A stretch of DNA of 64,000 nt from Planctomycetota bacterium. Lineage in GTDB: Bacteria > Planctomycetota > UBA11346. The stretch is from positions 13,765 through 77,764 of the forward strand of contig JBBRLJ010000028.1 of NCBI GenBank assembly GCA_038231435.1, given 5' to 3'. The position numbers and the translations under genes are program-made. Positions within the stretch are counted from its first letter, which is position 1; every line of letters starts with the position of its first letter. Under the pieces are notes generated by a model. That model was given only the letters and a program-made list of their open reading frames with translations, ran no database searches and was not told where the DNA came from. Shown here piece after piece: positions 1-64,000 of the stretch.

Positions 1-1558
1 CGTAAGTCGACCCGTGCACCTGCGCATCGCGACATCGTTCATCGATGCGCGGCAGGCTGCGCTCACGTTCGCGCGCGAAGTCTCGGGCCGTGGCATCGAC
101 GAGCTCGAGTCCGAGGCGCGCTCGGCATGGAATGGCCTGCTCGGCCGCGTCCGCCTCGACGGCGCCGACGAGCGCCAGCGCGCCACCTTCTATTCCTGCC
201 TGTACCGCTGCCTGCTCTTCCCGCGCGTGATGCATGAACCGGACGAGATGGGCGCGCTCCGGCACTACAGTCCGTACGATGGCAAGGTGCACCCAGGCGA
301 GATGGTGACCGACAACGGCTTCTGGGACACCTTCAGGACGGTCTATCCGCTGCTATCGGTGCTCTACCCCGACCATCTGCGGGGCATCCTCGCTGGCTGG
401 ATGAACGCTTACCGCGAGGGCGGCTGGTTCCCCAAGTGGGCGAGCCCCGGGTATCGCAACGTGATGATCGGCACCCACTCCGATGCGGTGTTCGCCGATG
501 CCGCGGTGAAGGGCATCGGCGGATTCGATCTCGACGAGGCCTACGCCGGCTTGATCAAGAACGCCACCGTGCCCGGTGATCCAGAGGGACATTGGGGCCG
601 CAAGGGGCTTGCGCATTACCTCGAGAAGGGCTGGGTCGCAGCGGAACAGGTCGAGGGCGCCTGCGCTCGGACCCAGGAGTTCGCCTACGGAGATTTCTGC
701 GTGGCCCAGGTCGCAGCGCTGGTCGGCGCGACCGATGCGGCCACGATGCTGCGCGATCGTTCGGGCAACTGGCGGCATTGCTGGGATCCCGAGGCCGGCT
801 TCATGCGCGGACGCGACGCCGACGGCTCCTGGACGAAGCCATGGAGCGAATTCCGTTGGGGCGGGGAGTACGTCGAGGGAGGCCCGTGGCAGTGGTCGTG
901 GGCAGTGCCGCACGATGCCGCCGGCCTGATCGCGGCGCATGGCGGCGACCAGACCTTCGTCGAGCGGCTCGATCTCATGCTCGCGACGCCGCCGCGCTTC
1001 GAGATCGGCACCTACCCGTACGAGATCCACGAGATGACCGAGATGGCGGCCGCCGACTTCGGACAATACGCGCACTCGAACCAACCGGTCCACCACGTGC
1101 TGTACCTGTATCCGCATGCCGGCCGGCCGGATAGGCTGCAGTACTGGGCGCGGCGCATCTGCGCCGAACTCTATGGCCCCGGTCCCGACGGTTTTCCCGG
1201 CGACGAGGACAATGGCGAGATGTCGGCCTGGTACGTCATGAGTTCGCTGGGCTTCTTTCCACTGTGCCCCGGCCATCCCAGCTACGTGCTCGGCAGCCCG
1301 CTGTTCCCTCGCGCCGAACTACGCATTCCCGGCGCCGAGCGCCCCCTCGTGATCGAGGCCGTAGGCCAACGGGCCGATGCACCATACATCCAGTCCGCGA
1401 ACCTGGATGGTCTGCCGTACGATCGCTGCTGGATCCCGCACGACCTGTTCACCCGCGGCGGAACGCTGTCGTTCGTGATGGGTACCACGCCGTCCGCGTG
1501 GGGGAGCCGCCCGCAGGACCGACCGTTCTCATTCAGCGCCACTCAGCGCAGCCACTGA
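1..1558 (+). CDS. GH92 family alpha-1,2-mannosidase (N-terminus outside window)
   Basis: GH92-type motifs FYSCLYR, WDTFRT, MIGTHSD, GQYAHSNQP and GDEDNGEMSAWY; the ORF runs off the left edge. Confidence 0.92.
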   Translation, partial: VSRPVHLRIATSFIDARQAALTFAREVSGRGIDELESEARSAWNGLLGRVRLDGADERQRATFYSCLYRCLLFPRVMHEPDEMGALRHYSPYDGKVHPGEMVTDNGFWDTFRTVYPLLSVLYPDHLRGILAGWMNAYREGGWFPKWASPGYRNVMIGTHSDAVFADAAVKGIGGFDLDEAYAGLIKNATVPGDPEGHWGRKGLAHYLEKGWVAAEQVEGACARTQEFAYGDFCVAQVAALVGATDAATMLRDRSGNWRHCWDPEAGFMRGRDADGSWTKPWSEFRWGGEYVEGGPWQWSWAVPHDAAGLIAAHGGDQTFVERLDLMLATPPRFEIGTYPYEIHEMTEMAAADFGQYAHSNQPVHHVLYLYPHAGRPDRLQYWARRICAELYGPGPDGFPGDEDNGEMSAWYVMSSLGFFPLCPGHPSYVLGSPLFPRAELRIPGAERPLVIEAVGQRADAPYIQSANLDGLPYDRCWIPHDLFTRGGTLSFVMGTTPSAWGSRPQDRPFSFSATQRSH

Positions 1559-1606
1559 GTCAACGCGGTGGCATGCGCTGGGGATCGCACGCGCACGCTG
1601 CGAGAC

Positions 1607-1951
1607 CTACCCTCGCTTGCGCAGGTCCAGCCCGACCAGCACGGCCTCGGTGTTCGACATATCGCCGATGATCTTGCGCATGGGAGCCGGCAGGTGCCTG
1701 ACGAGGGTCGGAACCGCCAGGATCTGGGCTCCCTTCGCCAAACGCGGCTTCACCAGGAGGTCGATCACCTCGATCGAGTACAGGCCCGCCAGATGCTCGT
1801 CGCAGATCCTGCGCAGGTTCGCCAACGCCCGCACCGTCTTCGGAGTCTGTCCGGCGATGTAGAGCAGCATGTTCCACTGCAAGTTCTTCCGCTTCTTATG
1901 CGTATTCTTGAGGGGCCTCCGCTTGGCGGGCACGGCCTTCCTGGCGCTCAT
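1607..1951 (-). CDS. kaiB: KaiB-family protein
   Basis: [18 protein letters not shown]...IEVIDLL...[22 protein letters not shown] is the KaiB signature; overlaps the kaiC stop. Confidence 0.95.
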
Positions 1952-3720
1952 CGGCTCTCCTTCCGGGCGAGCCGCCGATTGCGTCTCACCGAGCGCAGCG
2001 TATCGGCGGTGCGCATGGCCGCGATGCGCTGCCGTGTCGAATCATCGTCGGCCATCCGCTCATCGCTGGCCTTCTGTGCCTGGAGCATCTCGGCACTGTC
2101 CGACTCGAGGCTCGCCTGGAGGACGCGGATCTGGGCTTCGGTGGCCAGGCGCTTGTGCTCGATGGCGCGACGGCGCTTCTCGAATTCTTGGGTCAGGCCG
2201 CGCTTATCCTGCCCCTCCCGTGCGCCGCGATCCACGCGGGCTGAACCCATCAGCACTCCCGACGAGCCCAGGTACACATCCACGAGTTCGATGCCCTTGT
2301 CGTTCATGATGAATTCCCGGACCTGGTTGGAGTGGCGCATGCCGCGCGACTTGACGATCATCAAGCCGCGATTCCGCTCGCCGTCGTGCTCGTACGTGCG
2401 CACCATCATCCAGGTGTCCATCAACGAGGATATGGTGGTCTCGGTCAATTCGAGAGCGCTGCCGCCGAAGGTGAGACTGGTGAAGATGCCGGTGATCTCC
2501 TGGTGCTTGAGCATATCGATCAGGCGGGTCAGCATCGACTTGACCTCGGTCGTCGTCCCCGCGGCGATGAAGTTCGAGATCGGATCGAGGATGACGAGCT
2601 CCGGTTTGAATTCGCGTATGGCGTTGGCCATCGTCACCAGGTGCATCTCCAGCCCATGGAGCGAAGAGCGCGACGCCAGGATGCGGAGCGTTCCGTTCTG
2701 CAGGAAGGGAGCCATGTCGTTGCCGATCGAACGCATGTTGCGGACGATCTGGTCGCGGGACTCCTCGAAGGCGAAGTACAGGCACCGTTCGCCGCGTCGG
2801 CAGGCGGCCGAGGCCATCCAAGCGGACAAGGTGCTCTTGCCGGTGCCGGCCGTACCGGAAATGAGGATGCTGCTGCCCTTGAAATACCCCCTGTCGCCGA
2901 ATATCGTATCGAGGCGCTCGATTCCAGTGGATCGACGCTCCGAAGACGCTCCGTGATCCAGCCCGATACCGATCGGGAACACCGAGAACCCGCGATCATC
3001 GATGAGGAATGGGAACTCATTGGTCGCGTGCGAGGATCCGCGATATTTGACGACCCGCAGGCGGCGCGTGGTGATCTCATCCAGCACCTGGTGATCGAGC
3101 AGCACCACGCAATCGGACACGTACTCTTCGATACCGTAGCGGGTCAGGGCTCCTTGGCCCCGCTCCGCGGTGATCAAGGTGGTGATGCCGCGATCCTTCA
3201 GCCAACGGAAGAGGCGGCGCAATTCGGCGCGCAGGATCGCCTCGTTCGGCAGCGAGGCGAACAGCACCTCGAGGGTATCCAGCACCAGGCGCTTGGCGCC
3301 GATCTGGTCGATCGCCGCGCCCAGCCGCACGAACAGTCCATCCAGGTCGTATTCGCCTCCGTCGATGACCTCGCTGCGGTCGAGATAGACATGCTCAACG
3401 AGCATCTTCTTCTTGCTGACCAGCGACGAGATGTCGTGGCCGATCGACGCGAGATTCATCGCCAGTTCCTCGGCGGTCTCCTCGAAGGTGAAATAGACGA
3501 CCGGTTCATTCAATTCCCTCGCCGCATACGCGAGGAAGTGCATCGCGAACAGGGTTTTCCCCGTACCGGCGGAACCGCAGATCAGCGAGCATCGACCCTT
3601 GGGCAGACCGCCGCCGGTGATCTCGTCGAATCCTGGAACGCCGGTGAGGGCCTTGCGCAGGATGCCGGTAGGGGCTTTGCGCAGCGGGGACGGCAAGGCT
3701 AACTTCCGGCGAGTGACCAT
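1948..3720 (-). CDS. kaiC: KaiC circadian-clock-family double RecA ATPase
   Basis: Two P-loops ([16 protein letters not shown]), [32 protein letters not shown]; start placed at ATG 3720. Confidence 0.95.
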
Positions 3721-3984
3721 GTGGACAGGCTCCGATTCCCCACACCTTTCAAACCGGGGTGCTGACGGGATAAGGAAAAAGGCAGAAGCTTGCGGCATTC
3801 CGCAGATCCAAGCCTGCGCGCAGGCTCTTTCAGGTGCTTGAACGGCGATTGAAGACGAAGCCGCCGAGAAGTAACAGGCGCAGTTGCACCATCGGCCCCA
3901 ATACCTGGTCTTGTCATCGACCGGGTGTCCAAGGTCCTTTGCAAGCCGTGCCGGTACGGTAGCGCGCTTCTGTAGCCTCTCACC

Positions 3985-4497
3985 ATGTCTGAGCTGCGCG
4001 TGCTGGTTATCGACGACAATCCCGGAGATGTGACGTTGCTGAGGGAAGCATTCATCGAGAACCACATCCCGTTGGATCTGCTGGTCGCCGAGAACGCCAT
4101 CCAAGCCTACACGATGATGCGTGATATTCCCGAATCACAGGCTCCAGACCTCATCCTCATCGACCTCAATCTTCCCATCATCAAAGGCCAAACCGTGCTG
4201 CGAGAATTGCGCGATTTCCATCCCTGGCGCAGATCGCGCAGGCTGGTGTTCAGCTCTTCGGCCGCCAGTTATGAGATCGACGAATGCATGCGGCTCGGGG
4301 CCCACGGGTATCTGGTCAAGCCGGCGCACTTCGCCGGCTACATCGAACTGGCGCGGCGCCTACGAGGCATGCGCCCGACCAGCGGATCGACCGCGAGACT
4401 TCGCACGGAAGCGTCCGTGAGCACGAAGCGGCCCGCCACGTCGCGGCGTATCCGTGCGACCAACGTCTCCGCCCAGTTCCGACACAACACACCCTGA
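3985..4497 (+). CDS. Single-domain response regulator (Rcp1/CheY-like)
   Basis: VIDDNPGD, LILIDLNLP, FSSS and YLVKP receiver motifs. Confidence 0.85.
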   Translation: MSELRVLVIDDNPGDVTLLREAFIENHIPLDLLVAENAIQAYTMMRDIPESQAPDLILIDLNLPIIKGQTVLRELRDFHPWRRSRRLVFSSSAASYEIDECMRLGAHGYLVKPAHFAGYIELARRLRGMRPTSGSTARLRTEASVSTKRPATSRRIRATNVSAQFRHNTP

Positions 4498-4535
4498 GCC
4501 TGCTTTCAGAACCCGGCCCGACCTTCGGAGATGAC

Positions 4536-5120
4536 ATGCCCGACACCACCCAGTCCCGCGTCCCGACGATCGTCTACGTCGAGGACAACGCAGGCGACGC
4601 GACCTTGTTGGAGGAGGCTCTTCGGGAACGGAAGTACGCCAGCCAATTGCTGATCCTCGCGACCGGAGAGAAAGCCCTCCACTATCTATCGGTCAGGGGA
4701 ACCGCAGAGGATCTGCCTCCGCCCCACTGCATCCTGCTCGATGCCCATCTACCGATCGTGACGGGAGCCCAGCTCCTGAGATACATCAGGGCAACGAAGA
4801 TCTACGACGACACGCCCGTGTACATCTTCGCGGCTGAATCCCAGTATCAGGATATCCTCCAGGCCGGCATCGTTTCGAAGGAAAGCTTCCTGACGAAAGG
4901 GAATTCGTGGGACGGGTTTCTGAGGCTCGCGGATCTGCTCATGCAGAGCGCGACGGCCAAACAGGATAACCAGATCGCGAACACGACCGATGCCATGCCT
5001 GAGGTCCATGCGGAAGGATCCCTGCGTCGTCAGGAGACCCAGGTACAGCGGGACCGCACCCAGCAGGGCCGTTCGCATGAACCAGCCACGGGGCGACAGA
5101 CGAGACGGCAAGTGCCGTAG
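4536..5120 (+). CDS. Response regulator receiver protein
   Basis: VYVEDNAGD, ILLDAHLP, FLTK; GGAG ribosome-binding site upstream of ATG 4536. Confidence 0.8.
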   Translation: MPDTTQSRVPTIVYVEDNAGDATLLEEALRERKYASQLLILATGEKALHYLSVRGTAEDLPPPHCILLDAHLPIVTGAQLLRYIRATKIYDDTPVYIFAAESQYQDILQAGIVSKESFLTKGNSWDGFLRLADLLMQSATAKQDNQIANTTDAMPEVHAEGSLRRQETQVQRDRTQQGRSHEPATGRQTRRQVP

Positions 5121-5199
5121 GATCCAGGCATCGCGCAGACGGGATTCGAGGCCGAACCGTTCGACGAACGCTCGCAACCTGACATGCACCGATTTCCGA

Positions 5200-6015
5200 T
5201 CACCAGGCTCGGGCGTGCGGCTCCCTCATCCTGCCAATGCGGTGGCAGTGGGGGGGCCGGGTGAGCGGAAGGGTGATGATGAATTCAGTCCCGTATCCGA
5301 TCCGGGTCTCGAATCGGAGACTGCCGCCATGATGCTTGACGATGATGTCCTGCGCGAGGTACAGACCCTGCCCGGTTCCCTGGCCGGCACCCTTGGTGGT
5401 GAAGAAGGGCTCGAAGATCCGCGAGCGCACGGCTTCTGGGATGCCGCCGCCGGTGTCGGCGATGCGGATCTCGGCGGCATCCTCGATGAGCCTGGTCGAA
5501 ATGGTGATGGTGCCGCGCCCACCCTTCTGCTCGATGCGATCGCGAATGGCGTGCGCCGCGTTGACGATCCGATTCAGGATGACCTGGTTGATCTCATCGA
5601 TCACGCACGGCACTGACGGCAGGCGCGCGTCGAAATCGGTCACCGCGTCCGCCACATGGTGGTATTCGGAACGGCTGATCTCGAGTGTGGCGACGATGGC
5701 CAGGTGCAGGTCGACGTCACGTGGCTCGCTGCCGCACGGATGGGTGAAGTGCTTCATGGCCCGGATGATCCCGGCGACGCGTCGCGCGCCCTCCAGCGAC
5801 TGCTTGACGGCCTTGGGGAATTCGCCGAGCACGAAATCGAGGTCGGCCTTGCGTTCGGCCGCTTCGATCAGCTCGATGGTTGCTTGCGAGGATCCCGGGG
5901 GCAGGTCAGCGCGCAGCCGCTGGTACGCCTCGACGATCGGCGCCAGGCTCTGGGCGCACTCATCTATGAAATGAAGATTGTCGCTGATGAACTGCATCGG
6001 GGTGTCCGCGAGGTG
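5200..6015 (-). pseudogene. Truncated sensor histidine kinase (NtrB-like DHp remnant plus HATPase)
   Basis: N/G1/F/G2 boxes (NQVILNRIVNAAHAI, DTGGGI, FEPFFTTK, GTGQGL); the H-box is degenerate (HLADTP where HEINTP is expected); no sensor domain. Confidence 0.7.
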
Positions 6016-6166
6016 TCTGGTCCTCGAGATCACGGTCAGGATCGTCTGCGACGACTCACTCCCGGGCGTGATCGGTATCGGACAAGGAAGCGCCGCCCAC
6101 CGCGACTCGCGCGCCGAGCCGGCATCACGCCGGCCAGCTGAGCGCGTGCCGGTGTCGCTGAACTGC

Positions 6167-8272
6167 CTACCGCCGCCGGTAGGCGCCGATGCCGAACAGG
6201 TAGAAGGCCGCCGCACCCCAGTTGTAGTCGCCGACGCCGCCCGGCGCGCCCTCGCCAGGGTCGGTATGCATGTTCTCGCGGAAGGTCGCGCCCGCCGACT
6301 GGCAGCCGATGACGCGCCGCGCCGCCTCCTCGGCCGCGTCGCCGTAGCCCTCGCGCGCGAGCATCTCGGTCAGCCAGAAGCTGATGTGGGGCCAGGCGCG
6401 GCCGCGCCAATAGCCGCCCGGCTCGTAGGTGGGCTCGTCGTAGGCCACCGAGGGGAAGGGGATCGGGCCGAAGAACTGCTTCGGGTCCAGCAGGACATCC
6501 TCGATCAACTCGCGCTTGGCCGCGCGTGGGATCGGTACGCCGCAGACGATCGGCCAGAGCATGTAGAAGGTGCGCGTGCGGCGATGCGAGCGGGTGTGGT
6601 GGTTGTAGTCCCAGAAGCGGCGCTCCGACGGCAGGTAGAGCACGCGCATCATCGCCTCGGCGATGGCGTCGGCGCGCTTGCGCCACGATGACGCCTCCAC
6701 CGCTCGGCCGCGGCGCTGCGCCAAGCGGCCGAGGATGGTCGCATCCTGGTAGAGGAACGAATTCAGGCTCACCGACGCCACCGGCGGCAGGAAGCTGTTC
6801 TTGCCGCTGGTGAACTGATCGTACATCGGCGAATCGTCGGCGGTCTGGCCGCCCCAGGTCCACTCCGCGAGGCCGTCGCGATCGCGGTCGGCGAACTCGC
6901 GCCAGTAGCGGTGGTTGGCTATCAGCTTCGGCCACATCGACGTGAGGTAGGCGGTGTCGGAGGCGGGAATGGCACCGCGCCGGTCGAGGTAGCGTTCGAC
7001 CGCCCACGAGGCGATCGGCGCTTGCGGGGCGGCGTAGACCTTGCGCTCGGGCACGGCCCAGTTCTTGCGGTCCTCGGGGCTGGCGCCGTCGCGCTCGAGC
7101 TGGTCGACGAAGACGCTACGGATCGCTCCGCGCGCGAATTCGGGATCGAAATCCGCGAGCGCGACACCGGTGAAGAGCGAATCCCAGAAGAAGGCGGTCG
7201 AGAATGGCCCACTCTGCACCCAGCACATCGAGGCCACGTCCTTGCCGAAGCGGCCATCGAGGCCGCGGATGCCCGTGCGCAGCAGGGCCCAGCGCGCGCG
7301 CATCAGCTTGGCGTCGACGGCCGGCGAGCCCGAACGCGGCGGGTGCGCGACATCGGCGTGCTCGGCGAACCACGCCTTCGCGCGCGCCAGCAGCACATCG
7401 ACGTCGGCTCGCGGCGGGCGCTTCGACGGCCAGTCGAAGCGCGGGCGCTGGTGCCAGGCGATCGAGAGTTCGGTAGAGAACTGGTAGGTCCGCGATTGGC
7501 CGGGTGCAAGGCGCAGCGGGCCGGAGACCAGGGCGAAGAAGCCGGGGGCATGAGCGTCCGGGAAGCTCTTCAGGGATGGTACGCCCGCGGCGCTCCACCA
7601 CGGCCGGGTCCCCAACCACGGCGTGATCTTGGCTGGCGCAGCGGTCGCAGCCACGGTCACCGCGCTCTGCGGCAAGTGCGGTGGACCGTCGACGACGTGG
7701 ATGCCTCCGCGGATGCCGGCGGGTAGCCGGCGCATGAAGGTCGCGCGCCGCGCGAACGAGGTATCGGGATAGATCGGATCCGGCTTGCCGCGGAACTGGT
7801 CGCCGGGGAAGAAGCCGATCCAGGCCGGCGAGATGGTGACCGCGATGCCGGTCGGGTTCGAGAAGCGGAACTCGCTGACGATGCGGCACTCATCGGCGAA
7901 GACGTGGCGCGCGCACACGTCGATAGCGCCAGCGTCGGTCAGCAACTGCGCGCGCTCGGTCACCATCCACGGCAGGACTTCAAGGTCCTGCCGCTGCACG
8001 GACACCGCGCGGTCGCCGTCGCGCACCCACAGCTGCGAGGTGGCGTCGGTGACCTGGAAGGTGAAGTCGCAGGAGCGCGGGAAGATCATGCCGAGGCCGA
8101 GGGCATGGCCGGAGGGGAAATTCGTCGCCAGCGAGGCGAAGCGATCCACGAAGGGCACCGACCAGGCGTCGGGGACGATCTGGTTTCGCAGCATCGGCGC
8201 CCAGTCATCGGCGCGCGCCTGGCTCGGCTCGATCGCTCTGCGGGTACGGTCTCGACGGTCGCGGTTGATCAT
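6167..8272 (-). CDS. GH63/MGH1-like (alpha/alpha)6 glycoside hydrolase
   Basis: FFWDS, DRDRDGL, DDSPMYD, YWRGRAWP, FREN and YNWGAA motifs. Confidence 0.8.
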   Translation of the reverse strand: MINRDRRDRTRRAIEPSQARADDWAPMLRNQIVPDAWSVPFVDRFASLATNFPSGHALGLGMIFPRSCDFTFQVTDATSQLWVRDGDRAVSVQRQDLEVLPWMVTERAQLLTDAGAIDVCARHVFADECRIVSEFRFSNPTGIAVTISPAWIGFFPGDQFRGKPDPIYPDTSFARRATFMRRLPAGIRGGIHVVDGPPHLPQSAVTVAATAAPAKITPWLGTRPWWSAAGVPSLKSFPDAHAPGFFALVSGPLRLAPGQSRTYQFSTELSIAWHQRPRFDWPSKRPPRADVDVLLARAKAWFAEHADVAHPPRSGSPAVDAKLMRARWALLRTGIRGLDGRFGKDVASMCWVQSGPFSTAFFWDSLFTGVALADFDPEFARGAIRSVFVDQLERDGASPEDRKNWAVPERKVYAAPQAPIASWAVERYLDRRGAIPASDTAYLTSMWPKLIANHRYWREFADRDRDGLAEWTWGGQTADDSPMYDQFTSGKNSFLPPVASVSLNSFLYQDATILGRLAQRRGRAVEASSWRKRADAIAEAMMRVLYLPSERRFWDYNHHTRSHRRTRTFYMLWPIVCGVPIPRAAKRELIEDVLLDPKQFFGPIPFPSVAYDEPTYEPGGYWRGRAWPHISFWLTEMLAREGYGDAAEEAARRVIGCQSAGATFRENMHTDPGEGAPGGVGDYNWGAAAFYLFGIGAYRRR

Positions 8273-8420
8273 GGGGTCCTCGCGCTATCGGCGCTGCCCC
8301 GCATCCTCCATCATCAGTCCGCGACTGTACATTGGGACATCAGGCGGAGCGGACTCGCCGATCGTTGCGCTGGCGCACTGGTGCCGAGGCCATGGTTTAC
8401 TGCCAGATGCCCGAATCGGG

Positions 8421-8508
8421 TCCGGACAGAAAATCCCAGGACAGACATCTCCCAGAAAAATCACAGAAATCCCAAAAATCCCCGAAAATCCCAGGACAGA
8501 CATCTCCC
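8421..8508. repeat. Direct repeat AAAATCCCAGGACAGACATCTCCC x2 (left flank of RAYT-like element)
   Basis: Identical 24-mers at 8430-8453 and 8485-8508, with AAATCC(C) subrepeats between them. Confidence 0.85.
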
Positions 8509-8678
8509 TGACCCACCACCAAACTACTCACCCCTCAGCCTCCCTGAGGCATGAACTTCCGGCTCAGCTCTGCTCTGCCGCAGCATTCGAACTCGACAAC
8601 GACCCTCTCTGATCCACCAGATCGCCAGAATTTTGAGCTCGGGCGACGGCGATCCGATCCGTCATGTCCTGATCTCCG

Positions 8679-9719
8679 CTAACCGACCGCCGCTTCCCCA
8701 TCTGTCGGATGCACTCGTGAGCGGTCAACGATCCATTTCACCCCGCGCCGCACCGCTTCCTTCGCTCGCGCCAGGGCACAGCCGATCGCCGACCCTCCGA
8801 AGCGGCCACCCATCGACATCGCGTCCCTCCATCGCCCGAGATCGAGTTCCAGGCGGGCAAGGATCGGCGACAGGTACGTCGGGATCGCTCCTCGTTTCCC
8901 GATCCGCACGATCCGCCCCGTCTGGTCGACCAATTCCAGGTAGTCGTCGGTCGAGAGTGGGCACGGGCACAGCCGGCTCGTCTTGTCGGACCAGGGCGTG
9001 CACGCCTCGAGCGGAGCCAGCCATGATTGGACCAGCGGTGGATCTGCTGGCGTCGGGATCGCTCCGCTATCGACGAGACGCGCGCCGGCCTTCGCCATCT
9101 GACGCTCCTCGATGCGTCGCTGAATGCTCGTCAACTCGCTCGATTCGGGACGATCGGCTTGCCGCGCTCGGATCAGATTGAGATCCACGTATGCCATGCA
9201 GGCGATCACCGCCGCCTGATCGAGCAGCGACACCGACGTGAAGCGCCCTTCCCAGAAATGGCCGGTGCAACGGTCCTCGCGATTCGCCCGCCGGGCGATG
9301 CGCTCCTTCATCACCTTCATGAACCACGACAGACTCGACAGGCGGGCCCGATGCTCAGAGACCCATTCCGCATCCGCCGCCTTGCCGTCGAGCCAGCGCA
9401 GATCCGGTGGCTTCGGATTCCCGTCGTCGTCCTTCAGCGGGAACATGACCGCCCAGCGCTCGGCCACCTCGCGACCGGACCACCTCGCGGCGCGGTCGGG
9501 ATGGACCTTCATCACCAGGTGGAAGTGATTCGACATCACCGCGTAGGCGAAGATATCGACGGCGAATACCGTCGCCTGCTCGCGAACGGCTGTTTCGATC
9601 CAATCTCGACGATGCGCCCATTGATCACTGCAGAGGAAGGAGCGACGGACGCAGCGGCTGATGACGTGATAGCAGCCAGGTTGCGTCTGGTCGATCAGAT
9701 GCGAGCGGGCAGTCGTCAT
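8679..9719 (-). mobile_element. REP-associated tyrosine (HUH/Y1) transposase, RAYT-like
   Basis: YHVISRCVRR, YAVMSNHFHLV (HUH), GHFWEGRF, ACMAYVDLN. Confidence 0.9.
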
Positions 9720-9763
9720 GAGCACGGGATACGGGATGGATTATGAGATTGGCGTGAGAACAC

Positions 9764-9781
9764 ATGCCTGTCCTAGGATTT
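9764..9781. repeat. Inverted copy of the RAYT flank motif (ATGCCTGTCCTAGGATTT)
   Basis: Its reverse complement matches AAATCCCAGGACAGACAT at 16 of 18 positions. Confidence 0.7.
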
Positions 9782-10730
9782 GTGTGCCGAGCGATTCATC
9801 GCCGTTCAGGACGGGCAGGTGAAGGTGACGACGATCCAGAAGTACCACTGCCACATTGGCTACTGGTTCACGGTCATCACACCGGGGTCGTCGCCGGCGA
9901 GCCTGACAGCCGAGAGCTTGCAGCTGGCCAGGAATGCACTGGTCAAGCGCATGTCGCCCGTGACGGCGAACTGCGCGCTCTCGACCCTCAAGCGGATCCT
10001 GAACTTCGCCTTCTTGGAGGGCTGGCTGACCTCGTCACCGTGGAAGCGGGTAAAGAGCCTCCCAGAGCCCGACTTCACGTCGAGCTGGTGGACGCCGGAA
10101 GAGGTGGCGGTGGCCCTGCGAGTCGCAGGGCAAAACCAACACCAGCCCACGGCCACCCTGATGATCGTGCTCGGCTGCATGCTGGGGCTGCGCAAGGATG
10201 AGATGGTCAACCTCCGCTGGCAGGACCTGCTGCTGGACCGGCAGGACGAGGCGACTGGAGAGCCACGGCCGGTCTGCCATATCCGCTGTGATGCGGAGTG
10301 GCGGCCCAAGTCGGGGAAGGCGCGAGACCTCCCGATCCCACCGCAGGCACGTGGCATCCTGCTTCCGCACCGCAAGGCTTCCGGCTACGTCCTAGTGGAG
10401 GAGCGGCGGGTGGCGAAGCGGGGCGGCACCAAACGGGTGTACCGATATGACCCGGACCGGGTTTGGGATCGGATCCGGTCCAAGTGCATCGCTGCAGGCG
10501 CGAAGCGCATCCGTTTCCACGACATGCGGCATTCGTATGCGTCCATCTTGCTCGACCAAGGCTTCAGTGCCGAGAAGGTCGCCCGATGGCTCGGGCACTC
10601 GGACACGCGCATGGTCTTCGGGGTCTATGGGCATCTGCTCGCATACGACGAGCAGATTGAGGGCGTAAAGTTCACGCGCAGCGCGCAGCCTGACGACAAG
10701 CATCTCCTGCGCTTCCCGACTCGCAGCTGA
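9780..10730 (+). pseudogene. Tyrosine recombinase/phage-type integrase, probably 5'-truncated
   Basis: GLRKDE (R), KSGK (K), FHDMRHSYAS (HxxR), LGHS, VY; no ribosome-binding site, and the frame starts at the RAYT flank repeat; points toward the 3' end of tRNA-Asp. Confidence 0.75.
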
Positions 10731-10806
10731 TACAACTTGCCATGAACGACGTCGTTTGCCGTCCGGAGATCCCGGGCGGCGAACGCGTTTTCTTTACCTA
10801 TGAGGC

Positions 10807-10870
10807 GTTCGCCCGGATGGGCGAACAAAGGGCGAAAATGGGCGAACAACGCTGTTAACTTGTTCGCCCA
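10807..10870. repeat. Clustered TGGGCGAACAA repeats (putative integrase arm-type sites)
   Basis: Direct copies at 10818, 10830 (variant) and 10839; inverted copies at 10860 and, partially, 10807. Confidence 0.65.
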
Positions 10871-10871
10871 C

Positions 10872-10911
10872 AAAAAAGAGGTCGCGGTAACTTGCGCTAC
10901 CGCGACCCTTT
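10872..10911 (-). terminator. Rho-independent terminator of the tRNA operon
   Basis: GGTCGCGGTA/TACCGCGACC stem followed by a T-run on the minus strand. Confidence 0.8.
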
Positions 10912-10914
10912 AGA

Positions 10915-10991
10915 TGGCGACCTGGATGGGACTTGAACCCACGACCTCCGCCGTGACAAGGCGGCGCTCTAACCAACTGAGCTACCAGGCC
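10915..10991 (-). tRNA. tRNA-Asp(GTC)
   Basis: Cloverleaf with anticodon arm CCGCC-TTGTCAC-GGCGG, GGTTCAAGTCC T-arm and 3' CCA. Confidence 0.97.
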
Positions 10992-11033
10992 ATGATGTGA
11001 AAGAGACCTGAGCCGATCCGAATGTCGACGCCC

Positions 11034-11110
11034 TGGTAGGCGATGAGGGATTCGAACCCCCGACATCCTCCGTGTAAAGGAGGCGCTCTAGCCGACTGAG
11101 CTAATCGCCC
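11034..11110 (-). tRNA. tRNA-Val(TAC)
   Basis: Anticodon arm CCTCC-TTTACAC-GGAGG, GGTTCGAATCC and 3' CCA. Confidence 0.97.
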
Positions 11111-11424
11111 CTTTACTGGAGGGTTGCGGATTATGACTGTGGCATGTGCATGGCAAGGGGAATAGAGTTTCAACATGCTGTGTGGTTCGGGATTAGAGAT
11201 GGGCTGGTCGAGCTGGCTCCTTGCGGGGCCGCTTCTCCTAGGATCGGGATGAAGGCCCTCAATCACCAGGCGTAGATATCACCAGGCGTAGGGCGTAAAG
11301 AGTAACTCTCCTTTCACACCGCTTTCACACAAAGCCTTCAGATTCAGGCGCAAACCAGCAGCCACACAGGGCCGAGACCGCATGGGATCCATGTCAGCAG
11401 CATCGCACCGGACGGAGCCCACCC

Positions 11425-13374
11425 GTGGCTGATGCCGTCATCCACATCGCCGATGGCGAGTCGCACTGCCGCATCGTGGATCCGGTCAGCGGGACTCTGC
11501 AAGTCCCCTTGCGTGAGATCAGCCAGCAGGGCGCCCTGGTCGACACGCGGATGCAGTTCGAGGCCCAGGCGGCGGTCGACCTCACAGTGGTGCTCAAGGG
11601 CCTCTCACCGCGGCAGTTCTTCGCCAACGTCGCTTTCAGCGACAACGCCGGACTCCACCTGCAGTGGATGCCCATCGATTCTGGGGAACAGGCGCGCCTC
11701 CACTCGCTGCTCGAGGCTTACAAGACCTTGCATCCGCCTCAGGCCGCGGCATCCACCGAGGCCGCCGCTCCCGCCCGCGAGAAGACCAACACCCGCCGCG
11801 TGATCAGGCCCAAGGGCTTGGCAGCCGATTCCTCGAGCGCGATCATGCCGTTCACCGACGTATCGACGCCCCCGTCGACGCCGGTGCAGTCTTCAACCCA
11901 GTCCTCGTCGCAGCTGGGCTCGGGCGAGCGTGTGCGCACCCGCCGGATCGTGCGCCCGTCCAACCAGAGCCTGCCGCGGGTTGACGACGCGCCGGCCGAT
12001 GATGACGCGACAGTCAAGACGACGCCCGCGAAGGGAGCCAACGGCGACAATACCCCGTCCACCCTGTCGATTTTCCGCGAGGAGACCGGCGCCCAGCGCG
12101 TGCTGGACGAGGATTCCGGCGACCACCTCGCGGATACCGAACCCAGCACCGGCAAGGCCGGGGTCGTGGGCGCCGACGGGCGCATGGACATCGGCGCCTC
12201 GATCCGCAACAAGGCCAAGTCCATCCGCGCTTCCGAGCTCGCGGCGCGCCACGACCGCGTGCGCGTGCTCAACATGGGCACGATCAAGCAGCTCATCACC
12301 GAGGCGGTGGAAGAGGCCTCGGCGCACCTGACGCGCTCGCTCGGCGCCGAAGACCGCAAGCGCCTGCTCGAGGAAGCTGAAGAGAACTTCAAAGAACGCC
12401 TGAAGATGTTCGAGGCGGAAAAGCTCACCGCCGAGGTGAAGGCCAAGCAGCTGGTCGATCAGCTGCGCACCGCGCAGGATCTGCTCGAGAGCGAGCGCAA
12501 GCGCACGGTCAAGGCCGACCAGTTCACGGTGTCGGCCGCCGGCCTCGACGAGATCGAGCTCAAGTTCAAGCGCCTGCTCGACCATTCCATCGCCGAGGGC
12601 CGCGTCATCCCGACTCTCGAGGAAGAGCTGCGTCGCGTCATCGCGACGGTGTTCGACCAGGAGCGCCAGCGCATCCGCGAGCAGGAGATGCAGGCGCAGA
12701 ACGAGAAGATCCAGCTGCTCGAGACCAAGATCAAACGCCTCGCGAGCTCGCTCGACGAAACCGAGCGCCAGCGCGACGAGATGCAGGAGTGGGCCCAGAC
12801 GCTCGAGGCATCCGGCGGCGGCGCGTTGCGCAACATCATGTCCGCGGGCATACGCGACGATGGCAACAAGAAGCGCAAGATGGCGCTGATGAAGGAGATC
12901 CTCGACATCAACCGCGCGATGCGCAAAGAACTCGGCATCGAGACCGCCCCGGTCGACGAGGAGACCGAAGAGGCGATCAAGAAGGTCGAGGCCGCATCCA
13001 AGCTCACTCCCGAGGAGGAAGCGGCGATCCGCGAGCAGCGCAAGCGCATCGACCCGCTGCCCGAAGCCAAGAAGCCCGACGCCGAGATGCTCAATGTCAT
13101 GGCCGAGTCGGGCCATGCGCCGGCGGCTTCCGCCAATCCCGATGACGAGCCCTTCGAGGCGGTCGGCACGGTCAAGGCGGCGGCAGGCGTGAAGAAGCTG
13201 AGCGCCGAAGGTGCCGAAGAGGTTCCCGAGGGCGCCGAGATCGACCCCGACGACATGGAGTGGACGCCCGCTGCCAAGGCCGGTCCGGTGACCGGCAACG
13301 ATTCGGGGATCAAGAAGATCGCCACCACCACCGACTTCAAACTGCCACCCTTGCAGAAGAAGGGTAAGAAATGA
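11425..13374 (+). CDS. Hypothetical protein: PilZ-like N-terminus, disordered linker, long coiled coil, acidic tail
   Basis: 649-aa ORF with strong GC3 bias; REISQQGA resembles the PilZ DxSxxG motif; E/K/R-rich heptads in the central third. Confidence 0.75.
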   Translation: MADAVIHIADGESHCRIVDPVSGTLQVPLREISQQGALVDTRMQFEAQAAVDLTVVLKGLSPRQFFANVAFSDNAGLHLQWMPIDSGEQARLHSLLEAYKTLHPPQAAASTEAAAPAREKTNTRRVIRPKGLAADSSSAIMPFTDVSTPPSTPVQSSTQSSSQLGSGERVRTRRIVRPSNQSLPRVDDAPADDDATVKTTPAKGANGDNTPSTLSIFREETGAQRVLDEDSGDHLADTEPSTGKAGVVGADGRMDIGASIRNKAKSIRASELAARHDRVRVLNMGTIKQLITEAVEEASAHLTRSLGAEDRKRLLEEAEENFKERLKMFEAEKLTAEVKAKQLVDQLRTAQDLLESERKRTVKADQFTVSAAGLDEIELKFKRLLDHSIAEGRVIPTLEEELRRVIATVFDQERQRIREQEMQAQNEKIQLLETKIKRLASSLDETERQRDEMQEWAQTLEASGGGALRNIMSAGIRDDGNKKRKMALMKEILDINRAMRKELGIETAPVDEETEEAIKKVEAASKLTPEEEAAIREQRKRIDPLPEAKKPDAEMLNVMAESGHAPAASANPDDEPFEAVGTVKAAAGVKKLSAEGAEEVPEGAEIDPDDMEWTPAAKAGPVTGNDSGIKKIATTTDFKLPPLQKKGKK

Positions 13375-13511
13375 TGTCCCTGTTCGCGTTGGAGAGGCGA
13401 AACCAACCGCCGTGACACTCACCCGACTCCCTGGTCGTCGATACCTCCCGGTTTCCCCCTTCTCGTCCAAACCCCAACACCAACCATCCCTTTACATTCC
13501 AGGAGCTTTCC

Positions 13512-14561
13512 ATGTCTGAAATCGTCTATCTCGGTATCGATCTCGGTACCAGCCGCACCTCGATCACCTCGTCCACTGGCGTGCGCGAGACCGTATGGTC
13601 GTACGTCGGTTACCCGAAGGACCACGTCGCCAAGAAGAAGATGGGCGGCCGCGACATCATCTACGGCAAGGAGGCCCTCGAGAATCGCCTCGCGCTGAAC
13701 CTGTTCCGCCCGCTCGCCGGCGGTTCGATCAAGCACAAGGGCGCCAAGGACTCGGGCGAGACCAAGCGCGCGGTCAAGGACCTGCTCGAGCACACCGTCT
13801 CGCTCGCCAAGTCGGCGAAGGACGCGACCATCTACGCGGTCATCGGCGCTCCCGCCGAAGCCAGCGTCGAAGGCAAGGCCACCATCCTCGAAGCCGCCTC
13901 GAACTGCATCGATAGCGTGATCGTCTGCTCGGAACCGTTCGCGGTCGCCTACGGCCTGGACTTCCTCGACGATACCCTGGTGATCGACATCGGCGCGGGC
14001 ACCACCGACCTCTGCCGCGTCCACGGCACCATGCCCGGACCGGATGACCAGCGCACCCACGAGATCGCTGGCGACGCCATCGATCAACTGCTGGCCAACC
14101 TGATCAAGGAGAAGCACCCCGACGCGCAGTTCTCCATCAACATGGTGCGCCAGATCAAGGAGCGTCACGCCTCGGTCAGCCCCAAGATGGACGAGGTCAT
14201 CGAGGTGCTCCCGGTCGCCGGCAAGCCGACCAAGTTCGATCTGACCGAGCTGGTCTACAAGGCCTGCTACAGCCTGGTGCCCCCGACGGTCAAGGCCCTG
14301 CAAGACCTGGTCGCCACCTACGACCCTGAATTCCAGGCCAAGATGCGTAACAATGTGCTGCTCGGCGGCGGCGGATCGCAGATCAAGTCGCTCGGCCTCG
14401 CCATCGAGAAGGCGCTCGACGAGTACGGCGGCGGCAAGGTCAAGACCGTCGAGGAACCGCAGTACGCTGGTTCGAACGGCGCGCTCAAGATTGCGCTCGA
14501 TATGCCCGAGCAGTTCTGGAAAGAGTTCAAGTCGCAGCGCGGAGCCGCCGCCGCCGGCTGA
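13512..14561 (+). CDS. mamK: MamK-like actin-family ATPase
   Basis: GIDLGTS, VGYPKD, VIGAPAEAS, SEPFAVAYGLD, DIGAGTTD, GTMPGPDDQ, AGKP, LLGGGGSQI, GALKIA..P.QFW match MamK as I recall it, better than MreB; strong AGGAG ribosome-binding site. Confidence 0.85.
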   Translation: MSEIVYLGIDLGTSRTSITSSTGVRETVWSYVGYPKDHVAKKKMGGRDIIYGKEALENRLALNLFRPLAGGSIKHKGAKDSGETKRAVKDLLEHTVSLAKSAKDATIYAVIGAPAEASVEGKATILEAASNCIDSVIVCSEPFAVAYGLDFLDDTLVIDIGAGTTDLCRVHGTMPGPDDQRTHEIAGDAIDQLLANLIKEKHPDAQFSINMVRQIKERHASVSPKMDEVIEVLPVAGKPTKFDLTELVYKACYSLVPPTVKALQDLVATYDPEFQAKMRNNVLLGGGGSQIKSLGLAIEKALDEYGGGKVKTVEEPQYAGSNGALKIALDMPEQFWKEFKSQRGAAAAG

Positions 14562-14574
14562 ACTGGCAGATGTT

Positions 14575-14622
14575 GTAAAACACAGCAACCCCGCGCGCGA
14601 GCGCGGGGTTGCTGTGTTTTAC
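14575..14622. terminator. Perfect 22-bp hairpin terminator
   Basis: GTAAAACACAGCAACCCCGCGC-GCGA-GCGCGGGGTTGCTGTGTTTTAC. Confidence 0.85.
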
Positions 14623-14968
14623 TGGGGCTCCGCCCCTACGGCCCTGCGGGCCTACCCCACGGGCTTTGTCGTGGCTCGTTTTCGCCGGGACGGCGAAAAC
14701 GTGGGGGGATGGGCTACGCCCAGTGTATCCGCCCACCGCCACTCGGCGCCCGCCCCATCGCGCAGCGATGGGGCCCCCGAGGTAAAAGGTTTTTCGGACT
14801 GACGCTCGGAAATATTCGGGTCCTTCAAGTCGCGGCGTCAGCCGCCGGCCGCCGAGTCCTGGTTTGCGTGAACAATGGGCGTAGCCCATCACGCAAACTT
14901 TCTGGCCGCCTGGCGGACAGAAAGAAGGACGACAAAGGACGTGGGGGACCGGGGGCGAAGCCCCCGTA
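14620..14968. mobile_element. MITE/REPIN-like long imperfect palindrome
   Basis: About 100-bp inverted arms sharing GGGGCT(C/T)CGCCCC, CCCCACG, CTTTGTCGT and GATGGGCTACGCCCA; TA at both ends. Confidence 0.55.
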
Positions 14969-14975
14969 CAAACAG

Positions 14976-15860
14976 CTACTTTGCGGCGGGTGCTGGCTGC
15001 GGAGTCGCGGGTGCGACGGTCGGGGCCGGCGCGGGAACGGGAGCAGGAGCGGCCGCCGTGGCGGGCGCGGCAGCGGACGGGACCGCGATGGGAGCTTGAG
15101 GTTCGGCGCCTGTCTGAGCGGCGGGGGGCGCCGCGATCGAGGCTGGCGGGGCGTTCTTCTGCGCTGCGGCCTCGGCCTGCTGGCGCTTGAGTGTCCAATA
15201 CATGGTGCGCGCGACGTTGAGCAGCTCGGTGGCGCCGGCATCGCTGCGGCCGATCAGCGGCTCGAGCTTGGCCATGGCTTCGTCGGGCTTGCCCGACTTG
15301 GTCAGGGTGCGCGCGGCGCCGAGTGTTGCCTCTAGCTGCTGGCTGAGGAATCGGCCGCCGGCGCTCTCGACCGCGGCGTAGTCCTTCGCGGCAGCCTCAA
15401 GATCGTTGAGCTGGTACTCGGCTCCGGCGAGCGTCAGGCGCGCGGCATACTTGAGCTCCTGGTCGGGAGTCTTGTCCGCCAGTTGCACCGCCTTCTGCGC
15501 TGCCTCCTTGGCCCCCGGACCGTCGTCCTTACTGAAACGATTCTGCGCGACCTCGATGTAGGCGCGGGCGCGCCAATAGTCGGCGGTCGCGGCGTCCTCG
15601 GCGAGTTCCTTCATGGCTATCGCACGGCTGTCCTGATCGGACTTCTCGAGCGCGAGATTGAAAGCGGTGGACGAGGCCGCATCAGGCCGCTCGACCGCCC
15701 AATGGCGCACGACCTGGGCGACCACGATCACCACCACCAGCACGAGTACGTAGATCCACCAGCGGCGCTTGATGCCCTGGGCGAAGGTGTCGAGGCGATC
15801 GTAGATCGGATCCGAGTAGCTGGAGGAGGGACCGGCTTCGGTGAAGGGAGTCTGGGCCAT
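14976..15860 (-). CDS. Membrane-anchored TPR protein (YfgM-like)
   Basis: N-terminal TM (WWIYVLVLVVVIVVA), helical TPR-like repeats, Pro/Ala tail. Confidence 0.7.
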   Translation of the reverse strand: MAQTPFTEAGPSSSYSDPIYDRLDTFAQGIKRRWWIYVLVLVVVIVVAQVVRHWAVERPDAASSTAFNLALEKSDQDSRAIAMKELAEDAATADYWRARAYIEVAQNRFSKDDGPGAKEAAQKAVQLADKTPDQELKYAARLTLAGAEYQLNDLEAAAKDYAAVESAGGRFLSQQLEATLGAARTLTKSGKPDEAMAKLEPLIGRSDAGATELLNVARTMYWTLKRQQAEAAAQKNAPPASIAAPPAAQTGAEPQAPIAVPSAAAPATAAAPAPVPAPAPTVAPATPQPAPAAK

Positions 15861-15909
15861 GGTGCTGTGCTCGTTCGTGGCGCGCGGCTGGTTCGAAGTC
15901 GTAGGCCGA

Positions 15910-16485
15910 TCACCGCGCCGGTGGCTCTGGCGCGGTGGCGCCCGGCGCATCCAGCTGGGAGGCTGGAGCGGCCGGGGTGGGCCGGAGGTGGAAACGGATG
16001 GTAGTGAGGCCTCCGCTACGTCCAGCCTCGATGAACAGGTCCTCGGGGCCCTTGCGCCAGTGGCCGCGAGCGAGCTCGCCCATGCGCTCCCACCCGAGCG
16101 GGGGCAGTTCGGAGTCGTAGCGAGCCAGCACCGCCGAGCCCGGATCGGGACGAGCGCCCTGGCGCTCGATCATCGACACCTCGAAACGCCTCACCGAGCC
16201 TCCGGCAAGCGATACCGCGAGCTGGTCCTCACCAGGGATCAGCTGGTAACCGGCGACCGGGAACAGCGGGATGTCCGGGAAGTGCTCGGGGTGGAAGGCG
16301 GGGGGGTGGTAGAGCTGAGAGGGCGAGGGCGCGCGTTCTTCGCCACCGCATCCGCCGAGGGCCAGGACCGCGGCCAGAACCGACATCGTCGCGGTGAAGG
16401 AAGCGGCGGACAGGCCGGACGGGCGCAGGCTGCCGCGCGGCCCGGGCCAGCATCGGGGGAGGGCCCCCCTACCGGACAACGTCAT
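15910..16485 (-). CDS. Putative lipoprotein
   Basis: Lipobox-like LALGGC; ATGA overlap with the FHA gene stop. Confidence 0.6.
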   Translation of the reverse strand: MTLSGRGALPRCWPGPRGSLRPSGLSAASFTATMSVLAAVLALGGCGGEERAPSPSQLYHPPAFHPEHFPDIPLFPVAGYQLIPGEDQLAVSLAGGSVRRFEVSMIERQGARPDPGSAVLARYDSELPPLGWERMGELARGHWRKGPEDLFIEAGRSGGLTTIRFHLRPTPAAPASQLDAPGATAPEPPAR

Positions 16486-17156
16486 GCCTGCTTGTAGGTG
16501 AAGCTGTGGCCAGCAATGGTGATGATGTCTCCGACCTTGAGGTCGTGGGACGAGATCTTCTGGCCATTGACGCGCACCGAGCGGAAGCCGCCGGACGAGG
16601 TGACGCGATGGGTTTCTCCCGCGCGCACGATCTTCGCCTGGATCGGCTTCACCAGGAAGGCCTTGCAGGGGATGTCCGCGCCGGACTTGCCGATCGAGGT
16701 CTCCTCGCGGATCAGCGGCACCACCATCTCGCGTCCACCCTGCATCAGGCTCAGGCCCATGCGCTTGGTGGACATGACCTTGGCGAGGGCCGCCTGGTCG
16801 ACGAACATGGTCATCTCGCCGCCCATGCCGGCCTTCTTCTTGCCGCCGGCGCCTTCCGATTCGGCCTGGCCGTGCTGGTCGAAGAGCAGGCTGTGCTTGC
16901 CGAGGACGATGCGATCCGCGTGTTTCAGCGTGTGGCGTTTGATCTTCTGACCACCGACGAACGTGCCATTGTTCGATCCGCCGTCGACCACGACCCAGTC
17001 GTCGTTCTCCTTGACGATCGTGCAGTGGTGACGAGATACGCCGAGGTTGTCCACCACGATCTCGCAATCCATGGCCCGGCCGATTTTGATCTCATCCTTC
17101 ACAAGGGTATGTTCGGACTCGACGTTCGAACCGAACATAACACTGATCTTGGCCAT
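16482..17156 (-). CDS. Double FHA-domain protein
   Basis: IGRAMDCEIVVDNLGVSRHH, GSNNGTFV; second, degenerate FHA (IGKS...VRVNG..LKVGD). Confidence 0.9.
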   Translation of the reverse strand: MAKISVMFGSNVESEHTLVKDEIKIGRAMDCEIVVDNLGVSRHHCTIVKENDDWVVVDGGSNNGTFVGGQKIKRHTLKHADRIVLGKHSLLFDQHGQAESEGAGGKKKAGMGGEMTMFVDQAALAKVMSTKRMGLSLMQGGREMVVPLIREETSIGKSGADIPCKAFLVKPIQAKIVRAGETHRVTSSGGFRSVRVNGQKISSHDLKVGDIITIAGHSFTYKQA

Positions 17157-17285
17157 GATCCGGACTCCTGACGGCTGTGACCATAGATGGCTGCTTGACG
17201 GGGTCAACGCAAGGCCTTGCATCCAACCCGGGGGGTCGTGGACGCCCTTGCGTAACACCGAAACAGGTGTCATGGCGGGACGCCG

Positions 17286-18971
17286 GTGGACTTGAGTTCC
17301 CCCCTGCTCCCAGAGACTGCCGGAATGCTCCCGGATCGGCAATCGGCGGTGCAATTGGTGGGGCCGGATCGGCTGGAACTCAACCGCGACAAGGCGGTCG
17401 TCCAGCCCGGTCCGACGCAGATCCTCGGCAAGGTCGAATGCGTCGGGCTGTGCTTCTCAGACATGAAACTCCTGCATCAGTTCGACCGGCACCCCCGGAA
17501 ATCACCCGTGCTGGCCCATCTCGCCGCGGAGGTCCTGCGGGACATCCCCAGCTACGTACCCGAATCCCGGCCCACGGTGCCTGGCCACGAGGTGGTGATG
17601 CGGGTACTCGCGGTGGGCGACCTGGTGACTAGCGTCAGGCCCGGCGGGCGCTACCTGATCCAGGCGGATTTCCGGGATCTCAAGACCGCGGGGTCGAACG
17701 GGGCCTTCGGCTACAATTTCGAGGGCGGTCTGCAGGAGTACGTCCTGCTCGACGAGCGCGTCACGGTTTCGGCGCACGGCGAAAGCTACCTGCTGCCAGT
17801 CCCCGAGGACCGCGGCGCGAGCCAGCTCGCCCTGGTCGAGCCCTGGGCATGCGTGGAAGATGCCTTCGCGTGCCGCGAACGCACCGGCCTGACCCCCGGC
17901 GGCACCCTGCTGCTGGTCTCATCGGCGGGCGCCCAACCCGACCTGTCGGGCCTCGATCTCACCCTGCCGGCGCGGCGTCTGTGTTCGGGCCCGGTCTGTC
18001 CGCCGGGATTCACCAGTGTGAAGCTCGATCTGCCGGCGACGCAGACCATCGACGACCTGCTGATCGCCGGTGCCGACGCGGATGACATCGAACGCCTGAC
18101 CCCCTTCCTCGCCAAGAACGGACTGCTGCTGATCGCGCGCGGCCCGGGCCGCTTCGGGCGGCAGGTAAGCCTGCCGGTGGGACGGGTGCATTACGGCAAC
18201 ATCCGCGTATCCGCGACCACCAGTTGGCGTTTCGACGACGCGCTCGGCGGCATCCCGCGCAGCGGCGAACTGCGCGGCGGCGACCATGTCAACGTGGTCG
18301 GCGCCGGCGGACCGATGGGGGTGATGGCGATGGTGCGCGCCATCACCTCGTCGGCGCGCGGCGCGCTCGTCGAGGGCGGAGTGCGTAATCCAGGCCGCGC
18401 AGAGGCGCTGCGGCGCCGCGTCGAGACCGTGGCTCGCGCGCGCGGCGTGCAGGTACGGCTGTTCAATCCCGAGGCCGAGCCGCCGCGTGGCAGCGTCGAC
18501 TACTGCTTCCTCATGGCGCCGGTCCCCGCGTTGGTCGCGCAGGCCGTGGCCGATGCGTCGTCGCGAGGCATCATCAACGTCTTCGCCGGCATCCCCGCCG
18601 ACATACCCTGCCTACTCGATCTCGACGCTTTCACCGAAAAGCGCCTCTACTTCATCGGCACCTCGGGCAGCACCATGGAGGACATGCGCGCGGTGCTCGG
18701 CAAGGTCCTCGCCGACGAACTCGATACCGACCTGTCGGTGGGCGCGGTCTCGGGCATGCGCGGCGCCATCGCCGGTCTCGGGGCCGTCCGCGACCGCACC
18801 ATCGCCGGCAAGATCGTCGTCTACCCAGAGCTCACCGATCTGCCGCTGCTCGAACTCGATGCCCTGGTCGCCCGTTACCCATCCATCGGTCCCAAGCTCG
18901 TCGACGGCTGCTGGACCCGCGCCGCCGAGACCGAACTCCTGCGCCTCGCGCAGCCCACGCCAGCGCGCTGA
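17286..18971 (+). CDS. Zn-dependent MDR dehydrogenase, L-sorbose-1-phosphate reductase-like
   Basis: GLCFSD, PGHE, FGYNFEGGLQEY, LVEPWAC, GAGGPMG, IGTSGS. Confidence 0.8.
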   Translation: MDLSSPLLPETAGMLPDRQSAVQLVGPDRLELNRDKAVVQPGPTQILGKVECVGLCFSDMKLLHQFDRHPRKSPVLAHLAAEVLRDIPSYVPESRPTVPGHEVVMRVLAVGDLVTSVRPGGRYLIQADFRDLKTAGSNGAFGYNFEGGLQEYVLLDERVTVSAHGESYLLPVPEDRGASQLALVEPWACVEDAFACRERTGLTPGGTLLLVSSAGAQPDLSGLDLTLPARRLCSGPVCPPGFTSVKLDLPATQTIDDLLIAGADADDIERLTPFLAKNGLLLIARGPGRFGRQVSLPVGRVHYGNIRVSATTSWRFDDALGGIPRSGELRGGDHVNVVGAGGPMGVMAMVRAITSSARGALVEGGVRNPGRAEALRRRVETVARARGVQVRLFNPEAEPPRGSVDYCFLMAPVPALVAQAVADASSRGIINVFAGIPADIPCLLDLDAFTEKRLYFIGTSGSTMEDMRAVLGKVLADELDTDLSVGAVSGMRGAIAGLGAVRDRTIAGKIVVYPELTDLPLLELDALVARYPSIGPKLVDGCWTRAAETELLRLAQPTPAR

Positions 18972-18992
18972 CGGCCGCGGGGGACCGGAAAA

Positions 18993-19024
18993 GAGAAACC
19001 CTAGGCTCGCGCCTAGGGTTTCTC
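18993..19024. terminator. Bidirectional hairpin terminator
   Basis: GAGAAACCCTAGGC-TCGC-GCCTAGGGTTTCTC between a convergent gene and tRNA. Confidence 0.8.
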
Positions 19025-19031
19025 ACTGGAC

Positions 19032-19104
19032 TACTCCCAACGGGATTCGAACCCGTGTCGCCAGAATGAAAATCTGGTGTCCTAGGCCTCTGGACGATGG
19101 GAGC
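19032..19104 (-). tRNA. tRNA-Glu(TTC)
   Basis: Acceptor GCTCCCA/TGGGAGT, anticodon arm CCAGA-TTTTCAT-TCTGG, GGTTCGAATCC; CCA is not directly encoded. Confidence 0.93.
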
Positions 19105-19227
19105 CCTGCCAGGGGCCACAATCCTGGGATGGCCAGGCGGCTTGCAAGCGGGGGAGGCAGCCGCGCGGATAGGTCAGCGTCGACGTCAGGCACTCTCGTC
19201 TGGCCTTCTCGTAGGGGCGCCGGACTC

Positions 19228-19932
19228 CTAGTACCGCCAGCCAAATCCGACGACGACGGCTCCGCCGACCTGCCAGACCGAATCCTTCAGCGTCGTGGTC
19301 GAGCCGGTGACGGGATCGACATCGGTGAAGACCGGACGCGATTCGCCCGCGAACGCGCGCAGGTCGCCACCCACCTGGAAGCCGGTCTTGGCTGTCCACC
19401 ACGCACCCAGACGCAGCGCGCCTTCGAGATACAGCGCCGAGACCTTGGCCTGCCGGCCGCCTGATGGGGTGCGCCGCCAATCGGCAAGTCCGCCGCCGAG
19501 CATCGGCGTGAACTCGACATCGAATCGCTCGCCAATCAGCCAGGCGTAGCCGGCGATGGCATCGATCGAATAAGTCTGCACGCGCATGCCCACGTTCGCG
19601 CTCGACCAGCTCGAACGCCCGAATGCGCCTTCGTATCCATAGACCGCGCCGCTGTGCGCGCTCTGCATGTCGAAAGCCGACAGTGATTGCAGGGCGATGC
19701 GGTAGCTGTCGCTCACCGACGTCTGGCGATGCGCCGAGGCCGTGGTGTCGGGCAAGCCGGGCTGCGAGACGGTGGTGGTGCCATGCTCGGTGAACCTGCC
19801 GGGCGAGGGGCCGGCGATGATGCGGATATCGCCGATCGCGTCTTCGGCAACCGTCACCCCCGCCAGGGCCAGGGACATGGCCGAAACGCCGGCGGCCAGC
19901 GCAAATCCGCGGATCCTGTCGGCTGCCGTCAT
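19228..19932 (-). CDS. Putative outer-membrane beta-barrel protein
   Basis: Signal peptide, alternating beta-strand pattern, terminal aromatic residue (VVGFGWRY). Confidence 0.6.
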   Translation of the reverse strand: MTAADRIRGFALAAGVSAMSLALAGVTVAEDAIGDIRIIAGPSPGRFTEHGTTTVSQPGLPDTTASAHRQTSVSDSYRIALQSLSAFDMQSAHSGAVYGYEGAFGRSSWSSANVGMRVQTYSIDAIAGYAWLIGERFDVEFTPMLGGGLADWRRTPSGGRQAKVSALYLEGALRLGAWWTAKTGFQVGGDLRAFAGESRPVFTDVDPVTGSTTTLKDSVWQVGGAVVVGFGWRY

Positions 19933-20035
19933 CGCACCCCCGTTGTCGCGCAGCCTGACGCTATCGGCGGGCGCACAAGTCCCTGGCGGTCGCGCTGGGC
20001 TTCCAACAGTTCTGCTCGCCGTAGAGCTGCACACA

Positions 20036-20284
20036 CTACCCTACGATCGGCGTCCCGGTGCCGTCGCTGCCGGTGACGATCTTCAGCTCGAGTCCCGCCG
20101 CGGCGAGTAGGCGGCGCGCCTCATCGATCAGGTTCTCGCCCGCGAGGATGCGGTCGAGATCAGTCAGGCCGACCTGTGCGCGAACGCACCACTCTTCGCG
20201 CGTCATCCCCAGGCCAGGCAGGCCGACCATCGCCCGCTGCACGATCGACGCGAGCTTCCAGCGGTTGGCCGGGCTGATCATCAT
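20036..20284 (-). CDS. Small XRE-like HTH protein
   Basis: GMTREEWCVRAQVGLTDLDRILAGE resembles an XRE HTH. Confidence 0.45.
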   Translation of the reverse strand: MMISPANRWKLASIVQRAMVGLPGLGMTREEWCVRAQVGLTDLDRILAGENLIDEARRLLAAAGLELKIVTGSDGTGTPIVG

Positions 20285-20351
20285 GGACGGGGTGTAGGCG
20301 CTGGGGCGTGGAGGGGAAGCGGGCCGCGGAGATCCTTCGGCGACGCGGACG

Positions 20352-21728
20352 TCAAGGTCCCGTGCTGCCGGCGATTGGCGAGCTCAAGGCCGCATCCGCT
20401 TCCGCCAGCGACGCGATGTGCCGGAGCACGCGCCGATGGATCGCGTGGATGAAAGCCTCGGACCACAGCGACCAGTAGGCTTCGGGTCGCACGTCGACCT
20501 GGTACCAGGTGCTGCCTTCCAGGCGGGTGCGGCCCGCGGGCAAGGCGATGAGCCGGAACTCGCCGCGTCGGCTCGCGAGGTAGCCATCGAGGTGCGGCGC
20601 CCGCACCTCGGGCCACGGGCTCAGCTCCTTCATGGCGGGCGGCTGGGCCACGACATCGAACGCGAGCCGCGACCCGGGCTCCCAGACGGTGATGGGCTCG
20701 ACGAAGGGACCGGTGGTGAACTCGTAGTAGCGTATCGCGCCGACACCAGAACCGACGATGCGCGCGCGCAGCGGGCACGCGATTCCGAGCGCGAAGATGC
20801 CGTCCGGCTTCGGGAGATCCGGAAACGACACCACCCGCTCCCAGACCGCCGCGGGCGGAGCCGCGACCTCGACACTGCTGCGCACCTCACGCAGCAGCGC
20901 GGGCTGGTGGCGCGTCTCCTGCCAGGCGATGGTCGGCAGCAGTAACAGCGGCAGGAGCAGCGTCCCACGGGAACGGAGTCCGCCGGCTCGGCCGCCGCTG
21001 CACAGCGCCCAGCCGAGCGCACTCCCGATCAGCATCAGGAAGGCCGCTATCGGCCAGGCCATCGCCACGCACATGGCGCCCTCGACCGCGACTCCGATCA
21101 TCACCAGCAGGCATAGCACCAGAGCCGCCTGACCGATGGCGATCGCGCCGCCGATTCCGATGTCGCCGGTACGGCGCGCGATCCCAGCGCTCACCACGCC
21201 CATCGCCACTGGCGTGAACACGAACAAGGCCATGCCATAGGTGCGCAGTGCATAGACCCCGAGCAGGAGCATCCCGCCAGCGACCGCGCCGCTCGCCAAC
21301 ATCGCGAGCAACGCCGCGGCGAAGCGCGGCAGGCGATGATCAGGCGGCTGCTCGACATCGCCCCGCCCAGCCGGCTCGGAGCGAGGCGCTGCCGCCAGCA
21401 ACACCATCACCAGCCAGTTGAACACGGGCAGCAGGAAGAGCGCACCGTTCCAGCTCGGATAGCCGGCGTCGATCGCGCGGCGCATACTCATGTTCAGACC
21501 GATCCAGATGAACGGCAGTGTCCAGGCGAGCACCACCCACGCTCCGACATCGCCATACAGCTCGGCGCGGTGCGTGACCATCGGATCGATGAACTGCAAC
21601 GGGCTCAGCATCGCGCCCGTGAGCCTCCACAGCAGCGCGGTCTCGCCGAGGTACTTCACCACCATGAGCACGACGCCGGTGACGAGGTAATCGCGACGCG
21701 ACACGCGCTCGCGATAGCCGAACCACAA
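20352..21728 (-). CDS. DUF805 membrane protein fused to an SRPBCC/START domain
   Basis: SRRDY...SMRRAIDAG (DUF805), multiple TMs, C-terminal APPAAVW...FTTGPFVEPITVW...LEGSTWY; start uncertain. Confidence 0.75.
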   Translation of the reverse strand: MWFGYRERVSRRDYLVTGVVLMVVKYLGETALLWRLTGAMLSPLQFIDPMVTHRAELYGDVGAWVVLAWTLPFIWIGLNMSMRRAIDAGYPSWNGALFLLPVFNWLVMVLLAAAPRSEPAGRGDVEQPPDHRLPRFAAALLAMLASGAVAGGMLLLGVYALRTYGMALFVFTPVAMGVVSAGIARRTGDIGIGGAIAIGQAALVLCLLVMIGVAVEGAMCVAMAWPIAAFLMLIGSALGWALCSGGRAGGLRSRGTLLLPLLLLPTIAWQETRHQPALLREVRSSVEVAAPPAAVWERVVSFPDLPKPDGIFALGIACPLRARIVGSGVGAIRYYEFTTGPFVEPITVWEPGSRLAFDVVAQPPAMKELSPWPEVRAPHLDGYLASRRGEFRLIALPAGRTRLEGSTWYQVDVRPEAYWSLWSEAFIHAIHRRVLRHIASLAEADAALSSPIAGSTGP

Positions 21729-21799
21729 ATGGAGGAGACGGGAAGCGGTCAGCGCCGGGACGTTAACGAGTGGGCTAGGGGATCAAGATGGGGTGTAGA

Positions 21800-21945
21800 G
21801 CGGGAAAGAGGAAAAGAGGAAAGTTCAGAGCGAAAAGCACGAGCGCAGATCACCATCACATGAGTGTCATTTCCCCTGGTATCACCTCAAGCGTTCTGCT
21901 CTCCGCCTTCCGCTCATCGCTCATCGCTCATCCCTGTCCCTTCCC
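21800..21945. repeat. Short 7-bp tandem arrays (purine-rich, then CGCTCAT x3)
   Basis: GGAAAGAGGAAAAGAGGAAAG near 21803; CGCTCAT x3 at 21911-21931. Confidence 0.5.
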
Positions 21946-21975
21946 CCTCCTCTCCCCTCTCCATGATCACGGTCG

Positions 21976-22674
21976 ATGCCCGTCACGTTCATCGGCGACG
22001 TCCACGGGTGGAGCGATCGGCTCGACCGCGTTCTCGCGCGCGCCGAGGGCACGCTGGTTTTCATGGGTGATCTCATCGATCGTGGGCCCGACGCTCCGGG
22101 CGTGCTCGAGCGCGTGCATCGGCTGTGCACTGATGGGCGCGCGCTGTGCCTGATCGGCAACCATGAATACGCGCTCGTGCGCTCGATCGGCTCCGACACC
22201 ATCGGCATCGAGCCCGATCCGGATTTCTTCGAGGCCTGGCGCGATGGCTTCGGTGGGGCGGCGGTGCTGGCGGCGTATGGCGTCGCAACGGCCGAGGCGC
22301 TGCGTGAACGCCTCGGGCCTCTGCTCGACTGGATCACCCTGCTGCCGTGGGTCCTCGAAGGCGAGGAAGCCGGCCAGCACTGGATCGCCGTCCATGCCGG
22401 ACTGTCCGGCAACGTCCCCTTCGCCGATCAGATGGACCAGCTGCGGAGCGGTTGGCGCGGGAGCGAATCGCCGCCCGAGGCGTTGTTCAGCAAGGAGCGT
22501 AAATTCTCGCTGCCGCCCGATCTGCCGGCGGGCTACTGCGTGGTCAGCGGGCACACGCCGCTGCCGCAGGCCTTCGTCAGCCAGGCGAGGATCCTGTGCG
22601 ATACCAGCGGGGGGCAGAAACATCGGCAGTTGAGCGGAGTGGTGTGGCCGGAGGGGAGGGTTGTGGAGTCGTAG
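21976..22674 (+). CDS. Calcineurin-like metallophosphoesterase (PPP/ApaH-type)
   Basis: GDVHG, GDLIDRG, GNHE, VHAG and GHTP motifs. Confidence 0.9.
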   Translation: MPVTFIGDVHGWSDRLDRVLARAEGTLVFMGDLIDRGPDAPGVLERVHRLCTDGRALCLIGNHEYALVRSIGSDTIGIEPDPDFFEAWRDGFGGAAVLAAYGVATAEALRERLGPLLDWITLLPWVLEGEEAGQHWIAVHAGLSGNVPFADQMDQLRSGWRGSESPPEALFSKERKFSLPPDLPAGYCVVSGHTPLPQAFVSQARILCDTSGGQKHRQLSGVVWPEGRVVES

Positions 22675-22738
22675 GAGACGGAAGAGGGAAGAGGATATAG
22701 AGGAGGCGCGGTTTCTGTGGGGCTCTCCTCGAATTCGT

Positions 22739-22807
22739 GATCGTAGCGAACGTGCTCGCAGTCAAGGCCGATCGGCGGGGCGCCGATCGCCGCGGGGGAA
22801 CCGCGGT
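22739..22807 (+). repeat. Structured element copy D (5' half only)
   Basis: GATCGTAGCGAACGT..TCAAGGC, a hairpin with a GGG loop, then CCGCGGGGGAACCGCGGT; aligns with copy A at 31089. Confidence 0.7.
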
Positions 22808-22828
22808 TCGCAGCTCGAATCTCTGCAT
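22808..22828 (-). pseudogene. 7-codon remnant of a four-helix-bundle gene (MQRFELR)
   Basis: AAGGAG ribosome-binding site plus ATG directly after element C, as in the intact genes (MSRFERL, MTKIHELR). Confidence 0.5.
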
Positions 22829-22851
22829 GTCGTTCTCCTTGCGCCCCACCG

Positions 22852-22939
22852 CGCGATCGTCCTCGGGGTCAAGGCTGGCCGCCCCGGCCACCGCGGCCCC
22901 CGCGGCCCGGCCTTGATGCCGAGGACGATCGCGACAATC
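22852..22939 (-). repeat. Structured element copy C
   Basis: GATTGTCGCGATCGTCCTCGG..CAAGGC..CCGCGG..CCGCGGTGGCCGGGGCGGCCAGCCTTGA..GACGATCGCG; closely matches copy B. Confidence 0.85.
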
Positions 22940-23168
22940 ACGCCACCGGGGAGAACGCCCACAAAACACATGCCGTCCAGCTGTCCTCGAGCCCTCGAGC
23001 TTGCTCACCTTCGAGCCTTCGAGACTTCACCTTCGACGTCCGGCGTCTGCCCCCCCCCGCTCTCGCCTACCGACGACAACCAACAACGGACATTTCATCC
23101 CAGTCCAAAAAACAAACACGCGCGAGGCAGAGCCCCGCGCGTGTCCACCGTTCACTTCGACGCGTCGA

Positions 23169-25010
23169 CTACGGAGCGGGAGCGGGAGCCGGCACCGGTG
23201 CCCCTTCCACCCCTCCCATCACCTTCACCAACTCCACCTCGAACACCAACAGCGCATTCGCCGGGATCTTCGGCGGCGATCCCGCCTCTCCATATCCCAG
23301 CTCGGGCTTGATGTAGACTTTGAACTTGTCGCCTTCCTTCATCAGCTGCAGCGCCTCGGTCCAACCCTTGATCACCTGGGTGACGCCGAATTCGGCGGGG
23401 GCGTCCTTCGAGGCGTCGAACTCGGTGCCGTCGACGAGCGTGCCCTTGTAGCGGACCTGCACGCGGTCGCTCGGCGCGGGCTTCTTGCCGCCCTCGGGGC
23501 CCGATGAGACGATCTCGTACTGCAGCCCGCTGGCGGTGGTCTTCACCTCGGGGCGCTTGCCGTTGTCGGCGAGCCACTGGCTGTTGGTCTTGCCGGTGTT
23601 GCCGGCCAAGGGTTCGGGCGGCTTGGCCTCGAGCAGCTTGTCCAGCGCTGGGCGCAGCTGCTTGAAGGATTCATCGCTGATGACGTAGTAGTATTTGATG
23701 AAGCGATCCTGGGCCTTGGCGGCCCGCTCGCGGCCGGTGGGCTTCTTCTTCTTCGGCTCCTCGGGCTTGTCGTCGGGCTTCTTCGCCGCCTTGTCCTCGG
23801 CGGCCTTCTTCGCGTCCTCGTCGGTGGCCTCATCGTAGCTGACGAAGACGATCATGTAGCGGCTGTGGCCGGCGGCCTCGGGCTTCTTGCCGTCCTTCTT
23901 ATCATCCGCCTTGGGATCAGTCTTGGGATCAGTCTTGGCATCGTCCTTCTTGTCGGCCTTCGCTTCCGCATCGACGGTGATGTCGTCCTCGGGCGAGCTG
24001 TTGCCGAAGATCAGGTTGTAACGCAGGCCGTCCTTGCTGCCGATGTCCAGACGGCCCTCGGCGCCGATCACGGCCATGTTCTGGCCTTGGATGTTGAGCA
24101 CCGGCGAGGTCTTGTCGATTTCGCCAGGCTTCGAGAAGTAGAAGCCTTTGGTCGACATCTCGCCGAGATCGGCGCTGGACTTCAGGCGGAACTGCCGAAC
24201 TCCGGCGAGCCTGATCGAGGTCAAGGCGCTCACGATGCTCGACGCCGTGCCCTGGGCCAGGCGCTTGTCCGCGGGGAGCGCGGCGGGCGTCGTCCAGGTC
24301 TGGTCGAGCGCGCGCACCAATGGGGTCTCGGAACGCATCACCGGGTGGCCGCCGTCGGCCTCGGTGACGATCGAGTAGTCGGCCACGGTGAGGAAGCGCA
24401 CGTCCTCGCTCTTCACCTTGAGCGGGTCCACCTCGACGTAGTCGACGAATTTGGTGCTGAGATCCGGCTTGAGCTTGGCGGTATAGACCTGCTTCTCGGC
24501 GGCATCGCGAACGAAATACATGCTATCGCCCTGTTCCGCGCGCTTGCCGATGATCACGTCGACCATGGTCTTGCCGGTGACGTCCTGCATGGTCACGCGT
24601 TTGCCGCGACCGGATTTCTGCGACAGGTCGGGATCGAGGGGATCGATGACGCCGAGTTCCTCGAACTTCTTCGGGTCGTCGGTGACCGGCCGCGACTTGA
24701 CCACGCCGAGGAAGTTGGCGGTGGCCTTGCCGACGGTGTCTTTGGTGTCGGCGGGGTAATCGTAGCGGCTCGGGATCACCCAGGCTCCGTTCGGCCCCGA
24801 GCGCTTGACCTCGATGAGCTTCGGGACGTTCAGGGTGTCGTCCCACTCGACCACGCGCAGATCGGCGACGTGCTCGGGGACGTCCTTGGCTCCAAATACC
24901 GCCTCGACGGTGGCGGTGTCCTTCTTGGTGGAACCGCCGGAATCCCCCTTCCAGGCCGGATAGGCGGTGACCAGCGCGAGGACGCCGAGGACGATGGGCA
25001 GTGGTCTCAT
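23169..25010 (-). CDS. DUF4340-domain protein fused to an FKBP-type PPIase (Mip/FkpA-like)
   Basis: N-terminal TM, WVIPSRYDYPAD (DUF4340-like); C-terminal TASGLQY..VRYKGTLVDGTEFD..VIKGWTEALQLM..LGYG..IPANALLVFEVEL. Confidence 0.85.
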   Translation of the reverse strand: MRPLPIVLGVLALVTAYPAWKGDSGGSTKKDTATVEAVFGAKDVPEHVADLRVVEWDDTLNVPKLIEVKRSGPNGAWVIPSRYDYPADTKDTVGKATANFLGVVKSRPVTDDPKKFEELGVIDPLDPDLSQKSGRGKRVTMQDVTGKTMVDVIIGKRAEQGDSMYFVRDAAEKQVYTAKLKPDLSTKFVDYVEVDPLKVKSEDVRFLTVADYSIVTEADGGHPVMRSETPLVRALDQTWTTPAALPADKRLAQGTASSIVSALTSIRLAGVRQFRLKSSADLGEMSTKGFYFSKPGEIDKTSPVLNIQGQNMAVIGAEGRLDIGSKDGLRYNLIFGNSSPEDDITVDAEAKADKKDDAKTDPKTDPKADDKKDGKKPEAAGHSRYMIVFVSYDEATDEDAKKAAEDKAAKKPDDKPEEPKKKKPTGRERAAKAQDRFIKYYYVISDESFKQLRPALDKLLEAKPPEPLAGNTGKTNSQWLADNGKRPEVKTTASGLQYEIVSSGPEGGKKPAPSDRVQVRYKGTLVDGTEFDASKDAPAEFGVTQVIKGWTEALQLMKEGDKFKVYIKPELGYGEAGSPPKIPANALLVFEVELVKVMGGVEGAPVPAPAPAP

Positions 25011-25074
25011 GGGATGTCGCTTTCGGTCTGGCTGTACCTGATGACTGGTGCCGTCGTGAGGATGGAGTGTGCCA

Positions 25075-27906
25075 TCACGCCACGCGCTTGCGTGCGGCCG
25101 GCACGTGCGAGCGCTCGCCCACCAGGCGCTTGGTCCATACGATCACCACCAGCAGCGCGAGCAGGACGCTGGGGATGCCGATGGCGAGAGCGCTGACGTA
25201 GCGCTCGACCCCGGCGATGGCTTGGCGCTGATTCGATTTCGCCGCCGCCTCGTTCTTCTCGCGCATCTGATTGACGCGGCTGATCTCGATCTCGACGTTG
25301 CGACTGCCGATCTCGTTGGCGGTGGCGCGCTTGTCCGCCTTGGCGGCATCGTCGTCCTCGCTCTCCTCGATCTTCTGCATCTGACGCTGGAAATCGAGGT
25401 TGATGCGCGCGATCTGCTTCTCGGCGTCCTCCTCGTCCTGCTCGGTCGCCTTGCGCAGCTCGTCCTGGGTCTTGCGGTATTCCTCCTCGATACGCTTGAG
25501 CGGCCGCCGCTCGGGGCGGCGCGTGCGCAGGTCGAGGTAGTCCTTGTCGTTGAAGAGTTGGTCGACGACGTTGCCGGCGAACTGCACGTTGCGCAGGTTC
25601 GAGAGGAAGCGCTTGTCGTCGTCCGAGAACTGCCCGCCCTGGTTTCGGTACAGCTGGAAGAAGATCTCGCTGACGAAGTCGGAGTCGGCGACCAGGATCA
25701 CGTGCACGGGCTTCGGGCTGGGGACTCCGGGCTTGCGCTCCGGCGCGGGCGGGCCGGATTCGCCGGCCTTGGCTTCGGGCGCCGACTTGGGATCGGGCTC
25801 CGGGAAGGCCGCAGCTATGGTGCCGGTGATCTCGACCGCGTAGGTCGGCGGATTCTGCTGATCGCCGGTCGAACGGATCTTGGGATCGGGATTCAGGTTC
25901 ATGCGCCCCGTGTAATCGAAGGTCGCCACGTCCTGCAGCGACACCATGCCCCACGGATAGCCGGCCATGCCCTTGATCAGCGGCGTCACCGTCAGGTCCG
26001 GACGCTTGTCGGCTGCGATGCCTATCGAGCCGGCGAACGGCAGCAGCAGCGAGGTGATGCCGGCCGAGGCTCCGGTCTCACCGTCCTTGCCCTTGACCCG
26101 TTCGCGGTCGATCCACACGAAGGCGCGTGGCATCTGCTTGAGCTTGCGGAACTGATGGCTCGGAATGTAGTCCGACCACACCATCTGGTTCTCGTCGTAG
26201 TCGAGACCGAGGGCTTTCCACAGCGGCTTGATGTCGCCTTTCTTCGGGGCGCTCGCGTCGTCGTTGCCCATGTTGCCATAGGGGCTCTGGTTTGGGCTCT
26301 TCTTCGGCTTGCTTGGGATGAGCTCGGCCTTCTGACTCATCAGCGGCAGCGGATCCTCGAGCAACAGCGTTGGGCGGCCGTTCCAGATGTAATCGTGCAG
26401 GTGCTCGAGCTGGGGCTGGGTGAGGCTCGACGGCTGCGGCACCACCAGCACCTCGACGTCGGCGGCGACGTCGCTGTCGAGGTTCACCGGACGGATCTCG
26501 TACTGCTTCTTCCATTCCTTGACGATCTCCCACTCGGGGACCATGCCGCCGGACTGGAAGTCGAAGCTGCCGTTCATCTCGAGATCGGTCTGGGCGAGTC
26601 CGAGCACGTGCTTCTTGCCCGCGACCACGGCGCGCACCGCGCGCACTACTTCGTATTCGACCGACAGGCCGGGATCGAAGTACTCGATGACCTGGGTCTT
26701 GCCGGCGCACGAGATCGCGGCACCGCAGAACACGTCCTTCTGCTCGCGGCCCGCGGCGTCGTCGCTGAGCACCTGGCGGGTCTTCATGCCGAACTCGCGG
26801 GTGGCCTCGGAACCTGCGGGATCGAGCGCGTCCTCGGGATGCTTGACCTTGAGCTTGATGCGGGTGCTCGCGCGCTCGACGGCGCTGAGCTTGTCCTCGA
26901 CCTCCTTGGCCTTGAGCTGCATGTCGGCGGGCAGCTCCTTGCTGATGTAAGCAGTGATGGTCACCGGCTCGTCGATCGATTTCAGCAGCACCAGGCTGGT
27001 CTTGCTCAGCGACGACTGGCCCTCGACGCTGACATCGGCGTAAGCGCCGAACTTGCCGACGATGAGCGCGACGTTGACGGCCAGGATCAGTCCGAACGCC
27101 AGGCTGAGTACCTGCGCCCACACCCTCGCACCGCTGCCCGGACGCCAGCGGCGGCTGGCGAGCGCGAGCACCGAGGCGCCGAGGCCTCCACCGATGACCG
27201 CGAGCGCGACCACGACGTGGCCGAGCGGCACCACGCCGCGGTTGAACGGATCGAACCACGATCCGAGCGAGGCGAAGAGCATCGCGAAGCCGCACAGCAC
27301 CATGCCGAGCACGAAGGCGATCGTCGGCAGGCTGACGATGACGCTGGCGAACAGGCCGAGCGACGCGAAGGCCATGCCCGCGAGCCACCAGCCGACGTAG
27401 TTCGCGACCACCAGGCCGGCGTCGGGATCGCCGAGCACGGCCAGGGCGGCGACGTTGGACAGGCTGCACAGCAGCGCGATGGTGAAGTAGCTGCACACCG
27501 CGAGGAACTTGCCGAGCAGCGCGTCCAGGATGGAAAGCGGCAGCGTCAGCAGCAGCTCCTCGGTGCCCTGATCGCGCTCGGTGGCCCACGCGCCCATGGC
27601 CAGGGCGGGCAGCAGCACCACCAGCAGCCACGGCATGATCGGTAGCAGCGGCCCGAGGTCCGAGATGTTGCGTGCGTAGAATTTATCGCTCTGGAAGAAG
27701 TAGATCGAGGCCGCGGTCGCGAGCACGAAGGCGAGGATGAAGATGTAGCCGAGCGGATTGCCGAGCAGGCTGGAGAGCTGGCGGCGCCAGACGGCGATGA
27801 TGCCGGTGAGGTGCAGATGGCCGCCGCGCTGCGGGGCTATCCCGGTGCCTGCTGCGGGACCCATCGATGACGAGCCGGGCTGGCCGGCGCTGGCGACGGT
27901 GCTCAT
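25075..27906 (-). CDS. GldF-like ABC permease fused to a GldG-like (ABC_transp_aux) periplasmic domain
   Basis: ERDQGTEELLLTLP..LLGKF permease motif; SLSKTS..LKSIDEPVTITAY, EYEV, VLVVPQP, LVADSDF, DYLDLR. Confidence 0.85.
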   Translation of the reverse strand: MSTVASAGQPGSSSMGPAAGTGIAPQRGGHLHLTGIIAVWRRQLSSLLGNPLGYIFILAFVLATAASIYFFQSDKFYARNISDLGPLLPIMPWLLVVLLPALAMGAWATERDQGTEELLLTLPLSILDALLGKFLAVCSYFTIALLCSLSNVAALAVLGDPDAGLVVANYVGWWLAGMAFASLGLFASVIVSLPTIAFVLGMVLCGFAMLFASLGSWFDPFNRGVVPLGHVVVALAVIGGGLGASVLALASRRWRPGSGARVWAQVLSLAFGLILAVNVALIVGKFGAYADVSVEGQSSLSKTSLVLLKSIDEPVTITAYISKELPADMQLKAKEVEDKLSAVERASTRIKLKVKHPEDALDPAGSEATREFGMKTRQVLSDDAAGREQKDVFCGAAISCAGKTQVIEYFDPGLSVEYEVVRAVRAVVAGKKHVLGLAQTDLEMNGSFDFQSGGMVPEWEIVKEWKKQYEIRPVNLDSDVAADVEVLVVPQPSSLTQPQLEHLHDYIWNGRPTLLLEDPLPLMSQKAELIPSKPKKSPNQSPYGNMGNDDASAPKKGDIKPLWKALGLDYDENQMVWSDYIPSHQFRKLKQMPRAFVWIDRERVKGKDGETGASAGITSLLLPFAGSIGIAADKRPDLTVTPLIKGMAGYPWGMVSLQDVATFDYTGRMNLNPDPKIRSTGDQQNPPTYAVEITGTIAAAFPEPDPKSAPEAKAGESGPPAPERKPGVPSPKPVHVILVADSDFVSEIFFQLYRNQGGQFSDDDKRFLSNLRNVQFAGNVVDQLFNDKDYLDLRTRRPERRPLKRIEEEYRKTQDELRKATEQDEEDAEKQIARINLDFQRQMQKIEESEDDDAAKADKRATANEIGSRNVEIEISRVNQMREKNEAAAKSNQRQAIAGVERYVSALAIGIPSVLLALLVVIVWTKRLVGERSHVPAARKRVA

Positions 27907-28661
27907 GCCGCGACTCCCTTCGTGAGTTCGCGGAAGCGCGCCTCGATCGATTTGCCGCCGGCGAGCTCGGCCGGCGTGCCCTGGAACACCAGGCGGCCCT
28001 CGCTCACCAGGATGACGCGGTCGGCCATCGCCTCTACCTCTTGCAGGATGTGGGTGCTCAGCAGCACGGTCTTGTCCTTCGCGAGCGAGCGCACCAGTTC
28101 GCGCACCAGCTGGATCTGGTTGGGATCGAGGCCCGAGGTCGGCTCGTCGAGGATCAGCACCTTGGGATCGTGCAGGATCGCCTGGGCGAGGCCGAGGCGC
28201 TGGCGGAAGCCCTTCGACAGCTTGCGCACCGGCTTGTGCCAGACCTCCTCGATGCGGCACGAGGCGGCGACGCGATCGAGCGCGGTCTTGAGCGGCGTGC
28301 CCGACATGCCGCGCACCTCGCCGGCGAAGCGCAGGTAGCTGGCGGGCGTCATGTCTGGATAGAGCGGACCATTCTCGGGGAGGTAGCCGAGCAGATGGCT
28401 GGCCTCGATGCGGTGCGTGTCCATGTCGTAGCCGGCGATCAGCGCGCGCCCTGCCGATGGGGCCAGGAAGCCGGTGAGGATCTTCATGGTCGTCGACTTG
28501 CCCGCGCCATTGGGCCCGAGGAAGGCGGTGACCGAACCCTGAGGAACGCTGAAACTGATGTTCTGGATGGCGGTGAATTCGCCGTAGTACTTGCACAGCC
28601 CCTCGGCCTGGATGAGCCCGGGGGTGACGTGTACGGTGGGCGCGGTCGCGGAATCCGGCAT
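27903..28661 (-). CDS. ABC transporter ATP-binding protein (GldA-like)
   Basis: GPNGAGKST, LSKGFRQR, ILDEPTSGLDPNQ, LSTH. Confidence 0.92.
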   Translation of the reverse strand: MPDSATAPTVHVTPGLIQAEGLCKYYGEFTAIQNISFSVPQGSVTAFLGPNGAGKSTTMKILTGFLAPSAGRALIAGYDMDTHRIEASHLLGYLPENGPLYPDMTPASYLRFAGEVRGMSGTPLKTALDRVAASCRIEEVWHKPVRKLSKGFRQRLGLAQAILHDPKVLILDEPTSGLDPNQIQLVRELVRSLAKDKTVLLSTHILQEVEAMADRVILVSEGRLVFQGTPAELAGGKSIEARFRELTKGVAA

Positions 28662-28940
28662 GATGAATCCTCTGGTGGCCCCGCCGGAGACGGCGGAGGC
28701 GTGAGCAGGCGTAGCGGCTTTGACGACGCCGGCCAGGCAACCTTACACGCCTAGCGCGCAGGCCCCCGGTCTGGCGGAGGCGCGTGATTGTGTAGCACCA
28801 TGGCCATGCGCAACCCGGTTGCCCGTACCGGGAGAGGCGGTAGGTAATGACCCCCGCGGCCGCGCCCCCCTTCATTCCGCCAGCTCCGGCCAGTGGATCG
28901 ACCCCAGGCAAGCCCCGCCACTTTTTCCGCAGGAGCCACC

Positions 28941-29405
28941 ATGCAGTTCGACATCAGCCGCGACTTCCTCGATGGCATCATGCTCCAGCAACCCGTCGGC
29001 CGCGACGGCAAGGGCGAGATCCGCGCCGCCGGCCAGCTTCATTTCCTGCCCTCGAGCCCCGACGGCACCATGCACACCGCGGTGGTCGGCTTCGCCCTGA
29101 TGCTCGGCGAGACCGACCAGCCTTTCGCGCGCGGCGGCTGGCGCTTCCTGTTCACCACCGACTCCGCCTTCGATCCGACCAAGGACCCCGAGAACAGCTT
29201 CTTCAACAACCTGCTGGTGCTGGGCTCGGGCAAGATCATGGCCCAGCTCAACAACCTGTGCATGCACGCCAACCTACCGCTCATCCCCTTCGAGCCCGGC
29301 CGCATGGTCATGCAGAAGGCGCCGGCGCCCGGCAATGGCAACGGCAACGGCAACGTGCCACCGAACGTCACCGGAAATCCCCCGGCCCAGGCCAAGAAGG
29401 CATGA
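28941..29405 (+). CDS. Hypothetical protein, possibly SecB-like fold
   Basis: AGGAG ribosome-binding site; four beta-strands then helices ending LNNLCMHANLPLIPFEP. Confidence 0.55.
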   Translation: MQFDISRDFLDGIMLQQPVGRDGKGEIRAAGQLHFLPSSPDGTMHTAVVGFALMLGETDQPFARGGWRFLFTTDSAFDPTKDPENSFFNNLLVLGSGKIMAQLNNLCMHANLPLIPFEPGRMVMQKAPAPGNGNGNGNVPPNVTGNPPAQAKKA

Positions 29406-29430
29406 GCGGAACCACCGTCCCGGCATCGCG

Positions 29431-31023
29431 GTGACCGTGGATTCCACAGCGATCGCCTACCATCACGCGACCAAGTACGCTCCCGAGACCATCGGCAACC
29501 ATCCGGGGCTCGATTGGGGCCGGCAGCCGGTGCCCTACAAGGCCTACGACAGCCTCACGCCGATCGAACTCGCCTCGTACCTGCCCTTCGATCCGAATCC
29601 GTTCACCGGCAAGGCCCGCGCCGATGAGGGCGAGCCGCGCGATGGCGCGGTCGAACTGAACACCGTGAGCCGCTGGCTGTTCGCCAGCTACGGCATCACC
29701 GGCGTCATCCCCAACCAGCCGCGGCCCACCTACCTGCGCGCCGCGCCATCGGCCGGCGGACTGTATCCGGCCGAGGCCTACCTGGTGGTGCGCGACTGCG
29801 CGGGCTGCGAACCTGGCCTCTATGGCTACGACCCGCGCCGCCACCGCCTGGTGCCGCTGTGGGACGATCCCGACGTCGCCAAGCATCTCGCCGCAGCCTG
29901 CTTCGACGATGCGGCGATCGCCGCGGCCGGCGTGGCGCTGGTTGTCACCGGCGTCTTCGAGCGCAGCCGCTGGCGCTACGGCGAGCGCGCGTACCGGCGC
30001 ATCCTGCTCGACAGCGGCCACCTGCTCGGCAACGCCTGCCTGATGGCGCCGGCGCTCGGGCTGCGCGCGAGCCTCACCGCCGCCTTCTGCGACGAGCGCC
30101 TCGACGAGCTGCTGCGCCTCGATCCGGATCAGGAAGGCGCGCTGGCGGTGGTCGGATTGAACGTGCGCGGCCCGGCCGAGCGCCCGCATTGGAGCGCGCT
30201 GCCGAGCGCGCGCGTCGCTCCGCCGGACCTCAGCGCGGCAACCGACGGGAACAGCGACGCGCCGCTCCTGCACGCCCTGCACGCCGCAGGCCGCCTGCCC
30301 TCTGAGCGCCCCCGCCTGATCCCGCGTGGCGAGGAGCTCTCCGAAGGACTCGAAGCCCGTTACGGTTGGACCGGTGGCACGACTATCGCCCCGGATTCCA
30401 GCGGTCAGGGCGGCGGCGTGCCCGGCGTGGCCTGGGATGGCGGTGCGCTCGGCCGCGATCCGTTCCACGCCATCCTCCACCGCCGCAGCACGCGCCGCTT
30501 CCAGCGCGGCACCATGCGCCGCGAGCAGCTCGCGCGCGTGCTCGCCGCCGCGTACGCGCCCGAGACCCACGGACTCGGCGAACAACCCGCGATCGACCGC
30601 AACCACCTCATGACCTTCGTCGCCGTCGTCGATGTCGAAGGCCTCGACGCCGGCGTCTATTACCTCGCTCCCCACGGCCTCGAGCTGCGCCTGGTGCGCC
30701 CCGGCTGCTCGCGCGAGGCGCTGCAGTTCCTCTGCCTGGGCCAGGAACTCGGCGGCGACGCGACTGCGGTGGTCTTCCACACCGCCGATCTCGAGGAGAC
30801 GGTGAAGCACCTCGGTGATCGCGCGTACCGGTATCTGCATCTCGATGCGGGCATGATCGGCGAACGGCTGGACCTCGCGGCCTTGGCCGAGGGATGCGGG
30901 GCGAGCGGGATCGGGGGATTCTTCGATGATCAGGTGACGGATCTGCTGGGGATACCGAGGGAGCAGGCGGTGGTGTATGTCACGACGTTGGGGTTGCCGC
31001 AGGAGGCGGGGGGAGAGGAGTAG
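29431..31023 (+). CDS. SagB/ThcOx-family double nitroreductase-domain protein
   Basis: YHHATKY, LRAAPSAGGLYP, WRYGERAYR..LLDSGH; second domain RRSTR..GDRAYRYLHLDAG..SGIGGFFDD. Confidence 0.9.
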   Translation: MTVDSTAIAYHHATKYAPETIGNHPGLDWGRQPVPYKAYDSLTPIELASYLPFDPNPFTGKARADEGEPRDGAVELNTVSRWLFASYGITGVIPNQPRPTYLRAAPSAGGLYPAEAYLVVRDCAGCEPGLYGYDPRRHRLVPLWDDPDVAKHLAAACFDDAAIAAAGVALVVTGVFERSRWRYGERAYRRILLDSGHLLGNACLMAPALGLRASLTAAFCDERLDELLRLDPDQEGALAVVGLNVRGPAERPHWSALPSARVAPPDLSAATDGNSDAPLLHALHAAGRLPSERPRLIPRGEELSEGLEARYGWTGGTTIAPDSSGQGGGVPGVAWDGGALGRDPFHAILHRRSTRRFQRGTMRREQLARVLAAAYAPETHGLGEQPAIDRNHLMTFVAVVDVEGLDAGVYYLAPHGLELRLVRPGCSREALQFLCLGQELGGDATAVVFHTADLEETVKHLGDRAYRYLHLDAGMIGERLDLAALAEGCGASGIGGFFDDQVTDLLGIPREQAVVYVTTLGLPQEAGGEE

Positions 31024-31088
31024 GGAGGGGATAAGGGGAAGGAGCGGAGAGCGGAGAGCGGAGTTTACTACCGTTTCTCGCTTCACTC

Positions 31089-31192
31089 GATTGTCGCGAT
31101 CGTCCAGGCTGGCAAGGTCGGCGGCCGGGGCGGCCTTGCCGCGGAGGAACCGCGGTGCCGGGGCGGCAACCTTGACAGCCTGGACGATCGCG
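31089..31192 (+). repeat. Structured element copy A (candidate ncRNA/cis-element)
   Basis: Perfect 17-bp outer stem CGCGATCGTCCAGGCTG/CAGCCTGGACGATCGCG plus CAAGGT/ACCTTG, enclosing three small hairpins. Confidence 0.85.
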
Positions 31193-31216
31193 TGCCGGGG
31201 GTGAAGGAGAAACATC

Positions 31217-31570
31217 ATGAGCAGATTCGAACGACTTCTCATCTGGCAGCGGGCGCGCGAGGTGCGGATCCTGTTCCGCGACTGCACCGCCACCATGCGC
31301 GACGCAGTTCTCAAGGATCAGATCCGCCGCGCAGCGCTGTCGGTCATGGCGAACATCGCCGAAGGCAGCGAGCGCGCCACGAACGCCGATTTTCGCCGAT
31401 TCCTGGCAATGGCGCACGGTTCGTGCGGCGAACTACGCAGCCACCTGGTCGTAGCGCTGGATGACCACCTGGTCGATGACGCTTTCTATCTCCACCTCAA
31501 CACCAAGCTCATCGAGCTCGGCAAGATGATCGCCGGCTTCATGAAGGCGCTCGCGCGAGGCGGCGGGTGA
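31217..31570 (+). CDS. Four-helix-bundle protein (23S rRNA IVP / TIGR02436-like)
   Basis: FERLLIWQRA..LKDQIRRAALSVMANIAEG..FRRFLAMAHGSCGELRSHL. Confidence 0.93.
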   Translation: MSRFERLLIWQRAREVRILFRDCTATMRDAVLKDQIRRAALSVMANIAEGSERATNADFRRFLAMAHGSCGELRSHLVVALDDHLVDDAFYLHLNTKLIELGKMIAGFMKALARGGG

Positions 31571-31632
31571 CCGCCGCCTCCTGCACTCCGCTGTCTCTCT
31601 CTTTCTGCTTTGAGCTGTCCGCTCCCCCTCTC

Positions 31633-31980
31633 TCACCCACTCAAGCGGATGATGAACGCGCTGAGCATGCGCCGCACATAGTCGATGCGCTCGTCGAGCT
31701 GATCGAAAACGGACGTTTCCACATATCCCGCATTGCATGCGATCGCCAGCTGCGCCTGCAGCTCGCCAGCCGAGCCACGGGCCATGGTCAAGAATCGTCG
31801 CAGCTCGGTGTCGCTCCTGTGCCCGGCGCCTTCCGCGATATTCGACGCGATCGATACCGCCGCGCGCCGCATCTGATCGCGCAGCCCGCACGCATCGCGC
31901 ATCGATTCGGTGAGTTCGCGCACGGTGCGGACTACTGCGCGCGCTTCGTGCCACACTCTGAGTTCGTGGATCTTCGTCAT
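31633..31980 (-). CDS. Four-helix-bundle protein (23S rRNA IVP / TIGR02436-like)
   Basis: ELRVWHEA..LRDQMRRAAVSIASNIAEG..RRFLTMARGSAGELQAQL; AAGGAG ribosome-binding site. Confidence 0.93.
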   Translation of the reverse strand: MTKIHELRVWHEARAVVRTVRELTESMRDACGLRDQMRRAAVSIASNIAEGAGHRSDTELRRFLTMARGSAGELQAQLAIACNAGYVETSVFDQLDERIDYVRRMLSAFIIRLSG

Positions 31981-32003
31981 CTTCTGTCTCCTTGCGCACA
32001 ACC

Positions 32004-32092
32004 CGCGATGGGCATCGGGGTCAAGGCTGGCCGCCCCGGCCACCGCGGTTCCTCCGCGGCATGGCCTTGACGCCGATGACGATCGCGACAAT
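32004..32092 (-). repeat. Structured element copy B
   Basis: ATTGTCGCGATCGTCATCGGCGTCAAGGC..CCGCGGAGGAACCGCGG-TGGCCGGGGCGGCCA-GCCTTGACCCCGATG..ATCGCG. Confidence 0.85.
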
Positions 32093-32158
32093 GGGAGCTA
32101 GGAGACTGAGAATTGGGATAATCCGGAGATGGATGGATCCGCATGCCGATCTACCGCG

Positions 32159-32316
32159 ATCCGACATCCGGGATCCGACGTCCGCTATCCGCCCTCCGCT
32201 GTCCGCTGTCCGCTGACAACTGACAACCGACAGCGGACAGCATCGAAGGCGAGAAGGTAAGAAGGTAAGAAGGTAAGAAGGTAAGAAGGTAAGAAGGTAA
32301 GAAGGCGCGAAGGCCT
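32159..32316. repeat. Heptamer array ((A/G)TCCG..., GACA...) followed by octamer array GAAGGTAA x6
   Basis: About 12 heptamers at 32159-32242; six perfect GAAGGTAA at 32253-32300 plus three GAAGGC variants. Confidence 0.9.
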
Positions 32317-32387
32317 GCCGGACTCCTACCGGGCGCTTGCCGCCCTCCCCTCTTCCCCCCGCCCCCTCTCCGCTACCCTCCCCTCCC

Positions 32388-33152
32388 ATGCTCTGCTACT
32401 CCTGGAACGTCAACGGCATCCGCTCGGTCGCGCGCAAGAATCTGCTGCCGTGGGTGGTCCTCCCCCGCGCCGATGTCATCTGCCTGCAAGAGACCAAGGC
32501 CCAGCAGCACATGCTGGAATCCTCGCTCGGCGAGCCCGATGGGTGGCATTCGCATTGGCATTCGGCGGTGAAACCCGGCTATTCCAGCGTGGCGATCATT
32601 TCGCGCGAGAAGCCCGACGAGGTCGTCAACGGCATCGGCGACGACACCTACGATTCGGAAGGGCGCGTGATCGCGGCGCGCTTCGGTACGCTGGTGGTCA
32701 TCAGCGCCTATTTCCCGAACAGCCGCGACGGCGGCGCGCGCATCGACTACAAGCTTGGCTTTTGCGCGCAGATGGAGGGCGTCCTGCAGCATTGGCGCAA
32801 TCGCGGCTGCGAGGTCGTCCTGCAGGGCGACTACAACATCGCCCACAACCCGATCGATCTCGCGCGCCCGAAGGAGAACGAGAAGAACGCCGGCTACCTG
32901 CCGCAGGAGCGCGCGTGGCTGACGCGCTTCCTCGCGCTCGGCTACCGCGATGTCTTCCGCGAACGCAATCCCGACTTGGCGGGCGCCTATACATGGTGGA
33001 CCAACTGGGCCGGCGCGCGGCAGCGCAACGTGGGGTGGCGCATCGATTACTCGACCGTGTCCCCAGGCCTCGCAGATCGCGTGAAGGACGTGCGGCACTA
33101 CCCTGAAATCCTGGGCAGCGACCATTGCCCGGTCGCCATCGACGTGACCTGA
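32388..33152 (+). CDS. xth: Exodeoxyribonuclease III
   Basis: SWNVNGIR, CLQETK, EGRVI, AYFPN, GDYNIAH, YTWW, GWRIDY, SDHCP. Confidence 0.95.
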   Translation: MLCYSWNVNGIRSVARKNLLPWVVLPRADVICLQETKAQQHMLESSLGEPDGWHSHWHSAVKPGYSSVAIISREKPDEVVNGIGDDTYDSEGRVIAARFGTLVVISAYFPNSRDGGARIDYKLGFCAQMEGVLQHWRNRGCEVVLQGDYNIAHNPIDLARPKENEKNAGYLPQERAWLTRFLALGYRDVFRERNPDLAGAYTWWTNWAGARQRNVGWRIDYSTVSPGLADRVKDVRHYPEILGSDHCPVAIDVT

Positions 33153-33216
33153 CCCGAGGCAAAACCACAGAGCTTTCGGGCCTTCCAGCTTCTGGCCTTC
33201 GCGCCTCCCCGTGGTC

Positions 33217-36200
33217 CTACTCGCGCTCCCTGATCCTCGCCTCGATGAATAACATGATCACGTCGTCGCGGTTGAGATCGAGGCACGACCGGTAGTCAGC
33301 CAGGGCCTCCTCGGTCTCGCCACGGCAGTCGTGCTTGAGCGCGCGCGCGAATGGCAGCATTTGGCTCGCGATCACCGAGTACGGCTGGGCGAGGAAGCCC
33401 TTTTCATCGATGTCGCCGGCGATGTACGAGGCGAGGTACCACAGACGCTGACCGTAGACGTAGCGTTGGTGATCGATCACGGGACGCAGGCCGTTGGTGG
33501 CGTCGACGGTGCGCCCGAACAGCACCGGCATCATCACCGGCAGCAGGTAATGGCTGAACATGGTCATGTCGTCGGTGTGGTCGGGCGGGATCTGGGCGAG
33601 GTGCTTGACCAGATCGGTGCCGGCGACCTCGTCGCCGTCGCGGATCAGGCACATGGCAACGCGATGGAGATCAGCCGGATCGAGCGGGCGGCGCGACAGG
33701 AGCTGGCGGTAGCGCCCCAAGGCGATCAGGGCGTCGCCCGGCTGGTCCGGATACTCCTCGAGCAGTTCCTGCCAGCGTTTCATCGCCTTCAAGGCCCGGT
33801 AGCGAGGAGCCAGCTGCTGCGGAGAGCGGTCGCCGTCATGCGGATTGGGGTACATCTTCAGCAGATCCTCGACGCGCCCGCAGTCGATCAGCGTGTCGGG
33901 GAGGCGGATGTCGGCCGGGAACTCCTTGATCAGCCGATCGCAGTCCTTCTTCGCAATCAGGGTTTCGACGAGCTGCACCGGGTCGAGCCTCGGCCGCAGT
34001 TCGGCCCTGCCGCTCTCCTTGATCACCGCGTGCACCACCGACTGCACGTACGGATGCTTGTCGATCACCTCCTGGAAGCGGCCCATGGCATAGAGGGCCG
34101 AGGCCGAAAAGAAGTCGTCGTAGCGGTACCATTCGTAGATGAGATCGGAGCGCCCGAGCATCCTCAGGACCGGGATGCATGCGGTAATGAACGGATTCAG
34201 GCGCAGCGAGACACCATAGGCGTCCGACAGCCGATGGAGCTCCCGCTGGACCACCGAGATGCGTTCGACGATGTCATCGGGAAAGGTGCGCGAGGTGAAA
34301 TCCATCAGCGGCTTTGGCACCAGCACCTGCAGGTGCCGGCGCGCATAGTCGACCATGGTGCTGCGCAGGATGGGATGACCCTTGAAACGGGCCAGGTCCT
34401 CGCGCAGGCGCGAGGCCTCCGCCTCGTCGCCCTGGTCGGCGGCGGCGACGCTGCGCGCGTGCAAGGACAGCGGGATCGTCTCGTCGTCGGGGAATTGCCG
34501 CTCGAATTCCTTGAGCTCGGCGACTCCGGCCTGGGTATCGCCCAGGCGCAACGCGCACACCGCGGCCTGGTAGCGCGCGCCGCCTTCGAGATCGGTTCCC
34601 GGATAGGCCTTGGCGATCTCGAGGAACTGCGCGCGCGCGTCTCCGAGCTTGCCGACCTGCATCAGCTTGTTGCCCACCGCCAGCGGTGAGATGCGTTGCG
34701 CGAGCGGCTGGATGAGCAGATGCAGGTTGCGGGCGGCGACGCAACTGCCGCCCGCATAGGTGTCGAGCCCGAAGCGCGTGGCGAGCGGCATCTCGTCGGA
34801 TGCGAGAACCGGATAATCGATCAGCGTGCGGCCATCCATGATCAGCCGCAGGTGCTGGTGATTGCGCTCGAGCGTGAACTGGTAGTAGCGGCCAAGGGCG
34901 ATGGGATGGCGCATCGCGCCCTCGGCGAGCAGGTTGTCATAGCCGCCGTGGGTGAGCAGCACGGTGGTGCTGCGGCCGCCACCGACGTGGAAGGTGAAGC
35001 CGGCTTCGCGATTCTCGCCGATGAAGCAGTTGAGGTCGCGGCCTTCGCGCACCGACATGTACTCCCATTCGACGCGGAAGTCGCCCGCAACCGGCTCGCG
35101 CCACACCAGGTCGACGTAGTCGGTGGTGCTGGTGAGGCGGACCGCCCCATCGACCACCGCCACGCGGGGATCGTCGTTGGGAATCTGCGCGAATGGCATC
35201 GGACCATCCGCCTTCTTGGCGAGGCGCGACCAGCGCAGATCGATCGCGGCCGGCGTCCCGGTGAAATCCTCGGCCGCGACCTCGACCCACAGCGCGCGTT
35301 CGCGTTCGCGTTCGCGCCACATCTCCCCGAACGCGAGCAACGCCGCGACAAGCGCAGCCGCGGTGGCCAGGAAGGCGCGCGGATTCGCGCGGTACCAGCG
35401 CAAGAGCATCTTCAGCGGGGGGTCGCGGTAGACGCTCACGCGCCTGCCGGCCTGGAAGGCGCGCAGATCCCCGAGGAGCTCCTCCACCGACAGGTAGCGG
35501 TTGTTCGGCGTGGCCGCCAACGCCTTGAGCGCGATGCGCAGGATCGCGGCCGGCACCGCGCGCCGCTCCTCTGCGGTCGGCAGGTCGATCTCGCCCGCTC
35601 GCTTCTTGATCCAGAAAGGCTCGGATTGGTCATGCCAGGTCGGCGGGCGCAGGAACAACGCGTGGAAGAGCGATGCGCCGACGCAGTAGACATCGCTGCT
35701 GGTGGTCGAGCCTTCGAGACGCGCCTGCTCCGGGCTCATGTACAGTGGTGTGCCGTAGAGCCGACGCCGGCTGTCGCCGATGCGCGTGGCGCTGCCCCAG
35801 TCCACCAGCAGCACCTCGCCGTAGGCACCGAGCATGATGTTGTCGGGCTTCACGTCCTGATGGATCACGCCCTTGTGGTGAGCGAAGGCCAGGGCCTGGC
35901 AGACCGCGATGAAGACGTTGACGATGCCATTGGCCTCGGCCAGCTGCTCGGGCCGGTCGCCTTTCACCGCGCGCTCGATGCCCGCGCCCAGCGAGCTGCC
36001 CTCGATCTTCTTCATGCTGAAGTACGGGCGGCCCTGGTCGGTGACGTCGATGTCGTGGACCGGCAGCACGTTCGGGTGGGTCAGGGTGGCGGTGATGCGC
36101 GCTTCGTCGATGAAGTTGTCGATGTCCTCGTCGGCATCGTGATCCTCGCCGAGCACCTTGATCGCCACTTCGCGATCGAGGCTGCGATCGGCGGCGATGT

Positions 36201-36393
36201 ATACCTGGCCAGAAGCGCCGACACCGGCGACCCGGCGTATCTCGAAACGGTCGGCGGCCTCGGCCCGGCCGAGCCGCGAGCGCAGATCGGTTCCCGACAG
36301 ATGCGGCGGGGCACCTTCCACCACGCGCGCGCGCGGACGTGGTGCGTCGAGATCGACCGTGCGGCGCAGCTCGTCGGGATCCTGCGTGCTCAT
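33217..36393 (-). CDS. Membrane Ser/Thr protein kinase with a beta-sandwich domain and TPR-like C-terminus
   Basis: GVGASG, VAIK, HPNVLPV, HQDVKPDN, VDWG, GTPLYMSPEQ; TM; helical repeats. Confidence 0.88.
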   Translation of the reverse strand: MSTQDPDELRRTVDLDAPRPRARVVEGAPPHLSGTDLRSRLGRAEAADRFEIRRVAGVGASGQVYIAADRSLDREVAIKVLGEDHDADEDIDNFIDEARITATLTHPNVLPVHDIDVTDQGRPYFSMKKIEGSSLGAGIERAVKGDRPEQLAEANGIVNVFIAVCQALAFAHHKGVIHQDVKPDNIMLGAYGEVLLVDWGSATRIGDSRRRLYGTPLYMSPEQARLEGSTTSSDVYCVGASLFHALFLRPPTWHDQSEPFWIKKRAGEIDLPTAEERRAVPAAILRIALKALAATPNNRYLSVEELLGDLRAFQAGRRVSVYRDPPLKMLLRWYRANPRAFLATAAALVAALLAFGEMWRERERERALWVEVAAEDFTGTPAAIDLRWSRLAKKADGPMPFAQIPNDDPRVAVVDGAVRLTSTTDYVDLVWREPVAGDFRVEWEYMSVREGRDLNCFIGENREAGFTFHVGGGRSTTVLLTHGGYDNLLAEGAMRHPIALGRYYQFTLERNHQHLRLIMDGRTLIDYPVLASDEMPLATRFGLDTYAGGSCVAARNLHLLIQPLAQRISPLAVGNKLMQVGKLGDARAQFLEIAKAYPGTDLEGGARYQAAVCALRLGDTQAGVAELKEFERQFPDDETIPLSLHARSVAAADQGDEAEASRLREDLARFKGHPILRSTMVDYARRHLQVLVPKPLMDFTSRTFPDDIVERISVVQRELHRLSDAYGVSLRLNPFITACIPVLRMLGRSDLIYEWYRYDDFFSASALYAMGRFQEVIDKHPYVQSVVHAVIKESGRAELRPRLDPVQLVETLIAKKDCDRLIKEFPADIRLPDTLIDCGRVEDLLKMYPNPHDGDRSPQQLAPRYRALKAMKRWQELLEEYPDQPGDALIALGRYRQLLSRRPLDPADLHRVAMCLIRDGDEVAGTDLVKHLAQIPPDHTDDMTMFSHYLLPVMMPVLFGRTVDATNGLRPVIDHQRYVYGQRLWYLASYIAGDIDEKGFLAQPYSVIASQMLPFARALKHDCRGETEEALADYRSCLDLNRDDVIMLFIEARIRERE

Positions 36394-39300
36394 GGCTGAA
36401 TAGAAGCCGGCGCGAGCGCCGACAACCGCCACGCGATGAATTCGTGGTATACGGCGGGGAAGCGCCCGCCCATGGACGCATTGGCGAGATCGTAGGCCGC
36501 TTTCGCCGCGGCGTCGTGGCCTAGGCAGTCCTCGCGCAGGGCGATGCCGAACTGGAGCAGCCAGCCCGTGTAATGCCGGCAGGGCTGGAGCGCGAACTGC
36601 CGTTCGTCGATGCGCCCCGTGACCAGCGCCGCGAGGTGCCAGACGCGCTGGTTGCACGACCAACGGTGGCGCTCGAGCACCGGCGCGAGCGCCTTGGCGG
36701 CTTCCGTGCCCGAGCGGCGCCCCAGCAGCATTGGCATGAGCGGCTGGACCAGGAAATGCGGCATCCAATCGGTGGAATCGGCGTCCGGCTGGGCGTCCGC
36801 CAAGCGGGCGAGCAGGCCGCGGGCCTTGATCTCCTGGCCTTCGGCCAGCCACCTAAACGCGACCCGGTACATCGCGATCGCATCGCCGGGGACGCGGGCG
36901 ACCAATTCGTCGTGGCGCCGCAGCCCGAGCATGGCGTCGATCTGGCAGCCGGCGTCGGGATACCGGTCGAGGATATCCTGGTAGGAGTGGCGCGCGGCGA
37001 GCACGCGGTAGCGCGGCGTCTGGAAGGCCTGGTTGCGCGTCGCGTCGTTCTCGGACTCGGCATGGCGCGCGAGGAACTCGTCGTATTTGCCCTCGGCCAG
37101 CAGCCGGTCATCGAGGTCGTAGTCCGGGAAGCGCGCACGCAGCCTCGCCTGGTCCCCGAGCTCCACCAACGCGATGGGGATGCGCCAGCTGCCGTATGGA
37201 TCGTCCGCCACCTCCTGGTATCGGCCCTGGAACAGCATCGAATCCATACGCACGACCAGATCGTATGGAGCGCGCGCGATCGCCTCGTCGTATCGCCCCA
37301 TCGCCATCAGTGCCCTGGCGCACACGCGATCGGAATGGGGATAGTCGGCCAGCACCAGATCGGCGCGCCCGAGGCGGGTCAAGAGCGGCGCGGCCTTGTC
37401 CATGAACGGATCGTTGTGCAGCGGTATGCCGTAGGTGTCGGCCATGCGGCTCAGCTCGGCGTTGGTCGCGCTGATGCGTTCGATGGCGTCATCGGGGTAG
37501 TTGTGCCCGCCCACCTCGGTGGTTTCATGCCAGGCGATCGACGGCAGACGGTCCGCCGCCATGTCGGTGAGCACCGCGTTGAGCACCGGGTGCCCCCGAT
37601 ACGTGCGCAACGCCGCGCGCAGCCGGTCGACGTCGGCGGCGGCGCCGGGTGGCGGCTCCTTCGACGAAGCCGCCGCGCGCGCGGCCAACAGGCGTTCATA
37701 GAGCGACACTGGGACCATTTCGTGTGCCGGGTGTTCCGCCTCGTATGCAAGCAACTGCGCCAGGCCCTGAGCCTTGTCGACCGAGCGCAGGGTGCTGAGC
37801 GCCCGCTCATAGCACGCCGACCCCGCCAGGACGGTTCCTGGGTACGAGCGCTCGATCTCGTGGTACTGCCGCACCGCTTCGTCGACCTTGCCGGCCTGGT
37901 ACAGCCGGCGTCCCACCTCGAGCGGCGAGATGCGCTGCGGCAGCGGCCGATCGAAGACCCGCACATGCTCGATCGACTGGGCATTGCCCGCGTAGCAATC
38001 GAAGCCGAAGGTTGAGGTGGTCTCGGAATTGAACGCGTCGAAGTCCTGGTAGTCGAAGACCATCGCGCCGTCGATCGACATGCGCATGTGCCGACCGTCC
38101 TTCTCCATCACGTAATGGTACGGCTTGGCGATGACCAGCGGGTGGACGATGAAGCGCTGGTCCACGACCTTGAAGTACGCGCCCTTGGTCATCAGCGCGT
38201 AATGCGGATCGCCGTACGCGCCGACGTGGAAAGTGAAACCCTTCTCGCGGTCCGGTCCGATGAAGCAGTTCAGGTTCTGGTTGGCCCGCTCGCAGGTGTA
38301 ATCCCATTCGACGCGGAAATCGCCATGCAGCTCCTCGCGCCATACCAGATCGACGTACTCGCGCTCGCTCGCCAGGTGCATGCGGCCGCCGGAGAGCGTC
38401 CAGCGCATTCCGGTCGACAGCGGAATCTCCGAGAACGGCAGGCCGAAGGCGTCCGCGGATTTGGCCAGGCCGCGCCAGCGCGTCTCGAGTCCGGCCAGGG
38501 TGGCGTGCGCGAAATCCTCGTCTGCCACCGGCATCCAGCTCGAGCGCTCCTTGGACTTCTCCATCGCGAACACGCCGATCAGCGCGACGACCGCGCACGC
38601 ACCCGCCGCCGCGATCCAGAACGGCTTGCGGTTGTGGCGATACCAGCGCGAGAGCAGCTGCCACGGCGAATCGCGATGCGCGCTGACCGCCAGCCCGGCC
38701 TGGAAAGCCTTCAAGTCGCGCAGCATCGCTTCGACGGACGAATATCGGGCAGACGGTTCCGGCACCATCGCCTTGAGCGCGATTCCCAGCAGCGGCGCCG
38801 GCACGCGCTTGCGCTCCTCCACGGTGGGCATGTCGATCTCGCCACGGCGCTTGCGCGCCATCAACTCCTCGCCGCCATCCGCCCACGTTGGCAGGCGCCG
38901 CATCAGCGCGTGGAAGAGGCTCGCGCCGACGCAGTACACGTCGCTCAGCGCGGACACGCCCTCGAGGCGCGCCTGCTCGGGACTCATGTACAGCGGCGTG
39001 CCGTAGAGCTTTGGCGGGGCTCCCTCGGTCGCACGGATCGCGCTGCCCCAATCCACCAGCAGCACCTCGCCGAAATCGCCGAGCATGATGTTGTCCGGCT
39101 TCACATCCTGGTGCACGAAACCCCGGTGGTGCGCGTACGACAACGCCTGGCAGACGCCGATGAAGACGCTGACCACCGCGTTCGGGGTCGCGAGCTGCTC
39201 GACCTGCTCGCCGAGCGAGTAGGCCTCGAGCGCGCGCCCGAGCGAGCGGCCCTCGATCTTCTTCATGCTGAAATACAGGCGGCCGTCGCGCGTGGCTTCG

Positions 39301-39764
39301 ATGTCATAGACCGGAAGCACGTTCGGATGCTGGAGCGACGCGGTGATGCGCGCCTCGTCGATGAAGGACTCGACATTCTCGCGATCGCCTGGCCGCGACC
39401 GCTCGAGCAGTTTCACCGCCACCTCGCGCCCGAGATTGCGGTCGATCATCGCGTAGACGCACGAGGTGCCGCCGACACCGGCGAGCCCGCGCAACTCGTA
39501 GCGCGCGCCGTCCACTCCGGCCCGCTGATGACCGAGATCGCGCAGGCGCGAGTCGAGATCCTGGCCACCGAGGTCGGGCGGCGAGCTCACTCGATCCGGA
39601 TCGAGCGCTGGTCGACCGGCCTCGCGGGTGACGCCCTGGTCGCGGACGGCGCGGGACGGGTCAAGCTGGAACGGCGGATCCGCTCGTCGCGTCGCGCCGC
39701 CGGCGCGCGGAGCGGCCTCAGGCGTGGCAGCAGGGGTGGCGGAGGTGGGCGGCTGCTCGGCCAT
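36390..39764 (-). CDS. Membrane Ser/Thr protein kinase (paralog of the adjacent kinase)
   Basis: Same motifs and architecture; the stop overlaps the start of the downstream kinase. Confidence 0.88.
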   Translation of the reverse strand: MAEQPPTSATPAATPEAAPRAGGATRRADPPFQLDPSRAVRDQGVTREAGRPALDPDRVSSPPDLGGQDLDSRLRDLGHQRAGVDGARYELRGLAGVGGTSCVYAMIDRNLGREVAVKLLERSRPGDRENVESFIDEARITASLQHPNVLPVYDIEATRDGRLYFSMKKIEGRSLGRALEAYSLGEQVEQLATPNAVVSVFIGVCQALSYAHHRGFVHQDVKPDNIMLGDFGEVLLVDWGSAIRATEGAPPKLYGTPLYMSPEQARLEGVSALSDVYCVGASLFHALMRRLPTWADGGEELMARKRRGEIDMPTVEERKRVPAPLLGIALKAMVPEPSARYSSVEAMLRDLKAFQAGLAVSAHRDSPWQLLSRWYRHNRKPFWIAAAGACAVVALIGVFAMEKSKERSSWMPVADEDFAHATLAGLETRWRGLAKSADAFGLPFSEIPLSTGMRWTLSGGRMHLASEREYVDLVWREELHGDFRVEWDYTCERANQNLNCFIGPDREKGFTFHVGAYGDPHYALMTKGAYFKVVDQRFIVHPLVIAKPYHYVMEKDGRHMRMSIDGAMVFDYQDFDAFNSETTSTFGFDCYAGNAQSIEHVRVFDRPLPQRISPLEVGRRLYQAGKVDEAVRQYHEIERSYPGTVLAGSACYERALSTLRSVDKAQGLAQLLAYEAEHPAHEMVPVSLYERLLAARAAASSKEPPPGAAADVDRLRAALRTYRGHPVLNAVLTDMAADRLPSIAWHETTEVGGHNYPDDAIERISATNAELSRMADTYGIPLHNDPFMDKAAPLLTRLGRADLVLADYPHSDRVCARALMAMGRYDEAIARAPYDLVVRMDSMLFQGRYQEVADDPYGSWRIPIALVELGDQARLRARFPDYDLDDRLLAEGKYDEFLARHAESENDATRNQAFQTPRYRVLAARHSYQDILDRYPDAGCQIDAMLGLRRHDELVARVPGDAIAMYRVAFRWLAEGQEIKARGLLARLADAQPDADSTDWMPHFLVQPLMPMLLGRRSGTEAAKALAPVLERHRWSCNQRVWHLAALVTGRIDERQFALQPCRHYTGWLLQFGIALREDCLGHDAAAKAAYDLANASMGGRFPAVYHEFIAWRLSALAPASIQP

Positions 39765-40168
39765 GGGATCCTGGAAGCGTCGGGAAGCACGCCGCGAGGA
39801 GGATACCGCATGCGCAGACGGAGTGATCAGCGGGAGCGGGGACGGCCTGGCGGGTAGCGCAGACACGGGCGGCCTGCGCGACTCACCGCCTCGGCGGAAC
39901 AACGGGATGCACGCGGGAGCGCGGGACGAGCCGCTGGCGTCGCCCGCCTGCCCACCGCTCGATCGCACGGTGAGGTATGGAAGCGCTTCCAGGAGGCAGG
40001 TTCATCCTCGCGCTCCCCTCGTCGGAAGAGCCTCGATGCACTGGGAACCCACCCACAGGGGGGCGTGGCGTGACGAAAAGTCGGCTAAAACGGGGCGAAA
40101 AAACCTCCCTCGGAAGGGCTAACGACCGTACCGCCTTGGCCCGCAGTAGGTAACACACCCGTCGAGAA

Positions 40169-40227
40169 TGTCTAAATCTGGTACTATCCTTGGTGTTGAT
40201 TTATCGTGTCCCCCCCATATGTAGTGG
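40169..40227. promoter_or_regulatory. Putative tandem NrdR boxes
   Basis: CCCCCATATGTAGTGG (40212) and GTACTATCCTTGGTGT (40181), 31 bp apart, plus TGTCTAAATCTGGTAC (40169); all resemble acaCwAtATaTwGtgt and lie upstream of the RNR. Confidence 0.55.
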
Positions 40228-40455
40228 ACCCTTCGTGGCGCTCCCCCGCCAAGGGGTTTCTCAGGTCGCTCTCGCGAAAGGATCCGCTGTCGCTAGAATC
40301 CATACGGACCCATCGCCAGGCCGCCATCTGATCCATCACGAGAGCCCTCCCGAACAAAAGCCATCCGAACTCGCCATTGCGGCCGTGATCGGTCCATACC
40401 AACCCATCCCTTCTTTCCCTTCCGTTTCAACCCTTTCTTTCCAGGACTCCATCCC

Positions 40456-42708
40456 ATGACGCTGTCGCAGCTCCAGGACTACACCTTCAACACCAAGTAC
40501 GCTCGCTGGAATCCGGCCCTCGGTCGCCGCGAGACCTACGGCGAGGCCGTGGAGCGGGTGTTCTCGATGCATGAGAAGGTGTACGCGGGCAAGCCGGTCA
40601 CCGCGGAGATCGAGTTCGCGAAGCAGGCCGCCAAGGAGCGTCTGGTGCTCGGCAGCCAGCGCGCCCTGCAGTTCGGCGGCAAGCCAGTGATGGACAAGAA
40701 CGCGCGCCTCTACAACTGCACGGTCTCGTACTGCGACCGCCCGCGCTTCTTCCAGGAATCGCTGTGGCTGCTGCTGTGCGGCTGCGGCGTCGGCTTCTCG
40801 GTGCAGACCCACCATGTCGCCAAACTGCCGACCATCGCGCGCCCGTCTGCCGCCGACAAGGTCACCTTCGTGGTGCCCGACTCGATCGAGGGCTGGTCCG
40901 ACGCGCTCGGTGCCCTGATGTCGTCGTACTTCACCGCCGACCAACCGTTCCCCGAATACGCCGGCAAGAACGTGGTCTTCGACTACAGCGAGGTCCGCGC
41001 GGCGGGCTCGCCGCTCTCCAGCGGCATCGGCAAGGCTCCCGGCTCGGGCCCTCTCAAGCGCTCGCTCGAGCACATCCGCATGGTCCTCGAGAACCGCGTC
41101 GTCACCGCGGGCTCGAACTGCACCCTGCCGTCCATCGACGCCTACGACATCGTCATGCACGCCTCCGACGCGGTGCTGGCCGGCGGCGTGCGCCGCTCGG
41201 CGACGATCTGCATCTTCTCGATCGACGACGAGATCATGATCAATGCCAAGACCGGCGACTGGTTCATCAAGAACCCGCAGCGCGGCCGCTCGAACAACTC
41301 GGCGTTGCTGCTGCGAGACAAGACCACCTTCGAGCAGTTCAATTCGCTGATGAAGGCGGTGAAGGAATTCGGCGAGCCCGGTTTCGTGTGGGCCGATTCC
41401 ACCGAGATCATGTACAACCCCTGCGTCGAGATCGGCATGTATCCGGTCGACGAGACCACCGGCGCGACCGGCTGGGCGTTCTGCAACCTCTGCGAGCTGA
41501 ACGTCAAGGCCTGCACCACGCCCGAGATCTTCGCGCGCGCCTGCAAGGCGGCCGCGATCCTCGGCACCCTGCAGGCCGGCTACACCAGCTTCGACTACCT
41601 CGGCGCCACCACCGAGCGCATCGTGCGCCGCGAGGCCCTGCTCGGCTGCTCGATGACCGGCATGATGGACAACCCGGCGATCGCCTTCGATCCCCAGATC
41701 CAGCGCGACATGGCTCAGCTGATTCTCGAGACCAACGAGGTGGTGGCCAAGAAGCTCGGCATCAACCCCTGCGCCCGCGCGACCTGCGTCAAGCCGGCCG
41801 GCACCACCTCGTGCATCCTCGGCACCGCATCGGGCATCCACGCCCACCACGCGCGCCGCTACTTCCGCCGCGTGCAGGCGAACATCCAGGAGATGCCGTA
41901 CCAGTACTTCAAGGCCCACAACCTGCGCGCCGTCGAACGCAGCGTGTGGAATCCGAACGGCACCGACGCGGTCATCACCTTCTGCATCGAGGTGCCTGAG
42001 AACGCGCGCACGCTCAACGATGTCAGCGCCGTCGAACTGCTGAAGTACGTCAAGCTCACCCAGGAGAACTGGGTGAACTACGGCAAGCGCGCCGACCGCT
42101 GCAGCCAGAAGTGGCTTCGCCACAACGTCTCGAACACCATCACCGTGCGCGACACCGAGTGGGACGAGGTCGCCAAGTTCATCTACGAGAACCGCGATGC
42201 CTTCGCCGGCGTCTCGCTCCTGCCGATGGGCGGCGATCTCGATTATCCGCAGGCGCCCTTCTGCGCGGTGTGGACGGTCGACGACATCGTCAAGGAGTAC
42301 GGCATCGGCTCGCTCATGGCCTCGGGCCTGATTGTCGACGGCATGCACGCCTTCCAGGACGACCTGTGGGCCGCGTGCTCGTGCGCGCTGGGCACCGGAC
42401 ACTCGCTCGAGCTGCCCAAGCTCGAGGTTGGTAAGGAACAGGATCTCGAGGAGCTCCAGGGTCAGATCAAGAAGCTGCTCGCCCAGAAGGACTGGGTCCG
42501 GCGCTCGCACAAATTCGCCAAGAACTACTTCGGCGGCGATGTGCGGCGCATGACCTACTGCCTGAAGCGTGTCCATAACTGCAAGATGTGGGAAGACCTG
42601 CAGCGCGAGTACATCCCGGTGGACTACACCCTGATGCTCGAGCAGTCGGACGACACCAAGCTGGTCGATGCCGTGGCTTGCGCCGGCGGCAAGTGCGACA
42701 TCGTCTGA
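40456..42708 (+). CDS. nrdJ: Class II (adenosylcobalamin-dependent) ribonucleoside-triphosphate reductase
   Basis: LYNC, GCGVGFS, DSIEGW, AGGVRRSA, GEPG, NPCVEI, FCNLCE, TCVKPAGT, HNVSNT, C-terminal ACAGGKC. Confidence 0.92.
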   Translation: MTLSQLQDYTFNTKYARWNPALGRRETYGEAVERVFSMHEKVYAGKPVTAEIEFAKQAAKERLVLGSQRALQFGGKPVMDKNARLYNCTVSYCDRPRFFQESLWLLLCGCGVGFSVQTHHVAKLPTIARPSAADKVTFVVPDSIEGWSDALGALMSSYFTADQPFPEYAGKNVVFDYSEVRAAGSPLSSGIGKAPGSGPLKRSLEHIRMVLENRVVTAGSNCTLPSIDAYDIVMHASDAVLAGGVRRSATICIFSIDDEIMINAKTGDWFIKNPQRGRSNNSALLLRDKTTFEQFNSLMKAVKEFGEPGFVWADSTEIMYNPCVEIGMYPVDETTGATGWAFCNLCELNVKACTTPEIFARACKAAAILGTLQAGYTSFDYLGATTERIVRREALLGCSMTGMMDNPAIAFDPQIQRDMAQLILETNEVVAKKLGINPCARATCVKPAGTTSCILGTASGIHAHHARRYFRRVQANIQEMPYQYFKAHNLRAVERSVWNPNGTDAVITFCIEVPENARTLNDVSAVELLKYVKLTQENWVNYGKRADRCSQKWLRHNVSNTITVRDTEWDEVAKFIYENRDAFAGVSLLPMGGDLDYPQAPFCAVWTVDDIVKEYGIGSLMASGLIVDGMHAFQDDLWAACSCALGTGHSLELPKLEVGKEQDLEELQGQIKKLLAQKDWVRRSHKFAKNYFGGDVRRMTYCLKRVHNCKMWEDLQREYIPVDYTLMLEQSDDTKLVDAVACAGGKCDIV

Positions 42709-42715
42709 CACTCTC

Positions 42716-43279
42716 GTGGCCCGCCCCCTGAAGCACCTGCTGACCGACGACATCCTGCTCGGGCTCATGCCCGGCTTGACCTCGTCGACCATCGTCGCCT
42801 TGCGCGCCAGCGACGTGAAGCGGGGTGGCTCGATCCAGAGCCGCTCCGCTCGGCAGCAGCCACCACCGCAATCGGAATACGCCCGCAAGATCGCCGAGGC
42901 CGAGACCGCGAAGATCGGCAATCCGGCGGCGAACGACGAGGTCTCGACCGATCGCATCGAGAAGACGCGCAAGCCGACCGACTCGTTCACGCTCAGTCCC
43001 GAGATCGCCCGCCGCGTGTTCGAGACGCGGGCGATCGAGGTCATCGATCCCGATACCGGCGATCACATCGCCTTCGTGCGCGGGCTGATCTTCCGCGATC
43101 TGATGGACAAGGTCTCGAAGGTGCAGTGCTTCCTGACCAAGGGGCACTACCTGAGCGCGGACGGCGCGAGGCTCGCCTTCCGCGTGGGCGGCGACGTGTA
43201 CCGCGTGCGCGACGGCTTCTATGTGACTCCGCGCGGCGCGCACCAGGGCGAGTGGAGTTACCTGGGATACATCGGTTAG
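42716..43279 (+). CDS. Hypothetical protein, probably cotranscribed with nrdJ
   Basis: Coding-like GC3 bias; GTG start 7 bp after the nrdJ stop. Confidence 0.6.
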   Translation: MARPLKHLLTDDILLGLMPGLTSSTIVALRASDVKRGGSIQSRSARQQPPPQSEYARKIAEAETAKIGNPAANDEVSTDRIEKTRKPTDSFTLSPEIARRVFETRAIEVIDPDTGDHIAFVRGLIFRDLMDKVSKVQCFLTKGHYLSADGARLAFRVGGDVYRVRDGFYVTPRGAHQGEWSYLGYIG

Positions 43280-43851
43280 CGCACACCCGCGGGCTCGATG
43301 GACCCCGAAGCATCGCCGACCCTCTGCTGGTCGTCGTCGGCTGCGTCGTTCGCACGGCGATCCCTTGCAAGAGTCTTCGAGAGCACGAACGCCGTGGCCG
43401 GTCCCAGGACCAGGATCACGTACCAGCACGACGTCAGGTAGAAGAGGATCAGCTGCCAGAGGAACCCCAGCGTCCGCGGGTCGAGCGCATGAAAGTCGAA
43501 CTCGCCGGCGACCAGCCCGGGGCCGATCATGAATGTCAGGAACCCGCCTATCGGCGCCGATACGCCCAGCATCGCCACCGCCAGTGGGCCGGGCCGCAGG
43601 CTCAGGGCATGCCGCCCAGCCGCGCACGTGACCAGCACCACCACGATGAACGCGCAGCGCTCCGACCAGTGCGAGCGCGGTCCGATCAGCACATCCCTGG
43701 ACGGCTCGGGGATCAGGAAAGCGAGGAACCAGGCGGTGGAGATCACCATGAAACAGCCCGCGAGAGCTGCTAGCCGATGCGGACGCAGGAAGGACGCAGC
43801 GGCCGAGGAGGCGGGGACCGGCGAATGCTGGACCGGGGAATGGACGGACAT
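43276..43851 (-). CDS. Hypothetical membrane protein
   Basis: About four hydrophobic segments; GGAG upstream of the ATG. Confidence 0.55.
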   Translation of the reverse strand: MSVHSPVQHSPVPASSAAASFLRPHRLAALAGCFMVISTAWFLAFLIPEPSRDVLIGPRSHWSERCAFIVVVLVTCAAGRHALSLRPGPLAVAMLGVSAPIGGFLTFMIGPGLVAGEFDFHALDPRTLGFLWQLILFYLTSCWYVILVLGPATAFVLSKTLARDRRANDAADDDQQRVGDASGSIEPAGVR

Positions 43852-44032
43852 GGCCGACTCCAACGTAGGGGTGATGCCGCCACTATCCTCGGCCGTGTGA
43901 CGGCACTGTGTGCGCTCGGTGATCACAGGATGAGGTGCGTCAGGTCCTGCCCGCAGCCGGCCCGTGTCACAGGGAAGACCGGGGGCCACACTTCCGTCTC
44001 GTATCGGTCGGCTTCCTGAATAACCCATCAGC

Positions 44033-44605
44033 ATGAGTCCAACCGTCGCCGCCACCGTCACCGCCCTCGCATGCATCCTGAACCTGACCGGATGCGGGCA
44101 GACGGCAGCACGATCGGATGCCGCGACGCCGACATCCACCACGGACGCCACCGCCTCGGCGAGGGACTTCCACGAGCGTCAACGGGCGTTCACCGAGACC
44201 GTGCTGCCGCTCCTGCGTTCAGCGAAGCACCTGACGCTGTACTCGCTCGATCCCGATGCCCCCGAGAGTGACGGTCCCGCCCGCGACGAGCCCGATTTCC
44301 ACGGCTACCGTGTACTCGGTAAGACCCCGGTCGATGATCCCACGTTGAAAGCCAAGCTGATCGACGCGCTGCGCAAGGACGTCGACGAGAGCGACGGCAC
44401 TGTCGCCTTCTGCTTCGAGCCACGCCACGGCATCCGCGTCGTCGACGGGGCGCGCACCGTCGATCTGGCCATCTGTTTCACCTGCCTGCAGGTCGAGGCC
44501 TACGTGACCACCACCTATCCGGCGACCCTCGTCGGCAATGCGCGCGACGCCTTCGACGGCGTCCTGACGGCCGAAGGGATCGAGAAGGCGGCGCCCGCCA
44601 AGTAG
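44033..44605 (+). CDS. Putative lipoprotein
   Basis: LTGC lipobox; CFEPRHGIR..ICFTC motif. Confidence 0.65.
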   Translation: MSPTVAATVTALACILNLTGCGQTAARSDAATPTSTTDATASARDFHERQRAFTETVLPLLRSAKHLTLYSLDPDAPESDGPARDEPDFHGYRVLGKTPVDDPTLKAKLIDALRKDVDESDGTVAFCFEPRHGIRVVDGARTVDLAICFTCLQVEAYVTTTYPATLVGNARDAFDGVLTAEGIEKAAPAK

Positions 44606-44792
44606 CCTCGCGCAGAGCGATCCGCTCCGCGCCGTGAGCGTTAGGCATGGCTCGGCAACGCTCGTCCCTGCCCGTGTGTCATGCAACCATCGCGTCCTGC
44701 GCCCGCTGGAATCAGCCGCGCCTGGGCCTCGGCGCGAATTCCGTCATGATCCGCGCCATCCCCCGCCGCCTCCAGCACGTGAACGGATCACC

Positions 44793-46010
44793 ATGCGCAC
44801 CACCCTCTCCGCATCTTCCCTGCGCCGCTTCCTACTCCTGCTGCTCGCCGTGAGCTGCTCGATCGGCACGGGCGGCATCGCCCGCGCGGCCGCCGAGAAC
44901 GGCCCCAACACCACCATCCCGGTCGAGAAGGACCGCAACCGCCACGATGGGTTCCTGACCATCGCCAAGGCGGGCGGCGTCGACCTGCTGTTCCTCGGCG
45001 ACTCCATCACCGATGGCTGGCGCGGCGGCGGCTTAACCGTGTGGGACAAATATTTCGCGCCGCTGAAGGCGGCGAATTTCGGCATCGGCGGCGACCGCAC
45101 CGAGCACGTCATCTGGCGTCTACGCAACGGCGAGTTGGAAGGCATCCAGCCGAAACTGGTGGTGCTGATGATCGGCACCAACAACGGCGGCGACCCCGCC
45201 GAGAACGTCGCGCTCGGCATCAAGACCATCCTCGCCGACATCCACGAGCGCTCGCCGAAGAGCCGGGTGCTGCTGCTCGGCATCTTCCCGCGCAGCGAGA
45301 AGCCCGATGGCACGCGCGCCAAGAACGATGAGGTCAACAAGCTCATCGCCAAGTACGCGGACGGACGGCACGTGGTGTACCTGGATATCGGCCAGAAGTT
45401 CCTGACCCCGGACGGCACCTTGGGCAAGGACATCATGCCGGACTTCCTGCATCCGAACGAGAAGGGCTACCAGATCTGGGCCGATGCGATCGTCGACACC
45501 GTCAAGCAGATGATGCAGGCCGATCCGTCGAAGCTCGCCCCCGGATTCACCAAGCCGTCCACCAGCCCGAAGGTGGCGAAGCTCGAGGAATCCATCGCCG
45601 CCGGCAAGGTGGGCGCCGGCGTGAAGGCGCTCGAGAAGCTCCTCGATGACAAGGATGCGAAGACCGTCGAGGCCGCCAGCGCCACGCTCGCTGTCATCGC
45701 CGACTGGAAGACCGGCATCGACGCCGAGATCGCCAAGGCCTGCGCGGACGGAGACGTCTTCACTGCCGCCGAGCTCGATGCCGGCATGGAAGCCTGCTAC
45801 ACCGGCGACATCGCCAAAAGCTACAAGGACCAGGCCGCCGAACTCAAGAAGGATGCGCGCTACGCCGCCGGCAAGGAGTACCAGAAGCTGGAAGCGATCC
45901 CCTCCGACGCGCGCAAGGACCCCCGCTTCAAGAAGATGGTCGACGCGTTTGTGAAGAAATATCCCGACGAGTACTACGCCAAGCAGGCAGAGGCACTGCT
46001 GCCGAAGTGA
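44793..46010 (+). CDS. Secreted SGNH/GDSL esterase (PAF-acetylhydrolase IB-like) with a helical C-terminal domain
   Basis: FLGDSIT, NFGIGGD, IGTNN, DFLHP. Confidence 0.9.
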   Translation: MRTTLSASSLRRFLLLLLAVSCSIGTGGIARAAAENGPNTTIPVEKDRNRHDGFLTIAKAGGVDLLFLGDSITDGWRGGGLTVWDKYFAPLKAANFGIGGDRTEHVIWRLRNGELEGIQPKLVVLMIGTNNGGDPAENVALGIKTILADIHERSPKSRVLLLGIFPRSEKPDGTRAKNDEVNKLIAKYADGRHVVYLDIGQKFLTPDGTLGKDIMPDFLHPNEKGYQIWADAIVDTVKQMMQADPSKLAPGFTKPSTSPKVAKLEESIAAGKVGAGVKALEKLLDDKDAKTVEAASATLAVIADWKTGIDAEIAKACADGDVFTAAELDAGMEACYTGDIAKSYKDQAAELKKDARYAAGKEYQKLEAIPSDARKDPRFKKMVDAFVKKYPDEYYAKQAEALLPK

Positions 46011-46139
46011 CGTGGATCGCCGGAGCGGCTGGCTACATGGCGGAATAGGTGGCGAAATACGTCGTCGTCCCAGAGCTTCACCGCCATTGATGTCACGATC
46101 CGCTCGGTACACCGTGCCCATGGCCGCCCATGGCCGCCC

Positions 46140-46721
46140 ATGCATAAGAACCGTCTCGAGGCGTTCAGTGACGGCGTGCTGGCGATCATCATCACCATCA
46201 TGATCCTCGAATTGAAGATCCCGCATGGCGCGGACTGGGCGGCGCTCAAGCCGATGCTGCCGGTGTTCCTGAGCTACGTCCTGAGCTTCATCTACATCGG
46301 CATCTACTGGAACAATCACCACCACATGCTCCACGCCACCACCGCGGTGAACGGCGGCATACTCTGGGCGAACCTGCATCTGCTGTTCTGGCTGTCGCTG
46401 GTTCCGGTGGTCACCTCATGGATGGGCGAGCACTACCGCGAGCCCACTCCGGTGGCGCTCTACGGCGTCGTCCTGCTGATGGCCGGCGCAGCCTACTTCA
46501 TCCTCTCGCAGACCCTGATCGCGCACCACGGCAAGGATTCGCTGCTCGCCAGGGCCGTGGGCAAGGACGCCAAGGGCCTGATCTCGGTCGTCCTCTACGC
46601 GGTCTCGATCCCCCTCGCGTATGTCGACACCTGGTTGTCCTGCGCGCTGTTCGTGATCGTCGCCGCGATGTGGCTGGTCCCCGATCGACGCATCGAGAAG
46701 ACCCTGGCGAAGCCGAGCTGA
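46140..46721 (+). CDS. TMEM175-family (DUF1211) potassium channel
   Basis: RLEAFSDGVLAIIITIMILEL, YWNNHH, WLVPDRRIE. Confidence 0.92.
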   Translation: MHKNRLEAFSDGVLAIIITIMILELKIPHGADWAALKPMLPVFLSYVLSFIYIGIYWNNHHHMLHATTAVNGGILWANLHLLFWLSLVPVVTSWMGEHYREPTPVALYGVVLLMAGAAYFILSQTLIAHHGKDSLLARAVGKDAKGLISVVLYAVSIPLAYVDTWLSCALFVIVAAMWLVPDRRIEKTLAKPS

Positions 46722-46799
46722 CGCCCGCTCATCGGGCTCCTGCTTCCCTCTCCGCTTTCCGCCCTCCCTTCTCTCTCCCTCCTCCCCGTACCGCGCGGC

Positions 46800-46991
46800 T
46801 CACAACTCGATCGGCGAGGAGACCGGAGTCGGTTGATCCACGCTCGCGCCTGCCCTCTCTCGCCGTCGCACCGTCGATACCAGCCAGCCCCGGCGCCACT
46901 CCAGCCACGCCTCGGTGTCGGAGATGAAGGGATTGGCGTCCAGCTGCGCGCCCTGCATGCGCGCGCGTATGCCCATCGCGGCGGGTTCCAT
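46800..46991 (-). CDS. Small Rmf/CrpP-fold-like protein
   Basis: G..A...G....NPF......W..GW pattern; GGAGG ribosome-binding site. Confidence 0.5.
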   Translation of the reverse strand: MEPAAMGIRARMQGAQLDANPFISDTEAWLEWRRGWLVSTVRRRERAGASVDQPTPVSSPIEL

Positions 46992-47184
46992 CGCGGTCCT
47001 CCGCGTGGTTAGACGGCCAGGTTCGGCCGGGATTGAACAGGGATCGGCATGACTCCCGCCGGCGTGTCACCCGGGCGGCACCTTCCGCGATGCGTCGCCG
47101 CGACGGTGGGGTATTGTTGCGGCGTGAATCTCTTCCAGGCCTGCGAGATTCCTGGTACAGAGCGCCTCACGAACGGAGGCCACG

Positions 47185-47346
47185 ATGATGAAGATCTCGC
47201 TCATAGCCGTATCCGCGGGCTGCGCGATCCTGGGGCTCGGCGTCCTCGATATCCTCCACCACCGCCCGGCGGTCATCGCCGCGGCGTGGATCCTGTTCGT
47301 CGTCGGTTGGCTGGCTTTGACCCGGGCCGCCACGCAGCGCGACTAG
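47185..47346 (+). CDS. Small two-TM membrane protein (53 aa, below the ORF-track cutoff)
   Basis: GGAGG ribosome-binding site; MMKISLIAVSAGCAILGLGVLDILHHRPAVIAAAWILFVVGWLALTRAATQRD. Confidence 0.5.
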   Translation: MMKISLIAVSAGCAILGLGVLDILHHRPAVIAAAWILFVVGWLALTRAATQRD

Positions 47347-47349
47347 CCG

Positions 47350-48108
47350 TCACCGGGGCGGATCGCCGTGCCAACGCGGATCGGGAGCCGCCAGCACCGC
47401 AGCGCGTGGATCCGGCTGGTCGAACACCTTCTGGCGCGGATCTGGCGCATCGCGGACCGGATCGACCGGAGCCTTGTGCGCGGGCGCGAGGCGCTCCCTG
47501 GATGGATCGGGATCCAGGTGGGCATAGATGCCATAGCGCCCGTACTGGCCGTACTGGGCGCATCCCGCTGATCGTGCACGTGGAGCGTCGCGCGAGGCCT
47601 GGCAACTGCGCTCGCGGCGTGCGTCCTCATGGCGATCGTCGTCGCGATAGCCGCAATCTCCACGCTGCTCCACCACGATGACCGTGCCGACCGACGGGAC
47701 ATAGGTGGAATCCGCGGAGTCCGCGACCCGCGATGACGATTCCACGACGGGGCGCGGAGCCGCATCGGCCATGGCTTCCGGCGCGCGGTCGGAAATAGGC
47801 TCGACGGACGTCTCGACGCGCATGGGCGCCGGCGCATCCCAGTGTCCGACCTGGCGAACCCGGGTGACCACGCCATCTGAGACTTCGACGAAAAAGTCGG
47901 CGTAGCACAGGATCTCGTCGTTCGCGGCACGGTCGGAGCTGGCGATATCGGTGCTGATGGTCCCCTGCGGATCACCGAGCAGCGCGATCACCGCCTCCCG
48001 GCTGTCGCCACGCGATGGACGCGCGCCAGCCTCGGCCGCAGGCGCCGCCGGGGAGAAGACGCCGAGCGCCGACATCGTCACTGCGATCAGGATGAACGAG
48101 CGGGCCAT
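47350..48108 (-). CDS. Secreted hypothetical protein
   Basis: Signal peptide; SmpA/OmlA-like GDSREAVIALLGDP segment; Pro/Asp repeats. Confidence 0.55.
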   Translation of the reverse strand: MARSFILIAVTMSALGVFSPAAPAAEAGARPSRGDSREAVIALLGDPQGTISTDIASSDRAANDEILCYADFFVEVSDGVVTRVRQVGHWDAPAPMRVETSVEPISDRAPEAMADAAPRPVVESSSRVADSADSTYVPSVGTVIVVEQRGDCGYRDDDRHEDARRERSCQASRDAPRARSAGCAQYGQYGRYGIYAHLDPDPSRERLAPAHKAPVDPVRDAPDPRQKVFDQPDPRAAVLAAPDPRWHGDPPR

Positions 48109-48132
48109 GAGCCTCCGTCGGCTGTCCTCATC

Positions 48133-51105
48133 CTATGCCGGCCGGAGCCGGGTGCCACGCTCGCATGCGCTTGCTCGGATGGCGTCGCCATGCTGGCGCG
48201 CCGCGAGCGGCAGCCGCTGCAGTCGCCAGAACAGGGACGTGCCCAGCACCAGGGCGAGACCTGATCCGAGCCCGCACGAGACGTGGGAGTGGCCGCCGCC
48301 ATCCGTCGACGCGCCCCCGTGAGCGGGTGGCGCGGCCGGTGATGCAGCCGCTACGCCTATGGACAACGTAACGATCAGCGTGCCCGTGCCGTCGGCATTG
48401 CTCGCCGAGACGGTGATGGACGAGGTCCCGAGCGCGGTCGGGACACCGCTGATCAGGCCGGTGGCGGCGTCCAGCGACAGGCCTGTGGGCAGGCCGCTCG
48501 CCGAGAAGCTGGTGGGGGCATGGCTGGCGGTGATCGCATAGCTGACGACCGCGCCGGGCGCTGCGCTGATGGACACGCCCGAGGTGATCACCGGCGAGGA
48601 CACGGCCGAAGCCTTTACCAGGATCAGCGACGCGTGCGGCGCGATGACGACGCTCCCGGATCGACGCAGTCCATCCATGTCGACGTAATCCTCGGAGAGC
48701 GCGACCGTGCGCGGCGTGCCGCCGCGATTGCATTCGAAACGCATGCACGCGTCGGGATCGGTGAGCGCGACCACGGCCGGGCAGAGCCGGACATTGTCCA
48801 TCCAGAACGGGCCATGGGCGCTCGATTCGTTGAAGTCGAAATCGACCATCGGGCTGGCGGTGTCGACGGGCGCGGTGAACAGGTATTCGCGTTCACCGCG
48901 CGACGTACCAACGCCTCCGAAGCTCGACGGCGCGAGGCGCTCGCCCGCGAGGTTGCGCAGGTAGACCTCGAAGGACAGCTCCCCAGAAGCGATCGCCGAG
49001 AAGCGCAGCACGTACGACTTCGTCGACTGCACCGCCTGGACTCCGAAGGTGAGGATCGACGGATTCGGGGTGCCCGAGGCCGGCTGGAAGCCGAATTGCA
49101 TGGCTCCGCCATCGAGCCTGCCGCCGCTGTTCCACGACACCGTCGCGTTGTTCGCCACCGACCACGCGCCGGCATCGTTGGTTCCGGCGTCGAATGTCGG
49201 GTTCCCGTACAGGTTCGCGCCCAGTGACGATACCGTGTACGGCGCGATCCTGACCGCTGCGGTCCGCGACGCGCCGTCGCGCAAGGAGTGGCTCTTCCAG
49301 CGCTGGAGATCATGCGCCACCGCCACCTGACCATTGATCTTGGTGGTGATGGTGAAGCCGCCGTCCTGTGCGCGAGCATCCAGGGGACGGGCGTAGCAGT
49401 TGCGGTCGAAGGGGCCGAACTGGCCGAAGTCGTCGGCGTCGGACCACAGATCGAGGACCAGCTGGTGGGACGTGCGCGAGCAGAAGATATTGTCGGTGGA
49501 CACCACGTTCCTGATCGGATCGGTGCCCGGCGAATTGAAGGAATGATCCATGAGCATCTGCCGACCGTTGCCGAATACGGTGTTGCCGGTGATGGCGATG
49601 TCGTGGGCGTTGTGCAGGAAGATCCCCGAGGCGCTGCAGTAGGCGATGCTGTTCCCGGACAACTCCACGTTCGGAGTGTTGTCATCCAGGTAGATGCCGT
49701 GCGAGTATCCGGCGGTGGTTTCGGTGCCGGCCGGAGCGCCGATGCCGTTGAGCACGATGTTGCCCACCACCCGGCGGCGGGTGAACGCCGGCGGGTTCAT
49801 GCCGCTGTAGGTGTAGATCCCGCCGCCGTCGTCCTTCAACAGGCCGAATCCGTCGATGACGTTGTCGCGGACCAGGACGTCGTTGCCCTGGAAATTGATG
49901 GCGATGTACCCGGTGCGTTCGATGGAGTTGTCCTCGACGATCGAGCCGTCGCCGAAGGCCATGATCGCCTGGTAGGTGCCATCTCCGCTGCCGCCCATGC
50001 CGGCGATCACCGCGGTGTCGGTGATCGCGTTGCCCCGGATCACCGCGTGCGGACCTTCCGGATAGGCGCAATCGATGGCGATGTTGCCGGTCCAGGCGAT
50101 GGCGCAGCGCTCGATGGCGATATGGTCGGATCCCGATCCCAGCACCGCGTCATTCCCGGAGCAGGCGATGGTGCAGTCCTGGACGCGGATCCCCACCGAG
50201 CCGTGCGCATCGATGGCGTCGCGGTTCGCCTCCAGCAGTGCCAGGCCATCGATGGTGATGTCGTGGCGGCCGGCGACGTCGACGAGCGTGTCGATCGCGC
50301 CGACGCGGACAACACGGACTCCCGGACCCGCCGGCCCGAAACACACGCGCAGCTTCGTGGTCGAGGGATCGAAGTACCACTCGCCGACGGCGTCGAGGGT
50401 CCGCGCGTCGTTCTGGATGAAGTAGCCGAAACCCAGCTGCGGCTGGTAGACCGAGGCACTGGCGTAGCTGACGGTGTTTCCGGAATGCGCGGTGATGCGG
50501 TTGCGGTCGATGATCCAATGCACCTTGCGGATGACCACCTCCGCCCCGGTCCAGTCCGGCGTCGCCGAGAGCTGGAGGTCGGTGATCGAGGTCGTCCCCA
50601 CGTGCGACTCGAAGGTCAGGTAGCCGCCGTTGGGGGCGTCGGCGTTGGGGAAGCGGCCCATCGCCTGCATCGCGCCATCGAGCGTCACCACGTTCACCGC
50701 CGCGGCCGCACCCGGGCACGCGCACTCCCACACGCCGCCACCGACCGCGGTCCAGCCGGTGGCGACGATCGATCCCTGGATGACGGGCTTGGCGCCCGTT
50801 CCGTACGAGCCTGCGTAGGAGCCATACGTGATCGGCGCGCCGACCGCGCCCGAGGCGCTCGCCACCAGCGCACCCGCGAAGGACTGTCCGCTCTGGAAGA
50901 GCACGCGGTCTCCAGGTGCCAGCATACCCTGGACCTGGGCGCTGCTCACGTGCGCCAGCGTGCGCCAGGCCAGCGATGGCGACGCACCGCTCCGCGCATC
51001 GTCGCCACCCAGTGCGTCGACGTAATAGATCGCCGCCCCAGCCCACGGATGCAGTACGAGCAGGATCAGCAGCGATGCCGACCGTCGGAAGGTGCTGGTC
51101 GTCAT
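48133..51105 (-). CDS. Secreted right-handed beta-helix protein with CBM-like and putative Ig domains and a CGLG C-terminal anchor
   Basis: YYVDALGGDD..G.SP..AWRTL, DGGGIY, GIYLDD, GIFLHN; ASGLPTGLSLDAATGLISG; SCGLGSG-TM-RLQR. Confidence 0.85.
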   Translation of the reverse strand: MTTSTFRRSASLLILLVLHPWAGAAIYYVDALGGDDARSGASPSLAWRTLAHVSSAQVQGMLAPGDRVLFQSGQSFAGALVASASGAVGAPITYGSYAGSYGTGAKPVIQGSIVATGWTAVGGGVWECACPGAAAAVNVVTLDGAMQAMGRFPNADAPNGGYLTFESHVGTTSITDLQLSATPDWTGAEVVIRKVHWIIDRNRITAHSGNTVSYASASVYQPQLGFGYFIQNDARTLDAVGEWYFDPSTTKLRVCFGPAGPGVRVVRVGAIDTLVDVAGRHDITIDGLALLEANRDAIDAHGSVGIRVQDCTIACSGNDAVLGSGSDHIAIERCAIAWTGNIAIDCAYPEGPHAVIRGNAITDTAVIAGMGGSGDGTYQAIMAFGDGSIVEDNSIERTGYIAINFQGNDVLVRDNVIDGFGLLKDDGGGIYTYSGMNPPAFTRRRVVGNIVLNGIGAPAGTETTAGYSHGIYLDDNTPNVELSGNSIAYCSASGIFLHNAHDIAITGNTVFGNGRQMLMDHSFNSPGTDPIRNVVSTDNIFCSRTSHQLVLDLWSDADDFGQFGPFDRNCYARPLDARAQDGGFTITTKINGQVAVAHDLQRWKSHSLRDGASRTAAVRIAPYTVSSLGANLYGNPTFDAGTNDAGAWSVANNATVSWNSGGRLDGGAMQFGFQPASGTPNPSILTFGVQAVQSTKSYVLRFSAIASGELSFEVYLRNLAGERLAPSSFGGVGTSRGEREYLFTAPVDTASPMVDFDFNESSAHGPFWMDNVRLCPAVVALTDPDACMRFECNRGGTPRTVALSEDYVDMDGLRRSGSVVIAPHASLILVKASAVSSPVITSGVSISAAPGAVVSYAITASHAPTSFSASGLPTGLSLDAATGLISGVPTALGTSSITVSASNADGTGTLIVTLSIGVAAASPAAPPAHGGASTDGGGHSHVSCGLGSGLALVLGTSLFWRLQRLPLAARQHGDAIRASACERGTRLRPA

Positions 51106-51369
51106 GTCGTCAGGCCCTTGTCGGGCAGGCCTTGCCTGGAGACCCAACAGGCTCTCCCGGGGCCCAGGCTCCCATACCAGTACATCCCCACCGCAGGGCC
51201 TCCGTCACGCGGTTTCCGAGCGCGCCCCGAGCCCGGATGTACAGGTTTCCAGATCGTCGGAAACGCCAGGAGTGGCTGGACGTATGGATTGTGCCAGGAG
51301 CTGTCACCTGCCCCCGGCGGGCGCCGTTCCTCATTGTTCCTCACCTGACTGCTCACCGAATCAGAGCCC

Positions 51370-54300
51370 ATGCACCCGCGTTGCCTACGACCATTCGTGC
51401 TGGCTCTGCCATCCCTGCTGCTGCTGGGATGCTGGGCCGGCGCGGCTGATGCGGCTGATGCGGCTAATGCCCGCCTCGATGGCAACCGCATCGACCTGCC
51501 GGCCGGACGCGACGACACCGTCTATACCGTCTCGCCGGCTGGCGGCACGCTCGCGGCGACCCGGGCGGTGACCTGCGGCGGTTCGATCACGCTCGAGAAC
51601 GCCGGCAGCGGTGGTCTCACCGCGACCGTCTTCGCGGTGTCGCTGCGCGCGACCAGCGAGGACGATTGGCGTGGTCGCGCCGACAAGGCCGGCACGCGCA
51701 GCGACGTCGCGATCGACCTGCCCACTCCGGCGGCCGGCACTCCGGACGAGCGCAAGCGCTTCGGCGTCGCGGGAAGCGATGCCGACTGGGATGGGTTCTC
51801 CATCCAATGGGACGGGATGATCACCATCCCCACCGATGGCGTGACCCTGGCGACATCGTCCGACGACGGCTCGCGCGTCTGGCTCGACCGCAACGGCGAC
51901 GGGGTCGTGACTGCGGAAGAATGGGGCAGCAACAACTGGGGCGGCGGCCAAGGCACCACCGAGCGCGAGGTACATCGCGCGGTGCCAGCTGGGCGCTACG
52001 CCATCCGCGTGCAGTTCGAGGACGGCGGCGGACCGAATTCGTGCCGCCTGCTGTGGCGGGGCGCGAACGGGAACGCGCAGACGCAGGTGGTGCCGCCCGA
52101 GGCCTTCCGCCCGTTCGCCCGCCTGGTGGCGCAGGGCCCGGTGACGCTCGCCTGCCCGATCCGCGGCGGCGGCTTCCTCGAGTGCGGCGACGGCGTGCAC
52201 CTGGCCGTCAGGCCAGAGGTCGCGGCGCTCACCCTGCATGGGCGCGTCGCGCTCGCCGCCGATCTCGACCTGCGCGGGGTGCCGGTGCAGTTCGCGCCGG
52301 ACGCGGTGCTCGATTGCGCGGGGCACGCGCTGCAGCTCGACCGGGTGTCCACGAGCGGGGGTGCCGGATCCATCCTCTTGGGCGGCGGCCGGCTCACCCT
52401 GCCCGCCTCGGTCGTCGCCGCGACGCCGGCTCCGGGGCTGCCGAAGCCAGCGGTGATCCTGCCGTTGTCACTGGTCGGCCCTGGGACCCTGAGCGCGGCG
52501 CCTGGCACGACGCAGGTTGCCGGCTTCGACGACGCGGTCACGGTCGTCGGTCAGAGCGACGGCGATGCGTTCACCGTCCGCGACGCGCGGCACTGCCGCG
52601 CGCGGGTCGAGCTGCGCGCTCCACTGACCACCGTGCTCGCCCTCGGCGACGACGCTCCCGGCGACCGCTCGGTCGTGGTGGATGTGCAGGTGCCCGCTGG
52701 CGCGCCCGCGGATCTGGGCATCGGCATGTGGCGCGCCGACCGCACCGGCCGTTGGTTCCAGCGCATCCACGCGGGAGTCCTCGCGCCGGGCATGAATCGC
52801 GGCATCCGTTTCGATGTCGGCGGCGACGATGCGCTCCAGGCCGAGGGCCACTCCGGCCGCTGGACCGCCAGCGCGGCGATGGAGAGCGGCCATCTCGGCA
52901 TCCTCTGTTTCGCCAGCGAACGCGGCTCGGGCATGCTCGACGTCACCACGCATGTGGTCGCTCGTCCGGAGCACGCCGCTGGCCGCACCACCCTCACCGA
53001 CCTGGTCCTCGATGGCTGGGAGACCCACGCGATCCGCACCGCATCGGCCACCACCGGACGGCGCTGGGAATTGCACGTGAGCCCCGATCCCTACCCGGCG
53101 GATCCCTACGATGCGGCCGAGTTCCGCATGGACCTCGAAGTCACCGAGCCGGACGGCACGCGGCGGATCTTCGCCGGATTCCATGAACAAGAGATGCGCC
53201 GGCATGACGACGGCGATCGCGAGAGCTTCACCGCGATCGGCGCGCCCCGCTTCAGCGTGCGCTTCCGCCCGCGGGTGCCCGGGCTCCACCGGCTGCGCCT
53301 CATCACGTCGGATCACGGCGGTCCGGAGCGCAGCATGGCGCTCGGTGATCTGCTCGCCGCTGGTGAGCCGGGCGACGGCATCGCGCGCGTCGATGCCCAG
53401 GATCCGCGTTTCTTCAGCGCGGATGGGCGCTTCGTCTGGCCGCTCGGACACAGCATCAACTCGACCTACGACGTCCGATCGGTGTCCTCGCTGCATAGCA
53501 AGCTGACCATCGACCGCGGCTCGTTCGTTCGCGAAGCCCTGCTGGAGCGGCTCGCCGCCAATGGTGGGACCGGTTGCGAGACCTGGCTGAGCGCGTGGAA
53601 TCTCGGCCTCGAATGGATCCCGCGCTGGCCCGGCTACCACGGCACCGGTCGCTACCACGAGGGGCACGCCGCCGCGCTCGACCGCTTCCTCGACCAAGCG
53701 GAACGGCTCGGCGCGAAGGTGAACCTCAGCATCTTCAACCACGGCATGGCCCGCAGCGGCGAGGGCGCCGAGATGGAGTGGCCGTACCATCCCTACAACC
53801 GCGCCAATGGCGGCTGGCTCGATGCGCCGGAAGGCCTGTTCACCGACCCGCGTGCATTCGCCTACCAGCAGCGGCTCTTCCGCTACATCACCGCGCGCTA
53901 CAGCGACAGTCCTGCGCTGCTCGGCTGGAAGCTGTGGGCGGAAGTGAATCTGGCGAACGCGCCTCACGACGCGGTCGTCGAGTGGCACCGCAAGGCCTCG
54001 ATCGCGTTGAGCGCCGCGGATCCCTACGGTCGCGCGGTCACCACCCACTGGTGCGGCGACTGGACCGCCGCCGATCGGGCGATCGCCACCATCCCCACCA
54101 TCGGCTACCTGACCATCGACGCCTACCATGGCCCGGGCACCGCGCTGCCCGGGCTGCTCTGCCAGAGCACGCGAGATCCGCTCGCCCCCGGCGCCGGCTT
54201 GGCCGACTTGCGCAAGCCGGTGGTGGTCACCGAATTCGGCGGCAGTCCGGGAGCGTGCGCGGTGCCGCGACTGGAAGCGGAGCACGCCCTGGGGCCGTGG

Positions 54301-54741
54301 GTCGGATTCGTCTCCGGCCATGCCGCCTCGCCGATGCTGTGGTGGTTCGAGTGGATCGACCAGGGCGCGCGCTATGGCGTCTACCGCGCGTTGTCGCGAT
54401 ACATCGCCGGCGAGGATCTGCGCGGCAAGAACGCGGCGTGCGTGGCGCCGACCGCGACCGTCGACGGCGTGGCCCTGTGGTGCCGGGCATGGCGCGACGG
54501 CACCCATTGGCTCGGCTACATGGTCGACCCGGCCTGGAGCGTCAGCGGCGGCGAGGGACGCGCCTGGAGCGGTGGAACGCTCACTCTCGACGACGAGGTC
54601 TCCGCCCGTGAACTCGTGGTCGAGTGGTGGGATGCCGATACCGGAGCGGTGGTCGGCGGCGCGCGCATCGCCCACGGCGGCGGCAGGCCGGTATTCGCGA
54701 TGCCGGAGTTCCATCGCCACTTGGCGTTCAAGATCCACTGA
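51370..54741 (+). CDS. Secreted PA14 + DUF5060-like + clan GH-A glycoside hydrolase
   Basis: FSIQWDG..SDDGSRVW (PA14); DPYD..EVTEPDG; FRYITARY..WKLWAE; PVVVTEFG. Confidence 0.75.
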   Translation: MHPRCLRPFVLALPSLLLLGCWAGAADAADAANARLDGNRIDLPAGRDDTVYTVSPAGGTLAATRAVTCGGSITLENAGSGGLTATVFAVSLRATSEDDWRGRADKAGTRSDVAIDLPTPAAGTPDERKRFGVAGSDADWDGFSIQWDGMITIPTDGVTLATSSDDGSRVWLDRNGDGVVTAEEWGSNNWGGGQGTTEREVHRAVPAGRYAIRVQFEDGGGPNSCRLLWRGANGNAQTQVVPPEAFRPFARLVAQGPVTLACPIRGGGFLECGDGVHLAVRPEVAALTLHGRVALAADLDLRGVPVQFAPDAVLDCAGHALQLDRVSTSGGAGSILLGGGRLTLPASVVAATPAPGLPKPAVILPLSLVGPGTLSAAPGTTQVAGFDDAVTVVGQSDGDAFTVRDARHCRARVELRAPLTTVLALGDDAPGDRSVVVDVQVPAGAPADLGIGMWRADRTGRWFQRIHAGVLAPGMNRGIRFDVGGDDALQAEGHSGRWTASAAMESGHLGILCFASERGSGMLDVTTHVVARPEHAAGRTTLTDLVLDGWETHAIRTASATTGRRWELHVSPDPYPADPYDAAEFRMDLEVTEPDGTRRIFAGFHEQEMRRHDDGDRESFTAIGAPRFSVRFRPRVPGLHRLRLITSDHGGPERSMALGDLLAAGEPGDGIARVDAQDPRFFSADGRFVWPLGHSINSTYDVRSVSSLHSKLTIDRGSFVREALLERLAANGGTGCETWLSAWNLGLEWIPRWPGYHGTGRYHEGHAAALDRFLDQAERLGAKVNLSIFNHGMARSGEGAEMEWPYHPYNRANGGWLDAPEGLFTDPRAFAYQQRLFRYITARYSDSPALLGWKLWAEVNLANAPHDAVVEWHRKASIALSAADPYGRAVTTHWCGDWTAADRAIATIPTIGYLTIDAYHGPGTALPGLLCQSTRDPLAPGAGLADLRKPVVVTEFGGSPGACAVPRLEAEHALGPWVGFVSGHAASPMLWWFEWIDQGARYGVYRALSRYIAGEDLRGKNAACVAPTATVDGVALWCRAWRDGTHWLGYMVDPAWSVSGGEGRAWSGGTLTLDDEVSARELVVEWWDADTGAVVGGARIAHGGGRPVFAMPEFHRHLAFKIH

Positions 54742-55207
54742 GCATCCGGGCGCCTCACTCAGATCTGCTACTCCAACAGCCATCTGTTCGCCCAACTCGC
54801 CGAACAGTTCGCGCCAGCTTTCGCCGCGGCGCGCGCCGAGATCGAACGTCACCGCGCGTCCGGCGACACCGAGGCGATCCGGCGGGCCGAGGCGCGGTAC
54901 AACGCCATCACCAGGGACAGCGCCCGCGAGTACGAGCGCTTGTTCGCCCTGAAACATCCGGAAATGAAGCCCCCCGCGGCTGGCCGCACCGGCGCGGGAT
55001 CCTCCACGCACTGAGCTCGGGCCCGCTTCATTGCGGGCTCGTCGAGGGTTGCTCCGGCGGAGCATGCGCGCGCCGACCCGTGCGTAAGGTACCGCTGCAC
55101 TGCCACCTGCGCGTCGGACCCTGTGGCTCGTCCATGTCGCACCGCGGCTGAACCACAGCCACGGCAATTGTACGGCTCAGCCACGGTTGAAGCACGAAGG
55201 GAAGACC

Positions 55208-55444
55208 ATGGGCGAGACCAACGGCTCTCCGGAATCGCGAGTCGTGATCCTGCTCCGCGACGGACGCGCCCTCCAGGCGGCAGAGCGGTTGACCCCCGGC
55301 ATGGCCCTGCTGATACGCAACGACCTGCGCTACTGGCTGGTCGGTTCGCGATCGGTCGACTACATCGATCCCGAAGGCACCGTGTGCCGGCTCCGGGCCG
55401 AGGAGGTCTCCGGGATCGAGGTCTTGGAATCAGAAGACGCGTGA
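55208..55444 (+). CDS. Small hypothetical protein
   Basis: Short ORF with a purine-rich ribosome-binding site. Confidence 0.4.
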   Translation: MGETNGSPESRVVILLRDGRALQAAERLTPGMALLIRNDLRYWLVGSRSVDYIDPEGTVCRLRAEEVSGIEVLESEDA

Positions 55445-55756
55445 TCGCTCGGCGCCTTCGCCTGATAGCACCCGTCTAGCCGAGTGCACGCTGAGCCGGA
55501 TCTTCCAGCGCGGGCACTCGACCGCTGAGGCCCGCTCGTAGCGTTGCGGGATGCCTTTCGCCGGCCGTCGCGCTCGAGAGTCCATCCCGCGGTCCACGGT
55601 GAGCCTGCGGTTCTCCGATTGCCATGATGCGAACGGGCGGACAGTGGCGGCAGCTGCGCCGCGCCACCGGCCGATCCTCCCAACCGACCATCCCCGCGGA
55701 CATCCCCGCGACTATCCTCGCGACCATAGCCACCGACCAAAGCCAGAGGACATGCC

Positions 55757-56149
55757 ATGGATCAAGACCCACTCGCCCAGGATCACGACCCTCATGCGAA
55801 GGATCTGTCGATCCCGAAGAGCGAACGCACGCTCGCCATGATCATGCATCTGAGCGCGATCTCCGGGTACCTGTTCCTGCCTTTCGGCAATGTCATCATC
55901 CCCCTGATCATCTGGCTGATGAAGAAGGACGAATCCGCGTTCATCGATCACCAGGGGCGCGAGATCATCAACTTCCAGCTCTCGATGCTGTTCTATTTCG
56001 CGATCAGCGCGGTGCTGATCGTGGTGCTGATCGGATTCGTCCTCATCGGCATCCTCTATGTCTATGCCATCCTCGTCACCATCGTGGCAGCGGTGCGAGT
56101 TAGCGACGGCGTCCGCTTCCGCTACCCCGCGACGATCCGTCTGATCTGA
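55757..56149 (+). CDS. DUF4870 membrane protein
   Basis: ERTLAMIMHLS..PLIIWL..FID.QGRE.INFQ..FRYP. Confidence 0.9.
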   Translation: MDQDPLAQDHDPHAKDLSIPKSERTLAMIMHLSAISGYLFLPFGNVIIPLIIWLMKKDESAFIDHQGREIINFQLSMLFYFAISAVLIVVLIGFVLIGILYVYAILVTIVAAVRVSDGVRFRYPATIRLI

Positions 56150-56197
56150 TCGGCTACACCTGAGCGCGGCTCGCGCTTCCGACGCGACGAGGATCCC

Positions 56198-56941
56198 ATG
56201 ACGATCTCCCCCTTTCCAGGCGGCCGCAACGCCGCGGTATCCCTGACCTACGACGACGGCATCGCCAGTCACCGCGCCGAGGTGGCCCCGGCGTTGACGC
56301 GGCGGAAGCTCCACGGCACGTTCTTCTGTCCTGCCAATGCGGACGATCTGCACGAGCACGTCGATGGCTGGCGCGCCATGGCGGCCGCCGGACACGAGAT
56401 TGGGAACCACACCTGCTTCCATCCGTGCCGGTCCACCGACGGAGCCGGATGGCCCGACAAGGCCTACGACCTGCGTTCGTACAATCGCCGGCGCATCGAC
56501 GACGAGGTGCGCCTCGCGGCCCGCGTGCTGCGGCTGGTCGATGGCCGCGAGCGGCGCGCCTACGGCGCCACCTGCGGCCACACCACCTGCGGCAGGGACG
56601 CCGCCGAGGAATCGTTCGTCGACGCCCTGAGGCCGTTCACCACCCACGTGCGCGCGGCGCGCGGCGGCGTCCAACCGCTGGCGAAGCCGGCCTTCGTGAC
56701 CGGTAGCCACGCGGGCGACCACAAGACCGCCGCCGAGACCATCGCCGTGATCGAACCGATGCTCGCGAGCGGCGGCTGGCTGCTGATCGAGATGCACGGC
56801 GTCGGACCAGAGGCCCACCCGCTTCATGTGGTGCGCGACGAGCACGAGCGGCTGCTCGATTGGATCGCCGCGCGCTCTGCTCGGCTGTGGTGCGCGACCG
56901 TCAGCGAGGCGGCGGAGAGCCTCGCCGCTTTGCCCGCTTGA
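56198..56941 (+). CDS. Polysaccharide deacetylase (CE4/NodB)
   Basis: VSLTYDDG, GTFF, GHEIGNHTCFHP, MHGVG. Confidence 0.88.
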   Translation: MTISPFPGGRNAAVSLTYDDGIASHRAEVAPALTRRKLHGTFFCPANADDLHEHVDGWRAMAAAGHEIGNHTCFHPCRSTDGAGWPDKAYDLRSYNRRRIDDEVRLAARVLRLVDGRERRAYGATCGHTTCGRDAAEESFVDALRPFTTHVRAARGGVQPLAKPAFVTGSHAGDHKTAAETIAVIEPMLASGGWLLIEMHGVGPEAHPLHVVRDEHERLLDWIAARSARLWCATVSEAAESLAALPA

Positions 56942-56990
56942 TCGGCGGATCGGCTCGGGCTGCCCGACCCGGCGCCGTCATCCGCGATCG

Positions 56991-57572
56991 CTACAACGGG
57001 AACAGGATGTGGAACAGCTCGCTGCGGCTGCTGATGCCGAGTTTCACATAGAGCTGGTGCAGATAATTCTTCACCGACTGTTCGCGGACCTCCATCAGCT
57101 CGGCGATCTGCTTGTTCGAGCAACCCTTGAGCAGATGCGAGACGACCTCGCGTTCGCGAGGCGTGAAGGGCAGCGTCTCCAGGATGCGTTGGGTCCGCGT
57201 CGTCGCACCCGTGAGCCGCGCGCCCAGCAGCAGCCTGAGCGCCTCGGCCAACTGCTGGGTGGTGCAAGGCTTCTCCATCATGTAGTCGGCGCCCAGATTG
57301 AGCGCGGCGATGGCACGTTCCTTGTCGGCGAAGCTGGTGATGACGATGATGATGGCGCCTGGGTTCAGCTCAGGGACGCGCGCCAGCAACGAGAGTCCGT
57401 CGAGCCTCGGCATCACCAGATCGGTGATGATGGCCTGGAAGGACCCGTCGAGCTTCGCGCACGCATCCTCGCCGTCGCATGCGCCGAAGGTCGCGAAACC
57501 CTTGCGCGCCAAGCCGTGCACGATGAGTTCGCGCGCATCGATCTCGTCATCGACGATCAGGACCTTGTCCAT
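56991..57572 (-). CDS. Response regulator with a LuxR HTH
   Basis: LIVDDE, TDLVMP, EKP; TPREREV..GCSNKQIA..SVKNY..KLG. Confidence 0.92.
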   Translation of the reverse strand: MDKVLIVDDEIDARELIVHGLARKGFATFGACDGEDACAKLDGSFQAIITDLVMPRLDGLSLLARVPELNPGAIIIVITSFADKERAIAALNLGADYMMEKPCTTQQLAEALRLLLGARLTGATTRTQRILETLPFTPREREVVSHLLKGCSNKQIAELMEVREQSVKNYLHQLYVKLGISSRSELFHILFPL

Positions 57573-57796
57573 GGCCAGGCTCTTTCGCTCGTCGTCGCCC
57601 AGCGCACTGTCAGCGCCCGCGGCGAAGGTCGACACGCGTTCTAGCACGAGCCGCCTGGCTGGAATCCGTACCTAAGTTTGGTTACCAAGGTTTCGCGTCG
57701 CGGCGTCTACGCGGGCCATGATGCAGGGTCCGTCGCTCGTTCGTCGTGCGCACGCGTTGAGCAGCAAGAAAATCGGCCCCAGCCGGCGAAGCACGC

Positions 57797-58711
57797 TCAG
57801 CGTTCGGCAGCGTCAGCCTTCGGGATCACCGCGAGCTCGGCGAGCCAGGCCAGCGATCCGGTCTGCCACGCCGTCCACATCGGGCCCTGGTAGCCGTTCA
57901 GGCCATGCCCGCCGCTGGGCAACTTCAGGTAGACAGCCTTGATATGATGCGCGAGCAGCGCGTCGTAGAGATCCTGGCTGTTGGCGGGCGGCACCAGCGC
58001 ATCGTCCTGCGCATGCGCGAGGTACGCTGGCGGCGTGGCCTTGGTCACCTGCTGCTCGGCCGAGAACGACGCGACCAGCTCGGGCTTGGGCTCCGCACCG
58101 AGCAGGTTGGTCCTCGAGCCCGCATGGGTCTTGGCGCCCATGCTGATCACCGGATAGACCAAGACCATGAAGTCCGGGCGGCTGCCCTGCCGATCGATCG
58201 GATCCACGGCGTGCGCGTCTCCGGCATCGAAGTGCGTTCCTGCGGTGGCGGCGAGATGCCCGCCGGCCGAGAAACCGATGATGCCGACGCGCTTGGCGTC
58301 GATGCCCCACGTCGCCGCGTTCGCGCGCACCGTGCGCAGCGCGCGCTGGGCGTCGAGCAGCGGCACCTCGGCCCGGCCTGCGGGGAGTCGGTATTCGAGG
58401 ACCACGCCGGCGATGCCGTGCTGGTTGAGCCATGTCGCTATGCCGTGGCCCTCGGGGCCGGTCATGAGCATGCCGTAGCCTCCGCCCGGGCAGATCACCA
58501 TCGCCGCGCCGTTGGGCTTGGCGGCTTTGTGCACGGTGATCCAAGCCTGCGCCTGCTCGTGCTGGCCAGCGCCGGTCGGCGCCTCGCCGCTCCACAGCGG
58601 GATGCGTTCTTCCGGCGGGACGGTCTCGGCCCCCGACGCCGTGGAACTCATGAGCAGGACCGCGATCGCAAGCCAGCGAATACGGACGAGGAGGCGGAGT
58701 ACGCGAGCCAT
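57797..58711 (-). CDS. Secreted alpha/beta hydrolase (acetylxylan-esterase/BD-FAE-like)
   Basis: CPGGGY, GFSAGGHL, PDF..LVYPV, GGHG. Confidence 0.9.
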   Translation of the reverse strand: MARVLRLLVRIRWLAIAVLLMSSTASGAETVPPEERIPLWSGEAPTGAGQHEQAQAWITVHKAAKPNGAAMVICPGGGYGMLMTGPEGHGIATWLNQHGIAGVVLEYRLPAGRAEVPLLDAQRALRTVRANAATWGIDAKRVGIIGFSAGGHLAATAGTHFDAGDAHAVDPIDRQGSRPDFMVLVYPVISMGAKTHAGSRTNLLGAEPKPELVASFSAEQQVTKATPPAYLAHAQDDALVPPANSQDLYDALLAHHIKAVYLKLPSGGHGLNGYQGPMWTAWQTGSLAWLAELAVIPKADAAER

Positions 58712-58869
58712 GGGCGGATATCCTCGTGAGACGCGGGTAATGCCTTGGAACTGCGGTGCACGTCGTGCTTGTACGGCAATTCTCCTTCCATCCAAGGTGA
58801 TCCCGGGGCGGCAAGAGCGCTCGTAGGCGCCGCCTTGACAGTGATTCGCAGTCGGGTGTATCCTAGAGG

Positions 58870-59415
58870 ATGAATACCTGCATATGGAAACCGCTCCTGG
58901 CCGGCGCATCGATCACCGGCATGTGGTCCGCAGCCACCGGCATCCTCGAAGGAATGATGGTGGCGATCGCCTGCGCGGCCTGCGCCCTGTTCGCGTACGC
59001 CTTCGAACGGCTGGGCACCATCGAACGCATCCGCCGCACGCTCGTCCTCGTCGGCTGCCTGGCCCTGCTCTCGTTCGTGGCCTTCGTCGATTTCACCACC
59101 GGATACAATCTTTCAGTGCTGGTGCTGTACTACGTACCCATCGGGCTGTGCGCCTGGTACCTGTCGCCGATCCACGCCTACGTGTTCGCCGGATTGTCGA
59201 CCGTCGCCTGGGCGGCTGTGCATTTCGCCACCCCGCACCAGATCACGTCCCAGATCATACTGTGGAACTCATCGATGCGCGTGATCTCGTTCGCGCTCGT
59301 AGCCTGGTCGGTCGCCCGTGAGCGGCAGCACCGCGCGCGCGAAAGCGCGCTGCTCAACCAACTCGGCCTGACGCGTGGATCGTTGGCGCGCGGAAGCGCC
59401 ATGTCCGCCGCCTGA
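58870..59415 (+). CDS. Membrane protein resembling an orphan DUF4118-type sensor domain
   Basis: DFTTG..LSVLVLYYVPI..AWY..WN; no transmitter domain. Confidence 0.55.
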   Translation: MNTCIWKPLLAGASITGMWSAATGILEGMMVAIACAACALFAYAFERLGTIERIRRTLVLVGCLALLSFVAFVDFTTGYNLSVLVLYYVPIGLCAWYLSPIHAYVFAGLSTVAWAAVHFATPHQITSQIILWNSSMRVISFALVAWSVARERQHRARESALLNQLGLTRGSLARGSAMSAA

Positions 59416-59446
59416 TCTCGGTCCACGAGGCGGGGAATCACATAAT

Positions 59447-59479
59447 GAAGCTCCCTGCGCCCGAGGCGCAGGGAGCTTC
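59447..59479. terminator. Bidirectional hairpin terminator
   Basis: GAAGCTCCCTGCGCC-CGA-GGCGCAGGGAGCTTC between convergent genes. Confidence 0.75.
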
Positions 59480-59501
59480 GTATCACGGATGCCGCACCGG
59501 C

Positions 59502-61910
59502 TCAGTTGTTGGCATGCTTCGGAGCCATCTGCGCGGCCAGGTACGCGCCGCCGATCAGCGCCAGCATCCCCGAGGCTTCCATGCGCACGCCCTCGCTGCT
59601 GGGGACGATGGTCAGGAAGCCGTAGGCGGTATCCGCGCTCAGGCGCTTCTCGTACTCGGCGACGTGGGTGAGCTGATCAGGCGCCAGCATCCCCACGAAT
59701 GGTCCCGCGGTATGCATCATCGCCGCGGGCCGCATCAGCGCGCACACCGTGGGCGAGGCCTTGGGCATGGCCGCCAGCGCGCGGACGATCTCGGGCTGCG
59801 AGGTGAAACCGCCCGAGCGATCCACCGCGCCCAGGCCGCCGGGGTTGGTGGTGCAGACCAGGCGGCCATCGTGCCAGCCCATCCACAGCATCGCCATCCC
59901 TGCCGAGACGCACACGGTGCCGTCGGCGTCTGCGGTCTGTCCGGTGCTGGCGATCAGCGCATCGGCGGCCGACTTCGGCAGGTCGGCCTCGAGCGTGATG
60001 ATCGGCATGGGGCTGCCGGGCTCCAGCCAGGCGACCAGGCTGCCGTCGATGCCGCGCAGTGCCTCGACCGCGGCCTTGGTGACGGTCAGCCTCGCCTGCT
60101 TGCTCGCGTCATCGCCAGAGCCCATCTCGATCGGCAGGACCAGTCCGTCGAATAGGCTCTGCCAGGTATTGGAGAGCCGGGTCTCGTCCGGGTTCATCGC
60201 GACCACCGCGGCCATGAGGGCCTGCGCCGGAATCCCGGCGAACCGCCGCCGATCGACGCGGACTCCGGTTTCCGACGCCCGTCTGTGCTCGGCGTCCACC
60301 CATGGGGAATTCGACAGCAGATGCAGACCGTCGGCGGTCACGGTGACGGCCACCGAACCCAGGGTCATGATCGACGCCGACGTCCCTGGATCCATGAGCA
60401 TCGACATCTCGAGATCGGCATCGGGGATCCGCGACGACATTTCCCCCGCCGGCAGCAACGCGGCCGGCGATAGCGCGGTGGTGGAATGGACATCGAACCG
60501 CGGACCCGTCTGCCGGACCTGGATGTCGCCGCCCCTGCCATGGAGATCAACTCCGCCGTCGACCGGAGCCGCGGTCATCAAGAACGGGAGCGCGCTGGCG
60601 ATCGCCTGCACCTTGTCGATGCCAGGAGCGGTGCCGTCGGCGAAGGTCAGCCAGCCCTCGACGCCAGGCATGCCGGAACCGGTGGCGGCCTTCTCGGCCT
60701 CGCCCCCCTTCTTGGTCTCGGCCGTGACGCGGGCGATCTCATCGTGCACGCGACGGGCCTGATCCGCCGGCGGCAAAGTGGCCAGCTCCTTCTGGAAGCG
60801 CAGCTGCCGCACGCGCTCAGCATCGGGGAACATGGCTTCCAGGTTGATGGCCACCGCGCCTTCGCGCATCGATGCGATCACCGCGAGGATGTCCGCTCCC
60901 GCCGAGGGCAGCAGGGCCAGCTCAGGAAGATGCTTGGCGCGCTCGGCGGAGCGCGCGCCATCGTTCCAACGCAGCACATGCCACGAGTGCGCGTGTTCCG
61001 GATCGATGGCGCCCAGATCGATCAGAGCCGAGGGCGGCGCTGCTGGCACCACGCGCATGGGAGCGGCCTGGACTTTGGCCGCGGCAACGGAGCCGGATTC
61101 CGCCGCGAACATCGAGCAGCTGACGGCGCCGAGGGTGAGGAGGAGAGGCGTGCCGATGATGGCGACATAGGTCATGGGTGAGAGTCCTTGGCGCGACCAG
61201 CGGATGACGCGGGCCGAGAGCGCGGCGGTGGCGGCCGCGCTCCCGGAAGTGGAGGTGATGGATGCGAGATGATGAAGCTGACCAAGCACGTGCACCGGAA
61301 CCCGGGCAAGCGCCTCGGCATTGAGCTGGACGACGAGCGGCGCCGCGCCCAGCTCGATGCCGCGGTCTCCGAGCAGCCTACGCAGCCTGGCGAGGCCGCG
61401 CGCCAGACGATCCTTGACCGTGCTCAGGCCCGAGCCGGTATGCCGCGCGACCTCGGCGATCGAATGCCCGGCGAGATGATGCAGGACCACCGCGTCGCGC
61501 TCGTGCTTGGGAAGCTCGGCGACGCAGGCATCGAGATGCTCCGGCAGGCCATGCATGTCGGTGTCCTCGATGATCGGCGATGCGAGCGAAGGCGTGGGCG
61601 TCGCGGATTCAGCGCGACGCCGGCGTTCGCGATCGCGACTGGCGTTGCGCACCACGTTGCCGGCTACGGTCAGGAGCCAGGCGGCCAACGCCGGACTAGC
61701 GGCCGCCTGGGCGCGCTTGCGAACAAGCACGAGGAAGACCGCCTGCGTCGCATCGTCTGCGTCGGCCGCGCCGAGCGCGCGCCGGCAACGCGCGTAGACC
61801 ATCGGCGCGTAGCGCGTCACGATGCTGTCGAATCCGCGCTCGTCGCCGCCTTCCCAGGCGCGCGCGAGATCAGCATCGGTTCGGATCTGGTCGTCCATCT
61901 GCAGGCTCAT
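59502..61910 (-). CDS. ECF sigma-70 factor with a TM and a large C-terminal extension
   Basis: Region 2 (YAPMVY..ADDATQAVF..AAWL) and region 4 (LPKHERDAV..S.AEVA..STVKDRLARG), then a TM and about 500 aa. Confidence 0.85.
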   Translation of the reverse strand: MSLQMDDQIRTDADLARAWEGGDERGFDSIVTRYAPMVYARCRRALGAADADDATQAVFLVLVRKRAQAAASPALAAWLLTVAGNVVRNASRDRERRRRAESATPTPSLASPIIEDTDMHGLPEHLDACVAELPKHERDAVVLHHLAGHSIAEVARHTGSGLSTVKDRLARGLARLRRLLGDRGIELGAAPLVVQLNAEALARVPVHVLGQLHHLASITSTSGSAAATAALSARVIRWSRQGLSPMTYVAIIGTPLLLTLGAVSCSMFAAESGSVAAAKVQAAPMRVVPAAPPSALIDLGAIDPEHAHSWHVLRWNDGARSAERAKHLPELALLPSAGADILAVIASMREGAVAINLEAMFPDAERVRQLRFQKELATLPPADQARRVHDEIARVTAETKKGGEAEKAATGSGMPGVEGWLTFADGTAPGIDKVQAIASALPFLMTAAPVDGGVDLHGRGGDIQVRQTGPRFDVHSTTALSPAALLPAGEMSSRIPDADLEMSMLMDPGTSASIMTLGSVAVTVTADGLHLLSNSPWVDAEHRRASETGVRVDRRRFAGIPAQALMAAVVAMNPDETRLSNTWQSLFDGLVLPIEMGSGDDASKQARLTVTKAAVEALRGIDGSLVAWLEPGSPMPIITLEADLPKSAADALIASTGQTADADGTVCVSAGMAMLWMGWHDGRLVCTTNPGGLGAVDRSGGFTSQPEIVRALAAMPKASPTVCALMRPAAMMHTAGPFVGMLAPDQLTHVAEYEKRLSADTAYGFLTIVPSSEGVRMEASGMLALIGGAYLAAQMAPKHANN

Positions 61911-62041
61911 GTACGAGTATATGTCCGCTCGCCCACGGATGGCCGGATCATTCTTCGTCGCATCGCCAAATCGTTGCGGCACAGCCGGATGGAGGCCGGC
62001 GGGCGCGACTGGTCACCGGCGGTTGAATTCCCCCGCCCAGG

Positions 62042-62956
62042 GTGAACCTCGCCTCGATGCCGCCCATCCCCGATCCGCTTCCGGGCCTGTGGGTCTGCGG
62101 GCAGACCTCCGTCGATCTGTTCGCGGCCGACGCTGATTTCGCCGTCGACGCTCCGCAATGGTCATGGGATTCCAGGACCGCCACCGATCTGCCCGAGGAG
62201 CGGCGCGACTGGTTCTCATCGACCGATGAGGTCAAGCCGGTGTCGCTCGACGGCGTGCCGTGCGTGCTGATCTCGTCCTCGTGGCGGGGTGCGGTGGGCC
62301 TCGTCCGCCGCATCGATCACGCCGTGCTGTTCACGCTCGCGTTGCCGAACGCGCATTCTGGCGAGCTCCTTCCGGGCGGCTGGATCGCGTGCGCGGGATC
62401 AGATGGATCGGATGCGCTGGTCATCCACCAGGTGTCGGCGGGCGTGCTCGCCGAAGGCGAACGTGCGCGCTTCGCGCTGCCCCACGCCCATGGCGCGGTA
62501 TTCGAGCCGGGCCGCAGCCTGCTGTGGACGTGCGGACGCCAGGTCGTCCAGGCGTATCGCTGGGAGTCGACGCGGGATTCGTTCACCTGCGTGCGCGCCT
62601 GCGAGATCGCCCTGCCCACCGATCAGGCTCACGACCTCATGCCCGATCCGTTCGGCGGGGGGCTGATCGTCACCACCGAGCACAAGGTCTGGCACCTGGA
62701 TCCACTCAGCCACACGATCACCCCGTATGCGCCCATCGCCGATGCCAATGACGTCAAGGGCATCAGCGTCGAAGCCAGCAGCGGCACGCTCGCCATGGTC
62801 AAGGCGCCGGGGGGTGGCTGCTGGTGGACCGATCACGTGCGGCTGCTCGCGCGCAATGGAACCGAGGAACGCCGGACCATCCCTGGCCGCAAGCTCTACA
62901 AGGTGCGCTGGGACCAACCGAGCCGGCTGGAAACCGCGCGCAGCGCGCCCCGCTAA
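62042..62956 (+). CDS. Beta-propeller protein (DUF6528-like)
   Basis: WSW..WF..TDEVKP, NAHSGELLPGG, AHG, HDL, VKGIS, WWT, LYKVRW. Confidence 0.65.
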   Translation: MNLASMPPIPDPLPGLWVCGQTSVDLFAADADFAVDAPQWSWDSRTATDLPEERRDWFSSTDEVKPVSLDGVPCVLISSSWRGAVGLVRRIDHAVLFTLALPNAHSGELLPGGWIACAGSDGSDALVIHQVSAGVLAEGERARFALPHAHGAVFEPGRSLLWTCGRQVVQAYRWESTRDSFTCVRACEIALPTDQAHDLMPDPFGGGLIVTTEHKVWHLDPLSHTITPYAPIADANDVKGISVEASSGTLAMVKAPGGGCWWTDHVRLLARNGTEERRTIPGRKLYKVRWDQPSRLETARSAPR

Positions 62957-63675
62957 TCGTCGAGGTGCGGCTTGATCACCTTGGACCAGAGCGCGTAACC
63001 GTCGGCATTCATGTGGAGGTTGTCCTTGCCGAAGAGCTCCGCGCGCGGCTTGCCAGCCGCGTCGAGCATGGGCGTCGCGACATCGATGTAGGCGGTGCCG
63101 GGATGCTTCGCCACGTACTCCTTCACCAGGGCGTTGGTCTTAAGCGCCTCGGCGAGGATGGCAGCGCGCGCCGGGCTCGGCTTCACGCTGATGAAGTACA
63201 CCTTTGTCGAGGGCAGCGCCTTGCGCACTTTCTCGGCGAGATCGGCGAAATCCTTTGCCACCGCCTCGGGCGTGCGCTTGGCCGCCAGATCGTTGTCGCC
63301 GGCGTAGACGAACACGCGCTTGGGCTTGTAGGGGATGATGATGCGATCGGTGAAGCGCAGAGAATCCGACAGCTGCGAGCCACCGAAACCGCGCTTGACG
63401 ATCGGAGCGGGCGCGAGGTCCGTCGCGATGGTGTCCCATTTGACGATGCTCGAACTGCCGACGAAGACGTTGCCTCCGGCCGCGGGGAACGCCTTGGCGT
63501 CGGAGTCCTCGAAGGCCTTGATCGACGCCTCCCATGGATCGGCCGGCGTGGCGGCGACCGGCTTGGTCCCTCCCGCAGTCGCTTCGGCGGAAAACGCCAC
63601 TGGCAGCCCGGTGACGTCCGCCGCGCACAGCAGGGCGAGCATGCAGGCGAGCGTGTATGGGCGAGAGGTGTTCAT
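62953..63675 (-). CDS. Secreted SGNH/GDSL hydrolase
   Basis: FVGSSSI, RGFGGS, YAGDND, DNLHMN.DGY. Confidence 0.9.
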   Translation of the reverse strand: MNTSRPYTLACMLALLCAADVTGLPVAFSAEATAGGTKPVAATPADPWEASIKAFEDSDAKAFPAAGGNVFVGSSSIVKWDTIATDLAPAPIVKRGFGGSQLSDSLRFTDRIIIPYKPKRVFVYAGDNDLAAKRTPEAVAKDFADLAEKVRKALPSTKVYFISVKPSPARAAILAEALKTNALVKEYVAKHPGTAYIDVATPMLDAAGKPRAELFGKDNLHMNADGYALWSKVIKPHLDD

Positions 63676-64000
63676 GGCGTCTCCGTTCGGACCGACTCTC
63701 TCGGCCACCTCTGGACACGCCATCGACAAGCACTGGGTGCGGACTCGCGCTCGGCGTGCGGATGCGTCGGAACATGGCGAAATCCGCCTCGCAACGCTTG
63801 CTCGCTGTCTGCTACATCTTAGCTTGGGGTCATGCGGAAACCCCGGAGCCCGTCCTCGTTGGGGAGGACGCAGAATTCGGAGAAAAACGCACGCTAAGGG
63901 ATACGGTCTACGGCCTGAACTAATCCATTAGGTGAATTGAGTAGAGAACTGCAATGCCATGTGCAGCGCCTGACGCCGGGGTGCACCGTTACGGTTGGTA

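Follow-up and report, generated by a model that had tools for sequence, protein, structure and literature searches.

Besides MreB, Saltatorellota strains encode a MamK-like actin named saltatorellin; when produced as a fusion in E. coli or M. gryphiswaldense, it assembles into filaments (10.1101/817700). As described for Saltatorellus ferox Poly30 (10.1101/817700, PMC11032199), saltatorellin resembles the actin encoded at 13512..14561 (+) of the window, i.e., the whole 64,000-nucleotide stretch of planctomycete DNA analyzed here: both are MamK-like second actins beside MreB, and both hosts are non-magnetic planctomycetes without FtsZ (in the present genome, ftsZ was searched for and not found). 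The preliminary description of the window proposed an undescribed filament, but this name had already been given to a second, MamK-like actin found in non-magnetic planctomycetes and able to form filaments in E. coli. No description of the upstream partner or of the amidase link presented below was found in a literature search whose scope excluded most subscription papers and bioRxiv supplements, and the main text of the saltatorellin paper (10.1101/817700, apart from its supplements) contains none of the words 'operon', 'upstream', 'MamJ' and 'coiled'.

The MamK-MamJ pair (PDB IDs: 5jyg, 5ljv, 5ljw) provides the best PDB match and likewise has an adaptor gene directly upstream of the actin; according to the alignment, the window protein also has a loop at the MamK cross-strand position. 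Magnetosome-type MamKs differ, however, in their moderate identity to it (~41%), their separate clade, their association with mam genes, and upstream genes that lack the helix score discussed below. BeeR (PMC11929497; PDB ID: 8r2n), as described, is another MamK relative from non-magnetic PVC bacteria, but its N-terminal tail of 30-50 residues is missing from the window actin, it belongs to a separate clade, and none of five BeeR-like loci has the helix. Bbp from Ca. Electrothrix gigas is a MamK-like actin encoded outside magnetosome clusters together with a hypothetical second gene; compared by its description only, it differs in being reported mostly from Desulfobacterota and Gammaproteobacteria (PMC10580974). 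In ParM-ParR and the cyanobacterial CorMR / FcmBC systems, the actin is accompanied by a partner that binds it through a terminal peptide; CorR ties the filament to the membrane, and the CorMR pair controls shape (10.1101/2025.06.27.661541, PMC12645912). As reported there, these systems use a ParM-derived actin family and a ParR fold, whereas the window partner combines a PilZ fold with a coiled coil.

The window actin (ATG start, 349 aa) begins 5 residues ahead of the first strand. Its earlier assignment to MamK-type rather than MreB-type actins holds: all internal motifs quoted in support are found in the open reading frame (VGYPKD at 32-37, SEPF..YGLD at 140-150, GTMPGPDDQ at 172-180, and AGKP at 236-239), and the C-terminal motif given as P..W is present in kind, although its actual spacing is P...W (PEQFW). 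The nucleotide motifs DLGTS, SEPF, DIGAGT, and GGGGSQ are intact. The protein scores 391.7 bits with the NCBIfam model of magnetosome MamK (NF040964, cut-off at least 400), 213.6 with that of BeeR (NF053558, at least 530, to be combined with a disordered N-terminal tail), and 57.5 with that of MreB (293), and thus remains below all three. In the PDB, three MamK sequences match at E ~1e-75 (best 5jyg, E 6e-76), followed by BeeR 8r2n (E 1e-44), with no MreB match at E<=0.001.

High expression, as the preliminary description suggested, is probable from codon bias, the ribosome-binding site, and a hairpin. The ribosome-binding site AGGAG (13501..13505, +) lies 6 nt before the ATG. With a simple ORF caller, the codon bias of the actin gene (ENC 29.0) falls in the lowest 1.5% among 2667 predicted genes, and its self-trained CAI is at the 97.6th percentile (mreB, 98.6). 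The terminator ascribed to the gene corresponds to a 22-bp hairpin at 14575..14622 (-46.2 kcal/mol, z -7.9; 0 of 200 shuffles equally stable), although a terminator scan of the window did not list it. Situated between convergent genes and flanked on both sides by A/U runs, the hairpin is likely a bidirectional terminator common to the actin and the convergent TPR-like gene. One weak sigma-70-like match falls within the partner gene. Among the sequencing runs listed, none is for RNA.

In three trees (quick or FastTree, without bootstrap), the window actin belongs to clade A, which has a long stem and a support of 100 and takes in verrucomicrobial copies (74% identity) as well as a single contig from a viral collection. 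This clade adjoins clade B, and groups that hold both have support of 90 in two trees and 98 in the third. Magnetosome MamK (support 98-100), BeeR-like proteins, and MreB all lie apart from both, and the product of the source genome's true mreB falls outside. The comparison with MamK and MreB called for earlier places the protein not within MreB but in clade A, beside clade B. As an AU test of clade A joined with magnetosome MamK did not reject this grouping (p 0.07), the deep branching order of the clades is tentative. The cloning primer of saltatorellin (10.1101/817700) implies the C-terminus YWEQLK, which 23 of 120 clade B proteins share but none of the 120 closest relatives of the window actin; no protein in the collection has the published saltatorellin N-terminus. 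Compared through this primer-implied C-terminus, the window actin would differ from saltatorellin in its membership of clade A and in having no N-terminal extension. Since this C-terminus points to clade B, whose members are 54-55% identical to the window actin, the latter is probably a saltatorellin-type actin of a sister group. Some loci in the collection (L020, L029, L007, and L009) are labeled Akkermansia muciniphila or Kuenenia, probably loosely: they are near-identical to, or group with, uncultured Verrucomicrobia or Planctomycetota loci.

Strong matches to the MamK model occur in 111 of 301 Planctomycetota genomes, mostly on an all-or-none basis per family, and in 31 of the 36 genomes of the source genome's family. 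The nearest named loci come from Planctomycetota MAGs (80-96% identity), as expected from the planctomycete host that the preliminary description deduced. The MamK cut-off is passed by 74 of the 301 genomes and the MamB cut-off by none; the NCBIfam MamK model is therefore not specific, and 'MamK family' calls overstate magnetotaxis. Several MamK-like actins from the representative library (P0391-P0396, P0400-P0406, P0409, and P0417) carry N-terminal extensions of 190-900 residues, most of which begin with a coiled coil that is conserved and leads into a long, disordered linker; the extensions match no Pfam family. The docking motif considered below was absent from the 15 extensions inspected, and among the long actin fusions of the 50% representatives the module was likewise absent, with one weak match (E 0.009) in 150 proteins.

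The window actin gene is not an orphan but the second gene of a conserved pair. A survey of gene neighborhoods revealed a partner, overlooked in the preliminary description, at 11425..13374 (+; GTG start, 649 aa), which ends 137 nt before the actin. Of 47 genome loci, 41 have a homologue of it next to the actin; in the remaining six, the contig extends less than 400 nt upstream. The partner comprises a PilZ-fold domain, a disordered linker with two TRRxxRP repeats, a helical core, a docking module, and an acidic tail, with no transmembrane segment along its 649 residues (highest 19-residue hydropathy 0.9). Residues 1-103 (11425..11733, +) reach 22.2 bits with Pfam PilZ (cut-off 22.5) and are modeled by AlphaFold2 at pLDDT 92; the top Foldseek matches are PilZ domains (among them Alg44, PDB ID: 4rt0, E 2e-5, TM 0.75), and the region thus has the PilZ barrel fold. 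In c-di-GMP-binding PilZ domains, an RxxxR motif precedes the barrel and is combined with D/NxSxxG. No RxxxR is found ahead of the partner's domain, and the motif occurs near the start, unaligned, in five of 32 homologous rows; in place of the second motif, the partner has EISQQG, which its homologues do not conserve. The helical, coiled-coil core (residues 244-510; 12154..12954, +) is conserved in the alignment and all-helical in the model (pLDDT 68.9, pTM 0.28). It matches no Pfam or NCBIfam family, a Pfam scan of 21 partner-region proteins gave no family over the cut-off, and the best score in an ESM Atlas search with the core was 0.86, below the mark of 0.9.

The surroundings of the pair show some further features. 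The TRRxxRP repeats match two of the 3631 genes of the source genome. Convergent genes at 14976-17270 (-) encode an FHA protein, a small membrane protein or lipoprotein, and a TPR-like protein, and are common to 8-10 loci; as a speculation, the repeats could serve as phosphothreonine sites for the FHA domain. An IS200-like transposase and a tyrosine integrase beside tRNA-Asp and tRNA-Val (8679-11110) suggest that an integrated element has its edge shortly upstream of the pair. In family f43, a Walker A ATPase lies directly upstream of the partner (L097:10351-11118, L131:6695-7468); it is absent beside the window pair.

Partners of more distant actins retain just residues 413-504, the docking module (12661..12936, +), and still more distant ones just its last helix, the predicted actin-docking amphipathic helix with the conserved Asn496 (residues 485-500; 12877..12924, +). 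A profile of this helix (16 columns) was built from 60 PVC partners (59 planctomycete-type and one verrucomicrobial), and the best adjacent same-strand ORF was scored at loci with at least 900 nt upstream. A score of at least 10 is reached at 84 of 89 non-redundant PVC loci, including all 42 of clade A, at 25 of the 30 PVC loci outside the training set, and at 41 of 58 metagenome loci, the other 17 scoring lower. The background amounts to 53 of 11,356 other ORFs and 41 of 3631 source-genome genes, among which the window partner, itself in the training set, ranks first (39.0, the next 20.4). None of five BeeR-like and none of five magnetosome-type loci attains this score. The loci that miss it include all three of family f53, in which the actin has no partner neighbor and, in five of five genomes, no clear module elsewhere (best E 0.004, partial matches), and loci L110 and L125 likewise have no helix-bearing neighbor. 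A helix encoded by the gene between mamE and mamK at L138 resembles it by eye but scores -1.2, and MamJ is therefore not taken to share it. In families f21 and f60 (L051, L076, L077, L084, and L115), the partner helix is sometimes repeated, and several of these loci have, by sequence reading, a resolvase-like gene directly downstream of the actin. A module search of longer proteins yielded 141 matches; the 120 listed are nearly all unnamed or hypothetical.

According to structure prediction, the partner helix docks on the actin. Complex models of the actin with the module score 0.80 (runs 0.79, 0.80, and 0.80), the best of three controls 0.00, against a mark that 116 of 157 solved complexes and two of 215 mismatched pairs reach and that is rough for the alignments used here. 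At least 56% of the contacts agree between runs, with partner pLDDT of at least 59. The score expresses model confidence, and reaching the mark may reflect actin-helix complexes already solved. In the model, the lowest-error contacts would join module positions 72-87, with Asn84 corresponding to Asn496 of the partner, to actin residues 137-139, 147-152, and 327-339, within a predicted binding site of residues 137-139, 147-153, and 325-339. This site is presumably the cleft separating subdomains IA and IIA, used by ParR on ParM and by WH2 motifs. Interface conservation does not single out the partner, since magnetosome MamK and family f53 retain most residues of the predicted interface as well.

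The helix recurs on unrelated proteins beside related actins. An amidase lies directly upstream of the actin in 46 of 72 metagenome loci (Pfam Amidase_3 in six of six scanned), and the named members of the amidase-linked actin clade belong to Nitrospira and Acidobacteriota. Leaving out seven N-terminally cut sequences, 30 of the 39 amidases with an intact N-terminus score at least 10, the helix being an N-terminal segment that in most precedes a hydrophobic stretch. Control amidases with no actin nearby, drawn from Planctomycetota and not from matched taxa, reach this score in two of 30 cases, both inside the enzyme domain; the source genome itself gave no Amidase_3 match. In verrucomicrobial loci, two module-bearing genes flank the actin, and one such partner has FimV_core over the cut-off, a transmembrane segment, and then the module. 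The helix is also present on PAS-coiled-coil partners (L193, L206). Three contigs from a viral collection, of 50, 274, and 114 kb and labeled viral by collection membership only, encode the actin with a module-bearing partner of 101-161 aa (L218:4113-6041, L219:4694-6005, and L220:2926-5996). Loci that are related do not count as independent, and a helix this short and amphipathic may have converged on one groove. It is likely a reusable tag for hooking proteins onto the filament, and the range of helix-bearing domains provides candidate outputs of the latter. A broader reading is tentative: non-magnetosome MamK-family actins of several phyla and some phages might share one portable 16-residue helix, a bacterial counterpart of WH2-type tags, that has been attached to adaptors with a PilZ fold and a coiled coil, to wall anchors of the FimV type, to PAS sensors, and to amidases anchored in the membrane. 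The family's general role would then be that of an envelope-linked cytoskeleton, guided by adaptors and distinct from MreB and FtsZ. If so, it could drive shape change or division in FtsZ-less planctomycetes.

For the window pair, the preferred reading, to which we assign a probability of about one half, is a two-gene unit in which a saltatorellin-type, dynamic, ATP-driven filament is tied to envelope or cell-pole machinery by the upstream partner, docking through its helix. The abundant filament would be held and tuned by the adaptor helix; if the site is the cleft that ParR uses on ParM, binding may favor filament ends or monomers, so that it would both anchor the filament and adjust its turnover. 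The partner probably oligomerizes through its coiled coil, while its PilZ-fold domain, lacking RxxxR, might bind a protein rather than c-di-GMP. The adaptor's other end would sit on envelope or pole machinery, as other lineages suggest; the window partner itself has no membrane segment, and its envelope role is extrapolated from them. The source genome (5.2 Mb, 87.6% complete) has a single copy of the window actin, the true mreB on another contig, mreC, and five PilT-family genes over the cut-off; ftsZ was not found in it by a search that detected 13 of 14 controls. In such a cell, with MreB and no detectable FtsZ, the likely job could be local wall or pole remodeling (shape change, division, or pilus placement). 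The pair thereby bears on the shaping and division of FtsZ-less planctomycetes and on the role of saltatorellin, and the conserved partner, whose single defined helix has a predicted site on the actin, lends itself to direct biochemical testing.

Positioning of organelles, suggested in the preliminary description, has no direct support, and what the docking helix is fused to in other loci points rather to the envelope and the pole. A MamJ-like role, in which the partner would tether internal cargo (a vesicle, granule, microcompartment, or chemosensory array) to a treadmilling filament, appears rather unlikely. The gene order is that of mamJ-mamK, MamJ-like adaptors are described as diverging past recognition (PMC10653835), the partner is soluble with acidic and disordered parts, and the PAS-domain coiled-coil partners fit such a role. 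Yet no cargo genes were recognized among the scanned neighbors common to several loci, the nameable fused domains are envelope-related or sensory, and, in verified magnetosome loci, the helix scores of the genes preceding mamK are -1.2 and 2.1.

That the partner purely regulates polymer dynamics, by capping, sequestering, or depolymerizing and with no tether, is unlikely. The ParR C-terminal peptide is reported to clash with the next ParM subunit (10.1101/2025.06.27.661541), minimal partners have 101-130 aa (L219, L220, and L092), and the helix repeats seen at L051 would suit a regulator; however, the attachment of the helix to amidases anchored in the membrane and to FimV domains reads more easily as tethering. 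A ParMR-like DNA segregation system is very unlikely: an actin with an adaptor bearing a terminal helix reproduces the ParMR layout, the pair is present on the three viral-collection contigs, and integrase and tRNA genes lie upstream of it in the window, but a search of 72,556 plasmids gave no match, the actin's presence in 31 of 36 genomes of its family and the downstream genes shared between loci argue against such a role, and no DNA-binding domain was found in the partner.

Displacement of an ordinary magnetosome mamK from its own cluster, which the MamK score barely below the cut-off, the incomplete genome, and the AU test would allow, is highly improbable and largely refuted by the separate clade of magnetosome MamKs, the failure of MamB to pass in any of the 301 genomes, 111 of which carry this actin type, and the magnetosome gene searches. 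None of 11 other scanned window proteins is a Mam, MreC/D, or Par protein, in line with the preliminary description. The genome search it proposed covered mamB, M, I, E, O, and P, with mamA represented by a 77-residue fragment: MamB, MamM, MamI, and the magnetochrome domain gave nothing over the cut-off in the 87.6% complete source genome, nor were MamM and MamI found in three relatives (the MamI and magnetochrome searches had no positive control). In a verified magnetosome cluster (L139), MamI, MamM, and MamN are over the cut-off, while MamE, O, and P are best-named so yet under it. Five of the 11 proteins of this locus have no match in the source genome, and the others match generic HtrA, ParA, CDF, and PDZ genes or the window actin (41%).

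P0431, a 768-aa protein of the representative library, joins a full FtsZ to a MamK-family actin, both over the cut-off; it may be a genuine fusion or result from a frameshift or a chimeric assembly. In the magnetosome cluster at L139:3360-5782, mamE and mamK are separated by a gene of the ParA family and an acidic gene of 554 residues.

Follow-up and report, generated by a model that had tools for sequence, protein, structure and literature searches.

Single-stranded DNA (ssDNA) promoters have been described for conjugative elements only, as far as the available text of the cited literature goes (PMC12672017, PMC11541004, PMC9849209). On plasmids they act before second-strand synthesis, according to the available part of PMC9849209, and they include Frpo and ssi (class 1), the klcA and ardA promoters (class 2), and the M.EcoGIX promoter (class 3). 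On the protein side, comparable systems are Xcc0516 (PDB 2GSC) with the 23S rRNA intervening-sequence (IVS) proteins, and Avd of diversity-generating retroelements (DGRs; PDB 4DWL, 8UB7), a basic pentamer that binds DGR RNA in the available text of two reports (10.1101/2023.10.23.563531; PMC10053308). Folded intergenic DNA that is dispersed through a genome is found in REP/REPIN-RAYT systems and attC cassettes.

Here, we analyzed a pair of convergent genes in a Planctomycetota genome (G000), located in a stretch of 64,000 nucleotides that is referred to as the window. At this locus, a small dispersed cassette is present twice, head to head; it is made up of a heptamer array, a hairpin leader, and an Avd-like four-helix gene. 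A literature search, carried out largely without subscription journals, returned no description of a unit combining such a leader with a four-helix gene. In its available text, PMC10910872 names the four-helix family only in a legend, and a text search of the available part of PMC4679880, which deals with intergenic heptamers, found no mention of four-helix proteins.

Architecture of the convergent cassette

The cassette lies between a SagB-type nitroreductase gene and xth. Its features, together with a related remnant in the same window, are listed below.

31001-31061: purine-rich arm containing the left heptamer array, an imperfect complement of 32340-32387
31042-31063, + strand: GAGCGGA x3.1, left heptamer array at the outer edge of the unit
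31073-31212, template strand -: element A, hairpin leader of gene 1, read as a candidate ssDNA promoter
31110-31115 and 31090-31095, - strand: candidate -35 (TTGCCA) and -10 (GACAAT) of element A, 14-nt spacer
opposite 31193-31199: bubble in the fold of element A, which also has a three-hairpin head and an outer arm paired with the Shine-Dalgarno (SD) sequence
31204-31209, + strand: SD of gene 1, AAGGAG; predicted transcription start at or just before it
31217-31570, + strand: gene 1, TIGR02436/PF05635 four-helix bundle, 117 aa, 'delta' type; truncated partner copy on contig C62
31571-31632: pyrimidine-rich spacer separating the convergent stop codons; no intrinsic terminator called
31633-31980, - strand: gene 2, TIGR02436/PF05635 four-helix bundle, 115 aa, 'gamma' type; C62 copy 85% identical
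31985-32106, template strand +: element B, hairpin leader of gene 2, read as a candidate ssDNA promoter
31988-31993, - strand: SD of gene 2, AAGGAG, paired with 32100-32105
32067-32072 and 32087-32092, + strand: candidate -35 (TTGACG) and -10 (GACAAT) of element B, 14-nt spacer
32107-32241: flank common to element B and three more copies (C62, C73, and the start of C25), with inverted TCCGCTG/CAGCGGA heptamer arrays at its end, where between-copy similarity stops
32180-32215: GTCCGCT x5.1 array
32213-32232: CTGACAA x2.9 array
32252-32305, + strand, within the feature 32245-32316: AGAAGGTA x6.8 octamer array
22693-22986: gene-less deletion derivative of a second convergent cassette

Gene 1 scores 94 bits against PF05635 and 93 bits against TIGR02436, while gene 2 scores 102 and 99 bits; all values are above the curated cut-offs, and the two proteins share 36% identity. 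The structure model of gene 2 (pLDDT 96) has a TM-score of 0.93 to Xcc0516, on which its four long helices superpose, and of 0.81 to Avd. By analogy with 2GSC and Avd, the four-helix protein is probably a basic pentamer like Avd; the window proteins show a slight basic excess only.

The proteins resemble Xcc0516 and the IVS proteins in family cut-offs, in fold, and in the heptamer arrays that flank other members of the family too. Unlike the genes of 23S rRNA IVS proteins, the window genes lie outside 23S rRNA, and they belong to a subgroup with a hairpin leader. With Avd they share the fold (TM-score about 0.8) and a small, slightly basic nature, but the identity is 13% and no reverse transcriptase (RT) was found in the genome. 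The window proteins are fold relatives of Avd and not a DGR component. More specifically, the RT profile RVT_1 has no match in the element carriers G000 (88% complete), G002, G013, and G020, and a DGR was rejected as the identity of the locus on the result for G000.

As DNA, both elements fold far better than shuffled sequences (z -10.7 for element A and -8.9 for element B, with 0/200 shuffles as good). The 15-mer ATTGTCGCGATCGTC is present at 31090-31104 (+) and 32078-32092 (-); it has six occurrences in the 5.2-Mb genome, every one inside a hairpin element. The original prediction had described two convergent four-helix-bundle genes, each behind an AAGGAG, with structured elements, 7/8-mer arrays on both flanks, unrelated neighbors, and no transposase or RT within the cassette, and all of this is confirmed here. 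Its delimitation of the unit had to be revised. The elements had been taken to start at GATTGT; they reach about 17 nt further out, where an arm pairs with the SD. They had also been regarded as inverted ends of a unit of about 1 kb. Each element instead belongs to one gene as its leader, relatives mostly carry single element-plus-gene units, and the shared flanks continue for about 130-150 nt into the heptamer arrays.

A linear scan of the window cassette revealed no sigma-70 promoter or terminator. Rfam covariance models gave no match near the gathering score in the window and 20 related loci, and the Rfam radC motif, considered as the identity of the leader, was rejected in the absence of a covariance-model match at the gathering score.

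The surroundings of the elements have a composition of their own. Outside the elements, the sense strand is rich in G and poor in C, both at window 30860-31023 and over about 400 nt outside most elements, with a mean GC skew of +0.16 to +0.25 compared with about -0.04 further off. In the last 55 nitroreductase codons, C occupies 22% of third positions versus 49-60% in seven orthologues, and low third-position C at ORF ends was seen in 11/97 cases near heptamer arrays versus 35/2439. The G-rich skew around the elements may build the long purine/pyrimidine arms that flank the unit. Elsewhere in the window, two adjacent long minus-strand ORFs (33217-39968) appear by eye to be Ser/Thr kinase-like with repeat tails.

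The hairpin leader as a candidate single-stranded DNA promoter

Read on the folded template strand, the leader presents TTGAC, 14-15 nt, and (T/G)AnnnT, and it most likely works like a plasmid ssDNA promoter, a reading that we regard as probable and that the original prediction did not raise. The -35 and -10 are rebuilt in the hairpin, and the gene-facing duplex lacks a -10. A-11 and T-7 at a 14-nt spacer, with pairing up to -12, were found in 18/18 elements of the genome (18 of 19 entries). The -10 ends 5-10 nt before AGGAG in 17/18 of them, so that the predicted transcript begins at the SD without the anti-SD arm. The position -12 is paired in 37 of 41 distinct elements before four-helix genes. 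In the same set, 40 elements have A-11, with pairing in 1, and 39 have T-7, with pairing in 3. The bubble, spanning -11 to -7, is positioned where the open complex melts.

The two strands of the element differ in several respects. TAnnnT at a spacer of 14-16 nt is found on the fold-back arm in 30/71 rows and on the gene-facing arm in 0/71, among GTDB matches listed and picked by stem pairing rather than by the -10. In 44 heads, 38 stem-closed C-GNA-G triloops were counted on the template strand versus 4 on the sense strand, and 28 heads of other contexts gave 27 versus 0. Across 58 sequences, pairing in the 20-pair stem amounts to 95%, with 13 pairs changed on both sides and 0/500 shuffles reaching its score; the element sequences are related, so that counts are not independent and the covariation is inflated.

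Part of this structure may also be read at the level of RNA. The hairpin would then be a 5' RNA leader hiding the SD, with the Avd-like protein binding the internal loop for control of its own translation, or as an RNP copied by an RT in trans, an explanation that we judge unlikely. Folding is as good for the sense strand as for the template (standard DNA energies favor the template strand in 21/44 elements only), the SD is paired in nearly all copies, and the protein has the fold of Avd, a DGR-RNA binder. Furthermore, at two conserved positions the RNA strand forms a U.G wobble where the template strand has an A.C mismatch (40/41 and 30/41), which favors an RNA fold. However, an RNA leader leaves the opposite-strand -35/-10, their fixed spacing, and the template-strand GNA triloops unexplained. 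The same core also stands before ArdC, KlcA, and DUF932 genes, where the fetched flanks contain no four-helix gene, the wobble is T.T or G.G in 5/24 non-four-helix copies, and RVT_1 has no match in the four carriers named above. An RNA role, hiding the SD and silencing read-through, can coexist with the promoter role.

Promoter-like sites were detected at 18 of the 56 tRNA calls of the genome, 20 sites in total, with a spacer of 16 nt in 12, 15 nt in 5, and 14, 17, and 18 nt in one each. Housekeeping promoters of this genome appear to use a 15-16-nt spacer and not 17, as at window 11110-11200 (-). The short leader spacer fits this host better than E. coli. Typical elements have a spacer of 14 nt on the non-template arm and 15 nt on the template arm, and both window elements have 14/14. 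This perfectly paired 14-bp spacer is one base below the usual range of the host, and the family-typical GA/GCA internal loop has been lost from both window elements; for these two reasons they may be weaker or decaying. In G069, a genome of another family, 3/3 elements have 3 extra bp in both arms and lack 2 further along, and they retain TTGAC-15-TAnnnT before the same four-helix gene family.

The left arm could alternatively be an ordinary double-stranded promoter that points outward and produces antisense RNA, with the hairpin being secondary. The bottom strand does carry TTGAC-14-(T/G)AnnnT as one uninterrupted sequence, and short spacers are in use in the host. Even so, we regard this as very improbable: the stem covaries up to -12 and then opens, which is needless for a linear promoter, 14 nt is under the host optimum, and the SD and the gene are on the opposite side.

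The reading as an ssDNA promoter was suggested by the genes found behind the same core elsewhere. A GTDB pattern scan, of which only well-paired matches were kept, located the leader core in other phyla without the four-helix gene. A four-helix gene lies downstream in 8 of the 123 matches listed, and many of the others are chance matches; among the matches listed, the GTDB records with the same element and a four-helix gene are labelled Planctomycetota. Pfam-named, SD-led ORFs after the core encode ArdC (L111, L117), DUF932 (L107, L128), a KlcA-type antirestriction protein (L175), and a methylase (L132), while 15/28 non-four-helix GTDB elements among the matches listed have no SD-led ORF downstream, some owing to a short flank. 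The core was also found before radC on two plasmids, one of them with the core upstream of kleA and ardC. Genes of the ArdC, KlcA, DUF932, RadC, and methylase types are typical of plasmid leading regions, and their presence behind the core pointed to a promoter that is active on single-stranded DNA.

At further loci in Acidobacteria and Proteobacteria (L105, L151, L187, L201, L203, L220), the hairpin core adjoins transposase-like genes. It stands in front of the gene at L187 and at the 3' ends of the others, and Pfam confirmed L105 only. Expression of the transposase at such loci is possibly triggered by ssDNA.

We compared the leader with plasmid promoters using a covariance model built without plasmid sequences. 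Its best match in 16 kb of the F leading region falls in the DNA methylase leader (E 0.008, weak), and in pESBL (43.5 kb) the methylase leader is tied for best (E 0.61, weak); these methylase-leader matches have a poor -10, GAAAGC. A class 3 ssDNA promoter has been mapped by 5' RACE upstream of the methylase gene and is conserved in F, according to the available text of PMC12672017. Judged by position only, the F/pESBL match would correspond to this mapped class 3 hairpin. The cassette leader and the F methylase leader have a GCAG-NN-GTC...GAC-NN-CGAG core in common, and the published Frpo sequences share, by eye, a GCAG-NN-GTC...TGGAC arm pattern (available part of PMC11541004). The F klcA leader, the promoter of which is assigned to class 2 in the available part of PMC12672017, reads TTGCAT-15-TAAGAT, with a similar geometry and the same bubble. 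The covariance model did not match Frpo1/2, ColIb-P9 ssi, or the klcA promoter, and blastn of element A against plasmids was set aside with chance-level matches only.

Taken as a class, the plasmid ssDNA promoters and the cassette leader share a long template-strand fold-back that rebuilds the -35 and -10, an SD end paired with the far arm, and a short non-template spacer (15 nt in F klcA, and 15-16 nt in several candidates in the available text of the published work). Unlike the plasmid promoters, the cassette leaders are chromosomal and dispersed, with one Avd-like gene downstream and often in convergent pairs. Their loci lie between ordinary chromosomal genes, and inspection of the neighborhood showed no oriT, relaxase, or leading region.

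Dispersal of the cassette in the genome and its relatives

The cassette is genuinely dispersed, as is evident from its copy number, from empty sites, and from decay products, in line with the dispersed unit that had been predicted. The genome contains 17 PF05635 matches, of which 16 are full-length genes, all preceded by the same type of hairpin leader. A profile search yielded 24 clear element matches: 16 before full genes, 6 deletion derivatives, and 2 at contig ends. Six convergent gene pairs were found (C28, C62, C13, C34, C25, C50). Pairs combine unlike paralogue types, and a given combination is found again at unrelated sites, where the proteins are 76-87% identical. Between gene 2 and its C62 copy there are 13, 6, and 39 differences at first, second, and third codon positions, so that the protein of gene 2 is under selection.

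Inverted elements persist after the loss of one or both genes (C6, C47, C14, and window 22693-22986). In the window derivative, a half element (+) is joined to the first codons and full leader of the second (-) gene, and on C14 two left halves are fused at a common CCGCGG hairpin. A tandem duplication of the central CCGCGG hairpin within one element was observed at G000:C6:15265-15300. Similarity between copies passes the element and fades within the heptamer arrays. Counting arrays with periods of 5, 7, or 8, the genome has 167 clusters, of which 17 lie close to an element; arrays related to the AGAAGGTA octamers also occur at other intergenic sites. The repeat arrays accompany the cassette without being specific to it. 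No target duplication was seen by eye at the copies, which were compared without a close empty allele. Contigs from four DNA runs, in which rare forms are dropped, contain no joint that removes or circularizes the cassette. One back-joint in the X5 contigs, from 32215 to 31044, is best read as the heptamer flank of another copy.

Empty sites between the nitroreductase and xth, which had been named as a check, were found. The nitroreductase is present in nine relatives, with xth in the fetched flank of three, and the four-helix gene is there in 0/9. The nitroreductase and xth genes overlap in G004, are separated by a short spacer in G011, and have a different gene between them in G001. The cassette is thus not fixed and syntenic, since it is absent from the orthologous site of relatives.

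Across 48 genomes of the family, PF05635 has 0-30 copies per genome. The strict element pattern is present in 19/48, of which 18 carry PF05635, with up to 35 matches per genome, and a reversed control pattern gave 0. In a sample of the phylum under strict filters, 4/141 genomes match the model (G000, two more family members, and G069). Many copies in relatives are lone element-plus-gene units between inverted arrays. Close element pairs are all convergent and number 10 in G000, 8 in G061, 2 in G060, and 1 each in G045 and G019, with fragmented contigs possibly hiding partners in the relatives.

A hairpin leader precedes 55 of the 70 proteins examined (53 by rule and 2, L048 and L063, by eye). 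Of the 15 leaderless proteins, 14 fall into two separate tree groups, most with inverted heptamer arrays only. The tree of the 70 proteins features genome-specific expansions and weak support for a single origin of the leader-bearing group. A second PF05635 group without a hairpin leader (L078-L087, L041) is flanked immediately by inverted heptamer arrays and is often located within operons.

Inverted pairs, gene-less derivatives, and empty sites would also be expected if the elements were transposon-like ends (REP/REPIN, MITE, or attC-like) that serve an HUH transposase or an integron integrase in trans, with the genes as cargo. The genome does encode one Y1 transposase and one integron integrase, and the hairpin heads carry GNA triloops, which may resemble those of ssDNA substrates. 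Single units are common, however, the shared sequence extends past the elements, and the true attC of the genome differs in sequence and contains AAC/GTT boxes. No IntI turned up in 7/19 pattern-positive genomes, and the Y1 gene (8679-9725) has short flanking repeats of its own, unrelated to the element, with no element beside it. Transposon-like ends are therefore improbable in our assessment. Of the enzymes for which a genome search had been proposed, an HUH gene does exist in the form of this Y1 gene but is unlinked, and no RT was found in G000. RVT_1 (33/48 family genomes) does not track the element (19/48), and neither does IntI (30/48).

Two named candidates of this kind were rejected. 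An integron attC does not apply, as the element is 5' of the gene, has no RYYYAAC...GTTRRRY boxes by inspection, and differs from the true attC on C17. A generic REP/REPIN was dismissed on the grounds that the elements are tied to one gene family and the Y1 gene is unlinked. The elements do resemble REP/REPIN-RAYT and attC cassettes as dispersed, intergenic, folded DNA with inverted doublets and gene-less derivatives; they differ in their tie to one gene family, their position 5' of a gene with an SD, and the lack of R boxes and of a linked transposase or integrase.

Two further regions of the genome were observed. Window 8679-11090 carries a RAYT-like Y1 transposase (-) back to back with a tyrosine integrase (+), beside tRNA-Asp and tRNA-Val, and is probably an island end. 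At L238 (G000:C17:106635-108500) there is an integron whose IntI scores above the cut-off; it holds one AT-rich cassette and an attC and lies 2.5 kb from a single four-helix cassette.

A model for expression and spread

Returning to the leader as an ssDNA promoter, its action may be pictured in steps. In the computed fold, the single template strand pairs with itself such that one arm would provide TTGAC and (T/G)AnnnT as non-template and the other arm would be the template. Pairing is predicted to stop at -12, leaving A-11 to T-7 in a preformed bubble, with the SD/anti-SD helix as downstream duplex. Host RNA polymerase would then start at the SD and produce a short-leader mRNA without the anti-SD arm. 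In double-stranded DNA, the gene-facing TTGAC would have no -10 and read-through RNA would fold over the SD, so that the gene would be off. A convergent pair would place a promoter and template on each strand, and one paralogue would be made from either single or entering strand. In the last and weakest step, about which we are doubtful, the protein might bind the single strand while DNA is taken up or transferred and help the unit to insert into intergenic heptamer arrays, with no transposase encoded in the unit itself. A ComEC homologue is encoded in the genome, which makes DNA uptake a possible source of single strands.

As a speculation that we hold still more loosely, the cassette may represent a class of transposase-free mobile genes that sense their own single-strandedness. 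Such a gene would have captured a plasmid-type ssDNA promoter and be expressed only while the cassette travels as ssDNA, through uptake, transfer, or as an excised strand. Its product would insert the cassette into intergenic heptamer arrays, which it may itself generate, with convergent pairs having evolved repeatedly for strand independence.

The candidate promoter is short, about 130 nt, and one oligonucleotide is enough for testing. The plasmid-type leader family would extend to Acidobacteria, Planctomycetota, and several Proteobacteria, where it precedes anti-restriction and methylase genes. For the TIGR02436 proteins, which are very common and unexplained, the leader would provide the first concrete clue to the timing of their expression. 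If the reading is true, bacteria keep chromosomal genes that respond to their own DNA being single-stranded.

Follow-up and report, generated by a model that had tools for sequence, protein, structure and literature searches.

Single-stranded DNA (ssDNA) promoters have been described from the leading regions of plasmids, mostly enterobacterial ones as far as the accessible parts of the literature go, and the family presented here would add chromosomal genes and several further phyla to their known range. In IncF and IncI1 leading regions three classes are distinguished in the available portions of the sources: class 1 (Frpo/ssi), class 2 (Frpo3/ssp2, situated before klcA/ardB and ardA) and class 3 (PMC12672017; PMC9849209; PMC11541004). 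In plasmid pESBL the starts of the ssDNA promoters of klcA, ardA and the methylase operon were mapped by RACE (Wen et al., PMC12672017, accessible part). By our own reading of the box positions, the template-strand fold of these three has TTGCAT-15-TAAGAT/TAACGT in its 3′ arm, and a 7-bp stem lies beside the −10 box in the pESBL control folds; at the class 1 sites of this plasmid a pattern search of 260 nt detected no such boxes.

The element described here resembles the Frpo/ssi promoters, as these are presented in the accessible text, in its long template-strand fold-back, in −35 and −10 boxes that lie on the arm far from the gene, in its short spacer, in a stem that ends beside the −10 box and in GNA tips; its copies that are not linked to four-helix-bundle (4HB) genes also have the same kinds of cargo. 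Unlike Frpo classes 1–3, so far as those sources describe them, it is smaller (full length about 130–160 nt), chromosomal and multicopy, and stands in convergent pairs before a 4HB gene. No likeness in sequence was detected: model R1 has no match in the pESBL leading region and, by eye, the element core is absent from the Frpo sequences (5 known, 13 candidate) in the available text of supplement 7 of PMC11541004. Judged from its sequence, the element most likely works like a Frpo-type promoter yet lies outside the described sequence classes. We consider it quite probable that it is a distinct-class candidate fold-back ssDNA promoter, unrelated in sequence to Frpo classes 1–3 and acquired once by a single clade of 4HB genes in the chromosome, most of them in convergent pairs. 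No description of the element or of a 4HB leader was found in the literature covered, which included two 2026 genome-language-model preprints and stopped short of subscription journals and bioRxiv supplements, where a prior description is possible.

The window, that is the whole analysed stretch of 64,000 nucleotides of a Planctomycetota genome (GCA_038231435.1, contig JBBRLJ010000028.1), had been given four copies by a sequence-only reading, A (31089–31192, + strand), B (32004–32092, − strand), C (22852–22939, − strand) and the half copy D (22739–22807, + strand), and all four are present there. These limits hold for the core; the true extent is longer by 15–20 nt on each side, where an outer helix, P1, takes in the Shine-Dalgarno sequence (SD). 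The features of the two loci are as follows.

22722–22813, + strand: element D, 5′ part only, the rest lost to deletion
22740–22745 and 22760–22765, − strand: D −10 box TACGAT and −35 box TTGACT
22814–22828, − strand: first five codons of the deleted 4HB gene of C, fused to D
22831–22957, − strand: element C, full extent
22913–22938, + strand: C −35 box TTGATG (22913–22918), 14 nt, −10 box GACAAT (22933–22938)
31042–31062, + strand: 7-nt tandem repeats outside element A, seen by sequence inspection
31073–31213, + strand: element A, full extent, a fold-back whose functional fold is proposed to form on the − strand (the gene's template strand)
31090–31095, − strand: A −10 box GACAAT, 14 nt from the −35 box; the ATTGT leader is on the other strand
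31110–31115, − strand: A −35 box TTGCCA
31201–31213, + strand: SD-bearing arm of outer helix P1 of A, pairing with 31073–31086
about 31203–31205, + strand: predicted transcription start of A
31217–31570, + strand: four-helix-bundle gene 1 (PF05635/TIGR02436), 117 aa
31633–31980, − strand: four-helix-bundle gene 2 (PF05635/TIGR02436), 115 aa, convergent with gene 1
31986–32106, − strand: element B, full extent; the proposed functional fold is on the + strand
32067–32092, + strand: B −35 box TTGACG (32067–32072), 14 nt, −10 box GACAAT (32087–32092)
32187–32314, strand not assigned: tandem arrays of 7- and 8-nt units, outside element B

The shared fold claimed for the four copies is borne out for A, B and C (RNA z −7.5, −4.1 and −6.9 against dinucleotide shuffles) and fails for D alone (z −1.3). 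The CCGCGG and GCCG-GGG-CGGC hairpins are both there, the middle of the stem varies in sequence between copies, and an SD and ATG follow A, B and C at a distance of about 10–12 nt. In the long outer stem the right arm of B, CCCATCGCG, is imperfect and has two mismatches, and the ATTGT leader is not common to all copies, D having ATCGT. D is indeed a half copy because a deletion fused it to the fifth codon of C's gene; the C/D locus is the A/B arrangement after this deletion, with both 4HB genes lost, and full D-type copies are known on five other contigs. The extra GGG-loop hairpin, which had been taken to define left and right ends, marks neither, since the partners in a pair are not of fixed types (D+C, A+B, D-like+D-like, A+D) and the D-type copy C13 has no such hairpin. 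Nor are the copies limited to four: the genome holds 24 (nhmmer, E<1e-8). A further model match on C26 (E 7e-4) lies inside a coding region and was discarded as chance.

The proposed tie to 4HB genes is confirmed across the genome, where 22 of the 24 copies lie directly ahead of a 4HB (PF05635) gene, its remnant or a contig end, the other two being fused halves. Pfam detects 17 4HB genes, 16 with an element copy directly upstream and a seventeenth that runs off its contig; the remaining 8 copies are 2 at contig edges, 4 before deleted or decayed genes and the 2 fused 5′ halves. Eighteen copies form 9 convergent pairs (the fused locus being one), and 3 are true singles. The genes are under purifying selection (dN/dS 0.08–0.40 in 21 pairs from 12 genes), and the two cargo proteins of the window score 93.9 and 102 bits against PF05635 (cut-off 33.8). 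They are members of the family of 23S rRNA intervening-sequence proteins and Avd (PF05635, TIGR02436), related to the pentamer PDB 2GSC and with a weak match to the Avd profile; unlike in the described 23S and Avd settings, the cargo is not in rRNA and no diversity-generating retroelement (DGR) or reverse transcriptase was found in the genome. A DGR was rejected on 0 matches to PF00078 reverse transcriptases in this 88%-complete genome. PADLOC matched no defence system. Carriage of the module by plasmids or phages was likewise rejected, 4HB being found on 8 of 72,556 plasmids and the element core pattern in 1 viral contig.

Of 48 genomes of the class, the covariance model detects the element in 23, and 30 hold 4HB genes; copy number per genome runs from 0 to dozens. 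A strict pattern finds the element in 4 of the family's 15 genomes and in none of 285 others in the phylum. Where named, the public records that hold 4HB-linked copies are mostly from Planctomycetota, and when the motif was searched first, 37 of 39 open reading frames (ORFs) behind it were 4HB. In a quick tree of 125 proteins the 96 with a leader cluster as a single group (SH-aLRT 86, not starred), and 4HB genes of the same family that lack one lie outside it. The group holds two long-branch leaderless intruders, and three rows inside it labelled leaderless turn out to be one truncated leader, one leader missed by the pattern and one apparent loss. In other lineages 4HB genes have no leader and carry only 7-nt repeats, in arrays directly upstream. 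One genome of another family (G032) has 52 4HB matches, many of which contain in-frame stops whose positions they share, and no leader was detected at the one locus examined in it.

That the motif is structured, conserved and covarying, as had been proposed from four copies, holds in 49 aligned sequences: the 22-pair stem is 89.6% paired, 13 of the 22 pairs show changes in both partners, and covariation scores 0.350 versus 0.082 in shuffled and 0.045–0.076 in slid alignments, with the reservation that kinship inflates such counts. P1 pairs the SD region with a co-varying 5′ sequence, GTTTCTC/GAGAAAC in A, GTCTCCT/AGGAGAC in B and CGTTCTCC/GGAGAACG in C. Such covarying anti-SD sequences speak for a cis-regulatory RNA leader, in which read-through mRNA would fold, P1 would hide the SD, and the 4HB pentamer, a relative of Avd, or another factor would bind the conserved internal loop and switch translation. 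The sense strand also carries a near-invariant U-G wobble (54 of 59), which becomes A-C on the template strand and counts against an ssDNA promoter. An RNA form probably exists, since a co-oriented host gene lies upstream of 17 of the 24 copies; the other 7 have none, which counts against the leader. The weak Avd profile match of the 4HB protein would fit it, as Avd binds structured RNA in DGRs (bioRxiv 10.1101/2023.10.23.563531, accessible part). Read on the opposite strand, however, the conserved bases are −35 and −10 boxes, and the element's core also stands before unrelated conjugative-element genes (radC, DUF932, ardC) with no 4HB gene, where in the folds inspected the SD is outside the outer helix. 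RNA autoregulation by 4HB is therefore the weaker reading of the sequence, and we regard the RNA leader as unlikely.

The tips of the hairpins bear on the same choice. They are triloops: in 108 distinct copies C-GNA-G occurs 94 times on the template strand and 6 times on the sense strand, and GNRA/UNCG tetraloops are nearly absent from sense-strand tips, which argues against an RNA leader. Loops of the C-GNA-G type stabilise DNA. As DNA, the template strand upstream of the gene folds back in A, B and C with z −8 to −10.7, the − strand of A reaching −56.6 kcal/mol (z −10.7). Folding energy was tried as a means of choosing the strand and proved uninformative: among 71 copies, 39 fold more stably on the template strand when treated as DNA and 46 on the sense strand when treated as RNA, and the DNA fold of B is stronger on the + strand (−50.1 vs −40.5 on the − strand), yet in copy A it is the sense strand that folds more stably as DNA. 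This lack of a consistent preference is a point against an ssDNA promoter. Between the two options of an RNA or an ssDNA motif left open by the sequence-only reading, ssDNA is nonetheless judged the better.

The conserved bases speak for the ssDNA promoter. All 24 copies of the genome carry TT(G/T)ACN-14 nt-(T/G)AnnnT on the template strand of the gene, in the left arm, and in sets gathered without requiring either base A-11 and T-7 are kept in 48 of 48 copies and in 71 and 70 of 73. In 108 distinct copies, some of them retrieved by a pattern that needs A and T but leaves the partner base free, positions −13 to −15 are paired in 101–102, −12 in 89 and −8 to −10 in 47–65; A-11 is Watson-Crick paired in 0 of 103 and −7 in 6. 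The SD starts between −2 and +5 from the predicted transcription start in all 72 copies that have one. The right arm carries TTGAC, and a −10 box toward the gene is seen there in just 5 of the 108.

In duplex DNA the boxes point away from the gene and are of fair consensus, which would suit a conventional duplex promoter that fires outward, in antisense, into the gene upstream or the tandem repeats, the hairpin then having some other role. A standard scan for promoters with 16–18-nt spacers found 0 sites between 30900 and 32400. The predicted host promoters peak at a spacer of 15 nt (38 sites, vs 4, 14 and 9 at 14, 16 and 17), and tRNA promoters of the host have 15–16 (for instance window positions 11125–11155, − strand, upstream of tRNA-Val); a few promoters with a 14-nt spacer are likely, as 2 of the 4 sites look genuine. 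The modal spacer is 17 in species with start-site data (PMC8407463, available portion), and the 15-nt peak may point to an unusual sigma-70 in this class. Because host promoters peak at 15, the 14 nt of one arm and the 15 nt of the bulged arm in canonical copies are near the host optimum; it still weighs against an ssDNA promoter that 14 nt is very short and that A, B and C lack the spacer bulge of the canonical form. An outward duplex promoter leaves without explanation why the other arm avoids pairing with A-11 and T-7 while their neighbours are paired, and also why copies in Proteobacteria have 15-nt spacers where 17 is modal, as the accessible part of PMC8407463 gives it, and we hold this alternative to be very improbable.

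A model built solely from 4HB-linked copies scores 44–60 bits on copies from other phyla, and a scan of species genomes gave at least 133 loci. Among the matches listed, 40 have a 14-nt spacer and a 4HB gene, 34 have 15 nt and no 4HB, 13 have 14 nt and no 4HB call, and 46 have no AnnnT at either spacing. Behind the non-4HB copies, 37 of the 41 ORFs listed were examined: DUF932 (10), RadC (6), ArdC (5), antirestriction (3), methylase (1), ParB (1), a sigma factor (1) and 10 without a match, mostly short truncated reads. Thirty-six non-4HB copies listed have a 15-nt spacer in 33 cases, a paired −12 in 32 and a mispaired −11 in 35. In the folds inspected, their P1 lies 5′ of the SD, which stays outside it; P1 is therefore not just a clamp on the SD. 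One of these copies has matches on 261 plasmids, of which 236 are conjugative, with the best matches listed at radC. In one record this copy stands ahead of radC and faces the relaxase, within an element of the order integrase-radC-DUF932-parB-repA-relaxase; we take this element to be of the Tn4371 type. The radC copy is thus leading-region-like in gene content and in orientation to the relaxase, whereas the modules of the window sit among ordinary housekeeping genes, in no recognisable conjugative element. These neighbours, together with 0 ArdC and 0 reverse transcriptases found and only a weak coupling-protein match in the 88%-complete genome, count against an ssDNA promoter, as do the low score of the plasmid radC copy (14.7 bits) and the blank result of the model on the pESBL leading region. 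In a scan of metagenomes 48 of 122 matches have 15 nt, 11 have 14 nt and 63 neither, with cargo that by eye is of the same kinds.

A third set extends the series. In its 99 distinct copies listed the stem is two pairs longer, reaching to C (81), with a 16-nt spacer; an A follows in 83 of 99 and is unpaired in 95, and T-7 is present in just 8. The named copies listed are, by eye, 19 from Alphaproteobacteria, 8 from Acidobacteriota and 1 from an unclassified proteobacterium. Most alphaproteobacterial promoters have no T-7 (PMC8407463, in the part available), and the 16-nt spacer without T-7 fits that promoter type. The stem thus differs in length among the groups with 14-, 15- and 16-nt spacers, yet in each it ends at an unpaired A. 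Most third-set copies have no ORF behind them, which is a point against an ssDNA promoter. Gene-less alphaproteobacterial copies (L188, L202, L238, L318 and similar) have a long near-perfect hairpin where the transcript would begin, and may possibly be primer or small-RNA units. At L270, L341 and L367 the element stands before a sigma-70-family gene and not an antirestriction gene.

The expected absence of a known family agrees with five Rfam scans without a relevant match (radC, STAXI, HEARO and TwoAYGGAY included), which yielded over the element only sub-threshold miRNA-type hairpins. The radC motif (RF01754) and STAXI (RF01728) are, in the accessible part of PMC2864571, likewise structured motifs before radC or ssDNA-handling genes of mobile elements; neither matches 20 loci at E≤0.1 or the 28-kb radC region at gathering score, and the two radC rows in the available supplement differ from the element in sequence. 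TwoAYGGAY and REP-like doublets, as described in the accessible text (bioRxiv 10.64898/2026.09.22.753630), share with it multicopy intergenic fold-backs, doublets and flanking short tandem repeats; unlike them, the element has no AYGGAY loops or Rfam match, its doublets enclose two genes and its promoter boxes are conserved.

REP/RAYT repeats carry a tag of the GTAG type at the foot of the hairpin and are linked to a Y1 transposase. They were rejected here, as no GTAG-type tag occurs in the 24 copies and the single Y1-type gene is not adjacent. The features of the element that recall mobile DNA might also belong to a folded-DNA signal for mobility or second-strand priming (the end of a peel-and-paste element, or an ssi-type primer site) in place of a gene promoter. 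Its copy number varies from genome to genome, deletions through the cargo are frequent, and gene-less copies occur in other phyla. Empty sites are seen in congeners: in one, the phosphoesterase–FKBP gap contains nothing but some 90 nt of inverted heptamer repeats, and in another no module lies between the nitroreductase and xth genes. The same neighbour is kept at only 1 of 3 phosphoesterase-gene loci, and the xth loci differ or hit a contig edge; among the rows listed (four DNA contig sets of one study) no clean excision joint was found. Moreover, ssDNA promoters also prime second-strand synthesis (bioRxiv 10.64898/2026.01.09.698686, accessible portion). Against mobility or priming stand the lack of a transposase that travels with the element, the sole Y1-type gene being at least 13 kb away, and the SD and ATG, whose spacing from the predicted start is short and fixed. 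We find it quite unlikely as the whole explanation, and the priming and promoter roles are not mutually exclusive.

If the element is an ssDNA promoter, the template strand, once single-stranded, would fold so that the 3′ arm with the −35 and −10 boxes serves as the non-template strand. The −35 box and the spacer would be duplex, pairing would stop at −12, A-11 and T-7 would be kept mispaired and P1 would form the downstream duplex, a pairing pattern that would mimic an open complex. The host sigma-70 RNA polymerase would start about 6–7 nt past the −10 box, just 5′ of the SD, and read the 4HB gene. In the duplex chromosome the gene is presumably silent, because the boxes face away, the spacer is below the host preference and any read-through RNA would bury the SD in P1. 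One 4HB clade may have captured the element from a conjugative element, and in a convergent pair one gene would fire whichever strand is single, be it in DNA uptake, transfer or repair gaps; cruciform extrusion is a further possible trigger. The genome has an intact ComEC reading frame, so that uptake might be the trigger; since ComEC is widespread, its presence is no proof. That the 4HB protein aids the establishment or spread of the module after DNA entry is a guess.

We advance tentatively, as a possibility rather than an expectation, the broader proposal of a cross-phylum class of ssDNA promoters whose spacer and −7 base track the host sigma factor, which a selfish family of chromosomal genes took over from conjugative elements and in which convergent pairs switch on an Avd-like protein when either strand is single, for example in natural transformation. 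If true, this would amount to zygotic induction of chromosomal genes and would give a first handle on stand-alone four-helix-bundle proteins. The long-unexplained 4HB (S23/IVS) family would become testable, as expression would be expected with single-stranded DNA and not in steady growth. The hundreds of natural variants would show which bases a fold-back promoter needs, and the element may serve as a marker by which the leading region of a conjugative element is recognised in sequence.

Several smaller observations accompany these results. A 7–8-nt tandem array lies within 400 nt of 11 of the 24 copies, versus 2.3% of random positions. Genome-wide there are 124 clusters of such arrays, often as inverted pairs between genes (also L001–L028 and L086–L090), and 113 of them have no element copy. 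Two decayed remnants were noted, a lone 5′ half between repeat arrays (G000:C25:46330–46480) and two 5′ halves joined head to head into one palindrome (C14:82010–82185). At 8679–10730 the window also holds a gene for a Y1/RAYT-like transposase (348 aa, − strand) together with a tyrosine integrase beside tRNA-Asp/Val, with short direct repeats near 8430–8510; this small island is apparently unrelated to the element. At 23169–28661 lies a Gld-like ABC transporter operon, which ends in a DUF4340-like/FKBP fusion of which Pfam confirms the FKBP part only.
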